Below, in pieces: positions 1 to 64,000 of a stretch of DNA of 64,000 nucleotides; within the stretch, counting starts at the first letter, position 1, and each line of letters opens with the position of its first letter. This DNA is from an uncultured candidate division Zixibacteria bacterium (GTDB lineage: Bacteria > Zixibacteria > MSB-5A5 > GN15 > FEB-12): NCBI GenBank assembly GCA_963735035.1, contig CAVTJJ010000006.1, positions 64,001-128,000 of the forward strand, written 5' to 3'. The notes beneath the pieces were generated by a model that was not told the DNA's origin, did no database searches, and saw nothing but the letters and a program-made list of their open reading frames with translations. The position numbers were made by a program, and so were the translations under genes.

Positions 1-2
1 AA

Positions 3-668
3 CAGTATCAAAATCAGGGTCTCTCGCTGGCCGATCTGATCAACGAGGGCAATATCGGCCTGATCAAAGCGGCCAAGCGATTCGACGAGACCCGTGGTTT
101 CAAGTTCATCAGCTACGCCGTCTGGTGGATTCGCCAGGCCATTCTTCAGGCATTGGCCGAGCAGAGCCGTATCGTGCGACTGCCGCTTAACCGCGTCGGC
201 ACGCTTCACAAGATCGGCAAGATCTCCAGCCGTCTTGGAACAGGGACTTGGACGTGAACCCGTCGCCCGAGGAAATCGCCAAGGAATTGGAGCTTTCCGA
301 AGGTGAAGTGGCGGATACGCTGAAGATTTCCAACTCGCACTTGTCGCTCGATGCGCCGTTCTCGGTGTCGGAGGACAATTCGCTCATCGATATTCTCGAG
401 GACGAGTTCCAGCCGTCGCCGGATGAAGCGCTGCTTTCGCAGCTCGCTGCGCGTGGAGATCGAGAAGGCGCTCGATACGCTCACGGCTCGTGAGGCCGAA
501 GTGATCAATCTGTATTTCGGGTTGAATCACGAGAAGGCGCTTACGCTCGAAGAGATCGGCGCCCGGTTTTCGCTGACTCGCGAGCGCGTGCGGCAGATCA
601 AGGAAAAGGCGATTCGTCGCCTGCGCCATGCTTCGCGCAGCCGTTCGCTGAGAGCTTATCTAAATTAA
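3..668 (+). CDS. RNA polymerase sigma-70 factor (RpoD/RpoS family), 5'-truncated by the window edge, with three apparent +1 frameshifts
   Basis: Frame 3 from nt 3 reads [61 protein letters not shown] (region 2). It continues as LEQGLGREP (frame 1), [11 protein letters not shown]...LSLDAP (frame 2, region 3) and [27 protein letters not shown] (frame 3, region 4 HTH). Extra bases lie near 237, 259 and 443. Confidence 0.93.
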
Positions 669-691
669 GGTCAACAGTCAGTAGACATTTC

Positions 692-722
692 AAACCGCCC
701 CGAAGTTCGGGGCGGTTTTTTT
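692..722 (+). terminator. Rho-independent terminator of the sigma factor gene
   Basis: AAACCGCCCCGAA-G-TTCGGGGCGGTTT inverted repeat followed by a T run. Confidence 0.9.
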
Positions 723-830
723 GTCTGGTGTCGGAATTCGCAAATTGTTTGATTGGCCGGGTGAACGCGACTCGTGGGTCGCTCAGGAAACCAAATCTAA
801 CTTGTTCTCATGTGAGGAGAACCGCGTCGG

Positions 831-2129
831 ATGGAGCATCGCAAAACTGTTGTCTGGCACCTTCTGGGATTGTTCGCGCTCGGTCTGCTGCTACGGGTTG
901 GCTACGTTCTCATGGCTGTCAACAACATCGGAGTCGATAGGTTCATAAATATCACTCCCGATTCGCAGACTTATCTGGCGGCATCCCGGGAGATATTCGG
1001 ATCAGACGCTTACGGCCTGTTTGCTTTGTATCTGGTAGGCCCGGGGTACGGCTTTATTCTCGGCTTGCTGAGAGTGGTGTTTGGAGAAGGGTTCGTTCCC
1101 GGCATGTGTTTTTCGATCATCATGGGAGCTCTGGCGCCGGTAGCGGTGTATTTGTTCGCGTATGGCATCTTTCGGCATCTCCGTTTGGCGCTGTTGGCTG
1201 GCCTCATCTGTGCCGTTTCGCACACATCGTTGTCGATGAGCGGCCGCATCCTGACGGACCAGACGTTCTTTACACTTCATTGTTTTACCCTCGTATGTCT
1301 GATTGAAGGTCTCAGAAAGGGGAAGTGGAAGTGGTTCGTCTGGGCGGGTTTGCTATGCGGAGTAGCAGCACTCATCCGGCCTGCCGGTCAATTCTGGCCC
1401 TATATCTTCCTGGCCTTGCCGTTCCTATTGCCGTTGCCGGCGGTTTTTGTTTCACGCACACAACTACTGGGTCGAGTGGCAGTGGTCGGATTGCTTGCCC
1501 TCAGCATGACGCTATCCTGGTCAGCTCGAAATTACTTCGTCAACGGTGTCTTTACGTTCGGAAGTGTCGGGATATTAACGGCGCGCAACTGCGTTGTGGC
1601 TCAGATCGATAGTGCGCGTACCGGCCAGAAGATATGGGATCTGAGGAAAGTCTACGAGAACGAAGACGGCGATCACAGTATCTCGTTTGCGGAATCAAAT
1701 GAAAACATGCAGAGACGTGTTAAACAGACTATTGCAGCGGAGCCAGGCAAGTTCGTCAACTTCTACTTTAGCAATCTGTGGGAAAATGCCATCGTTTCGA
1801 ACTCCTATCTGCCGGATGATTTTCCCATGCTTAGGGAACTCGGGTGGGCACAGATCTGGGAAGTTCTGAAAGACATCAATCGCGTGCTCAATGGCATCTT
1901 TGTACTGAGTCTCGTTGTGCTGGCGGTAGATCGACGTTGGTCGGCTCTGGTAATTCTGGGGATAGTCTTTGCTTACTTTACGTTGGTTACCGGGTTCAGT
2001 TTCTGGCAGGGATCGCGTCTTCACTATCCCGCCGAAATGGCCTGGGCGGTGCTATCTGCTTATCTCATAGTGCGGCTATTCAGTCACTGGCGACAGCAGC
2101 CTGCCCCGACAGGAGGCTCCCGCTTCTAG
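831..2129 (+). CDS. GT-C fold membrane glycosyltransferase (ArnT/PMT, GT39/GT83-like)
   Basis: N-terminal TM followed by PDSQTY acidic loop, many TM segments, ILTDQTF and ALIRP motifs typical of ArnT/PMT_2 proteins. Confidence 0.75.
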   Translation: MEHRKTVVWHLLGLFALGLLLRVGYVLMAVNNIGVDRFINITPDSQTYLAASREIFGSDAYGLFALYLVGPGYGFILGLLRVVFGEGFVPGMCFSIIMGALAPVAVYLFAYGIFRHLRLALLAGLICAVSHTSLSMSGRILTDQTFFTLHCFTLVCLIEGLRKGKWKWFVWAGLLCGVAALIRPAGQFWPYIFLALPFLLPLPAVFVSRTQLLGRVAVVGLLALSMTLSWSARNYFVNGVFTFGSVGILTARNCVVAQIDSARTGQKIWDLRKVYENEDGDHSISFAESNENMQRRVKQTIAAEPGKFVNFYFSNLWENAIVSNSYLPDDFPMLRELGWAQIWEVLKDINRVLNGIFVLSLVVLAVDRRWSALVILGIVFAYFTLVTGFSFWQGSRLHYPAEMAWAVLSAYLIVRLFSHWRQQPAPTGGSRF

Positions 2130-2155
2130 GGCAGTGATTAGATGTCCGGCCTTTT

Positions 2156-2512
2156 TCAGGCGGCTCCTTCAGAACCTTCCATTTTCTCCAGTTTCTCCCT
2201 CAGTAGTGCCAGTTCCTGAGCGATGAGCTTGTTCTGTTCAGTGTGGCGAGAAATTACCACGGTGAGGTGGAGAAAAAGGAGAATGCCGAAAAGAATCCCG
2301 ACTAACAACAGCACTGCCGGCGCGTAGAAAATTCCTATCGCCGCGGCGACCGTATCCAGCAGGTGGCGCCACAGCGACATGATCAGCAGCGCCACCGTTC
2401 CGATCAGCCAGAGTATACTGTATTCGACTCGCAGGGAGCGGTTTCGGATAAGCGAGACGACGCCTATTATCAGAGCGATACTGGCGGTAATTGCGAGAAT
2501 CTGGACGTTCAC
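2156..2512 (-). CDS. DUF2304 family membrane protein (GacJ/Rv3632-like activator of a polyprenyl-phosphate glycosyltransferase)
   Basis: 118 aa, 3 TM, LRVEYSILW and C-terminal KLIAQELAL motifs; overlaps the GT2 gene by 4 nt. Confidence 0.85.
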   Translation of the reverse strand: MNVQILAITASIALIIGVVSLIRNRSLRVEYSILWLIGTVALLIMSLWRHLLDTVAAAIGIFYAPAVLLLVGILFGILLFLHLTVVISRHTEQNKLIAQELALLREKLEKMEGSEGAA

Positions 2513-3264
2513 GGTTTGTCCTTTCTAAGGGAAATCGTCTGGCGTCGAGTGGCCGCGATAATGACGGCCAACATGACTTTGGTCATATAATAGGCCGAGT
2601 CGAGTCGACCAATCGATGATTGTCCGCCCCGGCGAGGTCGCATCTGCACCGGGACTTCCTGGAGGCGAAAGCCGTTGCGATGAAGTTCAACCAGCGACTC
2701 CGGTTCCGGATAGTCCTGAGGATAACTTGTTGCCAGAAATTCGATCGCCTTTCTACCGTAGGCGCGAAACCCGGACGTTGGATCGGTGAACCGGCGTCCC
2801 GTAAGTAGCGAGACTTCCCTTCGAAGTAACCAGATGCCTAGTCGTCGGAACCATCCGATGTGAACTTCCTGATCCATCGTGAAACGGGAGCCGCAGACGA
2901 CATCCGCTTCTCCTCTGACAATGGGGGACATCAACCCGTCGATCTCGGCAGCCATATGCTGACCGTCGCCGTCGAACTGCACGGCCATATCGAATTGCTG
3001 CGCCAGGGCATATTTCAAGCCGGTCTGGACGGCTCCGCCAATACCGAGATTCACGGCCGGCGTCAACACCGTCACTCCCGGCAGGCGAGCGGCGGCCCGA
3101 GTGTTATCAGTGGAGGCGTCGTCTACCACTACAGCGACAATCTCAGGATGATGTACCCGAAGGTCGTTCAGAGTAACCGCGATGTTTGTCTCTTCATTGT
3201 AAGCGGGGATGATCGCACAGATTCGGATTGTCAATGGGGGGGACTGTTCGTGGGCGTTGGTCAT
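2509..3264 (-). CDS. Glycosyltransferase family 2, polyprenol-phosphate (DPM/DPG synthase-like)
   Basis: IIPAYNEE, VDDASTD, NLGIGGAVQTG, QFDGDGQH, GSRF and DPTSGFRAY motifs. Confidence 0.9.
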   Translation of the reverse strand: MTNAHEQSPPLTIRICAIIPAYNEETNIAVTLNDLRVHHPEIVAVVVDDASTDNTRAAARLPGVTVLTPAVNLGIGGAVQTGLKYALAQQFDMAVQFDGDGQHMAAEIDGLMSPIVRGEADVVCGSRFTMDQEVHIGWFRRLGIWLLRREVSLLTGRRFTDPTSGFRAYGRKAIEFLATSYPQDYPEPESLVELHRNGFRLQEVPVQMRPRRGGQSSIGRLDSAYYMTKVMLAVIIAATRRQTISLRKDKP

Positions 3265-3265
3265 G

Positions 3266-4513
3266 TCACGACTTTCTTCTCGTAACCAGCCACAACAGGA
3301 GAAAGGCCGCCGACAGCCCCACGCTTAGCCCGGCCATGTCACGTCGCATCACTGAACTGGAGCCGTAGGCAAATACCGGATGCAGAGCGTATGCCAACCA
3401 GATACCGGCCGCACCCAGAGCCAGTGTGATAAATATATAGAGAGCCAGACGCCGCCAACTGGCCCGGTTCATACCGGAAAGCCAGGCTTCACGAACCGCA
3501 TACAGAGCCAAAGGAATCACAAATATGAATGGGGGGAACAGGAGGCGCGTTTCTCTGACCATGGCCAGCGCCATCGTGGCTGCTGTGTTGACAGGCCAAT
3601 ACAGGATGAGTCCACAAAACAGAAACTTTTCCTGCCGAGATCGGTCTCGCCTGGCCATAAGAAACCACCCGAGGATCGCGGCCGGCAGAAGCCAACTGAA
3701 GGCGTTTATAAGGGAGACAATTGAATCAGCAGCATCACGGGAATTTGCGAAGTTGAATTTGAGAAGTCCCCAGGGAGCAGGTCCGAAGGCGCTATCAAAC
3801 CTTGACATGTAGACCAAGAAAGCTGCAACCGGCGCGGCCAGACAGATGATCAGGAGGAGCTGTCGAATCTTGTGCCTATCCTGCCAGGCCATGAAGACCA
3901 GCACAGGGAAGAAGAAAGTGGCAGTTTCACGAGCCAGACAAGCAGCAAAGAAGAAGAGGGCCACCATCGGCCAGTTGTGCTTCAGCAGCGCCAAAGATGT
4001 AGCTATGAGAAAACCGTACAGCCAGAAGTCATCCCAGGTGTGAATCGGGGCAAAATGGGCCGCCAGAACAGGAAACGACAGCAGATAGAAGGCCAGCCCA
4101 ACATGTCCCCAGCGGCGTCCGAAACCAAGGACGAGCAGGAATCGATAGAACAGGTAGGCCGTCAACCCTGCCAGGCAGTACTGAATTACGAAGAAGGCGT
4201 CCTTGTGGGCCATTCCCGAAACGGAAGCGAGCGCCAGCGTGGCGTAACTCTGGAACGGGCGCATACAGAACGGATAGTCGCGAAGATGCAGATCGAGGCT
4301 GGGACGCCAATCCTCGGGTGTGAGCGAAAACGACGAGCCGGACATTGTGAAGTGGAGGATAAGTGACAAGGCCATGCCGCCCAGAATAATTGCCGGAGTC
4401 AGCCACTGGTGTGAAGGCTGTGAGTTTGAGTCAGGGTTCGGTTGCAACTGTGCTACACTATCATAGAGTTCAAAATGATCCGGTAAGATGGTATCAGCCC
4501 AGGAAGTTGTCAA
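3266..4513 (-). CDS. Multi-pass membrane protein, probable GT-C glycosyltransferase (start uncertain)
   Basis: About 10 hydrophobic segments, TWDD and LARET motifs, co-oriented with and 1 nt from the GT2 gene. Confidence 0.55.
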   Translation of the reverse strand: MTTSWADTILPDHFELYDSVAQLQPNPDSNSQPSHQWLTPAIILGGMALSLILHFTMSGSSFSLTPEDWRPSLDLHLRDYPFCMRPFQSYATLALASVSGMAHKDAFFVIQYCLAGLTAYLFYRFLLVLGFGRRWGHVGLAFYLLSFPVLAAHFAPIHTWDDFWLYGFLIATSLALLKHNWPMVALFFFAACLARETATFFFPVLVFMAWQDRHKIRQLLLIICLAAPVAAFLVYMSRFDSAFGPAPWGLLKFNFANSRDAADSIVSLINAFSWLLPAAILGWFLMARRDRSRQEKFLFCGLILYWPVNTAATMALAMVRETRLLFPPFIFVIPLALYAVREAWLSGMNRASWRRLALYIFITLALGAAGIWLAYALHPVFAYGSSSVMRRDMAGLSVGLSAAFLLLWLVTRRKS

Positions 4514-4534
4514 ACGTCAATTACATCGGGGTGC

Positions 4535-4563
4535 TTGACAGACTGCATAGAGTCTCTTAGAAT
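4535..4563 (+). promoter_or_regulatory. Sigma-70 promoter of the AftA-like gene (probably leaderless transcript)
   Basis: TTGACA-N17-TAGAAT, with the ATG at 4569 only 5 nt after the -10 box and no Shine-Dalgarno. Confidence 0.7.
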
Positions 4564-4568
4564 GTCTT

Positions 4569-6872
4569 ATGCGGCGTTTGAGTGTGGGACTGGTAGATTC
4601 AATCCGAAGAGCGCTCCAGGAGCGCGCCACAATTACAATTGCCTTTGGCGGTTTTGTTCTGCTGGGTTTCTACTTGTTCAAATATGCCCTGCCGGTCAAG
4701 TCTTTCAGCGAAGAGCTTCTGATTTACGACACGATCTGGCTCGACGCCTGGTCGCTCGGTTTTGTGCTTGTTTGTGCGGCTATTTGGCTTAGTCCTCTGA
4801 GCGGACGAACTAAGGCTATGCTGGGGATTCTTGCGCTCGGGATTTATGGCTTTGTCGAGATAGCCGTGATTTTCGACGGCACTCCATTCAGTTCATACGC
4901 CTACTGGGGGGATCAGAAGTTCCGTCAGGCGATGATTCTAAAGTTCATGGAATTTGGATATCCGGTTGATTTCTATTATAAGAGTCTGCCCCCGTTCTAC
5001 CCGCCGGTGTTGTACTTGATATTTGCGGGTTTGGGCAATCTGCTGTCGCTCCCCGCGTACGCGATGCTCAAGACCGGTGGGATGTTGATTTATTTGGTGG
5101 GACCGTTCCTGCTGTATTGGCTTTGGAAGCCGCTGGTGGGAAGCCTGCGTTCCTGGTTGATCGTCTTGTTCACGTTCCTGGTTTGTTCATTCCCGACCCC
5201 GTATATGTTAACCGCGCCCCACGCCTTTATCTCAACAGCAATATTCATCCCCTGGTGGCTGCGGTTTGTTGAGAACGTCCACGGTCTGAAATCGCGCTTC
5301 CTGCATTGGTTTGTTGGAGGCCTGCTCGGGGCGGTTATCATGACCATCTATTTCTATCCGCTGATGGTCGGTGTGTTCCTGCTGATCCTCAAAGCCGCGT
5401 ACGATCTGCGAAATAAGATAACGGGTCGAAGAATAGTATTGCAGTGGACTCGAGTACTCGGTGTGATGGCAGTCAGCCTGCTGCTTTCGATCTGGTTCTG
5501 GTTACCGGCTCTGCTGTCGGTTCTGCAGTATGGCTCTGATCGCTCACGCGGAGGCTGGCACCATATTGATTCAACATCGATCGGTCTGGCTTTTACGTCG
5601 TTCACCTGGGCTGGCATCTTGTTCCTTGGAGCGATCATACTGGCACTAAGACACTGGCGCGGGCAACTTCAGCGTTGTCTCTTGATCCTGCTGGGAGTCG
5701 TTGTCCCGTATCTTTTCGTTGGTTCGCTGCTGGGTGTCTGGAACCACGAAATCAATCTGGTCAAGGCCCGCGACATGGTCAACGTTTTCGCCGGCCCGTT
5801 TATCGGACTTGCTTTCGGGGTCTTATTGCGCCGCTGGCGTTCAGTGCAGGCGCGCTGGGTAGTGCCTGTGCTCGCAGCGCTGGCTGTCATGGTGCTATGT
5901 CATCAGTTTAATGATTACGCCAAGACCGACTGGGTGCGAACCGCACGAAAGGCCTACGTACCCACCTGGAACACCGACAGCGCCGAGATGGCATCCCGCG
6001 CCGGTTCGGTCTTTCTCTGCGGCCAGGAGACGTTCCCGTCGTTCTATCCGGTCTACACTTTCTTGGCGGCGAACGAACATTATTCGCACCCGGCCTGTCG
6101 CTTCAAGCAAAGATACGATTTTCTGGACCTGCTCGAAGATGAACCCGATCCGAGAATCGTCAACATTGCCTTAAGAACGAATCAGTACGATGAGGTCGAT
6201 TACTTTATGCCCCACCGCGAGGGGACGGTGTTCGACATCACCATTTCGTTGAGCAATTATCCCGATCGGTACCATACCAGGCTGTTCAAATTTCCAGAGA
6301 CATTGGTAGCTGACACAACCCTGTTCCGTCGCTGCAAGGGGGATGATCTGTACCAGGTGATGACGCTGCCCGATCAGTCCGAAGCGACATCTAGGTATAT
6401 ACGTCCCTCGGGATCAGACACGCTCCTGCAGCTAATGCACTTGTCGATGATTCGTGATCGGCTCACGACGGCAGGGCAGGGCGAGTTGGATGCCTATACC
6501 CGGACTGACTGGTCTCGATGGCAACGTCCTCCCGAGGCGGAGGTGGCAACGAAGTTCGGCGACTCGGTGCAATTGAAGGATCTGAGGATTGTTGCCGACG
6601 GGGATTCGCTGCGTTTACTGATGGCGTTCGAGGCGCTTGAGTCTTTGTCCCGTCGGTTCAGGGTTATGGTGCATGTGTTCGTCGGGGAGCAGTTGACTAA
6701 TTGCGATTTCGATCCGGAGAAGCCGACCGACACCTGGGGACGGTACGAGAGCGTGATCTTGAAGCGGGCTATTCCGCGACCGCAGAGTCGATTCCTACTT
6801 ATCATCGGGTTGTTCGATAAGACGGGCAATTTGTCGGGCGTAGCCAGTGTCGACAGCGATTTTATAGAGTGA
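4569..6872 (+). CDS. Arabinofuranosyltransferase AftA-like GT-C enzyme with a C-terminal extracytoplasmic extension
   Basis: GDQKFRQAMI...FYYKSLPPFYPP resembles the AftA N-terminal DQQFR...LPPFYPP motif. FPSFYPVYTF...EHYSHPACRFKQR resembles the AftA C-terminal FLSYYPY...SHYANPLAQFDKR motif. About 13 TM segments. Confidence 0.75.
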   Translation: MRRLSVGLVDSIRRALQERATITIAFGGFVLLGFYLFKYALPVKSFSEELLIYDTIWLDAWSLGFVLVCAAIWLSPLSGRTKAMLGILALGIYGFVEIAVIFDGTPFSSYAYWGDQKFRQAMILKFMEFGYPVDFYYKSLPPFYPPVLYLIFAGLGNLLSLPAYAMLKTGGMLIYLVGPFLLYWLWKPLVGSLRSWLIVLFTFLVCSFPTPYMLTAPHAFISTAIFIPWWLRFVENVHGLKSRFLHWFVGGLLGAVIMTIYFYPLMVGVFLLILKAAYDLRNKITGRRIVLQWTRVLGVMAVSLLLSIWFWLPALLSVLQYGSDRSRGGWHHIDSTSIGLAFTSFTWAGILFLGAIILALRHWRGQLQRCLLILLGVVVPYLFVGSLLGVWNHEINLVKARDMVNVFAGPFIGLAFGVLLRRWRSVQARWVVPVLAALAVMVLCHQFNDYAKTDWVRTARKAYVPTWNTDSAEMASRAGSVFLCGQETFPSFYPVYTFLAANEHYSHPACRFKQRYDFLDLLEDEPDPRIVNIALRTNQYDEVDYFMPHREGTVFDITISLSNYPDRYHTRLFKFPETLVADTTLFRRCKGDDLYQVMTLPDQSEATSRYIRPSGSDTLLQLMHLSMIRDRLTTAGQGELDAYTRTDWSRWQRPPEAEVATKFGDSVQLKDLRIVADGDSLRLLMAFEALESLSRRFRVMVHVFVGEQLTNCDFDPEKPTDTWGRYESVILKRAIPRPQSRFLLIIGLFDKTGNLSGVASVDSDFIE

Positions 6873-6900
6873 TAACTTTCTCTGAAGCGGGTGCCTTGCT

Positions 6901-8013
6901 GTGATGTACGCCAAGCTGGACAGGTTTGCAGATTGGCTGGAAGACAAGAGTGGGCATGTCGCCGGCATTTGGGTTGCACTTGGCTTGATAGCTGCTGCCG
7001 CGATCTATGTGCGCCCGGCGATAAATACGATTTCTCTGGGTGTCCTATACGGGCGGATGGCCGATGATCCATTTACTCTGATCGATGGAAACTATGTCGC
7101 GTTCCGAATTCTGACCCCGTTACTGAGCTATCTGCTCGGGTTCCGGGGTCAGCTAATAATTATCACGAATCTTCTCGTGGCGTGCACCTTACTAGCTCTG
7201 GTATACACATATTTCAGAAGCCGAACCAGTCGACCAGGAGACGCTCTTTTCGCCGTGGCTGTCATGGCTTTTTCTCTGGTGACACTGACCACGATCTACT
7301 ATGGCGGCTACACTGATTCGCTTACCTATCTCATCGTATTTCTGATGTGGTGGACAAGGCGAAGACCGGTATGGTTCTATTCCCTCTTTATGGTGGGCAT
7401 GCTGAATCGAGAGTGCATGCTGTTTCTTGTCCCCTGGTTCGTCTTCTTGCGCTGGGAAGAACGGGGTTCGCTCGGAAAGACCTTGGCTGAAGCTGCGATC
7501 GGCATCGGTCTGGCTTTGATGCCGTACTATTTTGTGCGTCAGTGGATTGCTGCCCAGGGGGAGGTTCCCTTCCGCGCCATGTACTATCTTAAGCCGTTGT
7601 TAGATAATCCCCTCTATTGGCTGAGAAGATCCTATCCTTATTGTGGACTGGGCCTGTTTACCGTCTTCAAAGTTTTCTGGATAATCCCCTTAATGGCAGG
7701 GTTAGCGATGTGGCGGTCCGGGGAGCGGCGCCAAGTGATGTCGATGTTACTCTTGCTGGGATGCGCGTTTTCGCAGCTTGTCATAGCCTTTGACTCGTCG
7801 CGCATGCTGACTTTGGCCTTTCCGGTCATGCTGATAGGCCTGCTCTATCTTTTCAAGACAGATTCTTACAATTTTCGTACCTGGGCCGGGTACCTGTTTG
7901 TGGGCAACCTTTTGGTGCCGCAACTTTATACCGCTGCGAATACGGTCGAAATCATGTACTCCCTTCCGGGAAACATTTTGATGCTCCTTCTGAAGGATAA
8001 GGTGGGGTGGTAG
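6901..8013 (+). CDS. Multi-pass membrane protein, probable GT-C glycosyltransferase
   Basis: FRILTPLL, YTDSL, LNRE and DSSRM motifs among about 9 TM segments; operonic with the AftA-like gene. Confidence 0.55.
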   Translation: MMYAKLDRFADWLEDKSGHVAGIWVALGLIAAAAIYVRPAINTISLGVLYGRMADDPFTLIDGNYVAFRILTPLLSYLLGFRGQLIIITNLLVACTLLALVYTYFRSRTSRPGDALFAVAVMAFSLVTLTTIYYGGYTDSLTYLIVFLMWWTRRRPVWFYSLFMVGMLNRECMLFLVPWFVFLRWEERGSLGKTLAEAAIGIGLALMPYYFVRQWIAAQGEVPFRAMYYLKPLLDNPLYWLRRSYPYCGLGLFTVFKVFWIIPLMAGLAMWRSGERRQVMSMLLLLGCAFSQLVIAFDSSRMLTLAFPVMLIGLLYLFKTDSYNFRTWAGYLFVGNLLVPQLYTAANTVEIMYSLPGNILMLLLKDKVGW

Positions 8014-8091
8014 AGACTCAACTTTCCCCTTGATTCCTGAGTTAGGGCGGATATATTTGGGTCGCTCGGCGTTCGCCGGGCCGTGATTGAT

Positions 8092-8175
8092 GCCGAAGTG
8101 GTGGAACTGGTAGACGCGCTGCGTTCAGGGCGCAGTTTCCGCAAGGGAGTGGGGGTTCAAATCCCCCCTTCGGCA
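8092..8175 (+). tRNA. tRNA-Leu(CAG)
   Basis: GCCGAAG/CTTCGGC acceptor stem, D-loop GGAACTGGTAGAC, anticodon arm CTGCG-TTCAGGG-CGCAG, long variable arm, GGGGG-TTCAAAT-CCCCC T arm; CCA not encoded. Confidence 0.95.
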
Positions 8176-8429
8176 TAATTTGTTATACCACATTAGATTA
8201 TCGAGTGGAGGGTGAGGTTGCGCTGATTCATCTCGCAGTCCTCTTACTACTTTCTGACACGATTTTGAGAATGTGACCGTGTTGTAAGTCGTTGCTGTCG
8301 GGTATCATGCGACTTACTTTGGGGAGTGGTGTGTCCAAGTTGTTTGATCGCGCACATACAGATGTTCAGATACAACCGCGTAGCTTGAACGTAGGAACGC
8401 AAACATGCCTGTCTTGAAAGCAGTCAAGT

Positions 8430-10037
8430 ATGAATAGGCGAATTCTGATCATGCTGGCCGTCGCTCTGGGGATGACAACTTCGACCTGCGGTCAAGTCGC
8501 GGAGCAGCGCATCTCAGGCCGGGACTACAAAGTATACCGCCTCGCAGACTATGGTATCCAGGGAGACTCGGTTCACTCGGTGGATATGACTACCCGTCTG
8601 AAAGCTCTCTTGTCGGGAAAGCATGACGCCGCGTTTGTGGCCGACTCCGGGACAACATATATCTTCACGTACTCGGCGCCTGACTCGCTGGTAATCCCCG
8701 CGGGATGTGCCTGGCTCCAGTGCGGCGCCGCTATTCGCATCTACGGTCGCGGGCAATGCAAAGGGTTGGTGATCGGCGGGGATGATGTCCTCTTCGACGG
8801 TGGTGGTGGTTTGGTCTCGATCAAGCAGTCGGCGGCTATAACCGGGCATGGCGAGTACGGGGCGGCTGTTGCGGTGGGCAGCTACAACAACGGTACCGGT
8901 TACTCCCGCTGGACAATCCGGAACGGCACCTTTTCCACCGACAAGATCGACGGGGATTGTATTGCGGTGCTCGGCGGCTGCAAGGATTTTCTCATCGAGA
9001 ACGTCCACATTCCTGCCAACAGCGCGATGGGACGCGGCGTTCTATTACATTGGGGCGGCAACTCACTGGTAGACACGGTGGCCGGGCCGTTGGTAACAAA
9101 GCACCCGCACGACGGCAGTATCCGGAATGTCAAGGTCGATTCCCTGGGACACTCTGCCGGTGACGGGATATATCTCTCGTCTACCTGGAACATCAAGATT
9201 GACGGGGCGGAGTTGAAACACTGTAAGCGGGGTGTGATAGTCACCCCCGGTGATTTCGGTTTCTTCTACCAGGACACCGCCGACACTCATATAGGCTTCG
9301 CGTATGGACAGGGGATTAGTATTTCTCACGTTGCCGCGTCGTACTGCGAGGTTGGCGTGGAAGTCTCGGGATTCCCCAATCAAGTCAGACTCCCCGCCTC
9401 ACTAGACTCCATTGATATCCGTCAACCCGTAAGCATCTACGACTGCAATACCGTCGGTGACGGAACCAACAACGGCTACAAGTTCACCCACTGCGAGGCA
9501 GCGTCGCTGTTTACCAGTTCAGCAACAGGCCATGCCAACGGAGTGTATGTTGGCGAAGGCGCCGACAGCACGACTGTTTCTGGATGTGATCTTTACGATA
9601 ATACCGGGTACGGCATTTATCTATCGTCATCGATTGAATCCCCGGACATGACGTCGATCTGCCGGAATCGCATTTGGGGTAACCGGATGAACTCCGGTAT
9701 ATACCTGCGATATGCTCAACGAGTGTTTATAGAACATAACCTGATTGGTGATTCGACCGAAAACGGTTTTGGGAAACCGTCAGATCAGGATTATGGCATC
9801 TATGTTGACGGTTTGGACTCGGCCATGAGGGTTTACCTGGCCGGAAACAACATAAGAGACGCTCAGACGCGTTGTGCTATCAGGGTGAACAATCTCGCCA
9901 ATATCGCCTGGTGGTGTGATAATCGTTCTGAGTTGGACACTCTTCTTGTGAGTCACGGATCCAAGATAAAGCCTGAATCACTGGAGGCGAGTTGTCTTAA
10001 GGGCAACAAAGCCGGTCAGCGGGGTAGCTGCAAGTAG
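8430..10037 (+). CDS. Secreted right-handed parallel beta-helix protein (pectin lyase/tailspike-like)
   Basis: Signal peptide-like N-terminus, VYRLADYGIQGD...DMTTRLKALL (Pectate_lyase_3-type start), recurring GIYL/N-ladder beta-helix coils. Confidence 0.75.
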   Translation: MNRRILIMLAVALGMTTSTCGQVAEQRISGRDYKVYRLADYGIQGDSVHSVDMTTRLKALLSGKHDAAFVADSGTTYIFTYSAPDSLVIPAGCAWLQCGAAIRIYGRGQCKGLVIGGDDVLFDGGGGLVSIKQSAAITGHGEYGAAVAVGSYNNGTGYSRWTIRNGTFSTDKIDGDCIAVLGGCKDFLIENVHIPANSAMGRGVLLHWGGNSLVDTVAGPLVTKHPHDGSIRNVKVDSLGHSAGDGIYLSSTWNIKIDGAELKHCKRGVIVTPGDFGFFYQDTADTHIGFAYGQGISISHVAASYCEVGVEVSGFPNQVRLPASLDSIDIRQPVSIYDCNTVGDGTNNGYKFTHCEAASLFTSSATGHANGVYVGEGADSTTVSGCDLYDNTGYGIYLSSSIESPDMTSICRNRIWGNRMNSGIYLRYAQRVFIEHNLIGDSTENGFGKPSDQDYGIYVDGLDSAMRVYLAGNNIRDAQTRCAIRVNNLANIAWWCDNRSELDTLLVSHGSKIKPESLEASCLKGNKAGQRGSCK

Positions 10038-10149
10038 CAAAGCATTCTGGGATGGAAGCACTATCGATGGCATCGGCGATGCCTGTTGCTGCGTCGGCCT
10101 TGTTGGCGATGCTAACGGCTCCGGTGCTGGTTGTCACAGCAAGTCAAAC

Positions 10150-10175
10150 GGGGGTTCAAATCCCCCCTTCGGCAT
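10150..10175 (+). repeat. Duplicated tRNA-Leu 3' end (attR-like)
   Basis: 26/26 identity to 8151-8176. Confidence 0.9.
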
Positions 10176-10363
10176 TAAGTCTCGAATCCCTTGGTCCTCT
10201 TTAGCTTAGGGGGGGGGATAACTATCTGCCGTGGATCGGTCGGATAGGGCGTGATAAAGAACGGCTTTGGATAATGACGTCCGATCGCATATATTTCCTA
10301 AACAGAGACGAGAGTCCACAATTTTCATACCCGAGGGTCCGATCCGGACCGGAGGCATACTAT

Positions 10364-12673
10364 ATGAAGCGACTGTTCACGATCACTGCTATAGCCATGA
10401 CATTGCTCTGCTCTTCAGCCGCCTGGGCAGGTACTGTGACTGATATCGACGGCAATGTCTATCAGACCGTGACTATCGGTATCCAGGAATGGACGGTCGA
10501 GAATCTGAAGGTGACCCGCTATCGCAACGGCGATGCGATACCGAACGTGACCGATCCAGTCACCTGGAACGGTCTGTCCACCGGAGCTTGGTGCGAGTAT
10601 GATAACAACCCGGCCCTAGGTGCCGTTTACGGCAAGCTATACAACTGGTATGCCACAACTGACAGCCGCCATCTGGCGCCCGAGGGCTGGCATGTGCCGA
10701 CTCATGAAGATTGGGTGATGTTATTAGATTATCTAGGAGGTGAATTCCTCGCCGGACACAAGCTGAGAGAAGTGGGGACCGCTCACTGGACAGCCCCCAA
10801 CACCGGCGCCACCAACGAAGTCGGGTTTACCGCTTTGCCATGCGGCTATCGTACGGATATCGGTCAATTTGCAAATGATCGGGAGCTGGGCAAGTTCGCC
10901 TCGGTGACGGAACATTGGCTTTACACTGATAACAGTTGGGACCTGCAGATTCAAGCAAGCGTGCAGGCAGCAGTCCTATGGGTTTCTCTCAAGAAATACG
11001 GGCTGTCAGTTCGCCTGGTCAAAGATATGGCTGACACCGACGGCGACGGTGTCCCTGATCCACTGGACAACTGCCCGACCGTCCCCAATCCCTTGCAGGA
11101 GGACATGGACAGCGATGCGATCGGCGACGCCTGTGATCCCGATATCGACGGTGATGGAATCGCCAACGAAGCCGACAACTGCCCGACCGTGGCCAATCCT
11201 TTGCAGGAGGACACGGACAGCGATGCGGTCGGAGACGCCTGTGATCCCGATATCGATGGTGATGGAATCGCCAACGCCTTCGATAACTGCCCGACTGTCG
11301 CTAATCCCGACCAGATGGACATGGACAGCGATGGCCTGGGTGATGTGTGTGATCCGGATATAGATGGTGATGGAATCGACAATGCCTTCGATAACTGCCC
11401 GACCATCCCCAATCCCGACCAGATGGACACAGATGGCGATATGATAGGCGATGCCTGCGATCCCGACATCGACGGCGATGGCATAGACAATGCTTTCGAT
11501 AACTGCCCGACCGTCCCCAATCCCGATCAGTTGGATACGGACGGTGATGGACTGGGCGATGCCTGTGATCCCGATTGGGACGATGATGGAATTCCCAATG
11601 ATGTGGACAACTGTCGCTTTGTCGCGAACCCGCTTCAGACTGACACCGAAGGTGATGGTTTCGGCGACGCCTGCGACAATTGTAAGTATGTGTTCAACCC
11701 GGAACAGGCCGACTCTGATCTGGATGGGGTAGGCGACGTTTGCGACAACTGTCCATTCGTGCCCAATCCCGATCAGAAAGACACCGACGGTGATCTTATC
11801 GGCGATGCCTGCGAAGTTTCCTGTTGTGTCGACCGGGTTGGTGATGCCAACGGCCTCGGAGGCGATGAGCCGACCATTGGTGATGTTTCAGTTCTAATCG
11901 ATGCCAAGTTTATTACCGGGTCTTGTGACGGTATTTTGAACTGTCTGACTGAAGCCGACGTCAACCAATCCGGTGGGACGAACCCGATCTGCGATGACAT
12001 AACGATAGGTGATATATCGATCCTGATCGACTATCTGTTCATTACGGGGCAGTCGCTGGGGCTATCGGATTGTTTGTCAACTACGCTGACAGACATCGAT
12101 GGCAATGTGTATCAGATCATAACTATCGGCACACAGGTATGGATGGCCGAGAATCTGAGAGTCACGCATTACCGCAACGGCGAACCCATTCCTAACGTGT
12201 CCGATGGAGTCGAGTGGAACGGTCTCGCCACCGGAGCTTATTGCGAATACAACAACGACGTCAATAACGGCGCTATCTATGGCCGCCTGTACAACTGGTT
12301 CGCGGTCGGTGACAGCCGCAACCTGGCGCCGGAAGGCTGGCATATAGCGACCGATGCTGAGTGGCAGACGCTGGTTAATTATCTTGGCGGCGGCTCCGTC
12401 GCGGGCGGCAAGATGAAAGAAATAGGCACCTCACATTGGGTCAGCCCCAATACGGACGCCACCAACGAGAGCGGTTTCACCGCCCGGCCGACAGGCTACC
12501 GTGGCGGCGATGGCCCCTATTACTCGATTGGCTATCAGACCGGCTACTGGTCGGCCACCGAGTACATGAGTGATTCAGCCTGGAACTGGTTCATCAGGAA
12601 CTTTCGCGGCGAAATCCTTCACGACTACAGCGGAAAGCGGAGCGGCAATCCGGTGCGCTGTGTGAAGGACTAA
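10364..12673 (+). CDS. Secreted protein: Fib_succ_major (FISUMP) domain, thrombospondin type 3 repeats, dockerin-like domain, second FISUMP domain
   Basis: GGAGG RBS at 10351 then MKRLFTIT signal peptide. [16 protein letters not shown] / YG.LYNW / LAPEGWH / .VR.VKD occurs twice. DxDGDG..D.CDNCP repeats. [11 protein letters not shown]...EADVNQSG module. Confidence 0.88.
11033..11812 (+). repeat. Coding tandem repeats (TSP type 3, mainly 108-bp/36-aa units)
   Basis: DIDGDGIxNxxDNCPTVxNPxQxDxDxDxxGDACDP repeated five to six times, then 23-aa units. Confidence 0.9.
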
Positions 12674-12752
12674 GATTGTGTGCTGTTTGTCTTGACTGTG
12701 AACATTAAGTGGAAACAGGTAGACTCGAACGGCCGAACCTGTGGCCCCTGGC

Positions 12753-14860
12753 CTATCGGCACTCTATCGCTTTCAGCTCCGGGTATTGTTGTTGAAGTCC
12801 ACAGACGACAATCGTGTCAAGTCCCAGACCTAAAGCGCGGTGTGTAGCGTCCCTGGCTGAGGCGAAGTTGCCATCTTTCAAGAAGACTTCGATCGCCAGA
12901 TTCAATATCCGGGCGGAAGCTTGTTCCTTCGCTGCCTGAACGATTACTTCAGACTCAAGTTTCTTCAGATCATCGGGTCTGGTCTTGGGGTCGTAAAGCA
13001 GCCTGAGGAATTCATAGGGGCGGAAGTCACCGGGCACTACTCCTTTGCTCGCAGCCAGTACTCCTCAGCCAACTGGTTTTGTCCGGTGGAGAAATAGCAC
13101 ATGGCCAGATGGTGATAAACGTTCTCACTGAATGGATTCAATCCATCGGCGATCTGCAAACACGCGATGGCCGAATCATACTGCTGCGTCCGGTAATAGC
13201 AGATGGCCAGATTGCTCCACGCATTGTGAAAGCTCGGATATCGCTTAAGGAGTTGACGATAACGTTCCGTGGCCGCTGCAAATTCGCGTCGGTTCATCAT
13301 CTGTTGTGCTTCGACGTCCATCAATTCAAATTGGGCCGTCTTCTCATTGGCAGTGCGCCGACGTTCCGCTTCGGCATGATCTCCCCGCTGTTCGAGATAG
13401 CGAAGCATTAGAAATCGACCACCGGCACACTTGAAAATGTCAAAATTGGAGTAATTATCGAACATGGCGATGGCCGAGTCGGGGATCGCCTGGCAGGCCA
13501 CCCGCGGCACTATCATGGTTAGTCCCAGGACCGCCACCAGACCGGCCGCCCTCAGCGTGGCGGTCGTCCGTCCCCCCGAATCAAGGGCAGCCAACAATAT
13601 GAGAAATGTTAGCGGGATGCCCGCAAAGCAAAACATGTCCCAGTCTCGTGGCATACCGAGTTTCGGATCGAACAACATGACAATGCCAAAGGAGGCGGCC
13701 ACCTGAAGCGCAAGGAAGAGATACTCGGGCAACTTGAACATGAACCTCGCACCGATTATCACCATGATTCCCAGGAGAATTCCCGGTTGATATTGCCAGA
13801 TCAGATTGAACAGATCGACAAGGTGCTTAGCGCCGAACATCGAGTACCCTTCAATGGTGAATCGATCTTCAACGAAGGGGACGATGGCAAAGCGGAAGAA
13901 GTAATCGGTAGTGTAGATCCGGATGAAGATTGCCATCCCCGTGGCAAGCAAGACCAGGACGGCGGCCAGCTTGAGCCACCAGGCTCGCGCGGCCACCCAT
14001 CTGCCGACAGGGGTCCGTTGGGTCATCAGGTAAACAGCCGGCGCAACCAGGGCCGCCGAGAAGGGATGGAGCGGAATCGCCGTGGCCAGCGGTAGAAGTA
14101 TCCACCAGCGGGCGACCTTCCCTCGTGCGGCCAGCATGCCGAGAAGCGTGAAAGCCGTCACTACCAGTATAAACACCGGATAGTTTTCGACATAACCGAA
14201 GAACACCAGCATGTATCCGCCGGATAACGCTCCGAGAAAGAACAGCAGGCGAGCCAGGTTGAGCTCGAACAGTCGCCACGCCGCCCAAAGGGTCAACACC
14301 AGGAAGAAGAAGCCGCTCACGTACGAAATGAGCTGAAAAGTGACCAGGGCACTGTGCACCCCGTCGCCGCCGAGTAGATTGTATACCCACCCCTGAATCC
14401 AGTACACAGCCGGGTTCCAGGGCCTGATCGGAGACGTACCCTCAGCCAAACGGTACAGCAGTTGAAAGCCATCACCTAGGAAATGCGTGCGGGCGCTGAA
14501 AAGAACAAACGAAGCAAACATAAGAGCGCCGATCACCACCGCCCACCTGAAGGTCGATCTGCCGGCAGAATCGGCGGCTGAAACCTTGCGCCCCACCCTG
14601 GATTTGTATTTGATAGCCGTCAGAAACAAAGGAGCTGATATCACTGGCAGAAGGGCCATGATGCGCAAGTTCCAGTCAGCGTATGCGTACCAGTTCAGAC
14701 CCCATATTCTCGCCTGAGGGAAAAGTGAAGCCACCGCGATTGCCAACACACTGACCGCATAGATGGCCACAAATACAGAATATCGACTAGTCCAGGTTGT
14801 CGGCACGCTCGGAATACCTATCGGATCAAATAAGTATGAATATAACCTCAACTGGATCAT
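12753..14860 (-). CDS. Multi-pass membrane protein (GT-C-like) with C-terminal TPR repeats, split by a 1-nt frameshift near 13038
   Basis: TM region with FLGDG, GYVENY and PRDWD motifs, then TPR helices (AWSNLAICYY, VYHHLAMCYF). GAG TAG TG becomes GAG TTA GTG with one added T and joins the two ORFs as WLRAKELVPGDFRPYEFL. Confidence 0.75.
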
Positions 14861-15321
14861 CGGTCAAGGGGCACTCTGCCAGCAGAAGGCCCGGTAATTA
14901 TCTCGGGTCCGGTTGGAATCCAGGGTGATAAGCCGCGGCGTCGAAAACGGGCGTTGCTCCGATCAGGCTCGTCTGCCGGGTTTCTAGTATCGGAGGAATG
15001 ATCGAGACTGTGTGCGATCATTCACGGTGGTTCCGTACACGTTGGCAAAGACCAGACAGATGTCGCCGAATAGTTCTTTTGCGTAATTGCCCCCCACACG
15101 GGGTATCTAACACAATTTCATTGGCGGAGTTGCGCCCCGGAAAATCACTCTTATCCACGTCAACTCGCTCGCAACCCGATGCCACTTTGCATAGCAGAAG
15201 TGAAGCCGTCTGCAGACGGAAAAATCTTCCGAATTGTCCAATTCTTTTCGTAAACCCGGCTTTCATAGTCTTGCTGACAATCGTTAAAGTACGCCTTTAA
15301 CCTCAAGCCATTCTCAATCCT

Positions 15322-15337
15322 TGGCAGCGAAATTGCC
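15322..15337 (+). promoter_or_regulatory. Sigma-54 (-24/-12) promoter candidate
   Basis: TGGCAGCGAAATTGCC has GG and GC at the canonical 12-nt spacing, about 45 nt before the ATG at 15383. Confidence 0.55.
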
Positions 15338-15382
15338 TTCCAATCTTCTGGATCACTATATGCGCGAGAGGATGGTACGAGC

Positions 15383-15640
15383 ATGAATGCGGTCACGAAG
15401 TTCTCCATTTGGAAAAATTCGATTTTGCTGGCCGGTTTCATTCTAATTGAAGTTCTCGGAATCGGGCCGATTGCCAAGTTTCGGGTCGGAGATTGCTACG
15501 ACCTTTTTACCGGAACGGGTGCGCCGGTCTTCTGGCTGGTCGTCTATGCTCTCTTCTTCCTGATCTGGCCGGTGATTGATCTTCTCGCGATCATCCTTAA
15601 ACCACGAGTAACAGTGAACAATTACGGTTTCCCCGGCTAG
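15383..15640 (+). CDS. Small hypothetical membrane protein (2 TM)
   Basis: 85 aa with two hydrophobic segments, GAGG upstream and a sigma-54-like promoter. Confidence 0.45.
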   Translation: MNAVTKFSIWKNSILLAGFILIEVLGIGPIAKFRVGDCYDLFTGTGAPVFWLVVYALFFLIWPVIDLLAIILKPRVTVNNYGFPG

Positions 15641-15815
15641 TTGCCCCTCGAATGAGTAGCCTCGTACCAGCCAATCACTTCTGGTCCTGCGATGGGAGCC
15701 GCCGAGGCAAGATCCTGATCCAATCACGGTCCCACCTGGGCCTTGCTTAATTCCGAGAACAAAGCTATTTAGTGGTGGTTCTTAATCCTTGAGAGACAGA
15801 TCGTAGAGGAAACCC

Positions 15816-16868
15816 GTGTCAAGATTATTGTCGATTGCCACCGCAGTTCCGCCACACAAATTGGACCAGGGTGAAGCACAGACCTTCGCCGGTCGGATGT
15901 TTGGGAGCCGTCTGGCCGATGTGGATCGTCTGCTGCCGTTGTTTGACGGCGCTGGAATCGAGACACGCTATTTCTCGGTGCCGTTGGAATGGTTTGGCGA
16001 GCCGCATGAGCTGGACGAGAAGAACAAGTTGTACATTCAGTCGGCGACCGATTTGGGAGCGCAGGCGTCGCGACAAGTCATGAAACAGACAGGCACAGCC
16101 CCCGAACAAATCGACTACATCATCTATGTCAACACTACCGGTCTGGCGACTCCGTCGATCGATGCGCGGCTGATCAATGTGCTGGGTCTCCGCACGGATA
16201 TTCGACGCACTCCTATCTGGGGTCTCGGTTGCGCCGGGGGCGCAGCGGGATTGGCTCATGCCCATCACTATCTCCTGGGACATCCGGATCATCGGGTGTT
16301 GCTGGTTTCGGTCGAGCTCTGCGGGTTGACCTTCATTCACGATGATTATTCCAAGAGCAATCTGGTCGCTTGTGCTCTGTTTGGCGAGGGAGCAGCGGCA
16401 GCAATTCTCTGTGGAGATCAAGTCGAATCGGGCGGCCTGGAAATACTCGCGACCCAATCGAAGTTCTATCCTGATTCGCTTAGCGTGATGGGCTGGAATA
16501 TCGTATCACGAGGTATGCAGGTGGTATTCGACAAACGGATTCCGGACATTGTCGCCGAGCACGCCGCTGGTGACCTCGATCAGTTTCTTTCAGAGCATCA
16601 GTTGAAGAAAGGCGACATCTCGCAATTTCTGTATCACCCTGGCGGGACCAAAGTGATTGGCGCATACGAGACAGCCTACGGAGTAAACGGGAATCGGTTC
16701 GATTTCTCCAAGGGGGTCCTAAAGGATTTCGGCAATATGTCTTCGGTGACCGTTTTGTTTGTGATCTCGCGCTATCTCGAGAATCGAGAAGCAACAGGCT
16801 CGAAATATGGAGTCATTTCGGCCCTTGGGCCGGGGTTCTGCTCGGAGACACTCTTAGTCAGGCTCTGA
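15816..16868 (+). CDS. Type III polyketide synthase (BpsA/SrsA-like chalcone synthase family)
   Basis: Catalytic triad motifs GLGCAGG (Cys), HPGG (His) and GNMSS (Asn), plus VELC, LFGEGAAA and ALGPGF. Confidence 0.92.
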   Translation: MSRLLSIATAVPPHKLDQGEAQTFAGRMFGSRLADVDRLLPLFDGAGIETRYFSVPLEWFGEPHELDEKNKLYIQSATDLGAQASRQVMKQTGTAPEQIDYIIYVNTTGLATPSIDARLINVLGLRTDIRRTPIWGLGCAGGAAGLAHAHHYLLGHPDHRVLLVSVELCGLTFIHDDYSKSNLVACALFGEGAAAAILCGDQVESGGLEILATQSKFYPDSLSVMGWNIVSRGMQVVFDKRIPDIVAEHAAGDLDQFLSEHQLKKGDISQFLYHPGGTKVIGAYETAYGVNGNRFDFSKGVLKDFGNMSSVTVLFVISRYLENREATGSKYGVISALGPGFCSETLLVRL

Positions 16869-16972
16869 CCAAGGGTAATAGGTGGCAAAAGGGCCGCTTC
16901 TAGGTGGCTCGCCCGCATAGGTACCTGCCTGTAACACAAGTTGTTACGCTGTTATAGCACTGTAACAAGACG

Positions 16973-16988
16973 TGGCACGATGGTTGCA
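16973..16988 (+). promoter_or_regulatory. Sigma-54 (-24/-12) promoter of the LamG/Ig surface protein gene
   Basis: TGGCACG-ATGG-TTGCA matches the TGGCACG-N4-TTGCW consensus exactly, 36 nt upstream of the ORF. Confidence 0.8.
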
Positions 16989-17024
16989 GTAATCATCCGG
17001 CTACGCTATGGATAGAAAATTCAA

Positions 17025-20000
17025 ATGAGGAAGACCATGACAAAAGGTATTGACAAGCAACTGGCCGCCATAGTTCAAATGGCTGTGGTTCTGCTGGTTA
17101 CAGTGGCTATTGGACAGCCGGCCCTGGCCCAGACCCCGGGACTATCCGGTCTATCGATAACATCGTCTTTGGGAACTAACTCGGTCGACGATGCAATTCA
17201 ATGCACATACACGCTAAACGGCTCGGCGACGACCGCCGCGGTGGCCTGGTACCGAAACACCCAGCCGGCCATGACCTTGTATATGCCTTTTGAAGGCGGC
17301 GCGACGGTCGGTCTGCAGGACTTCTCCGGCCGTGGCATGACTCCGGTCGCTTTTGGCGCGCCCACCTGGTCGGCGACTGCCGGGCGTGGCTCTACCGGGG
17401 CGTTTCAGTTTGCCGGATCGAGCTACATCAACGCCGGCAACGCCTTTCCGACGAGCTCCTCCTATTCAGTGGTATTGTGGGCCTATCCGACGAGCCTGGT
17501 CCAAACGATGGTTCCGCTGGGCAGCAGCGCCGCAAGTTCACCCGGCCATTCGCTGCGAATTGGTCTCGACGGCAAATTGACCGCCGGACACAACGGCAAC
17601 TGGCGTATCGTCACGACCGGCACAGGCGAAATCCTGATCAACAACTGGTACCTGCTTGGCGTGACCTATGACAATACTACGCATGCTATGACTCTGTACA
17701 AGAACGGCCAGCCTGTTGACACCGCGATTGTAGCCCCTTCGGAAATGGTCGTCAACGATGCCACGGTTCAGATCGGTGCGCTGCAGGGGATAGGCCTGTT
17801 TCGCGGCACTCTCGACGATGTACGCATTTACAACGCCGTCATAACTCCCGAACAGATGGCGGTGCTGTACGCGGCTGGCGGGCAGAATAGAATCTCCTCG
17901 AGGGAGAATCATGTTGGCGATGTCTGGGAGGCGCGGGTGACGCCGTTCTCGTCCTCAGCGGCGGGGACGACTGTAGCGAGCAATGACATCACTATCGTTG
18001 CGACTTCACCTGTGATAACGAGTACCGCTGTGACTGCCGGGATAGCCGGGAAGAAGTACAGCTACGAAGCCGATGCTACCGGTGGACCGCGCCCGACTTT
18101 CTCACTCTTGTCCGGTCCGACCGGAATGACGATTGATGCCGCCACCGGGCTGGTGACGTGGACGGCGACGACCGAAGGGAGCTACCCGGTTTCAATTTCG
18201 GCCGACAACAGCCAGGGGACCAATATACAGAGTTATAGCATCACGGTAGTGGCCCCGTCGGTGGGCGTGGCCAATGTGGTCATATCCGCCAATGCGGGTG
18301 GCGACCTTCAATCGTCTAACAGCCTTACCTTGAACGCGACGACTTCAGCCACCGCCTGGCTGAAGAACGGCCAGCCTTTGATGAGTCTGTTTATGCCGGC
18401 TGAGGGCGGTTCCAAATACGCTCTTGAGGATTATTCCGGCAGCGACCGGACACCCGTTGCTATAGGCAACCCGGTGTGGATGCCGACCGGCGGACGCGAC
18501 GGACACGGCGCCTGGCAGTTCGACGGGAGCAGCTATATCTTCGCCGGTAATTTCTTTCCGCTTCATTCATCGTACACCAAGGCGGCCTGGATCTATCATA
18601 CCGTCAGTGGTGAGTTCAATCACATCTTGTCCAGTTGGGACCACAACATTACCGGCACCGAAGGCCATGGGATGCGGGTCAGCTTTGACAATCGCCTGAG
18701 CGCCGGACAAAACGGTGATTGGCGTATTGTGCAGAGCGCTGCCGGGGCGATTTCACAGAATCGCTGGTATTTCGCCGCGGTGACTTTCAACTATGCCACC
18801 AGCGAAATGACTCTCTATATCGACGGTGTCCCGGTAGACACGACCATTGTCGACGCCGCTCATCGGGATGTCTCCGACGCCGGCGTTCTGGTCGGCGCCA
18901 CCCAGGGAGCTTTCGCCTGGAAAGGCATGCTCGACGACGTTCGACTGTACAATTACTCTCTGACCCCGCAGCAGATTCAGAACCTGTACACAGCCGGGGG
19001 AAGCCGCATACTGGCATCCGATACGCAAGACGGCCAGACCTGGCAGAGTCAAGTGACCGGTTTCTCGAGTACTGAAGCGAGCGTGCCGTTTGCATCCAAT
19101 GTTCTGACAATCGGTGTCACCAACCAGCCGCCGGTACTTGCGACAATCGGACCGCGTTCGGTGCAAGAGACCTCAACGCTAACCTTTACGGTTTCGGCCT
19201 CCGATCCTGACGCGACCGTGCCAACCCTTTCGGCGACTCCGCTGCCTACAAATGCAACGTTCGTAGATGCCCACAACGGCACCGGCTCGTTCAGCTTTAC
19301 GCCGTCGTATACTCAGGCAGGAACTTATAATATCTGGTTCATTGCGAGCGATGGTCAGGCGGCGGATTCTGAACTCGTCGCAATAACCGTAAGCAATTTG
19401 AACCGACCGCCGGTATTAGCGACTATAGGAAGTCAGACCGTGGCGGAAGGATCAGTCCTCAGCCTCCTGGTATCAGCAAGTGATCCGGATGGCGACGCGA
19501 TGGTAATGTCGACCGGGACGCTTCCGGCCAATGCCAATTTCGTGGATGGCGGCAGTGGTCAGGGGACTCTGACTTTTGCACCGTCTTATCTGCAGGCGGG
19601 TATCTACAACGTCTGGTTCCGCGTATTCGATCCGGCCATGGCGGGTGATTCGGAATTGGTCCAGATTACGGTCACCGATACCCCACAGAACGCTCTGTGG
19701 TTGGCGACTTTCAATGTCCAGGGCCAGACGGTCGGGTCGGCAGTTACTACTGCCGACGTGCAGCTTGGAGTCCAGATGTCGGCACAAATGTCCTGGGCGA
19801 GTCCGGCACCGCCGCAGTATACGGCGGCACTGGCCATCCGTGACGCCGACAGCGGCGGGCCGTATTTCCGCGACGTGCGCAAGTTCGGCGGCGAGTGCTA
19901 CTACTGGGTGCTCGAAATCGATCCACACGGCAATGTCGCGCCACCGACAACCAGTCGTTGCGCCACTCTCAGTTGGAATCCGGCCGAATTCAGCCCCGAC

Positions 20001-21332
20001 AATAATTACGTTCTCCGCGATGGCCTCGGTCCGAACGGAGCCGTTCTGGTTGCCGACATGAGGGCGACCACTTCGTACCAGTTATGCGATGTCCAGACCC
20101 CTCGCTATGTCACAGTTCACTGGGAGTCAAATGCCTGCGCCGGGCAGTCGTTTGCAACTTTGTCGCTATCGGCTGGTTGGAATCTGATCTCACTACCGGT
20201 GACGCCGTCATCGCTGCTCTTGTCTGACATAATTCCCACGGCGGAAATAGCTTTCGAATTCAGCGGCAGCTACCATGAAGTCACCACTCTCCAGACCGGG
20301 GTGGGGTACTGGGTGAAAGTCCCGGCCGCGACCGCGGTTGTGCTGGTCGGCGTACCGGTCACAACGGTAACGTCTACGTTGACTACCGGCTGGCATTTGG
20401 TTGGTGCCCCGGATTGCAGTGCTACCCCTCAGACGGTTCCGCTGGGGGCGCTGCAGGAGATGTTCGGATTTGCCGGTGCGTATTCGCCGGCCACGCAAAC
20501 CACTGCCGGAGCCGGTTATTGGGCCAGGATCAGTCCGGACTGCACTTTCGATCTCGTCTGTGCTGCTCCGTCGCCGGCGAGACCTCTGGCCGGCGCCGTT
20601 GCTACGGACAGTCGACTGTCAATCAAGGCTGAGCGTCTCGTCAATGGTCTCGTTGGCGATGCCTTTGTCGAGCTTGGCACCGGAGCGACTTCGTCATCTC
20701 TCGATGCTCCTCCGGAGGCGCCGCAATACGCTGTTAAACTGAATCTCTATCGCTCCGAATGGAACGGGCCGTACTATAGTGACATTCGCACTGCTTCAGA
20801 TAATGACAATCTCTGGATTCTGGCCGTGAATCCATGTGGTAACGAGGGTGGTACCGGTTCACGTACAGTAGTACTATCATGGGATCCGAGTATGATGGGC
20901 GACCAGAAGTATGAACTTCGGGCGGGATCCGATGGCACCGGCGAAGTCGTGATAGCTGATATGAAAACCGACACCAGCGTGACTGTTACCGGCGACAATC
21001 GCGATCAGTTCTTTTCCGTGGTGCTCACCTCGACCGTCGCCGATGCCTTACCGTCGCAGTATGAGCTGAGCCAGAACTATCCCAACCCTTTCAACCCGAG
21101 CACTCAGATATCGTTCGGGATGCCGGGATCGGGCCATGTACGCCTCGAAGTCCTCAACATTCTCGGCCAGCATGTCGCCACGCTTCTGGATCAGAATCTG
21201 GGGGCCGGCACTCACAATATCACGTGGGAAGCCACTGACGACGGCGGCCACTCGGTTGCGAGCGGCGTGTACCTCTATCGGTTGACAGTCGGTGAATTCA
21301 GCAGCGTCAAGAAGATGGTGCTCTTGCGCTGA
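17025..21332 (+). CDS. Large secreted protein: two LamG/concanavalin-like domains, He_PIG/cadherin-like Ig repeats, C-terminal FlgD/T9SS-type sorting domain
   Basis: Signal peptide; MTLY..G.PV and G.LDDVR.YN twice; PTGMTIDAATGLVTW; N.PPVLATIG...SASDPD twice; YELSQNYPNPFNPST...SGVYLYRL...KKMVLLR. The start may be a downstream Met. Confidence 0.88.
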   Translation: MRKTMTKGIDKQLAAIVQMAVVLLVTVAIGQPALAQTPGLSGLSITSSLGTNSVDDAIQCTYTLNGSATTAAVAWYRNTQPAMTLYMPFEGGATVGLQDFSGRGMTPVAFGAPTWSATAGRGSTGAFQFAGSSYINAGNAFPTSSSYSVVLWAYPTSLVQTMVPLGSSAASSPGHSLRIGLDGKLTAGHNGNWRIVTTGTGEILINNWYLLGVTYDNTTHAMTLYKNGQPVDTAIVAPSEMVVNDATVQIGALQGIGLFRGTLDDVRIYNAVITPEQMAVLYAAGGQNRISSRENHVGDVWEARVTPFSSSAAGTTVASNDITIVATSPVITSTAVTAGIAGKKYSYEADATGGPRPTFSLLSGPTGMTIDAATGLVTWTATTEGSYPVSISADNSQGTNIQSYSITVVAPSVGVANVVISANAGGDLQSSNSLTLNATTSATAWLKNGQPLMSLFMPAEGGSKYALEDYSGSDRTPVAIGNPVWMPTGGRDGHGAWQFDGSSYIFAGNFFPLHSSYTKAAWIYHTVSGEFNHILSSWDHNITGTEGHGMRVSFDNRLSAGQNGDWRIVQSAAGAISQNRWYFAAVTFNYATSEMTLYIDGVPVDTTIVDAAHRDVSDAGVLVGATQGAFAWKGMLDDVRLYNYSLTPQQIQNLYTAGGSRILASDTQDGQTWQSQVTGFSSTEASVPFASNVLTIGVTNQPPVLATIGPRSVQETSTLTFTVSASDPDATVPTLSATPLPTNATFVDAHNGTGSFSFTPSYTQAGTYNIWFIASDGQAADSELVAITVSNLNRPPVLATIGSQTVAEGSVLSLLVSASDPDGDAMVMSTGTLPANANFVDGGSGQGTLTFAPSYLQAGIYNVWFRVFDPAMAGDSELVQITVTDTPQNALWLATFNVQGQTVGSAVTTADVQLGVQMSAQMSWASPAPPQYTAALAIRDADSGGPYFRDVRKFGGECYYWVLEIDPHGNVAPPTTSRCATLSWNPAEFSPDNNYVLRDGLGPNGAVLVADMRATTSYQLCDVQTPRYVTVHWESNACAGQSFATLSLSAGWNLISLPVTPSSLLLSDIIPTAEIAFEFSGSYHEVTTLQTGVGYWVKVPAATAVVLVGVPVTTVTSTLTTGWHLVGAPDCSATPQTVPLGALQEMFGFAGAYSPATQTTAGAGYWARISPDCTFDLVCAAPSPARPLAGAVATDSRLSIKAERLVNGLVGDAFVELGTGATSSSLDAPPEAPQYAVKLNLYRSEWNGPYYSDIRTASDNDNLWILAVNPCGNEGGTGSRTVVLSWDPSMMGDQKYELRAGSDGTGEVVIADMKTDTSVTVTGDNRDQFFSVVLTSTVADALPSQYELSQNYPNPFNPSTQISFGMPGSGHVRLEVLNILGQHVATLLDQNLGAGTHNITWEATDDGGHSVASGVYLYRLTVGEFSSVKKMVLLR

Positions 21333-21351
21333 CCTTTGATTCGAACACCTT

Positions 21352-21390
21352 AAAGGGAGTGACCCGAACGGTCACTCCCTTTCTTTGTTT
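21352..21390. terminator. Rho-independent terminator between convergent genes
   Basis: AAAGGGAGTGACC-CGAAC-GGTCACTCCCTTT with a T-rich tail. Confidence 0.88.
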
Positions 21391-21417
21391 GGCTGAACGC
21401 CTGTGCCCAAATGCCCT

Positions 21418-22164
21418 TCAGACGTTCGAATACAGCGTGAAGTGGTAGCCCCAGGTGCTCATGTCGACGACCCTAACGAATCCGGGATGTCGGGCAATCA
21501 CTTCGTTGTGCTCCGGGCTGTAGTATCCGATTATGACCTTGCGGGGACTAGATTGAATTGACCGTGATATATTGTCCAACACTCGATTCAGGACGACGTC
21601 GTCGAACGGGTTGAACATGACATAGACGGTCTCATCAGGTCTGATCGGGTAATCGACCACGTCCGACTCGACGACCCGGAATTGCGTCTCTGTTCGCACC
21701 GAGCGACTATATTTGTCGCAGTTGAGTCGGGCGATTTTGCACAACTCAGGAGCGAATTCCACGCCCCGTGCTTCGGTAAAGCCGAATTCCGACGCTATCA
21801 GCAAGACCCGTCCTTTGCCGGAACCCAGGTCAACGGTCACGCCTCCATGGGGGATCAATCGCCGAATCTGCTTGAACATCCTTCTGAGGAGCACGATCCG
21901 AGCCGGTTCATAGCGCACGCCGCGAACTTTGTTTTCACTGCGAATGCTGAGGTCTTTGAGGAGCATCCAGCGGCAGGTATCGGTGCCGTGACGGATGTCG
22001 AACCAGTGATCTACCAGCGCCACGTAGACCTTCAGCAGGGTGATCTTGAGGCCATGACGCTTGAGGGTTCTCAGTATTCTCTGAAGCACAGAATTTCCGG
22101 GACCACGAGTTTCAACCACCGCCTTTTCGGACGGGTAGGAAACCACAAATCCAGGTCCAGTCAA
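21418..22164 (-). CDS. Class I SAM-dependent methyltransferase
   Basis: VDLGSGKGR motif I, GVEFAPELC and MFNPF. Confidence 0.85.
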   Translation of the reverse strand: MTGPGFVVSYPSEKAVVETRGPGNSVLQRILRTLKRHGLKITLLKVYVALVDHWFDIRHGTDTCRWMLLKDLSIRSENKVRGVRYEPARIVLLRRMFKQIRRLIPHGGVTVDLGSGKGRVLLIASEFGFTEARGVEFAPELCKIARLNCDKYSRSVRTETQFRVVESDVVDYPIRPDETVYVMFNPFDDVVLNRVLDNISRSIQSSPRKVIIGYYSPEHNEVIARHPGFVRVVDMSTWGYHFTLYSNV

Positions 22165-22493
22165 CCATAAATGTTGTTACGGCTCGGCTCGCACCTCTTC
22201 ACAAGGACAACAACGGTCGCACTGGGAAGGCGTTCGTCGAATTCCAGAAGATATTCTCCTGAAATGGGAACATAGAGCAAGTACATCCAAGTTACAAGTA
22301 TAGCGATTGTTGACAGGTTTGTCTGTCGACGTCAGGCAGGTCAGCGTCGTCCCACACCTTGAATTCCTTTGAATACAGCTTTCCTGCCTGAACCGTTGCT
22401 GGGCTACAAACTGCAGAAGGCGAACGTAAATAGGTTTGGTCGTCTACCAGCCGAAAAGTAATTGTTATCGATATTCCCCCAGGAGGTTACGAA

Positions 22494-23501
22494 ATGCCAC
22501 GGAACGTTAAGGCGATTGTTGCTCTGACCTTTCTGATAAGTCTGGGGCTCTTGCCGACAGCCCATGCCACGATTCGCAATATCAACGTCGGTAATTTCTT
22601 CTTCACGCCGCTCCACACAGTCGCGAATATTGGTGACACAATCCAATGGACCTTCGTGTCGGGCATCCACAGCACAACTTCTGATGTGACCTCCCCAAAG
22701 TCGTGGGACTCGGGTACGAAGAGCTCCGGGACATTCCGTATCGTGCTAACCCGCGATGATCGTCCCGGCCCATTCCCGTACCATTGCTCTGTGCACCCTC
22801 TTATGATGATCGATACCATATTCGTTTCGCCGACTCACGATGGAGATGGTGACGGGATCGTAGACATTCACGATAACTGTCCGTTTGTGGCAAACCCGGC
22901 TCAGCAGGATAGTGACGGTGACGGCATAGGTGACATCTGCGACAACTGTCCTGCGATAGCCAATGCCAATCAGTCTGACGTCGATTTGGACGGCATAGGG
23001 GATGTTTGCGACAACTGCCCGTCGATCGCGAACCCACTGCAGACTGACACCGACGGAGACGGTATTGGTAATGCCTGCGATAATTGTCCGACGGTGGCGA
23101 ATCCGCTGCAAACTGACACCGACGGAGACGGCGTAGGTGATGTATGCGACAATTGCCCTACGGTCGCGAATCCACTGCAGACCGATACCGACGCGGACGG
23201 CATAGGAGATGCATGCGCCGGCTGCTGTGTCGGCCGAGTGGGCGACGCGAACGGTTCGGGAGAGGACTTGCCAACGATAGGTGATATCAGCGTCATGATC
23301 GATGCCAAATTCATAACCGGCGTCTGTATCGCATCGGGTCCGGGGGCAAACATTCGGTGTCTTGCAGAAGCTGATATGAACCTGTCGGGCGGTGCCAATC
23401 CGACCTGTGACGACATAACGATCGGTGACATATCAATGTTGATAGACGATCTGTTCATCACCGGTGAGCCTCCGTACGTGAGAAATGTCTGTCCACTATA
23501 A
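22494..23501 (+). CDS. Secreted cupredoxin (plastocyanin-like) protein with TSP type 3 repeats and a dockerin-like domain
   Basis: AGGAGG RBS, signal peptide, FTP...GDTIQW...HSTT...[11 protein letters not shown] type-1 copper motif, DxDGDG.GD.CDNCP repeats, [11 protein letters not shown] module. Confidence 0.85.
22839..23216 (+). repeat. Coding tandem repeats (TSP type 3, 69-bp/23-aa units)
   Basis: [27 protein letters not shown] units, about five copies. Confidence 0.88.
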
Positions 23502-23736
23502 TTCGGCCCTGCTTGATGGTCTGTTGTCCAACTTTGGGCCGCCCGGTTTCAGGGCCGGGCGGCTGCTTACCGTCATGGTCCGATTTAGGTGACTTTAGGT
23601 TGTTGAAATGGCATTCACCGGGGTCGTTTAAGCCGGGGGAACGTTCTACCGATACTGATATAGGGGGAAGGTACCGCGTCGGGTGACCCGGGTTGTCGCC
23701 TGTCGTCCATTTGCAAACAACTGGAGTCAAATCGGC

Positions 23737-25344
23737 ATGACGAAGAGAATTATCAGCAATTTTGGGTTGGAGAATCACGGTCTGACTAATCTCGGCAAGG
23801 TTCACTGGAACCACAACACGCCGATGCTCTACGAGGAAATTATCAAGAACGGCGAGGGCTCCCTCTGCCACCTCGGCCCGATACTGGTCAGGACCGGTCT
23901 GCACACGGGACGGGCGGCCAAGGACAAGTTCATCGTGGAAGAACCGGAAAGCCGCGGTCGGGTCTGGTGGGGCAAAGTCAACAAACCGTTCGCCTCGGAG
24001 AAATTCGATCTGCTCTTCCGCAGGCTTCAGGCCTACCTTCAGGGGCGGCACCTCTATGTTCAGGATTGCTACGCCGGGTACGATCCGAAATACCGTCTGC
24101 CGGTCCGAATCGTTACGGAGACCGCCTGGCACAATCTGTTTGCTCGAACCATGTTCATCCAGGCTAATCCGCTGGAACTCGGCGAACACGTTCCCAAGTT
24201 CACCGTCATCCACGTTCCGAATTTTCACGCCATTCCGGAGATTGATGGCACGAATTCAGAAGCCTTTATCATTCTGAATCTGAAGCGTCGGATCGTCCTG
24301 ATCGGCGGGACGTCATACGCCGGCGAAATAAAGAAGTCGATCTTTACCGTCCTCAACTATCTGTTGCCGCAGGAGAACGTTCTGTCGATGCACTGCAGCG
24401 CCAATGTTGGGTCGGGCGACGATGTCGCGCTGTTTTTCGGTCTATCCGGAACCGGCAAGACCACTCTTTCGGCCGATCCGAACCGGAAGTTGATCGGCGA
24501 CGATGAGCATGGCTGGAGCGCCGATGGCGTTTTCAACTTCGAGGGGGGGTGCTACGCGAAGGTCATCAAGCTGTCGCGGGAATCCGAGCCCGAAATCTTT
24601 GCGACAACTCGTCGATTCGGGACAATTCTTGAGAATGTAGGCATCGACCACGTTACGCGCCGACTCGATCTGAGTGATCAATCGCTGACCGAAAACACTC
24701 GTGCCGCCTATCCGCTCACTCATATTCCGAACGCCCTGCGCGAATCGATGGGGGGACATCCGAGAAATATCATCATGCTGACGGCCGATGCGTTTGGTGT
24801 TCTACCGCCGATATCGAAACTGTCGCCGGAGCAGGCGATGTATCATTTCATCTCCGGTTATACGGCTAAGGTCGCTGGGACCGAAGCGGGGGTGAGCGAG
24901 CCGACGGCGACATTCTCAGCCTGTTTCGGTGCTCCGTTCATGGTGCTACATCCGTCGCGTTACGCCGAACTCCTGGCAGATAAGATCCGCCGTCACAAGG
25001 TCAACTGCTGGCTGGTGAACACCGGCTGGTCGGGCGGGGAATACGGGGTGGGCCAGCGTATGGAAATCAAACACACCCGTGCCCTCTTGAACGCGGCGCT
25101 CGACGGTACTCTCAACCGGGCCCGCTACGAAACCGATCCGACTTTCGGTCTGCAGATTCCCGGGGCCTGCCCCGGAGTGCCGGCGGCTATTCTGAACCCA
25201 CGTAATACCTGGACGGACAAAGAGAAGTACGACCAAAAGGCGCAGCATCTCGCGACGATGTTCGTGGAGAACTTTCGCCAATTCGAGGATCAGGTATCGG
25301 ACGAGGTCAAATTGGCCGGTCCGCGAAGTGCTGCACTAGTGTAA
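23737..25344 (+). CDS. pckA: Phosphoenolpyruvate carboxykinase (ATP)
   Basis: TGRAAKDKF, YAGEIKK, MHCSAN, FFGLSGTGKTTLS, LIGDDEHGW, NFEGGCYAK and ENTRAAYP motifs. Confidence 0.97.
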   Translation: MTKRIISNFGLENHGLTNLGKVHWNHNTPMLYEEIIKNGEGSLCHLGPILVRTGLHTGRAAKDKFIVEEPESRGRVWWGKVNKPFASEKFDLLFRRLQAYLQGRHLYVQDCYAGYDPKYRLPVRIVTETAWHNLFARTMFIQANPLELGEHVPKFTVIHVPNFHAIPEIDGTNSEAFIILNLKRRIVLIGGTSYAGEIKKSIFTVLNYLLPQENVLSMHCSANVGSGDDVALFFGLSGTGKTTLSADPNRKLIGDDEHGWSADGVFNFEGGCYAKVIKLSRESEPEIFATTRRFGTILENVGIDHVTRRLDLSDQSLTENTRAAYPLTHIPNALRESMGGHPRNIIMLTADAFGVLPPISKLSPEQAMYHFISGYTAKVAGTEAGVSEPTATFSACFGAPFMVLHPSRYAELLADKIRRHKVNCWLVNTGWSGGEYGVGQRMEIKHTRALLNAALDGTLNRARYETDPTFGLQIPGACPGVPAAILNPRNTWTDKEKYDQKAQHLATMFVENFRQFEDQVSDEVKLAGPRSAALV

Positions 25345-25363
25345 GTTGAATTATCGCAATCTC

Positions 25364-25394
25364 AGGCGCACGGGCTTTGGCTCGTGCGCCTTCT
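25364..25394 (+). terminator. Probable pckA terminator
   Basis: AGGCGCACGGGC-TTTG-GCTCGTGCGCCT hairpin with a short T tail. Confidence 0.65.
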
Positions 25395-25557
25395 ACATTT
25401 GGGCCATAAGCTCATCATTTTCGTCTCGCTTCCCCATAAGCACTCCTAACTAAACAATCCGGCAGGACGGTCGATATGAGATAGTATAGTCCATCTGTCG
25501 GCGCTGTAAAGCGCGGATGAAACCAGAACAAAACGAACGAAAATAGAACAGTAGACC

Positions 25558-26448
25558 TTGCGTAAGCAGTTCGTGGCCGATCCATGGGGGGATCACCCGT
25601 CTGAGAACGATGTCCTGATCTTCAGTTCTGTCTATCAGCAGGTTCTGGAAACCGTGGCAAGCGGAGTTCTCATAATCGGTCTGGATTACCGCCCCGTGTA
25701 CGCTAACCGCGCCTTCTGCGAGATGACCGGCGTCTGTAAGAAAGATGCGCTGAGGCTGAATTGCCACGAGGTTTTTCCCGGTCCCCAATGTAACCATGAC
25801 GAATGTCCGTTGCGCCGTGTTATCGCTGGAGAAAATCGGTTTGTCTGTGAAATCCGCAAACCGAAGGCGGACGGAGTCATTATGCCGTTTCGGGTAACCG
25901 TAACCGGGGTCAAAGAACACTCGGGAACAACGGTCGCAGCAGTTCTGGAGTTTGTAGAATTACACGAAGTCCAGTTGGCCGAACAGAACTTGGACATTCA
26001 GCTTCGCAAGTTGGAGATTCAGAAACATCTCCTGGCTGAAAGAGAAATTGCCATCCGACATTTAGCCAAAGGCGTTGAAGCTGAACGGGAGCGTATTGAA
26101 AGACGATTCCATAACAGTTTCAACTCAATCGTGAGCCCTCTTCTCAAAGTGGCCATCTCCGAGGCCCACGAGCCGCTTCGAAGCAAGCTGCAACTCATAG
26201 CCGAAAGCATCAAAGACATTGCCTCGCCGCTTCTGGACGAAAATGATGCTGGAATGACCAGTCTCTCACCCCGCGAGATCGAAATCTGCAACATGGTCCG
26301 CCGTGGTCTCGGCTCCAAAGAAATCGCCCGAATACTCACCATCGCCGAAGGCACGGTGGAGCAGCAGCGAAAACGGATTCGACGCAAGCTCGGTTTGAAG
26401 GGCACCCCGACGAATCTGTCATCCCATCTGCGGGCCGCAAAGCGATAG
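25558..26448 (+). CDS. PAS domain LuxR-family transcriptional regulator
   Basis: YANRAFCEMTG PAS signature with CHEVF...C...CP; C-terminal LSPREIEICNMVRRGLGSKEIARIL...TVEQQRKRIRRKL HTH. Start uncertain. Confidence 0.88.
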   Translation: MRKQFVADPWGDHPSENDVLIFSSVYQQVLETVASGVLIIGLDYRPVYANRAFCEMTGVCKKDALRLNCHEVFPGPQCNHDECPLRRVIAGENRFVCEIRKPKADGVIMPFRVTVTGVKEHSGTTVAAVLEFVELHEVQLAEQNLDIQLRKLEIQKHLLAEREIAIRHLAKGVEAERERIERRFHNSFNSIVSPLLKVAISEAHEPLRSKLQLIAESIKDIASPLLDENDAGMTSLSPREIEICNMVRRGLGSKEIARILTIAEGTVEQQRKRIRRKLGLKGTPTNLSSHLRAAKR

Positions 26449-26613
26449 CCCTCCTGTTTGTTTCCAACACTGCCGTTCGAGAGTAGGAAATCCCTTCCGG
26501 ATACATCTTGTATCCAGTGCATATCCGGGAATGATACCGCCACGTCTACGTTCGATAGTCGATAATTGAGATAATATTTGGAGTTTTGAGTACCTCGAAA
26601 GGAGGAGCCCCCC

Positions 26614-28740
26614 ATGCTCAAGAACCTCAGTATTGGATGGAAACTAGGCCTCGGTCTTGGCCTCGTAGTCCTTTGCATGGTGCTGGTCAACGGCATCACA
26701 TATTTTGGCCTCCAAAGCATCAACAAAAATGTCGTCCTGACCTCTCAAGCGGGTGCCGATCGGGCGTTCGCCATCGAGAAGGAAGTCGATCACCTTAAGT
26801 GGATGGCAGGACTCTGTGAGCTCTGGCTGGATCCGAACGCCACCGGTGTGACTGTGCAAACGGATGATCACAAATGCGGTCTCGGCAAGTGGCTTTTTTC
26901 CGAGGAGACCCGGAAGCTGGCCGAAACCGATCCGGAGCTGGGGACACTCTTGAAGGCGATGGAGGCGCCGCATTTCCGGCTGCACTCGTCGGCTGCGAAG
27001 ATCAATGACATCTACAAGGGCTTCGGAACCTACGCCATGACCCCGCCCGAAGAACGTAAGCAGGCATCATTCGCGGTGTTTTTGAGCGAAACCAAGCCGG
27101 CCGTGACGGAGACCCAGCAACGACTCGGAGAATTGAAGGATTTCTTCTCCAATCGCTCCAAGACCCTGGAGGGCGAGATCGAATCACAAATTGCCACTTC
27201 AGTGACGGTCCTTGTGACGCTTTCGATACTTGCCGCTCTACTCGGCGCGGGAGCGGGTTGGTTCGCTATCCGTAGCGTAACCGGTCCGATCAGTCGCGTG
27301 GTCAAAGCTACCGAGGCCATGAACCGCGAGTTCGCCGGTATGGAGACGGTGATCGAGGCCATCGCCGCAAACGATCTGACCAAAGACGTGGCCGAGTCGC
27401 AAATCCAGCGGATAGGGGTGACTTCCCGCGATGAAATCGGCCGCCTCGTTGAAAGCATCGAAGACACTATCGCGTGCCGGGATCGGATGGGGGTATCTGT
27501 CCGGCGTATGGTCACCAGTCTCAACAACATGGTCCGACAACTTTCCGATAATGCCCGAGAGCTGGTTTCGGCGGCCACCCAGGTAGCGTCGACGTCAGAG
27601 CAAATGTCGAATGGAGCGCATAGGCAGACGGCGCAGGTAACTCAAGTTTCGAGCGCCGTTGAAGAAATGACCGCCACCATCATCGGATCATCGAAGAACG
27701 CCGGCGACGCTTCGGAGACCGCCGGCAGCGCATCTCAGACCGCCATTCAGGGCGGCGAGGTTGTAAGCCAGACGATTCTGGGAATGCAGAAGATCGCCGA
27801 CACGGTCAGGGAATCAGCTGACTCAATCGGCAAACTGGCCAAGTCGGCCGAGCAGATTGGCGCTATTATCAACGTCATCGATGACATCGCTGACCAGACC
27901 AACCTTCTCGCTCTCAACGCCGCCATCGAGGCCGCTCGCGCCGGCGAGCAGGGGCGCGGATTTGCAGTCGTAGCCGACGAAGTGCGCAAATTGGCCGAGC
28001 GCACCGGCAAGGCCACCGGCGAGATCACCGCCATGATCAAAGGAATACAGGTTCAGACCGACGACGCCGTCAAGTCGATGCAGAGCGGTATCCAGCAGGT
28101 TGAGAAAGGCCGCATGCTGGCCGACCAGGCGGGTAATTCCCTGAACGAGATCGTGACCATGTCTCAGAAGGTCATGGACATGATCCAGCAGATAGCTTCG
28201 TCGACCGCCGAGCAGTCCACGGCCGCCGAAGAAATATCGCGCACCATTGAGCTGGTGGCTTCAATCAGCGACGAATCAGCCACCGGAGCCGAGCAGTCCG
28301 CGTCGGCCGCCGAACAATTGAATCGCCAGGCCGAAGGACTTCAACAGATGGTGGCATCGTTCCAGCTTCGGAGCGGTGACTCCGGTATCGTCGAGTTGGC
28401 CAAGCAGGATCACATGCTGTACATAAAGAAGCTGGAGCAAGTTGTACGGCGACCTGAATCAGCCGCCAATTGGAAGACGGTCGACCATCACAACTGCCGC
28501 TTCGGCAAGTGGTACTACTCGGCCGCTACGACCGGGATGCGGGGCGATAACGCCTATCGCTGTCTCGAGGATCCCCACGCCAAGGTACACGAATTTGCCA
28601 ACCGGGCAGTCGAAGCAGTCAAGGCGTCGCGAGATGAGCAAGCAGCTCAACTAAGTGAGCAAGCGCATCAGGCCTCGCATGAAGTGGTGACAAAATTGGC
28701 CGAACTGGCCGAGCACATGAGTGCCAACGTAGGAAAGTAG
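26614..28740 (+). CDS. Methyl-accepting chemotaxis protein with two CZB (zinc-binding) domains
   Basis: Two TM helices, HAMP-like region, [40 protein letters not shown] signalling hairpin. CZB motifs DHLKW...HKCGLGKW...PHFRLH and DHMLY...HNCRFGKW...PHAKVH. Confidence 0.93.
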
Positions 28741-28792
28741 TCAACTCGTCCCATGTCTGATCATGATGCCTGAATCATGATCTCGCGCATCG

Positions 28793-28833
28793 GCCGGGGC
28801 GCACGGAGTTCAAGCTCCGGCGTCCCGGCTTTT
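28793..28833. terminator. Terminator between the convergent MCP and amrB-amrA genes
   Basis: GCCGGGGCGC-A-CGGAG...CTCCG-GCGTCCCGGC-TTTT. Confidence 0.7.
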
Positions 28834-28842
28834 CATTTCTGA

Positions 28843-30327
28843 TCAATGCTTCGTCTCACCGAACACAATTGCCTGGAATTTCTGAATTACGGCGTCGGGT
28901 GATTTGTAGGCGTCGAACGGGAGACCCGCTTTCTCGCAGGTATGCTGCAAGAACTGATCGCGAGTCCAATTGTATTCAGTGGCTACCTGCGGCAGGAGCA
29001 GACCGCGACGCCCGCCCAGAGAGATCATCAGGCCGTCGCGTCCAACTTCGATTTCGTCGAGCGACTTCACGGTTTGCAGTGGGGTCAGAACCGAAATCTC
29101 GATGTGCAATGAGGCCACTTCCGACGCCGTCACCGGGGGAAACCGGGGATCATCTACTGCGGCACTGATCGCGCACTCGGACACCGTTTTCCAGAGCGTC
29201 TGAATCGCCTGCGTGTAACCGATGCAGCCGCGAAGCTGGCCGTTCTCGGTCAGCGTGACAAACGCCGCACCGAGCGCCTTGAGGGTGTCCGATACGGAAT
29301 ACGTCGGCTGTGGTTTTCCGGTCAAATGATTCTCGATAGAACGCCGGGCGATATCCAAAAGAGTGGTCCGATCGAGCTCGGTCGGGTAAACGTCTTTCGC
29401 GGCTGGGGTTTCGCTTCGTGGAGTCTTAGCCTCTGATGATTTGTAGATCGCCGCAGCCAGATACCCAACGACACTCTTCCTGTCGCCGGTGAGATCACCC
29501 GAATCGCCGTACTTGAGTATCTTCACTTTGTTGGCGCCGCGGGCGACGGCCGCGTGCAGGACTGCCGCTACCGAGCCGCCGCCACAGGCTTCGGTGCCCC
29601 CGGTGCCGAGAAGCCGTTCCAAACGATCAGCATCGAGCGCTTTCACGCACTCGATGCCTGTCGAATCGAGCGGCCACCCTTCCGAGGCGGGGCGATAATG
29701 CTGCCAGTCCGAAGCGGCAATCAGGATGGTATGACCGTCGTTCGGCAGAGCCGCCAGGGCATCTCCGAGGACACGAATAGTCTCGTGACTCGGCTCTCCC
29801 ATGACCACAGGGACGATCGTGAAATTCTTGAGGACGGTCTGCAGATAGGGAAGCTGTACTTCGAGACAGTGCTCGGCCTGATGGGCTTCTTCGAGTACGC
29901 TGAAAGATCGGTTGAAACCTATCAACCGCTGACACAAAGAGTCGTTGCATTTCACGGATCCGAGCGGAGTGCGCCACTCTACTCCTGGGCCGTAAACGGA
30001 AAGGCCTCGAAAGGGGTACTGGTGGGACGGACCACACAGGACAACCGTTGTGGGTTGAGCCTTTTCGAGCAGCCTGTAGCTGTAAGCGGCGACCGGCCCG
30101 GAGTAGACCAGTCCGGCGTGGGGGACGATGAGGGCGATCAGTTCGCCGTCGATCTCATCGGATTTCGGCACTCCGGCGAGATGCTTGTGTATCATCGTGG
30201 CCAACTCGGTGGAGTCGGCCGGGTAGAACCCTCCAGCGACTGCGGGCTGGCGGACGACGGCGGTAGTGCTGTGTGGCGACAGAGCGGCGAGGGAGAAAAT
30301 GCAGGCGAAGATCAGGCTTGGTTTCAT
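28843..30327 (-). CDS. amrB: AmmeMemoRadiSam protein B-A fusion (Memo/AmrB + AMMECR1/AmrA) with an N-terminal signal peptide
   Basis: GGAGG RBS, MKPSLIFACIFSLAALSPHSTTA. Memo motifs RQPAVAGGFYP, PHAGLVYSG, GPSH, EHCLEVQLP, SDWQHY and ACG. AMMECR1 motifs AFVTL, LRGCIG, DPRF and GLLLPQV. Confidence 0.93.
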   Translation of the reverse strand: MKPSLIFACIFSLAALSPHSTTAVVRQPAVAGGFYPADSTELATMIHKHLAGVPKSDEIDGELIALIVPHAGLVYSGPVAAYSYRLLEKAQPTTVVLCGPSHQYPFRGLSVYGPGVEWRTPLGSVKCNDSLCQRLIGFNRSFSVLEEAHQAEHCLEVQLPYLQTVLKNFTIVPVVMGEPSHETIRVLGDALAALPNDGHTILIAASDWQHYRPASEGWPLDSTGIECVKALDADRLERLLGTGGTEACGGGSVAAVLHAAVARGANKVKILKYGDSGDLTGDRKSVVGYLAAAIYKSSEAKTPRSETPAAKDVYPTELDRTTLLDIARRSIENHLTGKPQPTYSVSDTLKALGAAFVTLTENGQLRGCIGYTQAIQTLWKTVSECAISAAVDDPRFPPVTASEVASLHIEISVLTPLQTVKSLDEIEVGRDGLMISLGGRRGLLLPQVATEYNWTRDQFLQHTCEKAGLPFDAYKSPDAVIQKFQAIVFGETKH

Positions 30328-30455
30328 AAAGGACCTCCGACTGTCATTATACATTGCCATCCGATGCCGGTCACGGGGAATTATGAAAGACTGAGATGAG
30401 ACTCTTGGTCCAATTCCCCTGTGGTATCGACCTTCAAATTCAGTATAATATCATT

Positions 30456-31379
30456 ATGAGCACGGTCGTAGTGGTGAAGCTCGCACAGGGGCTGGCCGAA
30501 AGTGGTGTCGATACGACAACGTACCGTCGCATGCTGGAAATCGGCCTGGCCGCGCTCGATTCAGCCTCTGATCTGAGGTCGTCCATTTCAAGCATCCTGC
30601 CGGCAGGGACTGTCGGCTTCAAGACCAACTGTCTCGCCCGGAAATTCAATTCCACCCCCGTGGCTTTGGTCGATGCCCTGACCGGCCTCCTGATCGACCA
30701 CGGTTTCGACGCCAACGATCTGGTCGTCTGGGAGCGCACCAGTCGGGAACTGGCCGATGCCGGCTACACGCTGAACGCCTCAGCCGATGGGGTTCGCTAT
30801 CTCGGCACTGACGCCAACGGGATCGGTTATGCGACCGAGTTCAGCACCCACGGTCCAGTAAGTTCGCTGGTGACCCACATTCTCACTGACATGGTCGAGC
30901 AGAACGTCAACCTGCCCGTGCTCAAGGATCATTCGGTCGCCGGACTTTCGGCCGGGATGAAGAATATGTACGGGGCGATTCACAACCCGAACAAATTCCA
31001 CGCCGATTGTTGCGACCCGTTCTGCGCCCATGTCAACTATCTGGAGCCGATTCGCAGCAAACACCGACTTACGATAATCGATGCCATTCGCGTACAATAT
31101 GACGGCGGTCCCGGTTATATGGCCCAGTACATGACCACGTTCGGTGCTTTAGTGCTTTCTCGCGATCCAGTCGCGGCCGACCGAATTGGGCTGGAGATAC
31201 TCGAACGACTGCGCAAAGATCACGGTCGTCCGACTCTGGCGAAAGCTGGGCGCGAAGTGAAATATCTGAAAACCGCCAAAGCAATCGGTCTCGGTGAATC
31301 GGAGATGGAACAGATCGATTTGAAAGTCATCGTAATAGACGAACTCGGCCAGGTTTCGGCCGGGGAGTTGTTCGGATGA
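30456..31379 (+). CDS. DUF362 domain protein
   Basis: VGFKTN, VWER, NLPVLKDH...AGMKNMYG and DPVAAD motifs; TATAAT 6 nt before the ATG. Confidence 0.85.
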   Translation: MSTVVVVKLAQGLAESGVDTTTYRRMLEIGLAALDSASDLRSSISSILPAGTVGFKTNCLARKFNSTPVALVDALTGLLIDHGFDANDLVVWERTSRELADAGYTLNASADGVRYLGTDANGIGYATEFSTHGPVSSLVTHILTDMVEQNVNLPVLKDHSVAGLSAGMKNMYGAIHNPNKFHADCCDPFCAHVNYLEPIRSKHRLTIIDAIRVQYDGGPGYMAQYMTTFGALVLSRDPVAADRIGLEILERLRKDHGRPTLAKAGREVKYLKTAKAIGLGESEMEQIDLKVIVIDELGQVSAGELFG

Positions 31380-32515
31380 AACGGCGCGATTTTCTTCGTT
31401 GTCTCGGGGCTGGTGCGGCGGTCGCCGGTATTTCAGAGACGCCGTTCTGGCCAAGCGTGCTCGGCGGAGTACAGAACGCTTATGCCTTCGACGTGACCGA
31501 CAAGCTGTCGTCGGTTGAGGCGCGTCATTACAAGAAGCTCGACGGCGGCGGGATCGAGTGCGGCGTTTGTCCGAGACACTGCCGGGTGACCGATCTGGAG
31601 CGCGGCTTCTGTGGCACGCGCGAGAATCGGGGCGACATCTACCACACGCTTGTGTACGGATTGCCCTGCTCGATGAACATCGATCCGATCGAGAAGAAGC
31701 CGTTCTTCCATTTCTATCCGGGGACAAGCGCCCTGTCGCTCGCGACCGCAGGGTGCAACGTCGACTGCAAGTTCTGCCAGAACTGGGAGATTTCACAATC
31801 GCGTCCGGAGCAGACTACCAACTACGAATTCTCGCCTCAGGAAGCGGTCGAAACTTGCCGCTTGCAACGGGTGCCGATCCTCGCCTACACCTACTCCGAG
31901 CCGGTGATATTCTACGAGTACATGTATGATATTGCCGAACTGGGCCACAAGAGTGGGATCAAATCGGTGATGGTCACCGGAGGCTATATCGAAGAAGTCC
32001 CATTGCGTGAACTCATGCCGCATCTGGATGCCATCAAGGTCGATCTCAAGTCGATTCGCGAAGCATACTACAAAGATGTCGTCCGTGGCGAACTCAAGCC
32101 GGTGCTGGACCGCCTGGTTCAAATGCGTAAAGCCGGCATTTGGCTGGAGCTGGTCAATCTGGTCGTACCAACATTGAATGATACCGATCAGGAATTCACC
32201 GAGATGGCTCGCTGGATCAAGACCAATCTGGGAACCGATGTGCCATTGCATTTCTCACGATTTCATCCGCAATATCTGCTCACCGGTCTGCCGATCACTC
32301 CGCAAGCGACATTGGAACGGGCGCACCAGATTTGCCGCTCCGAGGGGCTCGAATATGTTTATCTCGGCAATCTGCCGGGCAATCCTGCTGAATCGACATA
32401 TTGCCCCAAGTGCGGCGCCGTGCTGATAGAGCGTCGCGGATATCAGGTTCGCAAGCTTGGACTGACAGGCAACCAGTGCACAGCCTGTAAGCACGTCATT
32501 CCGGGTCGCTTCTGA
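31376..32515 (+). CDS. amrS: AmmeMemoRadiSam radical SAM enzyme with a twin-arginine signal peptide
   Basis: MKRRDFL...AYA signal, CGVCPRHC, DPIEKKPFFHFYPG, GCNVDCKFCQNWEISQ (CxxxCxxC), YTYSEP, LHFSRFHP, YVYLGN and TYCPKC. Confidence 0.95.
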   Translation: MKRRDFLRCLGAGAAVAGISETPFWPSVLGGVQNAYAFDVTDKLSSVEARHYKKLDGGGIECGVCPRHCRVTDLERGFCGTRENRGDIYHTLVYGLPCSMNIDPIEKKPFFHFYPGTSALSLATAGCNVDCKFCQNWEISQSRPEQTTNYEFSPQEAVETCRLQRVPILAYTYSEPVIFYEYMYDIAELGHKSGIKSVMVTGGYIEEVPLRELMPHLDAIKVDLKSIREAYYKDVVRGELKPVLDRLVQMRKAGIWLELVNLVVPTLNDTDQEFTEMARWIKTNLGTDVPLHFSRFHPQYLLTGLPITPQATLERAHQICRSEGLEYVYLGNLPGNPAESTYCPKCGAVLIERRGYQVRKLGLTGNQCTACKHVIPGRF

Positions 32516-34662
32516 TGAATCGGAACGCATTCCTGCTCGGGTTTCTCGCGACATCGGGTCAGGTCCTGTTACTTCGGGAGATCGTAACAGCTTTCGGGGG
32601 GACAGAACTGTTGATCGGCACGGCTCTGTTCGGTTGGCTGGTGTGGGTAGCGCTGGGTGCGCTTATCGGCGGGCGGACCGGTGCCAGAAACAATCCGCAA
32701 CTTCTACTCGTGGTGGGAGTGCTGATTCTCCCGCTTTCTTTAGTTGGCATCAGGCTACTGCCTGTACTCGTGACCAGCACGGTGGGGGAGATGGTGCCGA
32801 TGACAACCGCCTCGGCTCTGTCGATTCTGGTAGTCGGCCCAGTCGGACTTCTGTCCGGTCTGCTGTTTCCGGCGATTGCGAAAGAGGGGCGTGAAAGCGG
32901 CGAGGCGATTGCATCGGTCTATCTGTTCGAAGGCATCGGGGCGTTTGCTGCCGGACTGGTCACCACGGCTCTCATAAGCTTCTCAATCGGTAATCTAGGA
33001 ACGGCTATCATAGCGGGTGCGTTCGTCGGTTTGGTGACGGCGCTGAAATTCTCGAAACATCGTCTGCTGTCGGCAGCAGTGACAGTTGGTCTCGTCGCAA
33101 TTTTGGCCATGACCGGACTTGGGGCGGCGCTCGACCAACTGTGTGACCAATCGCGATATCCGGGCTATCTGGTCGAGCAATCATTTGATACCCCGTATGG
33201 TCATCAGACAATATTGTTACGCGACAGTTCAACAGTCCTCCTGACTGACAACGCCGTCGAAGCCGTCTTTCCTGACCTGGAACGGGCCGAAAACCTGTTG
33301 GTAGCGCCCTTGGCGTACTGCCCGAAAGCGGCGACGGTCTTGTTCATCGGTCGCGCCGAGTTTGGCCTGGAGCAATTGGCGTTGAAGATCCCGAACCTGC
33401 ATCTCAAATCGATAGATCCCCGCGCCCAAATCTATAGTCCCCTGGAATTGACTCAGGCACGGGTCGCTGTTCGAATCCAAGACGACCCGGTAGCATATTT
33501 GAGTCGTTCGTCGGCCGATACTTTCGATATCATCACCATAGGCCTTGGCCGTTTGGATTCGTACCGCACCTCAAGGTTGATCACACCCGAATTCCTGCAG
33601 AAGGTCAAGAAACATCTGAAACCCGACGGCGTCCTGCTGCTGGCCACATCGTTTGATACCGACCGTTATCTGACCGCGGAAACCGGCGCATCCCTTGCAA
33701 TAGTCACCCGCACTGTCGGCGAAGCATTTCCAAAGATGACCGTCTGGCCGGGCAACACGACGCTTGTCTTTGCCTCAGAACAAAATGATTTGGTCCTGGG
33801 CGTAGATTCTATTCAATCGCGGATTGCCCAAGTGACCTATCGTCCGGAATACGTGAGCGAGTTCTATCTGCCGGAACGTCTGGGCGAGCTGAAGCGAGAG
33901 CGTCTCCAGCGCGCGATAGCTGTGTCATCTTCTGACAATCGTGTTGACCGTCCCGTTCTTGCCACTGCCGAGGCCTGGCATCGCGCCCGGGCGAGCGCTT
34001 ATGATCAGAAATTGGCCGACATTGCATATCGGCACACGCTCTGGTTGTTCCTGATCCCCATATCTCTGATTGTGTTCTTTATTTGGTCTGCGCGGGATCG
34101 GACGCAGGGGCGAATCGGATTACTATTCTATTTCATTGCTGGGGTTGTCTCACTCTCTTTGGAATTGATATCGTTCTACTTGTTTCAGTCCATGGCGGGT
34201 TCGCTCTATACTCACCTGGCGGTATTAATTGGAGTCTTCATGCTCGGCCTGGCGGTGGGGACGTGGTTTGGATCGCGGACAGTCGGGCTCGGAATTGGCT
34301 GGTTGTCGCTATCTACTTTGGCGGCGGCGACCGTAATATTCGCACTGACGTGGAGATTGGTTCCCTCGGAGTTGGCACTCGTATACCATACGATGTTTCT
34401 CCTGGTTGTTGCGCTGGCCACCGGGACTCTCTTTGTAGCGGCCACACGTCACTATTACTCAGGATTCACTAGTCGAAGTCGTGGGACAGGGTATGCGGTG
34501 GAGTTGGCCGGTTCGGCATGTGGGGCGCTGCTTACAACGGGCGTGCTCTTGCCAATAATAGGCGTGAACTTGCTCATATGTGCGTTGGCATTGTTGACAA
34601 TTGCAGCGCTGGCGATACATCTTGGACTGGGCAAGACGAACGAAATGTCCAGGAGCGTGTAA
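32515..34662 (+). CDS. Fused multi-TM (MFS-like)/spermidine synthase-like membrane protein
   Basis: QVLLLRE..FGGTEL first TM block, DTPYGHQ, central Rossmann-like VLFIG/DIIT/EFLQKVKKHLKPDG, DNRVDRP, then a second TM block with FQSMAGSLY and YAVELAGS. Confidence 0.85.
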   Translation: MNRNAFLLGFLATSGQVLLLREIVTAFGGTELLIGTALFGWLVWVALGALIGGRTGARNNPQLLLVVGVLILPLSLVGIRLLPVLVTSTVGEMVPMTTASALSILVVGPVGLLSGLLFPAIAKEGRESGEAIASVYLFEGIGAFAAGLVTTALISFSIGNLGTAIIAGAFVGLVTALKFSKHRLLSAAVTVGLVAILAMTGLGAALDQLCDQSRYPGYLVEQSFDTPYGHQTILLRDSSTVLLTDNAVEAVFPDLERAENLLVAPLAYCPKAATVLFIGRAEFGLEQLALKIPNLHLKSIDPRAQIYSPLELTQARVAVRIQDDPVAYLSRSSADTFDIITIGLGRLDSYRTSRLITPEFLQKVKKHLKPDGVLLLATSFDTDRYLTAETGASLAIVTRTVGEAFPKMTVWPGNTTLVFASEQNDLVLGVDSIQSRIAQVTYRPEYVSEFYLPERLGELKRERLQRAIAVSSSDNRVDRPVLATAEAWHRARASAYDQKLADIAYRHTLWLFLIPISLIVFFIWSARDRTQGRIGLLFYFIAGVVSLSLELISFYLFQSMAGSLYTHLAVLIGVFMLGLAVGTWFGSRTVGLGIGWLSLSTLAAATVIFALTWRLVPSELALVYHTMFLLVVALATGTLFVAATRHYYSGFTSRSRGTGYAVELAGSACGALLTTGVLLPIIGVNLLICALALLTIAALAIHLGLGKTNEMSRSV

Positions 34663-35091
34663 TTGACAAGAGTAGAAGATGAATGCGCTGACGAAGCAGC
34701 GGTCACGAAAGTTATCGAGGCATCAATCGGCTGGGCGCTGACCAAGAACTTCGATCTGCTCTATAGCTCTCTGGCTCAGGATTCCAGACTCTTCATATAT
34801 CATCCCGACAGCGCCGGTACGATCTTAGGTTTCGAGGCCTTCAAGACCTACGCCGAGAGGCTTTTCCGGGGCGATCAATTCAAGGCCACGCGTTTCGAGA
34901 TCAAAGAACTTCGCATCAATATATCGGCCACCGGGGAAACGGCCTGGTACTCCTGTTTGCTGGATGATTTCGGAGAATGGAACGGCCAGCCGGGCGGCTG
35001 GGAAAACTGCCGTTGGACCGGGGTGTTGGAGAAGCGCGACAACAAATGGGTGATCGTCCAGATGCACTTCTCACTTGCGACTGATAAGTAA
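34663..35091 (+). CDS. Nuclear transport factor 2/SnoaL-like protein
   Basis: TAWYS...RWTGVLEKRDNKWVIVQMHFS C-terminal signature. Confidence 0.85.
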   Translation: MTRVEDECADEAAVTKVIEASIGWALTKNFDLLYSSLAQDSRLFIYHPDSAGTILGFEAFKTYAERLFRGDQFKATRFEIKELRINISATGETAWYSCLLDDFGEWNGQPGGWENCRWTGVLEKRDNKWVIVQMHFSLATDK

Positions 35092-35111
35092 CACGTGATG
35101 TTTCACATAAG

Positions 35112-35147
35112 AATGGGCGCCGGCCGGAATCGACAGGCGCCCATTTT
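35112..35147. terminator. Terminator between convergent genes
   Basis: AATGGGCGCC...GGCGCCCATT-TT inverted repeat. Confidence 0.65.
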
Positions 35148-35168
35148 CAAATTGAATTAACGAGAATC

Positions 35169-36056
35169 TTAGATGTCCATCTTGCCGGTGTACTTATCGG
35201 TGTGAGCGGGGCTGACACGCAATCTGTGCGCCGTCGCCCAGGCCTGCATCCCACTTTCAGCGTACGGAGCAATATCTTCAGCATAGATATACTGTCCGGC
35301 GCCCTGCAGGAAGTAGTAGGTCCAGGCGCCGTTCTGTAGGTCCGGAGCATCGTAAGAATACGTGCTGTTGGATGCGGTCGCGATGAAGCTTCCCGCGAGT
35401 CCGTCGCCCAGGAAATTACCGATCTTGCAGGCATCCATCGTCACCAGCACCTTTGTGCAGTTGGCGGAATTGATAATCGGCATGATATAGCCGTGAGGGA
35501 TGTAAAACAGATCGGTGCTGATGATCGACGACCCGTCGGTACCGTACTTGTTGCCATGGCCCGAATAGAAGAACGCGATTTCGTCACCCGGGACGGCGGA
35601 GGCCGCCAGCCACTGCAGGCCCGCCACAATCGCGTCGGCTGTGGCCGCACGGTCCACGTCCATTCTGATCGTAAAGCCCTGGCTTTGGAAATAAGCCCTC
35701 ATATCCTGGGCGTCGTCATCGCAGTATTGCAGGTCATTCGCCGTTCCTTCATAGTCAGATATCCCAACGATGTAGACATACTTGTGAGCCGGGTTGGGAT
35801 TCGGATCGGTGTTGCCACCCGGATCCGGCGGTGGCGGCTTGAGCAACTGGAATCTCTGATATTCCTCGGTCGGCTTCAAGACGTGAGCGTCAATCACCGC
35901 CTGTGGGCGGGTATCGATAAATTCAGGTCTCGCCACCAGCGTCATTGACTGGAAGTCCGGGCCGGGCAGGGTTGAGACGGTAGGAGCGTCTTTGCTACAT
36001 CCCGCGGCCAACATGAGCAGTACAACCGCTGAAAACATTAACAAGCGCAATCGCAT
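35169..36056 (-). CDS. Caspase family (peptidase C14) lipoprotein
   Basis: AAGGAGG RBS, lipobox LAAGC, VGISDY, LQYCDDDA, FFYSGHG (His) and MDAC (Cys). Confidence 0.9.
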   Translation of the reverse strand: MRLRLLMFSAVVLLMLAAGCSKDAPTVSTLPGPDFQSMTLVARPEFIDTRPQAVIDAHVLKPTEEYQRFQLLKPPPPDPGGNTDPNPNPAHKYVYIVGISDYEGTANDLQYCDDDAQDMRAYFQSQGFTIRMDVDRAATADAIVAGLQWLAASAVPGDEIAFFYSGHGNKYGTDGSSIISTDLFYIPHGYIMPIINSANCTKVLVTMDACKIGNFLGDGLAGSFIATASNSTYSYDAPDLQNGAWTYYFLQGAGQYIYAEDIAPYAESGMQAWATAHRLRVSPAHTDKYTGKMDI

Positions 36057-36416
36057 CGTGATACCTCCTTATACTGTACGTTTCGACATTACAACCCGGG
36101 TTCCGGTGAGGCGAAACCGGGATTCTATGCGTTTCACAGTAGCGTTCATCACTTGAGAGAGAACCGCGATGTTCCCGTATGGGCGTCTTCGAGCACAAAC
36201 TAAAGACAGTGGAGAGTCGAGGAGTCCTACCCCGGAGGGCACCGTCGTGAGTAAATAATAATCGCCGCCGGGGCCTAAGGCAACAAAAAACTCCACGTTT
36301 GACGTGGATGGCAAAGTCCTTGCCGGCTACGTTCGAGTTTCCCTCTAACTCAAACTTTCTTAGGCCGTTGACAGGTCTCCACAGAAACACTTGATTGGAC
36401 TTGTGAGAATCAAGTA

Positions 36417-37544
36417 ATGCACATCCTCGCCCTTGAACCCTACTACGGCGGCAGCCATCGGGCGTTTTTCGACGGCCTGGTGTCGCACAGCCGCCATAAA
36501 TGGACCGTGCTCGGCCTGCCGGCCCACAAATGGAAATGGCGGATGCGACACAGCGCTGTTACTTTCGCCGGGCAGGTTCAGAAGTCAGTTCACGAACGGT
36601 CGCAGTTGGATCTGGTCTTCTGCTCCGATATGCTCAATCTCGCTGAATTCAGGGGACTGGCGCCCGAGTCGATTGGATCTCTGCCTGCCGTTGCATACTT
36701 CCACGAAAATCAACTAACCTATCCCGTGCAGCATGAAGACGCGCGCGATCTGCATTTTGGCATGATCAATTTTACTACCGCTCTGGCGGCCGACCAGGTC
36801 TGGTTCAACTCGGCATTTCATCGCGATACGTTCTTAGGCGCACTCCGAGAGCTGCTTCATCGGATGCCTGATTACAATCACGTCGAGACAGTCGACGTAA
36901 TCGCGCGGAAATCATATGTACATCCTCAGGGGATAGCCGAACCGACCGCCCTCAAGACTCGCCCGAGCGGGCCGCCGCGCATTCTCTGGGTGGCGCGCTG
37001 GGAGCACGACAAGAACCCGGAGCTATTCTTTGAAGCGATGTACCGCCTTCAAGACGAAGAGTGTGACTTTCGTTTGAGTGCAATTGGCGAACAATTCAGT
37101 GACACACCGTCGATATTTGCAGAAGCCCGTACCCGCCTGCAGGAGCGGATCGACCGCTGGGGTTTTCAATCAACTCGCGCCGAGTATGAACTATCGCTGG
37201 CTGAGGCTGACATAGTAGTGTCCACCGCCGATCATGAGTTCTTTGGAGTGAGCGTGGTCGAAGCGGTTGCGGCGGGGGCTTTCCCCCTGTTGCCGAAGCG
37301 ACTGGCCTACCCGGAGATATTCTCAACTGAGGGGAGAGCTGGCGACGAAGATTTCTTCTACGACGGTTCCGTCGACAGCTTGTTGGGTCGATTACGAACG
37401 CTGCTTACTAAGACGGCCACCGGGAATCTGTGGGAGAAGCGTCCTGATCGGCTGAATAACATAGTCGAGAAATACTATTGGAAGAATCTCGCGCCTCAAT
37501 TGGATAAGGCGCTCGACGATCTGGTACGATCCAAACGACAGTGA
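36417..37544 (+). CDS. DUF3524 GT-B glycosyltransferase (GTDC1/QTMAN-like)
   Basis: LEPYYGGSH, WKWRMRH, YFHENQLTYP, FNSAFH, RWEHDKNP and HEFFGVSVVEA. Confidence 0.9.
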   Translation: MHILALEPYYGGSHRAFFDGLVSHSRHKWTVLGLPAHKWKWRMRHSAVTFAGQVQKSVHERSQLDLVFCSDMLNLAEFRGLAPESIGSLPAVAYFHENQLTYPVQHEDARDLHFGMINFTTALAADQVWFNSAFHRDTFLGALRELLHRMPDYNHVETVDVIARKSYVHPQGIAEPTALKTRPSGPPRILWVARWEHDKNPELFFEAMYRLQDEECDFRLSAIGEQFSDTPSIFAEARTRLQERIDRWGFQSTRAEYELSLAEADIVVSTADHEFFGVSVVEAVAAGAFPLLPKRLAYPEIFSTEGRAGDEDFFYDGSVDSLLGRLRTLLTKTATGNLWEKRPDRLNNIVEKYYWKNLAPQLDKALDDLVRSKRQ

Positions 37545-37546
37545 GT

Positions 37547-38483
37547 TCAGGCCAGCAGGCAGGCCAGCAGGATCGAGTTTAGTCGGGCGGCTACCGGCTC
37601 CGAAATGAAATTGACCGCTACCGGTACGCGCCCCCCCACTATTACTCCGCCCGATTCACACTCCGCAAATAGCGACATCGCCTGGTACACGCCCTGAGCG
37701 ACATACTTCGTCGAAGCCAATATGGCGTCGGCTTGCCCCGCCACTTTGGAGTTTTGGATTCCCTTTGGATTGGGCCGCGAAATTGTCCACGGCTACGTCG
37801 AATGAAAGCGGCCCGTCCACCCGAACACCTTTCAATTGACCCCGGTCGCACATCTTGGCCAACACGGCGGCATCAGTCGTCGCCGGCATCTGTGGGGAAA
37901 TTACTTCGACCGCAGTCGCAACCGCCGTTCGGGGATCAGCCACTCCAACCGCTCTGGCAACGCGGGACAGGTTGTTCAGCAAGGCAATCTTCGTGGCGAG
38001 GTCCGGCTCATCGTGCACCAGACCGTCGGTAACAAAAAGCAGTTTGGGATAGCGGGCAGCCTTGAGTACTCCGACGTGCGACATCACACTGCCGGTGGGG
38101 ACAAAGGCTTCTTCGACAGCGGTCAAGAGTGTCACCAGGTATTCCGGCGACAACCTACCTTGAACTATCAGGTCGATCTCGTCTGCTTCAGCCATCTTAG
38201 CCGCGATCTTCACCGCCATTTCGGGCTGGTTGATGTCGATAATCTTGATCCGATCAAGATCCATCCCATGCTCAGACGCTGTCGCTCGAAAACGTGCTTC
38301 GCCACCGATTACTATTGGCTCGATCAACCCGAGGGCGATGGCATCCGCGAACGCCGGAAGCGTTGCCGCTTCGTGTGGCACGACCAATGCGGCGCGCGGT
38401 TTTCGCGAGGCTGTCCGCTCGATGACCTGGCGGCGAATCTGATCGAACGAGTGAATCCGGGGGATGTCGATAGAGCTTTCCAT
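37547..38483 (-). CDS. ptb: Phosphate butyryl/acyltransferase paralogue 2, with a +1 frameshift near 37760
   Basis: MSHVGV, LLFVTDG, AVEVISPQMPATTDAA, VDGPLSFDVAV. Removing one base from AAAGGGAATCC gives KGIQNSKVAGQADAIL and joins the 37547-37744 ORF. Confidence 0.85.
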
Positions 38484-38486
38484 CGC

Positions 38487-39401
38487 TCAGTTCTCCCGGA
38501 TTCCATTGCGGGTGTAGAAATCGGCGATCAGGCACGCCAGTGCCAGCGACGCCTTCTTGTTACGAACGGTGTCGGTCCTCGACACGATCGATACCGGCAC
38601 CCGCGCGCCGACAATCACTCCGGCAAACACGGCGTCGGCGAAATTGATCAGCGACTTGGCCACGACATTGCATTCTTCGATGGAATCGACCACGTACACA
38701 TCCGTCGCACCCGCCACCGGGCCGGAACGACCGAGCAACTTGGCGGCTCGAGGGGAGACGGCCACCTCGAAACTCATCGGTCCATCGATAACCATATCGG
38801 ACACCCGGCGAGTCGCGTCAGACAGGAAGTGATCGTGATTGACCACCGAAACTGCAACCTTGACCGGCGCGAGTCCGAGCGCGCGACCGACCAGTACGGC
38901 GTTCTCGATGATCTCGATCTTCTGGTCGTCACTCGGTTTGACCACCATACCACCGTCGGTGAAGTTGAGGAGCTTGCCGTATCCAGGAATATCGAGAACG
39001 GCGCAGTGCGAGAGAGTGTTGGTACCCCGAAGTCCGTATTGTTTATCGAGAACGATCTTGAGAATGGCCGAGGTCGGAAGGAAGCCTTTCATCACTATAT
39101 CGGCTTTCCGTTCGGCGGCCATCGCCACCGCCGCATGTGCGGCCTTTGTGACGTCCGGCTGGTTGACAATAGCGAGTCCGCTCAGATCGTAGCAATGTTC
39201 TTCGGCCAGCCCGCGTATTTTCGACTCATCGCCAACTAGCACGGCGTCGAGGAAGCCATCACGCCGTGACTCACACAGAGCTCCGATAACATCGGCGTCC
39301 TGCGCCGCTGCTACCGCTACTCTTTTCGGGCGATCTTCGCGCGCCAACGCGACGGCTTGCTCGAGAAGCTGCTCGTATGAGTGAATCGGTTCGCGGTTCA
39401 T
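38487..39401 (-). CDS. ptb: Phosphate butyryl/acyltransferase paralogue 1
   Basis: VAVAAAQD, ADIVMKG, LSHCAV, FTDGGM, IDGPMSF and VGARVPVSIVSRTD. Confidence 0.88.
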   Translation of the reverse strand: MNREPIHSYEQLLEQAVALAREDRPKRVAVAAAQDADVIGALCESRRDGFLDAVLVGDESKIRGLAEEHCYDLSGLAIVNQPDVTKAAHAAVAMAAERKADIVMKGFLPTSAILKIVLDKQYGLRGTNTLSHCAVLDIPGYGKLLNFTDGGMVVKPSDDQKIEIIENAVLVGRALGLAPVKVAVSVVNHDHFLSDATRRVSDMVIDGPMSFEVAVSPRAAKLLGRSGPVAGATDVYVVDSIEECNVVAKSLINFADAVFAGVIVGARVPVSIVSRTDTVRNKKASLALACLIADFYTRNGIREN

Positions 39402-39426
39402 ATCAAAATCGTTCGTGGTCGTTAGA

Positions 39427-40500
39427 CTAGTAGGTCTTGAGTTGTTCTTCGCCGTCAAGATATCGTACACCCGCGGCAGCGAGGGCTTCCATCTCGAATT
39501 CGCCCGGGACAACTACCACGCGCTTCATCCATCCGACCTGCGCGGTGATGCGCTCGACCAGACGCTGCGAATAGGCCATGCCGCCGGTCAGCAAGATCGC
39601 CTCGAAATCTCCCTGTAGCACAGTCGCGGCCGCGCCGATCTCTTTGGCTATCTGGTACGCCATGGCGTCGAAATAGAGCTGGGCTTTGTCATCGCCGGCC
39701 GTAATCATTTCTTCGACCCGGCGCAGATCGGATTCTCCGATATATGCCACCAGGCCGGATTCTTTCGACAGCTTGTCCAGTAGCTCTTTCTTCGTGTACT
39801 TCCCGGAGTAACATAACTCGACCAACGCCCCTATCGGAAGAGCGCCGGCCCGGTCAGGGGAGAAGGGCCCCATGCCGAGCAAGGCGTCGTTCACATCAAC
39901 CACCCGTCCCTCTTTGAGAGCGGCCACCGAAACGCCACCCCCCATGTGAACAGCGACGAAATTGGCACTCTCGAGACTCTTGCCCAGTTTGGTGGCTTCT
40001 CTTCGGGCTACTTCTTTGATATTGAGAGCATGAACGCGACATTTGCGCTCAATTTCCGGGACACCGCTGATACGCGCCAGGTCGGTGAAATTGTCCACCG
40101 TGATCGGATCGGTTATTAGACACGGAACGCCGAAGCGTTGAGCCAGATGATGTGCTATGATAGCGCCAAGATTAGAAGCATGATTGGAGTACCGGGCCGT
40201 CCGGAGATCGTTCAGCATTTGTTCGGTAATTTCGTACGAGCCGCCTTCAAGCGGCCGTAGCGGAGCTCCGCGACCGACTACCGCATTTACTCGCCCTGGT
40301 CGAAGCTGGAGCGATTCAATCCAGCGATTAATCTCCTCCATGCGATAGGCAAATTGATTGGCGACATTATCGAACCGGGTGAGTTCTTTGGGGTCGTGGC
40401 GGACGACTTCTTCTGCAATCTTGTTGATACCGTCAAACAGCGCCGTCTTGGTCGACGTGGAGCCCGGATTTATGATCAACAAGTGCTGCGACATGGTCAC
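39427..40500 (-). CDS. buk: Butyrate kinase
   Basis: INPGSTSTK, HASNLG, HALN, HMGGGVSV, GPFSPDRAG, LTGGMA and PGEFEMEAL. Confidence 0.96.
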   Translation of the reverse strand: MTMSQHLLIINPGSTSTKTALFDGINKIAEEVVRHDPKELTRFDNVANQFAYRMEEINRWIESLQLRPGRVNAVVGRGAPLRPLEGGSYEITEQMLNDLRTARYSNHASNLGAIIAHHLAQRFGVPCLITDPITVDNFTDLARISGVPEIERKCRVHALNIKEVARREATKLGKSLESANFVAVHMGGGVSVAALKEGRVVDVNDALLGMGPFSPDRAGALPIGALVELCYSGKYTKKELLDKLSKESGLVAYIGESDLRRVEEMITAGDDKAQLYFDAMAYQIAKEIGAAATVLQGDFEAILLTGGMAYSQRLVERITAQVGWMKRVVVVPGEFEMEALAAAGVRYLDGEEQLKTY

Positions 40501-41105
40501 CTCGCCGCAGTATGTTTCTCCAGCCTGATCTCACGACCCCGCGCAAACGCGGAAAGATTCATATCAACGAACTTGGCCTTGACCCGTTTCCTTATCGCTT
40601 CAGTCCACTGCTCGGGTGTGAAGGGGAGGTGATTCGAGAGCACGCCAATTAATATGGTGTTAACAAGACGTGGATCGCCCAATTCCCGCGCGATCTGATC
40701 CGCCTCGACCGGAATCACCCGCTCCAGTTTCGACTGAAGTTCCGCGACGGCATCTTGAGGATACGAATACTCCTTTGAAGACGTAACAATCGCCGGCACC
40801 AGGCGGGTGCGGGAGACAATCGCTACCCCGTCGCGGCGGAGCCAGTCGATTGCCCGAAGCGCCTCGGCCTGCTCGAATGACATCAGGATATCGGCGCGGC
40901 CATGAAATATCACCGGTGAGTACACTTTGGGTGCAAACTTGACGTGCGACGACACCACGCCACCACGCTGGGACATGCCGTGGACTTCCGATTTCTTGAC
41001 GTCCAGCCCGGCGGCCATAGCGACCTCGGAGATGATTTCCGAAGCAAGTAATACGCCTTGTCCACCGACGCCTACGATGAGAATGTCAAAACTGTTCTTA
41101 TTCAT
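40497..41105 (-). CDS. iorB: Indolepyruvate:ferredoxin oxidoreductase beta subunit
   Basis: GVGGQG and SEVHGMSQRGGVVSSHV. Confidence 0.94.
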   Translation of the reverse strand: MNKNSFDILIVGVGGQGVLLASEIISEVAMAAGLDVKKSEVHGMSQRGGVVSSHVKFAPKVYSPVIFHGRADILMSFEQAEALRAIDWLRRDGVAIVSRTRLVPAIVTSSKEYSYPQDAVAELQSKLERVIPVEADQIARELGDPRLVNTILIGVLSNHLPFTPEQWTEAIRKRVKAKFVDMNLSAFARGREIRLEKHTAAR

Positions 41106-41114
41106 AGCGGGGCC

Positions 41115-42893
41115 TTACACCATCACGAACTGGCTCTTGAGTACGATCGCTTCCGGTTGACAAATCTGAGCGCATAGCGTACACCCGGTGCATAGCGTCT
41201 GATCGATGACCGCTTTGGGGCGGCCATGCTCGTTGGTTTCTTCTGAGGCCATTATCGCCGGGCAGGAGATGCGGAAGCAGGCCGAACAGCCGTTGCATCG
41301 CTCCAGATCGACCACATAAGGTTCGTCCATGATCCGTTTCGGCATGAGTACACAGGGACGATTGGTGACGATCACCGATGGCCCGGTGTTCTTGATTTCT
41401 TCTTCGATAGCCGTCAGGGTGGCTTCGTAATCGTACGGATCGACTTTGCGGAAATTCTTTACACCGAGGCCCCGGCAGAGTGCTTCCAGGTCAATCACTG
41501 TGGCGTTCCGGCCCATCAATGTCTTCCCGGTCGCCGGATGCTGCTGGCCGCCGGTCATAGCGGTGGCGCTGTTGTCGAGGATGATTACGGTCACATTGCT
41601 GTTGTTGTAGACCGCATCTACCAGCCCGGTGATGCCGGAGTGAAAGAAGGTGGAATCGCCGATTGCCGCCACCACCCCCTGAGCAGCGCCGTTGACTTTC
41701 TCCAAGCCGATAGCGTTGCCGATGGATGCTCCCATGCATATGCAGGTGTCGAGAGCGTCGAGCGGCTTGAGCACGCCGAGCGTGTAGCAGCCGATATCGC
41801 CGGTCACAGCTACTTTCAATTTGCGTAGCGCCATGAAAGCGCCCCGGTGCGGGCAACCGGGACAGAGCACGGGAGGACGAGGGAACAGCGGTTCGGTCTC
41901 GAAAGCTGCCTCCGGGATTCGCTCGATCAACCCGGCTTCAGCCAGGCCGTGGGCTACAAGTGCGGGGGAGAGTTCACCGCGCCGCCCGAAATATTTCTTC
42001 CCTTCGACATTCAATCCGGCCGCCTTGATTTGGTCTTCGTAGAACGGTTCAAGCTCTTCAACCACGATCACCCGTTGGTGCTTCTTCACGAACTCGGCGA
42101 TCTTCTTCATCGGAAGCGGATGGCCGAATCCTATTTTGAGGTAGTCAAATTGAGGAGCTACTTCTTTGGCGTACTGATAGGCGATGCCGCCTGTGATGAT
42201 CCCGATCTCTGAGCCGTTGGATTCGACCCGATTCAATGGGGTCCGTTCCGAATATTCCTGAAGTTTCGCGAGTCGTTCTTCGACAAACACATGTCTTATC
42301 CGGGCGTTGCTCGGAATCATGACATATTTGGCCGGGGCTTTGACAAATTTCTTTTCGGGTGGGGTCACCGGTTCGGCCAGTTCAACAATCCCCTTGGAAT
42401 GCGAGATGCGGGTGGTCATGTGCAGCATGACCGGCGTGTCGAACTCTTCAGATATCTCGTACGCCGTCAGGAGCATGTCCTTGCTTTCCTGGCTGTCCGA
42501 CGGATCGAGAAACGGCGTCTTGGCGAATCGAGCGAAGATACGATTGTCCTGCTCGTTCTGCGACGAATGCATCTCCGGGTCATCGGCCGAAACCAGTACA
42601 AATCCGCCGCCCACACCGGTGTATGAGAAAGTCATGTACGGATCAGCCGCCACATTCAGGCCGACATGTTTCATGGTCGTGAGGGCGCGGGCGCCGCCGA
42701 TTGAGGCGCCGATGGCTACTTCGAAAGCCACTTTCTCGTTGGGCGACCATTGAGCATAGATTGAGGGATATTTTTCGGCGACGGTTTCGAGGATTTCGGT
42801 GGACGGTGTGCCGGGGTATCCGGCGGCAAGCTTGACACCGGCTTCGAACGCTCCCCGGGCGACCGCCTCGTTTCCGGACAATAGCTCTTTCAT
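41115..42893 (-). CDS. iorA: Indolepyruvate:ferredoxin oxidoreductase alpha subunit
   Basis: LSGNEAVARG, YPGTPSTE, NEKVAFE, MKHVGLNVAAD, SSQNEQD, RPPVLCPGCPH, GDIGCY, GDSTF and a C-terminal 2x[4Fe-4S] domain. Confidence 0.96.
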   Translation of the reverse strand: MKELLSGNEAVARGAFEAGVKLAAGYPGTPSTEILETVAEKYPSIYAQWSPNEKVAFEVAIGASIGGARALTTMKHVGLNVAADPYMTFSYTGVGGGFVLVSADDPEMHSSQNEQDNRIFARFAKTPFLDPSDSQESKDMLLTAYEISEEFDTPVMLHMTTRISHSKGIVELAEPVTPPEKKFVKAPAKYVMIPSNARIRHVFVEERLAKLQEYSERTPLNRVESNGSEIGIITGGIAYQYAKEVAPQFDYLKIGFGHPLPMKKIAEFVKKHQRVIVVEELEPFYEDQIKAAGLNVEGKKYFGRRGELSPALVAHGLAEAGLIERIPEAAFETEPLFPRPPVLCPGCPHRGAFMALRKLKVAVTGDIGCYTLGVLKPLDALDTCICMGASIGNAIGLEKVNGAAQGVVAAIGDSTFFHSGITGLVDAVYNNSNVTVIILDNSATAMTGGQQHPATGKTLMGRNATVIDLEALCRGLGVKNFRKVDPYDYEATLTAIEEEIKNTGPSVIVTNRPCVLMPKRIMDEPYVVDLERCNGCSACFRISCPAIMASEETNEHGRPKAVIDQTLCTGCTLCAQICQPEAIVLKSQFVMV

Positions 42894-43103
42894 AGTGTCT
42901 CGCAATGAGTTGTGCGATGGGTCAGAGTGCGGGCGAGAGGTTTTGCCATGTAAGACATAACGGCCCAAATTAACGGCGGAACCGCTCGCTCCGCAATGGA
43001 ATTCTGGAAGTGATTGCCGTGATTTCTTGAATCTCCGACAGGGTCGGTGTCGTTTCCATACTGCTTGCTGAAAGGTATCAGAACGCGTATTCTTCATGAG
43101 TGT

Positions 43104-43799
43104 ATGAGAGCAGTGCCTATATTTGACTTGGATGGTTTGCTCATTGACAGTGAGCCCTTGTTTTTCCGGGCATACCGTGATGCTCTGGCAAGCCATGGTC
43201 TTGAGTTGACTATGGCTGATTTCGCCGCACATTGGACCAGAGATGGGAAAGGCATAAGGGAATTCATATCCGATAGAGGCTGGAATCTTCAAGCCGACCA
43301 AGTTAAGAGTGAACGCAAGGAAGGTTATAGGGCCCTCATCCAAGATTTCCTGCGGCCGATGCCGGGAGCGCAGAAGCTACTAGAGAGCGTCAAGGGACGA
43401 ACTGATATGGCGTTGGTCACATCTTCAAGCCGAGAAGATGTTGAGTATATACTTACACGACTGGACTGGAAGTGTTTCTTTGATGTGGTGATCACCGAGG
43501 ACGACGGCTACCCGCGTAAGCCATCCCCGAATATGTTCTCGGCCGCGGTAGCGCAATTGAAAGCAGCTCCGTCTCAGTGCGTTATTCTGGAAGACGCCAG
43601 AAAAGGGCTCGTTGCCGCCTTGGCCGCGGGTATCAAATGTGTTGTAGTCCCGAATCAGTTCACCTGTACCAACGATTTCTCCGGCGCTACCTCAGTACTA
43701 CCTTCTTTGGAGAAGATAACCCCTGAGTATCTGGACACTCTTGTTGCAGAAGTATTGATTCCCGAATCGAAGCGGAGCGGAGAGAGCACCAATGGCTGA
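43104..43799 (+). CDS. HAD family phosphatase (beta-phosphoglucomutase-like)
   Basis: FDLDGLLIDSE (motif I), VTSS, KPSP and ILEDARKG. Confidence 0.9.
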   Translation: MRAVPIFDLDGLLIDSEPLFFRAYRDALASHGLELTMADFAAHWTRDGKGIREFISDRGWNLQADQVKSERKEGYRALIQDFLRPMPGAQKLLESVKGRTDMALVTSSSREDVEYILTRLDWKCFFDVVITEDDGYPRKPSPNMFSAAVAQLKAAPSQCVILEDARKGLVAALAAGIKCVVVPNQFTCTNDFSGATSVLPSLEKITPEYLDTLVAEVLIPESKRSGESTNG

Positions 43800-44925
43800 A
43801 TGTGAAGATAATTCTCGATTGACTCTGAATACCGTCGCGGACTCTTGCTGCGGCGGGGCTGCGCCCCAAATTCCATACGTCTCACACGAAGGGTGGTGCG
43901 ATGGTACAGTCAAGACTTCGATAGGTGAAATCCCTCGGATGTCCACCAAGATCACACGGGCAGACCGTCTCGAACATTGGAAAGTCCGCTGGGGAATCGG
44001 TCGGATGGGGTACGCTGTCGCCCCCGGTCTCTACGCGTTCGGGAATCCAAATCCCGACTCGCGAGTCTTCGTCACGGCCAATTTCAAAATGAGTGTCGAT
44101 TCCCTGCGTTCGGCGCTGGACGGTCTCGACGGCTGGGTTCTCGTGCTTGATACCAGAGGCATCAATGTCTGGTGCGCTGCCGGGAAAGGGACATTCGGCA
44201 CGAAAGAGTTGATTCAGCGCATCTTCATCACCCGGTTGTCACAGTTGGTCACTCATCGGAAATTGATAGTCCCCCAGTTGGGTGCCCCCGGAGTGGTCGC
44301 CCATGAAGTCAAACAACAGACCGGATTTACTGTGCGGTATGGTCCGGTGCGGGCGGCTGACATTCCGACCTATCTTGATTCCCATCTTAAGGCTACGCCG
44401 GAGATGCGGCGGGTACAATTTCCTGTGAAGAATAGGCTCGCCCTGGTGCCCGTGGACTTGATCCAATGGGGCCGCTGGGGCCTGCTGGCATCAGTGGTTC
44501 TTGGGCTCGTGTGTGGCTTCGGCAGCGGCATCTTCTCGATTGAACGAGCTCTCTGGCAGACTCTTCGGGCGGCGGTGCCGATTCTGGGCGGGCTGTCGGC
44601 CGGGGCGCTGTTTACGTCGTGGTTTCTGCCCTGGTTGCCCGGACGAGCGTTTGCAATCAAAGGAGCCTGGGCCGGCGTTATATATCTGTTATTTCTGGGA
44701 ATATTGTTTCTGACGTTTCCGAACATTAAGGTCGGCTGGGTTGATTGGGCGTCATCGGTATTGCTGGTCACGTCCGCGGCCAGTTTTGTCGGCATGAACT
44801 TCACGGGATCGTCAACCTATACATCGCTCTCCGGCGTCAAGAAGGAGATGCGTGTAGCAGTGCCGGTGCAGGCGGCAGTCGCATTGATCGGTCTCGGTTT
44901 CTGGGTGGCAGGGAGGTTTGTATGA
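43792..44925 (+). CDS. hgcA: Mercury methylation corrinoid protein HgcA
   Basis: PGLYAFG, VFVTANFKMS, cap-helix motif GINVWCAAGKGTFG (NVWCAAGK at 44164-44187), PQLGAPG, GPVRA, C-terminal TM helices and MNFTGSSTYTSLSGVKKE. Confidence 0.97.
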   Translation: MAECEDNSRLTLNTVADSCCGGAAPQIPYVSHEGWCDGTVKTSIGEIPRMSTKITRADRLEHWKVRWGIGRMGYAVAPGLYAFGNPNPDSRVFVTANFKMSVDSLRSALDGLDGWVLVLDTRGINVWCAAGKGTFGTKELIQRIFITRLSQLVTHRKLIVPQLGAPGVVAHEVKQQTGFTVRYGPVRAADIPTYLDSHLKATPEMRRVQFPVKNRLALVPVDLIQWGRWGLLASVVLGLVCGFGSGIFSIERALWQTLRAAVPILGGLSAGALFTSWFLPWLPGRAFAIKGAWAGVIYLLFLGILFLTFPNIKVGWVDWASSVLLVTSAASFVGMNFTGSSTYTSLSGVKKEMRVAVPVQAAVALIGLGFWVAGRFV

Positions 44926-45230
44926 TGTCAACGACCTATCGATACTTGCCCGGGGTGACATCCCTGCAGCTTGATCAGACTAAATGCAAGGGTTGCCGTC
45001 TATGCACTGAGGTCTGCCCCCACGGAGTCTTCGTTGTCGAGAATCATCATTCTTCAATCGTCGACCGGGATGCCTGTATGGAATGCGGCGCCTGTGCCCG
45101 CAACTGCGAATCGGGGGCGATAACCGTGCAGTCCGGGGTCGGTTGTGCCACGGCGATCATCTACGGGGCTTTGACCGGCAAAGAACCCACCTGCGGTGGC
45201 GACACTCCCCAGGCTTCATGTTGCGGCTGA
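44922..45230 (+). CDS. hgcB: Mercury methylation ferredoxin HgcB
   Basis: CKGCRLCTEVCPHGVF, CMECGAC, GVGCA and terminal CCG; overlaps the hgcA stop (ATGA). Confidence 0.96.
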   Translation: MMSTTYRYLPGVTSLQLDQTKCKGCRLCTEVCPHGVFVVENHHSSIVDRDACMECGACARNCESGAITVQSGVGCATAIIYGALTGKEPTCGGDTPQASCCG

Positions 45231-45242
45231 TCGAACCAGGCC

Positions 45243-46262
45243 ATGATCGATTATCTGAAAAACAGGCACATACTGGTCGTGGGTGGAGCTGGATACATCG
45301 GCTCCGTTCTCACCCGGACTCTCCTAAAGCGGGGGTATAGGGTTCGGGTCCTTGATGCCCTTCTATACAACAATGAGTTCGCCGTACGTGAGCTTTTCGG
45401 CCAGCCGCGGTTCTCTTTTGTTCTCGGAGATTTGTGCAAGGAAGATGACTTGCGGATAGCCCTGGACGGGGTCACCGACGTTGTTCTCCTAGCCGCGTTA
45501 GTGGGAGATCCGGTCTGTCGCCGGTATCCCGATCTGGCCCGCCACATCAATGAAACCGGGACAATTCGCCTGATCGAATATCTTGCCGGTACCTCAATCA
45601 GACGGCTCGTCTTCATGTCGACCTGCAGCAACTACGGTTTGCGGTCGGATGACACGGAAGCCACCGAAACCAGTGAATTGAACCCGCAGTCGCTTTACGC
45701 CGAATCCAAGGTCAAGATAGAGCGCTATCTGCTGGATCATTCTGGTTCGCTTGGATATACGTTCACAATCCTCAGGTCGGCGACCGCCTACGGTGTCTCG
45801 CCCCGGATGCGTTTCGATCTCACGGTCAATGAATTTACCCGCGAGCTGGCCCTCAGACGCGAGCTGGAGGTGTACGACGCCGACACCTGGCGGCCTTACT
45901 GTCATGTCGAGGACATAGCCGAGGCCATCAGGTTGGTTTTGTCGGCTGATGAGAAGTTGATCGGAAGTGAGGTTTTCAACGTTGGAGCCGGCTCCGAGAA
46001 TCATACTAAACGGATGATCGTGAGTTATCTGAAAGAAATTCTGCCCGATGGGATCGTGCGGTTCCGGGAAGGCCGGGTCGATCCCCGCAATTATTGCGTT
46101 TCATTTGATAAAATCAGCACCCGGATTGCGTTCCAACCGAGTTGGACCGTGCGACGGTTCATACCTGAGTTGACGCGGCTTATCATGAATGGCGCCTACG
46201 AATCATCCGAGGATGAGTCAAGCATCTACGGCAATACAGCCCCGGACATCACGACGCCGTAA
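45243..46262 (+). CDS. NAD-dependent epimerase/dehydratase (extended SDR)
   Basis: GGAGYIGS, LAALVGDP, STCSNYG, YAESK, RMRFDL and WRPYCHV. Confidence 0.92.
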   Translation: MIDYLKNRHILVVGGAGYIGSVLTRTLLKRGYRVRVLDALLYNNEFAVRELFGQPRFSFVLGDLCKEDDLRIALDGVTDVVLLAALVGDPVCRRYPDLARHINETGTIRLIEYLAGTSIRRLVFMSTCSNYGLRSDDTEATETSELNPQSLYAESKVKIERYLLDHSGSLGYTFTILRSATAYGVSPRMRFDLTVNEFTRELALRRELEVYDADTWRPYCHVEDIAEAIRLVLSADEKLIGSEVFNVGAGSENHTKRMIVSYLKEILPDGIVRFREGRVDPRNYCVSFDKISTRIAFQPSWTVRRFIPELTRLIMNGAYESSEDESSIYGNTAPDITTP

Positions 46263-46688
46263 TCCACGGCCACACAACACGTTAACGGGTTCATTATTGA
46301 TCCGTTTGGTCTGTGCGGGCCATGCAAGATCAATGCCTACAATTCTTGTCTTATATTCTGTGTGAGGCAGTCTTAGCTCTGTGTGGGGATGAATGTTCGG
46401 TCCTTTGGGATGTCTGGAAGGTGCCCGATGTCTCATTGATGAGAAAAAAAGTGTGCAGAAATTGCGCCATTGACCGAAATTGTTATTAACAACTTTCTTT
46501 TTTGGTTGACACTTGGCTGTCAAAAGTGCTCATAAGAGGTTGTAACACATAGGATGAGGGTGCTAGGACTGCACCAAATTGTTGCCAAGGAGCGGATACA
46601 TGCCTCTTGTTATTCATGCGGCTCTTCAGGCCTATTTCAGAAATCCAAGAGTAGTTATACAAGCATCGTTGCAGGAAGGAGTACTGGT

Positions 46689-49623
46689 ATGATGCCAAAA
46701 GCACTGCTTGCTGTGATGGTACTATTCTGTGTTGGAGCCATCTCTGTATGGGGTGCCACCACAGGAGCCATCAGCGGCTTGATCACCGATTCCCAGACCG
46801 GGGAACCCGTAGTTGGGGTTACCGTCATGGTCGTGGGCACAAACCTGGGAGCGTCTTCGGACGTCGACGGCCGGTACACGATCATAAACGTGCCGGTCGG
46901 AACCTACACTCTGAAAATGAGTTCGGTAGGTTATGCGACAGTCGACGTTTCTAACGTCTCCGTGTCGGTTGATTTAACCACCTATCAGTCGCAGACTATG
47001 AGTTCGCAGGCCACCGATATCGGTAAGACGATTCAGGTGACTGCCGAACGCAAGCTGATCATCGAGGACAAAACGACTTCGGTAAACGTCGTTACCCGCG
47101 ATGAATTGCTCGCCATGCCGACACGCGGGTTCGAGCAGGTGGTTGGTATCCAGAACAGCGTTGTTCGGATGAACTCCAACGTCGATACCCGCCAGCGCGG
47201 GTTCCGTCCGGCGGTAGGCAATGCCCCGGAAATCAACCTGCGCGGCGGTCGTCCGTCGGAAGTTGCTTACTACGTCGATGGGTTCTCTCAACAGGATCCG
47301 TTGACCGGTTTGTCGACAGCCAACATCAACAACAACGCCATCAAGGAAGTGCAGGTCACGTCTGGTGCGTTTTCGGCGGAGTACGGCCATGTTGCCTCAG
47401 GTATTGTCAATGTCACAACTAATTCCGGGAGTGACAAATATCACGGCAACGTCGAGGCGGTTTCTGACGCCGTTGCGGGCAAGTTCGGCTACGACGAGTT
47501 CGACCAGAATTGGTACTCTGCCGACTTGTCAGGACCGATTCCGGGCATGAGTAAAGGGTATTTCTTCTTGTCAGGTGAGCGGCGCTACCTTGGCGACCGT
47601 CAACCGTCCTCAAAGACGTACGACATTTACTCAAAATTCGGATTGGCCAAGGATTTTGACAAGCCCTGGCAGAAGCCTAACAATAGCCTCAAGGGCTGGT
47701 CGTACCAGGGCAAGCTGGATTTTGATATCACTCCGAATATGAAGCTGGGTCTCAGCGGTAACGGATCAATCGATCAATGGAATCGTTACATACATTCGTA
47801 CATGAATCCGGATTTCCCGGAGCAGATTAAGCACTCTCCGTATTATGACGACCGCAACCTTGGCATTAACGCCAAGCTGACCCATACTCTCAGCAGCAAC
47901 ACTTTCTATAACTTGAGTCGTCTCTTATTTCAAGGTGACACGACTCTACGTTGACGGTGTCCTGAGAGGTAATTACAACGCCTACCGGCGCGATGGGGCC
48001 AATCCGCGGCAGGACAAATACTCATTGTTCCAGGAAGGCACGCCTCACTACGCGAGTGAGTTCGACCCAGCGATAGATTCCGGATCTGCGCAGGATGTGT
48101 TGGTGCGGTATGACGCATCATATTTCGATCGGTTTGAGGACCGTCGGTCGCAATACCTCGGAAGCAAGGGTGTGCTGACCCATCAATTCTCGGCCAGCAA
48201 CACACTTACTTCAGGATTTGACTTCCAGTATCACACTCTGCGACTATTCCAGAATTTGTCGCCGACCGATCCGAGCGGATTCCAGATCAATAATGTCAAT
48301 TATTACGGCTTTGACAGTCTCGGCAACGTAGCTGATCCGTCCGGTTACCAGAACAGCACGAAACACCCTTACAATCTGGGTCTCTTCTTGCAGGATCGTC
48401 TGGAGCATCGCGGTTTGATTATTCAGGCCGGTCTGCGTTTCGACGTCTTCGACTACAGGTCGCAACGCTTGAAAGACATTCACAAACCGTTCGATCCGGC
48501 AGGCTCTGATACTGCTCACATTACTATTCTGGACCCGACCGATTTGACGTCTTCGAAGAAGTTCACGCGTCTATCGCCACGATTGGGCATTTCCTTCCCG
48601 ATCAGCGACAAGACTCAGATGCACGTCAACTATGGTATATTTTACCAACGGCCGGATTTGACTAATCTCTATTCCGGGTGGAACTTCGTGTATGGGCGCA
48701 TCGGCGGCGGTTCATATTACCCGCAACCGTCACCAAATCTGGGGCCGGAAACAATCACGCAGTACGAAGTTGGTATGAGTCACCAACTGGGTGATTTCAC
48801 TGCGGTTGACATAACTGCTTACTACAAGGACGTGAAGGACCTTACGCAGATTATCAGTATTCCCGCTTTTCCACTTGAGTGGTGGTCTTACGGTAACGCC
48901 GACTTCGGTACGATCAAGGGCGTGGACTTCAGCCTCACCATGCGCCAGACGCATAACATCAGCATGAGCCTGAAGTATTCGCTGAGTTACGCTCAAGGCA
49001 CCGGTTCCTACTCGCAGTCGCAGTACAACATTGCGTGGAAGAATCCTACTGGTACTCCCAGGGTGACTAATCCGCTCGATTACGATCAGCGGCACAGCCT
49101 TATTGGAATGTTTGACATTCGCACCGGCGCCAAAGAGGGGCCAAGATTCGGCGATGCGCATCCGTTGGAGAACACAGGACTGAACATTCTCATCCAGGCT
49201 GCCAGCGGTACGCCGTTTACCCCGATGCAACCATACGATGCCATTACGGCTGCGGCGGTTCAGCAGATACCGACTGGTCCGATCAACTCGGCGCATCTGC
49301 CGTGGACCTTTACGGTTGATATGAAGCTGGAGCGTACGTTCACGCTGGGCGCCTATAAGCTGGTGCCCTATTTGTGGGTCAAGAATCTGCTCAACTATGA
49401 GAATGTTATCGCGGTCTACGAAGGTACCGGCGAACCATATTCGACCGGTTGGCTCGAGACCCCGACTGGTGCGAATGATGTCGACAGAACGGACCCGGGT
49501 ATTGCGCACATAGCAGGGAACTATGGCGAGCAGTACTCTTACCGGTACGATCTGCTACAGAACAATCCGACCAACTATTCCAACCCGCGCATGATCATCG
49601 CCGGGCTACGAATGTCGTTCTAG
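46689..49623 (+). CDS. TonB-dependent outer-membrane receptor with N-terminal carboxypeptidase-like regulatory domain, +1 frameshift near 47918
   Basis: Signal peptide, GAISGLITDSQTGEP, plug LRGGRPSEVAYYVDG, GAFSAEYG...SGIVN, SPRLGISFPI and terminal Phe. Deleting one base in AGTCGTCTC gives LSVSYFKVTRLYVDG and joins the two ORFs. Confidence 0.9.
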
Positions 49624-49643
49624 GGAAAGTGAGGAAAGTAGAT

Positions 49644-52600
49644 ATGAAAATAAAACTTCTGGCATGTCTGCTGGTTCTCTTATTCGGCCTGCCATTGATG
49701 GCGGCGCCGCCAAAGGGGATATCAGCACAAGACGGGGCGCTCACGGTGGACAATTCCGTGTTCATCGACGCCAATAAGATTCTAATGTTTGTTACGAATC
49801 ACGGCAATTTCGGCCGCGATCTGGGTGGCCGCTTCGGCTACGACTACGGTACCTTCTTCCCGTTTACAAGTGTGCCGGCTATTGACGACGGTTCCAACGT
49901 GACTTCACCCTATTATGCCGGCGGCATCTGGGTAGGCGGAAGAGATTCGGCCACCGGCGACACGCTGGTGACCGTCGCCATCTACAGCGACGAGTACGTC
50001 CCTGGTCCTGCCCTGGGTGGAACGTTTCAGGCCGACCGTGCCGAGTTCCACGTCTACAAGTTGTTCCAGGACAGCCTGACGTCCAATCCCAACGCGGACT
50101 ATACGAACTGGCCGTGGGATCAGGGGGCGTCCCGACATTATATCTATACTGTCGATACGACCGTGCTGCCATGGGACAGCACTCTAGTTGATTCGGTGCC
50201 TGGCATTATTGGTGATCAGTTCTGCTGGTCGGCCTGCAATGACTTTAATCCGGCTCAGCATAACAACTCCTCCGGCTCAACCGCGCCGCTGGGTATTGAA
50301 GTCAAGACGTCGACCTTCGCTTTCTCACGCGAAGATCCCCTTGGCAACTGTCTGTTCATACGATTCCAGATCTACAACCGCGGGGATAAGGTTCTTGAGA
50401 ATTGCCTGTTCTCGATCTGGTCCGATCCTGATCTGGGTGGTTCGGGCGACGACCTGGTCGGTGTGGATACTCTCACTAACCTTGCTTATTGTTACAACGC
50501 CACTAACAGCGACCAGAAGTATGGTTCGACTCCACCGGCAATTGGAATTGACTTTTTCCAGGGCCCGCTCGAATACACCGGCCTGGAGACGGATACGGCG
50601 AAGATGTGGGGCAAGCTGTGGCCTGGGTACAAGAATATGGGTATGTACTCGTTCAATAAGTACGTCAACGGTACCGACCCCAACGACTGGCGAGAATCTT
50701 ACCGGTTTATGGCTGGACTTGACGCCAAGAACGGCGGCGCTCCCTTCGTTAATCCGACCACTGGGCAGGTTACCCGGTATGTAATGACCGGCGATCCGGT
50801 GACCGAAACGGGCTGGCGGGACAACACTCCCGCCGACCGCCGTATGCAGGAGACGACTGGCCCGATCACTTTCCGACCCGGTGACAGCATCGAAATCGTC
50901 TGCGCCATGGTCATTGGTCGTGGCGGTGATCGTCTGTCATCTATTTCGGTCATGAGGTACTATGACCGCTTTGCTCAGGATGCCTACGACAAGGACTTCG
51001 TTCTGGCTCAGCCGCCGGCTCCACCTGTGGTTTCGGTGGCGCAGTTGGAGAACGAGGTGGTACTTAACTGGACTGATACCTCGGAAGTGGATCACGGTGA
51101 TTACCCGTTCGAAGGGTACACTGTCTACCAGGGCCCTGGTTCCAGCGGTCCGTGGACCCGTATTGCCAACTTCGACGTGGTCAACGGCGTTGCCCAGATC
51201 CTAGACGAGGTCCTCGATCCGGCGACCACAGCGCTCGAACAGCGGCTGGTCAAGCTTGGCACCGACAACGGCATCATGCGGTACTTCACGGTGACCCAGG
51301 ACTATCTCACGGGAGGCCCACTGCGGAATCTTACGACCTACTACTTCCGCGTTGAAGCGTATTCGTTCGATAATATAGCCACCCCCAAAACCCTGACCTC
51401 GGCCAACCTCGACCCGATCGAGCTCATCCCGAGAGCTCCGGTGGCGAACGAAACCTATAGCATGGTAGTGGGTGAATTCGACTCGGTGGTGCACGTCTCC
51501 GGTGTGTCCGACGGCATCATCACGGCTGAAGTCATCGACCCCAGCATTCTTACGGGCCACACTTATCGGGTCACGTTTGAGGAAAACAACGAGGCCGGTC
51601 TGCATGCCGGCAACGCCCTGGGTGTTGCCTGGTTCCTTATCGACAGCACTAGCGGTGACACTCTGCTGAGAGATATGACCAATCTTTCGGGGGACAACAA
51701 CTATCCCATCAAAGATGGCTTCATGTGCCGGGTGTCCGGCCCGCCGCTTCTAGGGCTTGCTTATCAGTATGTCGCTCCTGCGACGCCGAATATAAGCCCG
51801 GTCGCTGCCGTTGACGACACCGCTTACACCGGTGACCGCTGGTTTACGGGCGATCCCGTCAATGGCGGTGAGCTCATGTTTGGTGGTATATTCATGGAGC
51901 CGAACTTCTGGGGTAGCACCAGCCTGGGACCGACAGATTATCCCACCATTGAGGTGCGTTGGCGCCCCATGCAGAGCTACACCGATCTGAACGGCGACGG
52001 CCACTACACCATCGGCGAACCTTATGTCGTGGATGATACTACGTTAACTCAGCGAGCATTCATGTATCAGGGCTTCGCAGGCGGGCTGTACCAGGGGTTC
52101 AATAAGGTTCCGTTCTCCGCGTGGGACGTTTCCGATCCGGCGAATCCGCGGCAGGTGAACGTTGTCGTACGAGATCGTGATGCGAACGGTCAGTGGGATG
52201 AGAACTGGTTGGCCGATACCATTGCCAATCCGGCCGACACGATACTTCCCAGACGTGGCGATCTTCAGTACAACTACACCTGGATACTGAACACGACCTA
52301 TGATCCTACGGGTACGATGTATGGTGACGGAACCGGCGGATCAGTTGATTTCTGGAGTTACGACGATGGTAACGGGTTGTGGGATGCGGCCTGGATGATG
52401 TGGCTCTACCCGCGTACACGTCCAGAACTAGGAGCTGAAGGTATTCTTCGTCTGGTCCCACCAGCCGTTATCACGGGTAATGACTCTTACAGCTTTGTGC
52501 CTGCTGCCCCTACAGCGGTGGTTCCAAGCGAACAGGCATTAGCCGCTATCAAGGCCGTCCCGAATCCGTTCTATCTGTTTGGTCCATACGATCCGGCGGT

Positions 52601-52853
52601 GGGGAACTATCAAATCAAGTTCCATCACCTCCCCAAGGTGTGTTCGATCTCGATCTACAACCTGGCGGGTGATTTTATTACCCGGATAGACAAGAACGAT
52701 GATACGCCGATGGCTGAATGGAACCTGCAGTCCGATAATCGGATTCCGGTGTCCTCAGGCATATATATTTACGTCGTCGATGCTCCCGGCTTCGGTCAGA
52801 AAATCGGCAAGCTGGCTGTTTTCTACGAAGACGAAGTGCTCACGATCTACTAA
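49644..52853 (+). CDS. Large secreted protein with a C-terminal T9SS-like sorting domain
   Basis: Signal peptide, WSDPDLG, DFFQGP, PPAPPVV/FEGY FN3-like segment, C-terminal IKAVPNPF...IYNLAG...SGIYIYVV...KLAVF. Confidence 0.8.
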   Translation: MKIKLLACLLVLLFGLPLMAAPPKGISAQDGALTVDNSVFIDANKILMFVTNHGNFGRDLGGRFGYDYGTFFPFTSVPAIDDGSNVTSPYYAGGIWVGGRDSATGDTLVTVAIYSDEYVPGPALGGTFQADRAEFHVYKLFQDSLTSNPNADYTNWPWDQGASRHYIYTVDTTVLPWDSTLVDSVPGIIGDQFCWSACNDFNPAQHNNSSGSTAPLGIEVKTSTFAFSREDPLGNCLFIRFQIYNRGDKVLENCLFSIWSDPDLGGSGDDLVGVDTLTNLAYCYNATNSDQKYGSTPPAIGIDFFQGPLEYTGLETDTAKMWGKLWPGYKNMGMYSFNKYVNGTDPNDWRESYRFMAGLDAKNGGAPFVNPTTGQVTRYVMTGDPVTETGWRDNTPADRRMQETTGPITFRPGDSIEIVCAMVIGRGGDRLSSISVMRYYDRFAQDAYDKDFVLAQPPAPPVVSVAQLENEVVLNWTDTSEVDHGDYPFEGYTVYQGPGSSGPWTRIANFDVVNGVAQILDEVLDPATTALEQRLVKLGTDNGIMRYFTVTQDYLTGGPLRNLTTYYFRVEAYSFDNIATPKTLTSANLDPIELIPRAPVANETYSMVVGEFDSVVHVSGVSDGIITAEVIDPSILTGHTYRVTFEENNEAGLHAGNALGVAWFLIDSTSGDTLLRDMTNLSGDNNYPIKDGFMCRVSGPPLLGLAYQYVAPATPNISPVAAVDDTAYTGDRWFTGDPVNGGELMFGGIFMEPNFWGSTSLGPTDYPTIEVRWRPMQSYTDLNGDGHYTIGEPYVVDDTTLTQRAFMYQGFAGGLYQGFNKVPFSAWDVSDPANPRQVNVVVRDRDANGQWDENWLADTIANPADTILPRRGDLQYNYTWILNTTYDPTGTMYGDGTGGSVDFWSYDDGNGLWDAAWMMWLYPRTRPELGAEGILRLVPPAVITGNDSYSFVPAAPTAVVPSEQALAAIKAVPNPFYLFGPYDPAVGNYQIKFHHLPKVCSISIYNLAGDFITRIDKNDDTPMAEWNLQSDNRIPVSSGIYIYVVDAPGFGQKIGKLAVFYEDEVLTIY

Positions 52854-52862
52854 GGCAAGGAG

Positions 52863-53858
52863 ATGACGAAAATGAAACTGAAACTTGTATTCATGACGGT
52901 GGTTCTCCTGGTCTTAGGCCTGAGTACGGCCTTTGCGGGGAACGCCGCTAGAATCGGCAGCGCGGGCGCCCAGGAACTGCGTGTTCCTTTCGGCTCGCGT
53001 GGCACCGCCATGAGCGGCGCCGTTATCGCCAACGTGCAGGGTGTCGAGTCGATGTACTGGAATCCGGCCGGGTTGGCGTCTTTGGAGGGTACCGAGGCGA
53101 TGTTCTCGTACCTGCCCTATATCGCCGACATCAAGCAGAACTTTGTCGGCATTGCGACCAACGTCGAGAACTTCGGCACCATCGGTTTTGGTGCCAAGAT
53201 CATGTCTATTGGTGACATGGAAGAGACCACGCAGGAATTTCCTGATGGCACCGGCCGCCTTTTCAATCCGTCGCTGGCTGTTATCAATATCAGCTACGCA
53301 CGGATTCTGACGGCCAACGTGTCGTTTGGCGCCACGGCTATGTTCATCAATGAGCAAATCGCCGAGGCGAAGGCGACCGGTCTGGCGTTTGACGTCGGCT
53401 TCATGTACGATCCGGCTTGGCACGGTTTCAAGATGGGTATAGCCATGAAGAACTACGGTTCGGAAATGCATTTCTCCGGTCGTGGTTTCGACCGCAGCCT
53501 TGACGGCCGTCCGGTGAGCCCACTTGCGGCCCCCTTCGATCTGCCGGCCTGTATCAACATGGGCATGTCAAAGGATTTCGTTCAGGGCGACAATGTGCTC
53601 TCGATGAATGGCAACTTCGTGGCCAACACCTATTCCAACGACGTTGTCCAGGGCGGGTTGGAGTACGGTTACAAAGGGCTCTACTTCCTCCGCGGAGGGT
53701 ACAACTACTCGAAGCAGAGCGAATGGATTCACGGAGCAACCTTGGGAGCCGGTTTGACAGTTGAACTGGGTGAGACCAAAGCCAGGTTCGAATACTCGTG
53801 GAACCAGACTGATGTCTTTGACGACAACCAGCATTTCACGGTGAGCATGAGCTTCTAA
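52863..53858 (+). CDS. PorV/PorQ family outer-membrane beta-barrel
   Basis: GAQELRVPFGSRGTAMSGA, YWNPAGLA, LAFDVG, LRGGY and terminal Phe. Confidence 0.88.
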   Translation: MTKMKLKLVFMTVVLLVLGLSTAFAGNAARIGSAGAQELRVPFGSRGTAMSGAVIANVQGVESMYWNPAGLASLEGTEAMFSYLPYIADIKQNFVGIATNVENFGTIGFGAKIMSIGDMEETTQEFPDGTGRLFNPSLAVINISYARILTANVSFGATAMFINEQIAEAKATGLAFDVGFMYDPAWHGFKMGIAMKNYGSEMHFSGRGFDRSLDGRPVSPLAAPFDLPACINMGMSKDFVQGDNVLSMNGNFVANTYSNDVVQGGLEYGYKGLYFLRGGYNYSKQSEWIHGATLGAGLTVELGETKARFEYSWNQTDVFDDNQHFTVSMSF

Positions 53859-53885
53859 CCTGTGGGATAGTTCTTTGTTCTGTAC

Positions 53886-53921
53886 GGCCGGGCGCCCAAC
53901 CAGCGCCCGGCCTTTCTATTT
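53886..53921 (+). terminator. Rho-independent terminator of the TonB-CTD-PorV operon
   Basis: GGCCGGGCGC-N7-GCGCCCGGCC followed by TTTCTATTT. Confidence 0.85.
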
Positions 53922-54141
53922 GGCGTATCCGCCGTTGCCTTGGGGACTTACGGCCAGGGGCACTTGTTGGGATCATATCTGTTGTGAGAGGTGAGGGTTT
54001 GCAGAACCGGTCCGGCTTGCCTCGGGTTTCGTAATTCCGATGACATTACGGAGATAATAGGTAAGGTTGCTCGGACATTGCTTGACAGAACCGGTTTCTG
54101 AGATATTTTGCGCGGGTGTTTTGTGAACGTCTGGAGGATGC

Positions 54142-55020
54142 ATGCCCAATGTAGTCGATAACCGGCCTCTTAGCGATATGGTTTGGAAGATGCGGGTCCA
54201 TGTACCCAAGTTGGTCGCCAAGGCAAAAGCGGGCCAGTTTGTCATTATTAGAGTCAACGAGCAGGGCGAACGGGTGCCTATGTCTATCGCCGGACTGGAC
54301 CCGGCCAACGGCCTGCTGACAATAATTTACCAGGTGGTCGGGAAGACCAGCGCCTTGATGACCACCATTCCCGCGGGTGGCCAGATTTCGGATTGTGTCG
54401 GTCCCCTGGGGCTGGCGTCGCATGCCGAGAATTGGGGGACGGCCTGCGTTATCGGTGGCGGTATTGGAATCGCGCCGATATACCCGATCGCCCAGGCTTA
54501 CAAGAAGGCCGGCAACAAGGTTCATACAATAATAGGGGCTCGAAACAAGAGCCTCTTGTTCTACGAAGAAGAGCACAAGGCGGTCGCCGATCAGCTTCAT
54601 GTCTGTACCGACGACGGTTCCTACGGGCGCCACGGCTTCGTGTCGGACGTTCTGAAGGGGTTGCTCGACGGCGGTGAGAAGATCGGTATGATCATGGCTA
54701 TCGGACCGGTGCCAATGATGAAGGTTGTGGCCAATCTGACCCGGAGCTACAACGTCCCGACCTGGGTATCGCTCAACCCGCTGATGGTGGACGGTACCGG
54801 AATGTGCGGCGGGTGCCGCGTTAAGGTTGGCGACGAAACCAAGTTTGCTTGCGTTGACGGCCCCGATTTCGACGGCCACAAGGTCGATTTTGCGCTGCTG
54901 TCGTCGCGTTTGGCGGCCTACCGAGATCAGGAAAGACACGCCATGAAGAAGCTGCTGGAAGATCCCAACTGCCGTCTGACCCAGGCAGTGAAGGGATTCC
55001 GTTACCCGGATCAACAGTAA
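54142..55020 (+). CDS. nfnA: NfnA/SudB-type FAD/[2Fe-2S] small subunit of electron-bifurcating transhydrogenase
   Basis: AGQFVII, GERVPM, GPLG, GGGIG, TDDGSYG, MVDGTGMCGGCRV and FACVDGPDFDG. Confidence 0.9.
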   Translation: MPNVVDNRPLSDMVWKMRVHVPKLVAKAKAGQFVIIRVNEQGERVPMSIAGLDPANGLLTIIYQVVGKTSALMTTIPAGGQISDCVGPLGLASHAENWGTACVIGGGIGIAPIYPIAQAYKKAGNKVHTIIGARNKSLLFYEEEHKAVADQLHVCTDDGSYGRHGFVSDVLKGLLDGGEKIGMIMAIGPVPMMKVVANLTRSYNVPTWVSLNPLMVDGTGMCGGCRVKVGDETKFACVDGPDFDGHKVDFALLSSRLAAYRDQERHAMKKLLEDPNCRLTQAVKGFRYPDQQ

Positions 55021-55089
55021 TTGCGGGTCATGTCGTAACACTTATAGACAGTCGATTCGATTGGACGCTGATATAGCTTGGAGTTGGTC

Positions 55090-56514
55090 GTGGTTGAAAA
55101 GTTGAAACCGAAAGATAGAATGAAGGTCCCCCGGGTATCGATGCCGGAGCAGAAGCCCGAGGTACGTCGACATAATTTTCAGGAAGTGCCGTGCGGCTTG
55201 ACCGAAGAGCAGGCTCTTCAGGAAGCTTCGCGTTGTCTGGATTGCCCCAAGAAACCGTGTGTAGCAGGATGCCCGGTCGAGGTTGATATCCCTGGATTCA
55301 TCAACCTGGTGCTCGAAAAAGACTACGCCGGCGCGGCGCGCAAGATCAAGCAAACCAATGCCCTGCCCGCTGTGTGCGGACGCGTCTGCCCTCAGGAAGA
55401 GCAGTGCGAAGTCGTTTGCGTGACCGGCAAGAAAGGCCGTTCGGTGGCGATCGGCTATCTGGAACGGTTCGTGGCCGACTACGAGCGCGATAACAAACTT
55501 GTCGAGATCCCGCAGGTCGCTCCGCCTACCGGTCGAAATGTAGCAATGGTCGGTTCCGGTCCGGCCGGTTTAACCGTTGCCGGAGATCTTATCAGGCTGG
55601 GCCACAAGGTTACCATCTTTGAAGCTCTGCATAAGCCGGGCGGCGTGTTGGTTTATGGCATCCCGGAATTTCGTCTGCCCAAAGCTATCGTGCAGGCCGA
55701 GTGTGATGTGCTCGCCAGCACCGGGGTCGAGTTCAAGAATTCGACCGTGGTCGGTAAGATGGACACAGTTGATGAATTGTTCGAGCAGGGGTTCGACGCG
55801 GTCTTTATCGGCACCGGCGCCGGACTGCCGAATTTCATGGGGATCGAAGGCGAGAACCTGATCGGTATCTATTCGGCCAACGAATACCTGACCCGCTCCA
55901 ACTTGATGCGTGCTTACGACCCGGATGGCGCCGACACGCCGATCATTCGCGGCAAGAATGTCGCGGTGCTGGGCGGCGGCAACACCGCCATGGACGCGGT
56001 GCGTACGTCGCTTCGTCTCGGCGCGGGACACGCATACATCGTGTATCGCCGCTCGGAAAAAGAGATGCCGGCCCGTATCGAAGAAGTTCACCACGCCAAA
56101 GATGAAGGCGTCGAGTTTCATATGCTGACCGCCCCGATCAAGTTCATCGGTGACGACAAGGGCAAAGTAAAGGCGATGGAATGCATCACGATGGAATTGG
56201 GCGAGCCGGATGCGTCGGGACGCCGTCGCCCGGTCCCGATGGAAGGCTCTAACTTCATTATGGAAGTCGACCTCGTTGTAGTGGCGATCGGCAACTCGTC
56301 TAATCCGCTCATCCAGGCTACCACCCCCGGTCTTACGACCAATAAGTGGGGCAATATTACGGTCAACGAAGAGACGATGGAAACCTCGCGCAAAGGCGTC
56401 TACGCCGGTGGTGATATTGTCACGGGTGGAGCGACCGTTATTCTCGCGGCTGGCGCGGGGAAGAAGGCGGCTCGCGCGATGCACAAGTACCTGATGGAAG
56501 AGGTCAAGAAGTAG
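55090..56514 (+). CDS. nfnB: NfnB/SudA (GltD-like) large subunit of electron-bifurcating transhydrogenase
   Basis: EASRCLDC...CVAGCPV, CGRVCPQEEQCE, GSGPAG, YGIPEFRLP, GGGNTAMD and GGDIVTG; directly follows nfnA. Confidence 0.9.
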   Translation: MVEKLKPKDRMKVPRVSMPEQKPEVRRHNFQEVPCGLTEEQALQEASRCLDCPKKPCVAGCPVEVDIPGFINLVLEKDYAGAARKIKQTNALPAVCGRVCPQEEQCEVVCVTGKKGRSVAIGYLERFVADYERDNKLVEIPQVAPPTGRNVAMVGSGPAGLTVAGDLIRLGHKVTIFEALHKPGGVLVYGIPEFRLPKAIVQAECDVLASTGVEFKNSTVVGKMDTVDELFEQGFDAVFIGTGAGLPNFMGIEGENLIGIYSANEYLTRSNLMRAYDPDGADTPIIRGKNVAVLGGGNTAMDAVRTSLRLGAGHAYIVYRRSEKEMPARIEEVHHAKDEGVEFHMLTAPIKFIGDDKGKVKAMECITMELGEPDASGRRRPVPMEGSNFIMEVDLVVVAIGNSSNPLIQATTPGLTTNKWGNITVNEETMETSRKGVYAGGDIVTGGATVILAAGAGKKAARAMHKYLMEEVKK

Positions 56515-56517
56515 ATT

Positions 56518-56967
56518 CGTAGGGCAGAACCCCTTGCGGTTCTGCCCTACGTGCAAGGTTGCGGCAGGTCCTGCGTCGCCGAAGGCGGCGTGTGACCTGC
56601 CGCTTTTCATTATTGGACGATCTTGTGCGTGGCGTACCTCCCGGTACGCCACGTATTCGTTGGGGGTGACGAGAAACCCGTCAACGAAAGGTTAATGGCA
56701 TAATGTCGAAACCGCCCGAAACGGGCTGGTTTCGACCTATATGGGAGATATCGGTACGGGTGTCAAGTGCTCAAGTTTGTTTCAGTCGTCGTCATGCTTC
56801 GACCCTTCGACAAGCTCAGGGCTCAGCATGACGGAAAGGTAAGTTGATATTGAATCGACGGGGGATCTCGATCTGCAAGACCTCTTAGGCGGCAGGGCTG
56901 GAACCCTGCCGATCGGAGATAGATGCAGCTCGCCTCCCACTATGTCGGCAGATGTGGACATCTGCCG
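56518..56967. repeat. Intergenic cluster of eight different stem-loops (REP-like and terminator-like)
   Basis: Inverted repeats at 56518-56551, 56561-56603, 56628-56653, 56656-56688, 56705-56736, 56790-56833, 56890-56911 and 56946-56967. Confidence 0.8.
56561..56607 (+). terminator. Probable nfnAB terminator
   Basis: GCGGCAGGTC...GACCTGCCGC followed by TTTT. Confidence 0.55.
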
Positions 56968-57000
56968 GGCACGGATTTGATATGAACGGGAGTAATAACG

Positions 57001-57324
57001 CTACCAAATCCCCAACTGGTCTTTGGCCAGATCGGTACACATCGTCTTCGGATCCCAGATAGGGTCCCATACGAGTACGACTTCGACTTTTTTCACGCCC
57101 TCGACTTTTTCGGCGGCGCGGTGCGCCTGACCGATTAACATCTCGCCATAAGGGCAGGCGGGGGTGGTCAGTGTCATCTTGATGCGGACATTGCCGTTGT
57201 CGGCGATGGCAATGTCATAGATGAGCCCTAAATCGACTATGCCTATCATGATTTCGGGATCGTGTACCGGCTTGAGCGCGTCGATAATCTTGTCCCGAAG
57301 AGCGTCTTTTTCCTGCTTGGTCAT
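57001..57324 (-). CDS. sufT: DUF59/SufT (PaaD-like) Fe-S assembly protein
   Basis: VHDPEI..IVDLGLIY, MTLTTPACP and VWDPIW. Confidence 0.9.
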   Translation of the reverse strand: MTKQEKDALRDKIIDALKPVHDPEIMIGIVDLGLIYDIAIADNGNVRIKMTLTTPACPYGEMLIGQAHRAAEKVEGVKKVEVVLVWDPIWDPKTMCTDLAKDQLGIW

Positions 57325-57331
57325 AGGAAGA

Positions 57332-57811
57332 TTACTCCTGTTCGGTCGACACGGCGGGGGTGTCTGTCCCCTTGCCGGAGGCGTAGCGTTCGAGTCCATC
57401 GACCAAAGTGACCCAGGCCAGTAGAGCGCATTTCACTCTGACGGGGAAGTTCCGCACGCCCTTGAGTGATTCGATGTCCTCGAATTCTGGCGGCAATTGA
57501 ACATCTTCTTCACCCTTCAGCATTCGCCGGACAATCTGCGCCAATCGCTGGACTTCCTCAAACGGCATTCCCTTGACTGCTTCGGCGAGCATCGATCCGG
57601 ACGCGACTGAAATGGCGCACCCTTTACAATCGACGTGAACATCTTTCAATACGCCGTTTTCGACCTGCGCGGTCAGCGAAATCTCATCGCCGCACGCCGG
57701 GTTAGTGCCGTCCGATTTGACATTGGCCTGTGTCAGTGGCTGCTTGCCACGGGGTGAATGATAATGGTCGAGAATGACTTCTCGATACATGTCGTCAAGC
57801 TGGGAACTCAT
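57332..57811 (-). CDS. sufU: SUF system sulfur-transfer protein SufU
   Basis: YREVILDHY, NPACGD, GCAISVAS and RVKCALLAW. Confidence 0.93.
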   Translation of the reverse strand: MSSQLDDMYREVILDHYHSPRGKQPLTQANVKSDGTNPACGDEISLTAQVENGVLKDVHVDCKGCAISVASGSMLAEAVKGMPFEEVQRLAQIVRRMLKGEEDVQLPPEFEDIESLKGVRNFPVRVKCALLAWVTLVDGLERYASGKGTDTPAVSTEQE

Positions 57812-59085
57812 ACGCCAAAGTACTTTCTCATTTCCTTCAGGCTTTCAACCAACACATCGATATCCTGTTTGTCATTATAGATATAGAATGATGCGCGCGC
57901 AGTAGCAACTTTGCCCATGGCCCGCATCAGCGGCTGGGCGCAATGATGCCCCGCCCGTATCGCCACTCCCCGGGAATCGAGGAAAGTGCCGATATCGTGC
58001 GGGTGGATAACCGGGTCAGTAAATGAAATCGCCCCGCCCCGCTGCTCCACATCCTGCGGACCCTGGATTTCCAATCCCGGAAGTTCGGCCAGATGCCCGA
58101 ACGCATACCGGGTCAATTCTGTTTCGTGATGATGCACACTTGCCATACCCAACCGGTCGAGATAATCGAGAGCGGCATTGAAGGCTATAACTCCAGAAAT
58201 ATTCGGGGTACCGGCTTCAAAGCGGTGAGGGATATCATTCCAGGTGACGCGGTCGAGACGGACTTCGCGAATCATTTCACCACCGGTACGAAACGGCGGC
58301 ATCTCTTCAAGAATCTCCCGCTTACCCCAGAGCACGCCGACCCCGGTCGGGCCGAGCATCTTATGGGCTGAGAAGGCGAAGAAATCGGCGCCGAGCGCGC
58401 GTACGTCGACCGGGCAGTGCGGTGCCGATTGAGCTCCGTCGACTACCACTATCGCCCCATGTTTGTGAGCGACCGCGGCAATCTCCGCCACCGGATTGAT
58501 TGTTCCGAGCACGTTTGACATGTGGGTGAGCGCCACAATCTTCGTGCGTCCTGTTATGATCGTATCAAGATTGCTCAGGTCGAGATGACCGCATACCGTT
58601 ATCGGGATGGCTTTCAGGATGGCCTTCTTGCGCTGCGCCAACTGATACCAGGGCACGAAATTGGCATGGTGTTCCATTTCGGTGATGACGATCTCATCAC
58701 CTTCATGGACGTTCAAATCACCCCAGGCGAATGCAATCAGGTTGAGCGAGTCGGTTGCACCGGAAGTGAAAATGACTTCTTCGGAGTCAACCCCGCCGAT
58801 AAACCGGGCAACGTGAGTGCGTGTAGCCTCATAGGCCTGGGTGGATCGATCTGCCAGCGTGTGTATCCCCCGATGGATATTGGCGTGGTTGTGCCTATAG
58901 TGTTCGAGAATCGCGTTGATAACCTCACGCGGCTTTTGCGACGACGCTGCGCTGTCCAGATAGACGAGCGGATACCCATTGACCTTCTGGCTCAGAACGG
59001 GAAAATCCGCCTTAATAGTAGCGACGTCTAGCTCCTTTACGAGGCTTTCCGTCGAAAGAATATTCTTCCTTGTGTCCGGTTGCAT
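57808..59085 (-). CDS. sufS: Cysteine desulfurase SufS
   Basis: YLDSAASSQKP, MEHHAN, FSAHKMLGPTG, FEAGTP and RAGHHCAQP. Confidence 0.96.
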   Translation of the reverse strand: MQPDTRKNILSTESLVKELDVATIKADFPVLSQKVNGYPLVYLDSAASSQKPREVINAILEHYRHNHANIHRGIHTLADRSTQAYEATRTHVARFIGGVDSEEVIFTSGATDSLNLIAFAWGDLNVHEGDEIVITEMEHHANFVPWYQLAQRKKAILKAIPITVCGHLDLSNLDTIITGRTKIVALTHMSNVLGTINPVAEIAAVAHKHGAIVVVDGAQSAPHCPVDVRALGADFFAFSAHKMLGPTGVGVLWGKREILEEMPPFRTGGEMIREVRLDRVTWNDIPHRFEAGTPNISGVIAFNAALDYLDRLGMASVHHHETELTRYAFGHLAELPGLEIQGPQDVEQRGGAISFTDPVIHPHDIGTFLDSRGVAIRAGHHCAQPLMRAMGKVATARASFYIYNDKQDIDVLVESLKEMRKYFGV

Positions 59086-59115
59086 ATCGTTCTCTCGTTT
59101 CGGCTCGCGTTGCAT

Positions 59116-59430
59116 TCAATCGTTCAAACGTACGAGAATATTATCGCCGTCGATTTCGACCTCGTATGTGTCAATCGGCACCACCGCCGGCGGTCCGGTG
59201 ACAGCTCCGGTCTTCAGATCGAAGCGGGCGCCGTGGCGCATGCAGACTACCTCGCCGCCGTCGATTTCGCCGTCCGAAATAGGCGCCGAATCGTGAGTAC
59301 ACACATCAGCCATAGCGAAGAAACCTTCCTCGGTGTGCGCGATCACAATTCTATCCTGGCCGACCTCGAATTGTTTCATGTCGCCAAGCGGAATGTCTCC
59401 GGTCCGGGCGACTCGTCTCAATACACTCAT
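59116..59430 (-). CDS. Rieske-type [2Fe-2S] ferredoxin
   Basis: CTH...CMRHGARFD Rieske ligands. Confidence 0.92.
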   Translation of the reverse strand: MSVLRRVARTGDIPLGDMKQFEVGQDRIVIAHTEEGFFAMADVCTHDSAPISDGEIDGGEVVCMRHGARFDLKTGAVTGPPAVVPIDTYEVEIDGDNILVRLND

Positions 59431-59431
59431 G

Positions 59432-60745
59432 TTATAACCTGCTCAACCGTTCATCGACAAACTGACTGATCTCTGCTCTGAGATCAGCAGGTACCTGTTC
59501 CATGGTCTTGGCTACAAATCCCGACACGATCATCCGCGCCGCGTCCTTGGGAGCAATGCCGCGGCTATTGAGATAGAAGAGGAGCAACGGATCAATCGGG
59601 CCGATGGTTGCACCGTGCGAGCACATGACATCCTCGTTTAGGATTTCTAGTTCGGGGATAGTCTCCGCTTTGGCGCCCTCGTTCAAGATCAGGTTTCGGT
59701 TTTCCTGGTAGGCCTCGCAGCCAGGGGCGTGTTTCTCGATTCTGATTAGCCCGGTATAGGCGGAAGTAGACTTGCCACCCAGAACGACTTTGAAATCGAT
59801 ATTCGACCGCGTCTTGCCGGAGGCGTGATGGTGTAGCGTATGATTGTCGAAATGCTGATAGCTCGATCCGAACAGAAGACCATATATCCGACTCTCCGCT
59901 CCGGGTCCGTTCAGGACTACACCGAAATTCTGCTTGGACAGAGTGCCACCGAAGGCGAGGGGAACCGTCAGCATCTGCGCGCCACGTCCGATGATCGCCC
60001 GGTGCGTTTGATAGAACCGGGTCGCTGGAGCGAGGCGCTGAAGCGAGATATAGCGAACACGGCTGTCATCTTGGGCAACAATCTCGACCGCCCCGTTGCC
60101 ATACGCAAAGTCGTCGGTATCGGCAGCCGGCCCGCCGCCGTATTCATCAATCAGAGTCAGCTCAGCATTCTTCCCTATCACTACCAGAAGGCGTGGATAT
60201 GTTGCGGAAGCGGATCCGCCCACCTGACGTAGCAGATGGACAGGCTTTTCAATAACCATGTTGTCAGGGACGTAGATGAAAATGCCGTCCTGCCAGAGTG
60301 CCCCGTTCATGGCTTCGAATTTGCCCGTTTCGGCGTTAACGAGGCTATAAAGATGCGGTTCCACCAATTTATGGTGAGCCTTCACCGCCTCTGACAGACG
60401 GCTTACAATCAGTCCCTGGTGAAAGCTCTTGTCAAAACCGTAACTCGTAATGTCGCGCCCGGCGATATCGGTGACCAGCCCTTCCAGAAGACCTCCCGCG
60501 AGATGCTTCTGTTCGAGTGACTTGGCAGTCTCGAACTTCCCATTGGTGGAACGAGCTTGCGATTTCGGCTCGAAAATGAACTGGGCCGGATCGGTATACC
60601 GCCACAGGTGCAGCCCCCGCTGGGGGAGGGGAAGCGAGTTGAATGTCTCGCGCTGGGCCTGACGTCGGCTTGTAAGCCAGGCCGGCCCGCGCTGCAGCTC
60701 ATCTGATAAGTCGGGAATGGAATATGGTAAGTTGGATGTCTTCAT
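59432..60745 (-). CDS. sufD: Fe-S cluster assembly protein SufD
   Basis: WRYT, beta-helix core, PELEI, CSHGATIG and LFYLNSRGI. Confidence 0.93.
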   Translation of the reverse strand: MKTSNLPYSIPDLSDELQRGPAWLTSRRQAQRETFNSLPLPQRGLHLWRYTDPAQFIFEPKSQARSTNGKFETAKSLEQKHLAGGLLEGLVTDIAGRDITSYGFDKSFHQGLIVSRLSEAVKAHHKLVEPHLYSLVNAETGKFEAMNGALWQDGIFIYVPDNMVIEKPVHLLRQVGGSASATYPRLLVVIGKNAELTLIDEYGGGPAADTDDFAYGNGAVEIVAQDDSRVRYISLQRLAPATRFYQTHRAIIGRGAQMLTVPLAFGGTLSKQNFGVVLNGPGAESRIYGLLFGSSYQHFDNHTLHHHASGKTRSNIDFKVVLGGKSTSAYTGLIRIEKHAPGCEAYQENRNLILNEGAKAETIPELEILNEDVMCSHGATIGPIDPLLLFYLNSRGIAPKDAARMIVSGFVAKTMEQVPADLRAEISQFVDERLSRL

Positions 60746-60747
60746 GA

Positions 60748-62181
60748 TTAACCCACCGACCCTTCCATTTCAAGCGCGATCAGCCGATTCAACTCGACTG
60801 CATACTCGAGCGGTAATTCCTTGGTGAACGGTTCCATGAACCCATTGACGATCAGCAAGCGAGCTTCGTCTTCGGTCAGTCCACGGCTTTGGAGGTAGAA
60901 GAGCTGTTCTTCAGCCACTTTCGAGACGCGGGCTTCGTGCTCTACGCGCACCTGATCGTTGTCGATCTCCATTGTGGGGTAGGTATCGCTTCGGGCCTGT
61001 TCGCCAATTAGAAGAGCGTCGCACTCCACCGACACTTTGCAGTTGGTGGCGTTCTTGTGCACCTTCACCAGTCCACGGTAGGTTGCCCTGCCGTTGTTCT
61101 TGGAGATTGATTTTGAAGTAATCCGTGATGATGTATTCGGGGCGGCGTGAATTACCTTGGCGCCGGCGTCCTGATGCTGATCGGTCCCGGCAAAGGCCAC
61201 AGACAATATCTCGCCACGCGCCCCTTCGCCCACCAACTGGATGCAGGGATATTTCATGGTCAGACGGGAGCCGAGGTTACCGTCAACCCACTCAACGGTC
61301 GCATTCTTGTAGGCGCTTGAACGTTTGGTTACCAGGTTGTAGATGTTTCGCGACCAGTTCTGGATCGTCGTATAACGTATATAAGAGCCTTCGAGGGCGA
61401 TCACTTCCACCACGGCGGTGTGAAGCGAATCGGTCGAATAGATCGGTGCCGTACAGCCTTCTATATAGTGCACGCGGGAGCCTTTGTCGGCGATGATAAG
61501 CGTGCGCTCGAACTGACCCATGTTTTCGGCGTTGATCCGGAAATACGCCTGAAGAGGGGCGCGCACTTCCACACCCGGTGGTACGTAGATGAATGATCCG
61601 CCGGACCAGACCGCGGTGTTGAGCGCGGCGTACTTGTTGTCGGTAGGGGGGACGATCGTGCCAAAATATTTCTTCACGATATCGGGATGCTCTCTCAGAG
61701 CGGAATCCATGTCGAGGAAGATGATTCCCAGCTTCTTGAGGTCCTCCTGCATGGAGTGATATACGACTTCCGATTCGTATTGAGCCGAGACTCCGCCCAG
61801 GAATTTCTGCTCCGCATCGGGTATACCCAACCGGTCGAAGGTCTTCTTAATGTAATCGGGGACGTCTTCCCACGAGTCTTTCTGGTGCTCGATCGGCTTC
61901 ATGTAGTAATAGATGTTGTCGTAGTCGATCTCGCTCAGGAGCTTGGTGTCGCCCCACTGAGGAGTCGGTTTGGACAAGAAAGTATCGTACGCCTTGTGAC
62001 GGATATCCGTCATCCAGCGTGGTTCCTTCTTCATCCGTGAGATCATCTCAACCACTTCGTGGCTTATCCCACGGGCTCCCTTGTGGAAATAATCCACCGG
62101 ATCATGGAAGCCATACTTGGCTTCGTAATCGTCGTTTAGCTGCGACAGATCTTGTTTCTGAGTGTCAACCCGGTCAGCCAT
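60748..62181 (-). CDS. sufB: Fe-S cluster assembly protein SufB
   Basis: [37 protein letters not shown] and LPLEYAVE. Confidence 0.96.
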
Positions 62182-62182
62182 G

Positions 62183-62950
62183 TTAGACCCCGGCTTTCTG
62201 GGCCATTTCTGTTTCGACCCATTCATACCCGTTGGCTTCCAGCTTCAGAGCCAATTCCGGGCCACCGGACTTGACCAGTTGTCCGTCCATCATCACGTGA
62301 ACGTAGTCCGGTTTGATATAGTTGAGCAGCCTCTGGTAGTGAGTAACCAGAAGGATGCCATTGTGCTCATTGTGGAAGCGGTTGATTCCCTCGGCGACCG
62401 TCTTGAGAGCATCGATGTCCAGGCCAGAATCGGTCTCGTCCAGAATTGCCATTTTCGGCTGAAGTATGGCCATCTGGAGAATCTCGATCTTCTTCTTTTC
62501 GCCGCCGGAGAAACCGTCGTTCAGATATCTGGTCGCGAAAACTTCGTCCACGCCGAGAGCTTTCATCTCGCTCTTGAGAAGCTTGCGGAAATCGGTCATG
62601 TCGGCGCCGGGTCCGCGATGCGCCTGCAAGGCAGTACGCAGGAAATTGGCCACCGTCACGCCCGGAATCGCAACCGGATACTGGAAGGCGAGGAAGAGGC
62701 CGGCACGGGACCGTTCGTCAGATTTCATACCGATCAGGTTCTGTCCGTCGAGGATGGCGGTTCCTGAAGTAATCGCGTAGGCAGGATGTCCGGCCAGAGC
62801 GTTCGACAGCGATGACTTCCCGGAGCCGTTCTTGCCCATGACTGCGTGTATTTCGCCCGGCCGCACGGTCAGGGAGACGCCCTTGACAACTTCTTTGTTT
62901 TCGACCGTGACGTGAATGCCATTGAATTCAAACAGAGACTTGGTGTTCAT
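62183..62950 (-). CDS. sufC: Fe-S cluster assembly ATPase SufC
   Basis: [33 protein letters not shown] and VTHYQRLL. Confidence 0.96.
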
Positions 62951-62979
62951 ATATTTCAATCCTAATGAGTGTGTTCTCT

Positions 62980-63492
62980 CTAAACGTTGGGGTCAAAACC
63001 CGCTATCTGTTTCAAATCGGCGGGGCCGCCCAGTGTTCCGGCGGACATGCGTTCTGCTTTCACGGCCGTTAGCAACGACTGACCCTGAGCCAGATCCTGA
63101 AGCGTCATCCGGCTGAGGAACTCTCTAACATATCCCGCCAGGCTGCCCAGTACGTCATGGACGGAGCAGTTCTCCAGGTGAATGCACTGATCAAGCTGAC
63201 CCGAATGCTTCTGGCAATGGGCGGGATCGATCAGCGGTCCGCCCAGAACTTCGAGTACTTCGTAGACGCTGATCTGATCGAGCGGGCGGGGGATGGAGAA
63301 ACCGCCGGAGCGTCCGCGTTCAGCCGTCACCAAGCCAGCTTTGCGAAGAATCGCCAGCAGCTTCGAGACATAAGGGACCGACAATCCTTCCCGCTCGGCT
63401 ATGTCCGGGATGGACAATTGCTTTCCGGGACCCTGCTGGGCCAGTGCCAGAAGGCACCTCAGACCGTACTCTTCAACTGCAGTTATTCTCAT
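62980..63492 (-). CDS. Rrf2 family transcriptional regulator (IscR/SufR-like, three Cys)
   Basis: EYGLRCL, IAEREGLSVPYVSKLL, RGRSGGF and C-x8-C-x5-C cluster ligands. Confidence 0.92.
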   Translation of the reverse strand: MRITAVEEYGLRCLLALAQQGPGKQLSIPDIAEREGLSVPYVSKLLAILRKAGLVTAERGRSGGFSIPRPLDQISVYEVLEVLGGPLIDPAHCQKHSGQLDQCIHLENCSVHDVLGSLAGYVREFLSRMTLQDLAQGQSLLTAVKAERMSAGTLGGPADLKQIAGFDPNV

Positions 63493-63547
63493 ACTAGGAC
63501 TTCACCGATCCATTCTTCTTGTTTTGCCTCAGCGAGTCGTCGCCGCT

Positions 63548-63576
63548 ATACTACTAAAACAATACAGTATTGTAAA
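63548..63576 (-). promoter_or_regulatory. Sigma-70 promoter of the rrf2-suf operon, overlapped by a putative Rrf2 operator
   Basis: Minus strand TTTACA-N17-TAGTAT; overlapping palindromes ACAATAC-A-GTATTGT (63559-63573) and ATACT-N13-AGTAT (63548-63570). Confidence 0.65.
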
Positions 63577-63662
63577 GTATTCTTTTCGACTCTTCTAACA
63601 TTTTCTTGAAGTACTGGTTCCGAACAGTCTTTCCGGAGGCCCAATCGGGGCCGAAACTTCCC

Positions 63663-63691
63663 TTGACTCATTTGTTTGAGTGGCGTATTAT
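63663..63691 (+). promoter_or_regulatory. Sigma-70 promoter of manC
   Basis: TTGACT-N17-TATTAT, 37 nt upstream of the ATG. Confidence 0.7.
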
Positions 63692-63728
63692 CTGCCGATC
63701 AGATAGCCCAGCGCACAGGAAAACGATT

Positions 63729-64000
63729 ATGATTCATGGAGTTATTCTGGCAGGCGGCCGGGGAGAGCGGTTTTGGCCGCTGTCGCGTGCTAATAAGCCC
63801 AAGCAGTTCTTGAAGTTAACGTCGGACAAGACTATGCTCGAGGAGACCATTGTCCGTGTCCGACCATTAATACCTCTGGAACGGGTCCGGATCGTGGCCA
63901 ACGAGACCATGAGCCAGCATATTTTGGCCTCGGCCGATCAAATCTTCCCTAAGAACGTGCTGACGGAGCCTCGCGGTCGCAACACCTGCCTGGCCATCGG
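63729..64000 (+). CDS. manC: Mannose-1-phosphate guanylyltransferase, 3'-truncated by the window edge
   Basis: MIHGVILAGGRGERFWPLSRANKPKQFL...EPRGRNT; absent from the ORF track because no stop codon falls in the window. Confidence 0.9.
   Translation, partial: MIHGVILAGGRGERFWPLSRANKPKQFLKLTSDKTMLEETIVRVRPLIPLERVRIVANETMSQHILASADQIFPKNVLTEPRGRNTCLAI

Follow-up and report, generated by a model that had tools for sequence, protein, structure and literature searches.

A probable extracytoplasmic copy of the AmmeMemoRadiSam trio encoded besides a cytoplasmic set in the same genome

Introduction

The canonical AmmeMemoRadiSam trio comprises an AMMECR1 protein (AmrA, TIGR04335), a Memo protein (AmrB, TIGR04336) and a radical SAM enzyme (AmrS, TIGR04337). 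Radical SAM enzymes depend on SAM and on low-potential electrons, which are cytoplasmic, and no SAM pool or SAM exporter is known for the periplasm. The Tat pathway exports folded, cofactor-loaded proteins, and the small and large subunits of hydrogenase and DmsAB are examples of hitchhiking on it. The principle, in which a heterodimer is exported with a signal-less partner, has been set out (PMC10924467). Our literature search found no report of a radical SAM enzyme among Tat substrates and no paper describing an exported AmmeMemoRadiSam system.

In the window, the 64,000-nucleotide stretch of DNA analyzed here, open reading frame and profile searches placed an AmrB-AmrA fusion, a DUF362 protein, an AmrS radical SAM enzyme and a 14-helix membrane protein at 28843-34662. 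The ORF positions of a preliminary description were all correct, as were the junctions ATGA (31376-31379), TGATG (32513-32517) and TAA-TTG (34660-34665), which can be read from the sequence. All three trio families exceed their curated cut-offs, the exported-type AmrS retains CxxxCxxC as well as the N- and C-terminal Cys motifs of canonical AmrS, and the Memo-AMMECR1 fusion recurs in the genome's canonical copy. Unlike the canonical system, however, this one has export signals on all trio components, an AmrS from a separate clade, and added partners: DUF362, the membrane protein (MFS-SpeE), and a NapH/NapG-type polyferredoxin with a second DUF362. A separate canonical set is also encoded in this genome. 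It consists of an AmrS on C4 (614.6 bits) and an AmrB-A on C3, both signal-less, the latter again a Memo-AMMECR1 fusion, and none of the three added partners lies nearby. We conclude that the cluster is probably a second, extracytoplasmic copy of the trio, besides the cytoplasmic set. As every part of the system bears an export or membrane signal, chemistry regarded as exclusively intracellular probably takes place beyond the inner membrane.

Results

Leaders of AmrS and the AmrB-AmrA fusion

The leaders were assessed by rule, from motif, hydropathy and conservation. AmrS (31376..32515, forward strand; 379 residues) falls in a clade of leader-bearing copies and matches TIGR04337 with 371.5 bits (cut-off 220), although the match begins only at residue 50. 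The N-terminus reads MKRRDFLRCLGAGAAVAGISETPFWPSVLGGVQNAYA, followed by FDV. Residues 1-37 (31376..31486, forward strand) make up a classical Tat leader, with KRRDFLR, an h-region CLGAGAAVAGI and a c-region ending in AYA. The amrS ATG is preceded by GGGGAG and overlaps the DUF362 stop codon, the two genes being translationally coupled. Both R3 and R4 are invariant in 51 alignment rows, as are the columns of the CxxxCxxC cluster motif (C127/C131/C134; 31754..31777, forward strand) across 51 aligned homologues.

Among the 120 best database homologues, which are 68-85% identical to AmrS, RRxF/L is retained in 117; the remaining three are shorter gene calls that begin within the leader. The AxA[FLY] site is present in 111. 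Identity to the window falls from 0.69 in the n-region to 0.38 in the h-region, then rises to 0.47 in the c-region and 0.69 in the mature part, a profile usual for a signal peptide, and this conservation indicates that the leader is more than chance. TatC is encoded in the same genome, and the Tat signal described earlier for AmrS is upheld. We also observed a CxxC inside the h-region in 96 of the 120 homologues; an ordinary signal peptide has no need of one.

The divergent AmrB-AmrA gene is a 505-residue ORF (28843..30360, reverse strand) in which the Memo domain spans residues 38-303 (29452..30249, reverse strand; PF01875, E 1.4e-60; TIGR04336, 246 bits, cut-off 26) and the AMMECR1 domain residues 336-500 (28861..29355, reverse strand; PF01871, E 1.4e-53; TIGR04335, 182 bits, cut-off 99). 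A GGAGG at 30338-30334 lies 6 nt upstream of the Met12 ATG (30327), and a -10 box, TATAAT, at 30351-30346 falls within codons 1-5 of the ORF, which together argue for Met12 as the probable start. The product is then likely to begin with MKPSLIFACIFSLAALSPHSTTA, a Sec-type leader (30259..30327, reverse strand; h-region mean hydropathy 2.07) directly before VVRQPAVAG, in agreement with the Sec-type leader noted previously. A hydrophobic or lipobox leader, several being lipoboxes, is present in all 29 of the 29 AmrB-A fusions found beside exported-type AmrS in other genomes and phyla. Were Met1 used as the start, the product would have a Tat-like SRRSFMK instead.

DUF362a and its predicted complex with AmrS

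The signal-less DUF362a gene (30456..31379, forward strand; PF04015, 66 bits) lies in an ORF that opens at 30396; the start is most likely Met21 (30456, MSTVVVVK), which matches orthologue starts and gives a protein of 307 residues. Its AlphaFold2 model (pLDDT 96.5) has a LarA-like fold. The LarA family (DUF2088) and DUF362 are placed in the same Pfam clan, CL0471 (PMC11770544), and the model's 12 PDB matches at E <= 0.001 all belong to the LarA family of nickel-pincer nucleotide racemases (best match 7s91, E 5e-6, TMq 0.52). These proteins share, however, just 9-13% identity with DUF362a and are longer (about 400-430 residues versus 307). In 8 of the 19 genomes with the exported system we found no larB, the cofactor synthesis gene, which implies that the nickel-pincer cofactor is not needed in general.

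Complex prediction, proposed as a check in the preliminary description, gave an ipSAE of 0.77 for AmrS with DUF362a (runs 0.74, 0.77 and 0.77) versus 0.00 for the best of three controls, a score that expresses model confidence from alignments built for this analysis and is not a measurement. Of 157 solved complexes, 116 attain the ipSAE mark, as do 2 of 215 mismatches. Contact agreement was at least 91% and partner pLDDT at least 92. The predicted interface joins the invariant DUF362 loop N177-P-N-K-x-H182 to the AmrS segments that adjoin both Cys motifs. Glycyl-radical activating enzymes (PflA, NrdG), the nearest characterized radical SAM relatives by profile, likewise act on a protein loop, but AmrS scores far under their cut-offs (TIGR02493, 49 bits, cut-off 231; TIGR02495, 43 bits, cut-off 131) and the cluster encodes no glycyl-radical enzyme.

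Directly upstream of AmrS, 66 of 80 related loci carry a DUF362 gene, and in Acidobacteriota, Eisenbacteria and Gemmatimonadales loci the orthologue is itself equipped with a Tat leader. Together with the predicted complex, these orthologues lend support to co-export of the signal-less DUF362a with AmrS, which had been raised earlier as a possibility. The arrangement resembles known Tat hitchhikers in that the twin-arginine leader is on AmrS, its adjacent and translationally coupled neighbour DUF362a has none, and a confident heterodimer is predicted. It differs in that a radical SAM enzyme would be transported and in that both partners carry leaders in other phyla.

A membrane transporter with an outward SpeE-like domain

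The gene that overlaps the end of amrS (32515..34662, forward strand) encodes a 14-helix membrane protein built from an MFS transporter and a spermidine-synthase-like domain (NF037959, 50.5 bits, cut-off 40). The SpeE-fold domain covers residues 219-495 (33169..33999, forward strand; Foldseek 1uir_B, E 2.4e-10, TMt 0.71) and is inserted between extra helices 7 and 8 of a confident AlphaFold2 model (pLDDT 91.9, pTM 0.93). Structurally, the MFS part most resembles amine and organic-cation carriers (VMAT2, VAChT, OCTN2 and FLVCR2), VMAT2 leading (9kqa_A, Z 29.2, rmsd 3.5, 327 aligned). Lysine and arginine number 17 on the N-terminal side versus 1 on the domain side, and the N-terminal excess recurs in 57 of 57 family members; from these positive-inside counts the SpeE-like domain is predicted to face the periplasm.

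Fused MFS/spermidine synthases (NF037959) and membrane-anchored polyamine aminopropyltransferases (PRK03612) offer the closest comparison, both folds being present here and NF037959 being matched. Unlike in those proteins, the window's SpeE-like domain sits between the MFS halves, on the trans side, by way of two extra helices (7+7), and both the glycine loop and the acidic motif are replaced in the window's lineage. Motif I reads IGRAEFG rather than IGGGxxG, so this domain may not bind an adenosyl ligand, whereas most other lineages have near-canonical IGGGxxG, VELDP and DGRxFL motifs in the outward domain. The earlier label of membrane SAM-fold protein is corrected here: the protein is an MFS transporter with an inserted, periplasm-facing domain and a diverged glycine loop. 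The family profile gives it 729 bits versus about 90-105 bits for the genome's other SpeE-type genes. An MFS-SpeE gene lies downstream of Tat-AmrS in 53 of 80 related loci.

Covariation across genomes

The preliminary description held that its proposal would fall if the AmrS and AmrB/A signals did not vary together across genomes. They do: among 23 genomes of the phylum, which are kin and were picked by copy-number pattern, an AmrB-A with a leader or lipobox is present in 19 of the 19 with Tat-AmrS, the two genes being unlinked in 6 of these, and in 4 of the 4 without Tat-AmrS only signal-less AmrB-A occurs. The start was a matter of judgement for four N-termini (G014 L094, G017 L124, G084 L109 and G020 L158). 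The suggested co-occurrence is likewise seen, 18 of 19 phylum loci having DUF362 directly upstream of Tat-AmrS and 18 of 19 having MFS-SpeE downstream of it, and in the 4 genomes lacking exported AmrS we found no DUF362a-type gene and no full-length MFS-SpeE orthologue. In a tree of 123 sequences, all leader-bearing AmrS fall in one clade of 97 rows (support 96); four of its copies lack a clean RR pair in a hydrophobic N-terminus, and one (L068) shows no leader. The covariation can be traced to a single ancient origin with co-inheritance and hence does not represent many independent events. Part of the best explanation is that the exported module is inherited as a unit, independently of the ordinary cytoplasmic set.

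The earlier interpretation is partly supported: the conserved, co-varying signals stand and co-export of DUF362a gains support, while its gene membership, its label for the membrane protein and the breadth of its argument about RNA required revision. A SnoaL_3/NTF2-like gene (34663..35091, forward strand; PF13474) that abuts the cluster at the TAA-TTG junction had been listed with the other genes; it is probably outside the system and we rejected it, as homologues occur in 0 of 80 related loci and in none of 70 phylum regions, and it is absent from the same-genus locus.

Elsewhere in the genome, C4:1093101-1095742 encodes the NapH/NapG-type polyferredoxin and a DUF362 paralogue with a Tat signal (DUF362b). 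This pair adjoins the exported cluster in close relatives.

Discussion

We infer that the proteins are exported and that SAM chemistry takes place in the periplasm, and the SAM supply and the substrate are likewise inferred. AmrS would be loaded with Fe-S clusters, and perhaps with SAM, while still in the cytoplasm and would pair with the LarA-fold DUF362a; the pair would use the AmrS leader to cross through Tat, DUF362a being the hitchhiker, and the Memo-AMMECR1 fusion would cross through Sec. The three proteins may then work at the inner membrane's outer surface, by the MFS transporter with its outward SpeE-like domain. MFS-SpeE is the best candidate for delivering SAM, or a cationic adenosyl compound related to it, to this site, a role guessed from fold and position, and the membrane polyferredoxin with DUF362b is a candidate route for low-potential electrons.

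It is unlikely, in our estimate, that the proteins are exported with no periplasmic SAM supply, AmrS leaving with SAM bound that is used once or regenerated while MFS-SpeE handles a polyamine, the substrate or something else. Tat does carry loaded proteins, and SAM is a regenerated cofactor in lysine 2,3-aminomutase-type enzymes. The diverged glycine loop makes SAM binding by the window's SpeE-like domain doubtful, and the carrier matches of the MFS part fit polyamines as well as SAM. Against this, the outward domain keeps near-canonical motifs in most other lineages, the tight synteny of AmrS with MFS-SpeE argues for a direct functional tie, and the weak NCBIfam matches place AmrS nearest to activase-type, SAM-consuming enzymes.

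It is likewise unlikely, and slightly more so, that AmrS remains on the cytoplasmic side, its leader an uncleaved membrane tether or chaperone-binding remnant, and modifies AmrB-A, DUF362 or another client before export, as cytoplasmic radical SAM maturases do with proteins bound for the periplasm. NarG provides precedent for a twin-arginine remnant, and the SAM and electrons that the chemistry needs are cytoplasmic. The conserved leader CxxC hints at a role beyond targeting, and the N-terminus of three Eisenbacteria copies and of one other is simply hydrophobic, with no RR. A parallel exists in the HXS defence system, in which radical SAM proteins are required to mature an effector that ends in the periplasm (PMC13128918). 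However, the AmrS leader has all three parts of a working Tat signal, its h-region varies as in signal peptides, and the predicted direct partner DUF362 has a full Tat leader in several phyla. The outward SpeE-like domain and lipoprotein forms of AmrB-A put partners outside, and if AmrS were purely a cytoplasmic maturase, it would have no use for a leader that varies together with them.

That the leaders are mis-called starts or chance, both proteins being ordinary cytoplasmic components, is very improbable: ORF lists do take the longest frame, and a GTG at AmrS Val40 and several AmrB-A Met codons are formally possible, but Val40 has no Shine-Dalgarno sequence, the amrS ATG has both its GGGGAG and the DUF362 overlap, leader length and motif are kept across phyla, the same-genome paralogues lack leaders, and the AmrB-A leader lies downstream, not upstream, of the best ribosome-binding site.

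For the exported module that we favor, the substrate would be some envelope or periplasmic molecule. The earlier argument against an RNA substrate applies to the exported paralogue only, and not system-wide, because the genome retains the canonical signal-less set.

Gene content of the cluster

The open reading frames that the preliminary description had read as an exported AmmeMemoRadiSam system (28843..35091) were recovered at exactly the same positions, and the overlapping or abutting junctions reported there (ATGA, TGATG and TAA-TTG) are borne out by the sequence. The AmrB-AmrA (Memo-AMMECR1) fusion, 505 aa on the minus strand at 28843-30360, has PF01875 at residues 38-303 and PF01871 at residues 336-500; its AmrB part scores 246.3 bits with TIGR04336 (cut-off 26) and its AmrA part 182.1 bits with TIGR04335 (cut-off 99). 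The fusion gene is adjacent to and divergent from the rest of the cluster, which encodes on the plus strand a DUF362 protein (30396-31379; DUF362a), AmrS (31376-32515), a 715-aa membrane protein (32515-34662; NF037959 'fused MFS/spermidine synthase', 50.5 bits) and a SnoaL_3/NTF2-like protein (34663-35091). AmrS is an AmmeMemoRadiSam radical SAM enzyme (TIGR04337, 371.5 bits, cut-off 220), and the cysteines of its CxxxCxxC motif, C127, C131 and C134, are invariant in an alignment of 51 homologues. Its scores as a PflA/NrdG-type glycyl-radical activase, 49.1 bits against 231.75 and 43.3 against 131.15, fall far under the cut-offs, and this assignment was rejected.

Export leaders on AmrS and AmrB-A

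A Tat signal has an N-terminal (S/T)RRxFLK-type motif, a moderately hydrophobic h-region and a c-region with AxA. We assigned leaders from motif, hydropathy and conservation. The N-terminus of AmrS reads MKRRDFLRCLGAGAAVAGISETPFWPSVLGGVQNAYA|FDV, with a KRRDFLR motif, an h-region of mean hydropathy 1.91 and a c-region ending AYA|F; the TIGR04337 model begins only at residue 50. The RR motif is kept in 117 of the 120 best AmrS database homologues (68-85% identical, nearly all 378-383 aa), the other three being shorter gene calls that start within the leader, and AxA followed by F, L or Y stands at the expected site in 111. The homologues match the window enzyme at an identity of 0.69 over both the n-region and the mature enzyme, falling to 0.47 in the c-region and 0.38 in the h-region, the profile of a signal peptide. 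The AmrS ATG overlaps the DUF362 stop codon and is preceded by GGGGAG, and no ribosome-binding site was seen upstream of the alternative start, GTG Val40. That the leaders are artefacts of mis-called start codons is practically excluded by this start-site context and by the conservation of the leader in 117 of 120 homologues. A CxxC lies within the h-region of the Tat leader in 96 of the 120 close homologues (P0002-P0120; consensus RRxFLRCxGCGA); the window leader has only the first Cys of this motif (31400-31411).

In the fusion gene, a GGAGG lies 6 nt upstream of Met12 and a TATAAT box falls inside codons 1-5, so the product likely starts as MKPSLIFACIFSLAALSPHSTTA|VVRQPAVAG, with a Sec-type leader (h-region hydropathy 2.07). 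From Met1 the protein would carry a Tat-like SRRSFMK instead, and export is predicted whichever start is used, Met1 or Met12. DUF362a most likely begins at Met21 (MSTVVVVK), as in its orthologues, and would then have no leader. TatC is encoded in the same genome (PF00902, 245.5 bits; contig C4:1482198-1482818).

The genome also contains its own control: there is another AmrS (C4:511654-512859; 614.6 bits) and another AmrB-A fusion (C3:982458-983942), each beginning directly at the catalytic domain, without a leader.

Covariation of the leaders across genomes

A scan of related loci, with one genome per species, gave 80 loci from MAGs labelled Zixibacteria, Acidobacteriota/Terriglobia/Bryobacterales, Aminicenantes, Eisenbacteria, Gemmatimonadales, Marinimicrobia, Desulfobacterota and others. 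BLASTP against six-frame ORFs recovered AmrS in 78, DUF362 in 66, the membrane protein in 53 and AmrB-A in 29, counts to be read with the fact that contig edges terminate many loci. The usual gene order is DUF362-AmrS-membrane protein. All 29 of the AmrB-A fusions have a hydrophobic leader, with a lipobox in several.

Within the phylum, TIGR04337 matches occur in 105 of 121 genomes and TIGR04336 matches in 114 of 121, mostly as two copies of each. We collected all listed AmrS and AmrB places (70 regions) of 23 phylum genomes, picked by copy-number pattern and family spread and not by signals. The preliminary description had named co-occurrence across genomes as a check on its proposal, and the co-occurrence was found. 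A leader- or lipobox-bearing AmrB-A is present in 19 of 19 genomes with a Tat-AmrS and, conversely, where AmrS is exclusively signal-less, as in four genomes, AmrB-A is too (4/4), counts that come from related genomes and hence not from independent samples. DUF362 lies immediately 5' of the Tat-AmrS in 18 of the 19, and the membrane fusion adjoins it in 18 of 19. The leader-bearing AmrB-A is adjacent to the Tat-AmrS in 13 genomes and unlinked in six. A judgement on the start codon was needed for four N-termini (G014 L094, G017 L124, G084 L109 and G020 L158, given as genome and locus). The four genomes without an exported AmrS, which are 99-100% complete, lack a DUF362a-type gene, and their SpeE genes are ordinary or N-terminally anchored only, scoring 82-102 bits against 729 for the window's gene.

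Sixteen of the 19 carriers pair their signal-less AmrS with a signal-less AmrB(A). In the other three, genomes G062, G071 and G100 (L143, L144, L147, L150, L151), no AmrB of this kind was found at E <= 1e-20; these have one or two signal-less AmrS copies, and their sole AmrB-A is the lipoprotein form.

A FastTree of 123 AmrS catalytic domains, built with the leaders removed and rooted only at the midpoint, groups all leader-bearing AmrS into a single 97-row clade (local support 96). This clade holds 92 Tat-type copies, four whose hydrophobic N-terminus has no clean RR pair and one without a leader; the other 26 signal-less copies all fall outside it. The leader label changes four times on the tree, where shuffling gives a mean of 28.6; four labels were corrected by eye ahead of counting. 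The covariation is real, and reflects one old origin and faithful co-inheritance of the module, not many independent gains.

Several loci depart from the common arrangement. The exported-clade AmrS copies with a hydrophobic N-terminus and no clean twin-arginine pair are L078:1840-3090, L082:9872-10999, L086:9872-10999 and L139:5548-6999; three of them come from Eisenbacteria, with lipoprotein leaders on the neighbouring AmrB-A. In two Gemmatimonadales loci (L063:4658-5518 and L071:6093-6950) an extra short signal-less AmrB of ~285 aa lies just upstream of the Tat-DUF362 gene, and a leader-bearing AmrB-A fusion is also present, downstream of AmrS. On contig C5 of the same-genus genome G014 (L092, L094) the leader-bearing amrB-amrA lies ~16 kb from the DUF362-amrS-MFS/SpeE genes, which argues that the linkage of amrB-amrA seen in the window is recent or labile.

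The membrane protein combines an MFS fold with a SpeE-like domain

The AF2 model of the membrane protein (pLDDT 91.9, pTM 0.93) has seven helices, a soluble domain at about residues 219-495 and seven further helices. The soluble domain has the SpeE fold, including the N-terminal beta-hairpin domain (1uir_B, E 2.4e-10, TMt 0.71; 1uir_A, Z 26.2, rmsd 3.5, 286 aligned). A Foldseek search of the PDB with the whole model returned SpeE matches only, and an MFS fold of two six-helix bundles became visible only in a wider structure search, with VMAT2 (9kqa_A, Z 29.2, rmsd 3.5, 327 aligned), VAChT (27.2), SotB (26.0), OCTN2 and FLVCR2 as the best matches and many other MFS chains spanning model residues 1-714. 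From these two sets of matches the layout reads as an MFS N-half of six helices, an extra helix, the SpeE-like domain, a second extra helix and an MFS C-half of six helices.

The loops on the N-terminal side hold 17 Lys and Arg residues against one on the domain side, and the N-terminal side is richer in 57 of 57 relatives (median 18 against 2). MFS termini are usually cytoplasmic; with the Lys and Arg excess on the N-terminal side, this would place the SpeE-like domain in the periplasm, and the model supports an outward-facing domain. SpeE enzymes have a glycine-rich dcSAM loop, GGGDG, and an acidic D(S/T)xDP motif. SpeE-like motifs (IGGGxxG, VELDP, DGRxFL and NLPDP) are kept in most lineages of the membrane-protein family; the window's subgroup has IGRAEFG, SIDPR, DDP and IGLGRL instead. 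The canonical glycine-rich loop and acidic motif were thus not matched in the window copy (IGRAEFG, IGLGRL), and this divergence makes ligand binding by its SpeE-like domain uncertain. Fold, topology and tight synteny suggest that the protein could provide the exported enzyme with SAM or a related cation. In a sub-variant, SAM would leave the cytoplasm bound to the enzyme.

DUF362a is a predicted partner of AmrS

Acidobacteriota, Eisenbacteria and Gemmatimonadales loci encode, upstream of AmrS, a DUF362 with a twin-arginine leader of its own; in Aminicenantes and in the window's lineage this protein is leaderless. This distribution fits a DUF362a that works outside and that would here be carried out together with AmrS. 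Prediction of a complex between AmrS residues 40-379 (51-row alignment) and DUF362a (56 rows) gave an ipSAE of 0.77 (runs 0.74, 0.77 and 0.77) against 0.00 for the best of three controls. In the calibration, only roughly valid for custom alignments, 116 of 157 solved complexes attain this mark, as do 2 of 215 mismatches. Contact agreement is 91% or more, with partner pLDDT of 92 or more. On the DUF362 side, the predicted interface is formed by the invariant N177-P-N-K-x-H182 loop and by G218-P219. On the AmrS side it involves residues 57-59 and 70-80 of the N-terminal part, around the Cys motif C62/C65/C69/C79, and residues 130 and 141-146, just past C127/C131/C134. The prediction supports binding and suggests that DUF362 is a catalytic partner or client of AmrS rather than mere cargo.

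All 12 PDB matches of the DUF362a model (pLDDT 96.5) at E <= 0.001 are LarA-family racemases. The best is 7s91 (E 5e-6, TMq 0.52, 13% identity), and the top matches have TMq of ~0.5 and 9-13% identity. This resemblance to LarA agrees with the shared Pfam clan of DUF362 and the LarA family noted in a published account (PMC11770544).

A candidate electron route and a nickel-pincer lead

A 560-aa membrane polyferredoxin and a Tat-signal DUF362 paralogue, DUF362b, continue the cluster in its closest relatives (L007, L009 and several phylum genomes). The window's genome has this pair unlinked to the cluster, at C4:1093101-1095742 (NapG 104 bits, NapH 76/73, PF04015 165), with 68-69% identity to the relatives' polyferredoxin and 62-68% to their DUF362b. 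A role for the pair as a conduit for low-potential electrons is plausible.

Beside DUF362b and the NapH/NapG-fused polyferredoxin, and divergent from them, are larE-larB-larC, all above cut-off, and then a DUF6599 lipoprotein gene (C4:1093101-1099319; L161:4101-10319). The larE-larB-larC genes serve nickel-pincer cofactor synthesis, and their position, together with the apparent LarA-like fold of DUF362, suggested a link to this cofactor; a LarA-type gene lies elsewhere in the genome. No lar genes were found in any of the 150 fetched loci, and the adjacency was seen in no other fetched locus. Nor does larB track the system: it is present in 11 of 19 confirmed carriers, was not found in eight, and occurs in 66 of 121 phylum genomes. 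The lar-free loci and the larB distribution rule out the nickel-pincer cofactor as a general requirement, and we regard the arrangement as a local curiosity.

DUF6599 recurs beside the exported system in 33 of the 80 loci (L016:7940-8854, minus strand, and 32 others of L007-L086), as a protein of ~300 aa, and could be an additional component. Its gene lies directly upstream of DUF362, on the opposite strand, in Aminicenantes loci, L016 among them. The L007 copy has an N-terminal hydrophobic leader.

Proposed pathway and relation to AmmeMemoRadiSam

The leaders, their covariation, the co-inheritance of the module, TatC and the folds are direct results of the computation, and models support the AmrS-DUF362a heterodimer and the outward topology. 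We consider it likely that the system is truly extracytoplasmic. AmrS would be loaded with its clusters in the cytoplasm, be exported by Tat jointly with DUF362a and, on the outer side of the inner membrane, meet the Sec-exported Memo-AMMECR1. There the MFS-SpeE protein, for SAM or a relative, and the polyferredoxin and DUF362b, for electrons, would serve the enzyme, which would modify an envelope or periplasmic substrate.

The full picture, in which the outer face of the inner membrane carries a radical SAM workstation that is self-sufficient, is offered tentatively, as less likely than not. The MFS half of the membrane protein would pass SAM, or its decarboxylated form, to the outward-facing adenosyl-binding domain of the same protein, low-potential electrons would cross the membrane via the NapH/NapG-type polyferredoxin with the Tat-exported DUF362, and the exported AmrS-DUF362 heterodimer, with the invariant NPNKxH loop of DUF362 docked at the AmrS active site, would carry out radical chemistry with Memo-AMMECR1 on an envelope molecule. 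Given such docking, DUF362 may itself be a protein substrate or cofactor carrier activated by AmrS. The main rival holds that AmrS stays tethered on the cytoplasmic face as a maturase of exported clients; we judge it rather improbable beside an extracytoplasmic system.

Radical SAM enzymes are taken to be cytoplasmic, since they depend on SAM, on a cluster sensitive to oxygen and on a strong reductant. AmmeMemoRadiSam components are likewise cytoplasmic and signal-less, as is implicit in the family descriptions. The window system matches AmmeMemoRadiSam by every sequence criterion. It differs in that its AmrS and AmrB-A bear leaders, a signal-less set being encoded elsewhere in the genome, and in forming a separate clade that bears export signals and has three additional partners. 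Memo-AMMECR1 systems were reportedly first described by Burroughs et al. in 2019 (J Biol Chem 294:10211, cited in PMC7159879). Our literature search returned no description of a radical SAM enzyme with a functional Tat leader, nor of an exported AmmeMemoRadiSam system. AMMECR1 is still among the uncharacterised conserved proteins in a published list (PMC6393860). The within-genome control, the covariation count in 23 genomes and the single-clade result are new here, as are the predicted AmrS-DUF362 interface, the modelled architecture of an MFS fold with an outward SpeE domain, and the test that went against the nickel-pincer idea.

If the proposal is true, a widespread clade built for export would overturn the assumption that radical SAM enzymes are cytoplasmic, imply an unknown transmembrane route for SAM and electrons, and offer a first real clue to what the Memo/AMMECR1/radical SAM trio does. 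Since one genome holds both the exported and the cytoplasmic set, they can be compared directly, and the predicted AmrS-DUF362 pair and the MFS-SpeE protein provide specific components open to experiment.

Neighbouring genes

The NTF2/SnoaL gene was rejected as a member of the system, with no homologue in the 80 related loci or the 70 phylum regions, the same-genus locus included. A caspase-domain (Peptidase_C14) protein with a lipoprotein-like leader, MLAAGCSKD, is encoded at 35169-36056 on the minus strand, convergent with the cluster; it too was rejected, with 0 of 80 related loci and none seen in the 70 phylum regions. The gene at 26614-28740 on the plus strand, convergent with amrB-amrA, encodes a methyl-accepting chemotaxis protein that matches HAMP and, twice, CZB (zinc-binding). 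This chemoreceptor was recovered in 0 of 80 related loci; matches occur in 2 of the 70 phylum regions, as a 69%-identical fragment adjoining the same-genus AmrB-A (L094) and a 34% match (L113). At 36417-37544 on the plus strand lies a glycosyltransferase gene with a GT1 domain and a QTMAN_N domain (E 4.4e-65), the N-terminal domain of tRNA-queuosine alpha-mannosyltransferase, which is, to our knowledge, an unusual sight in a bacterium.
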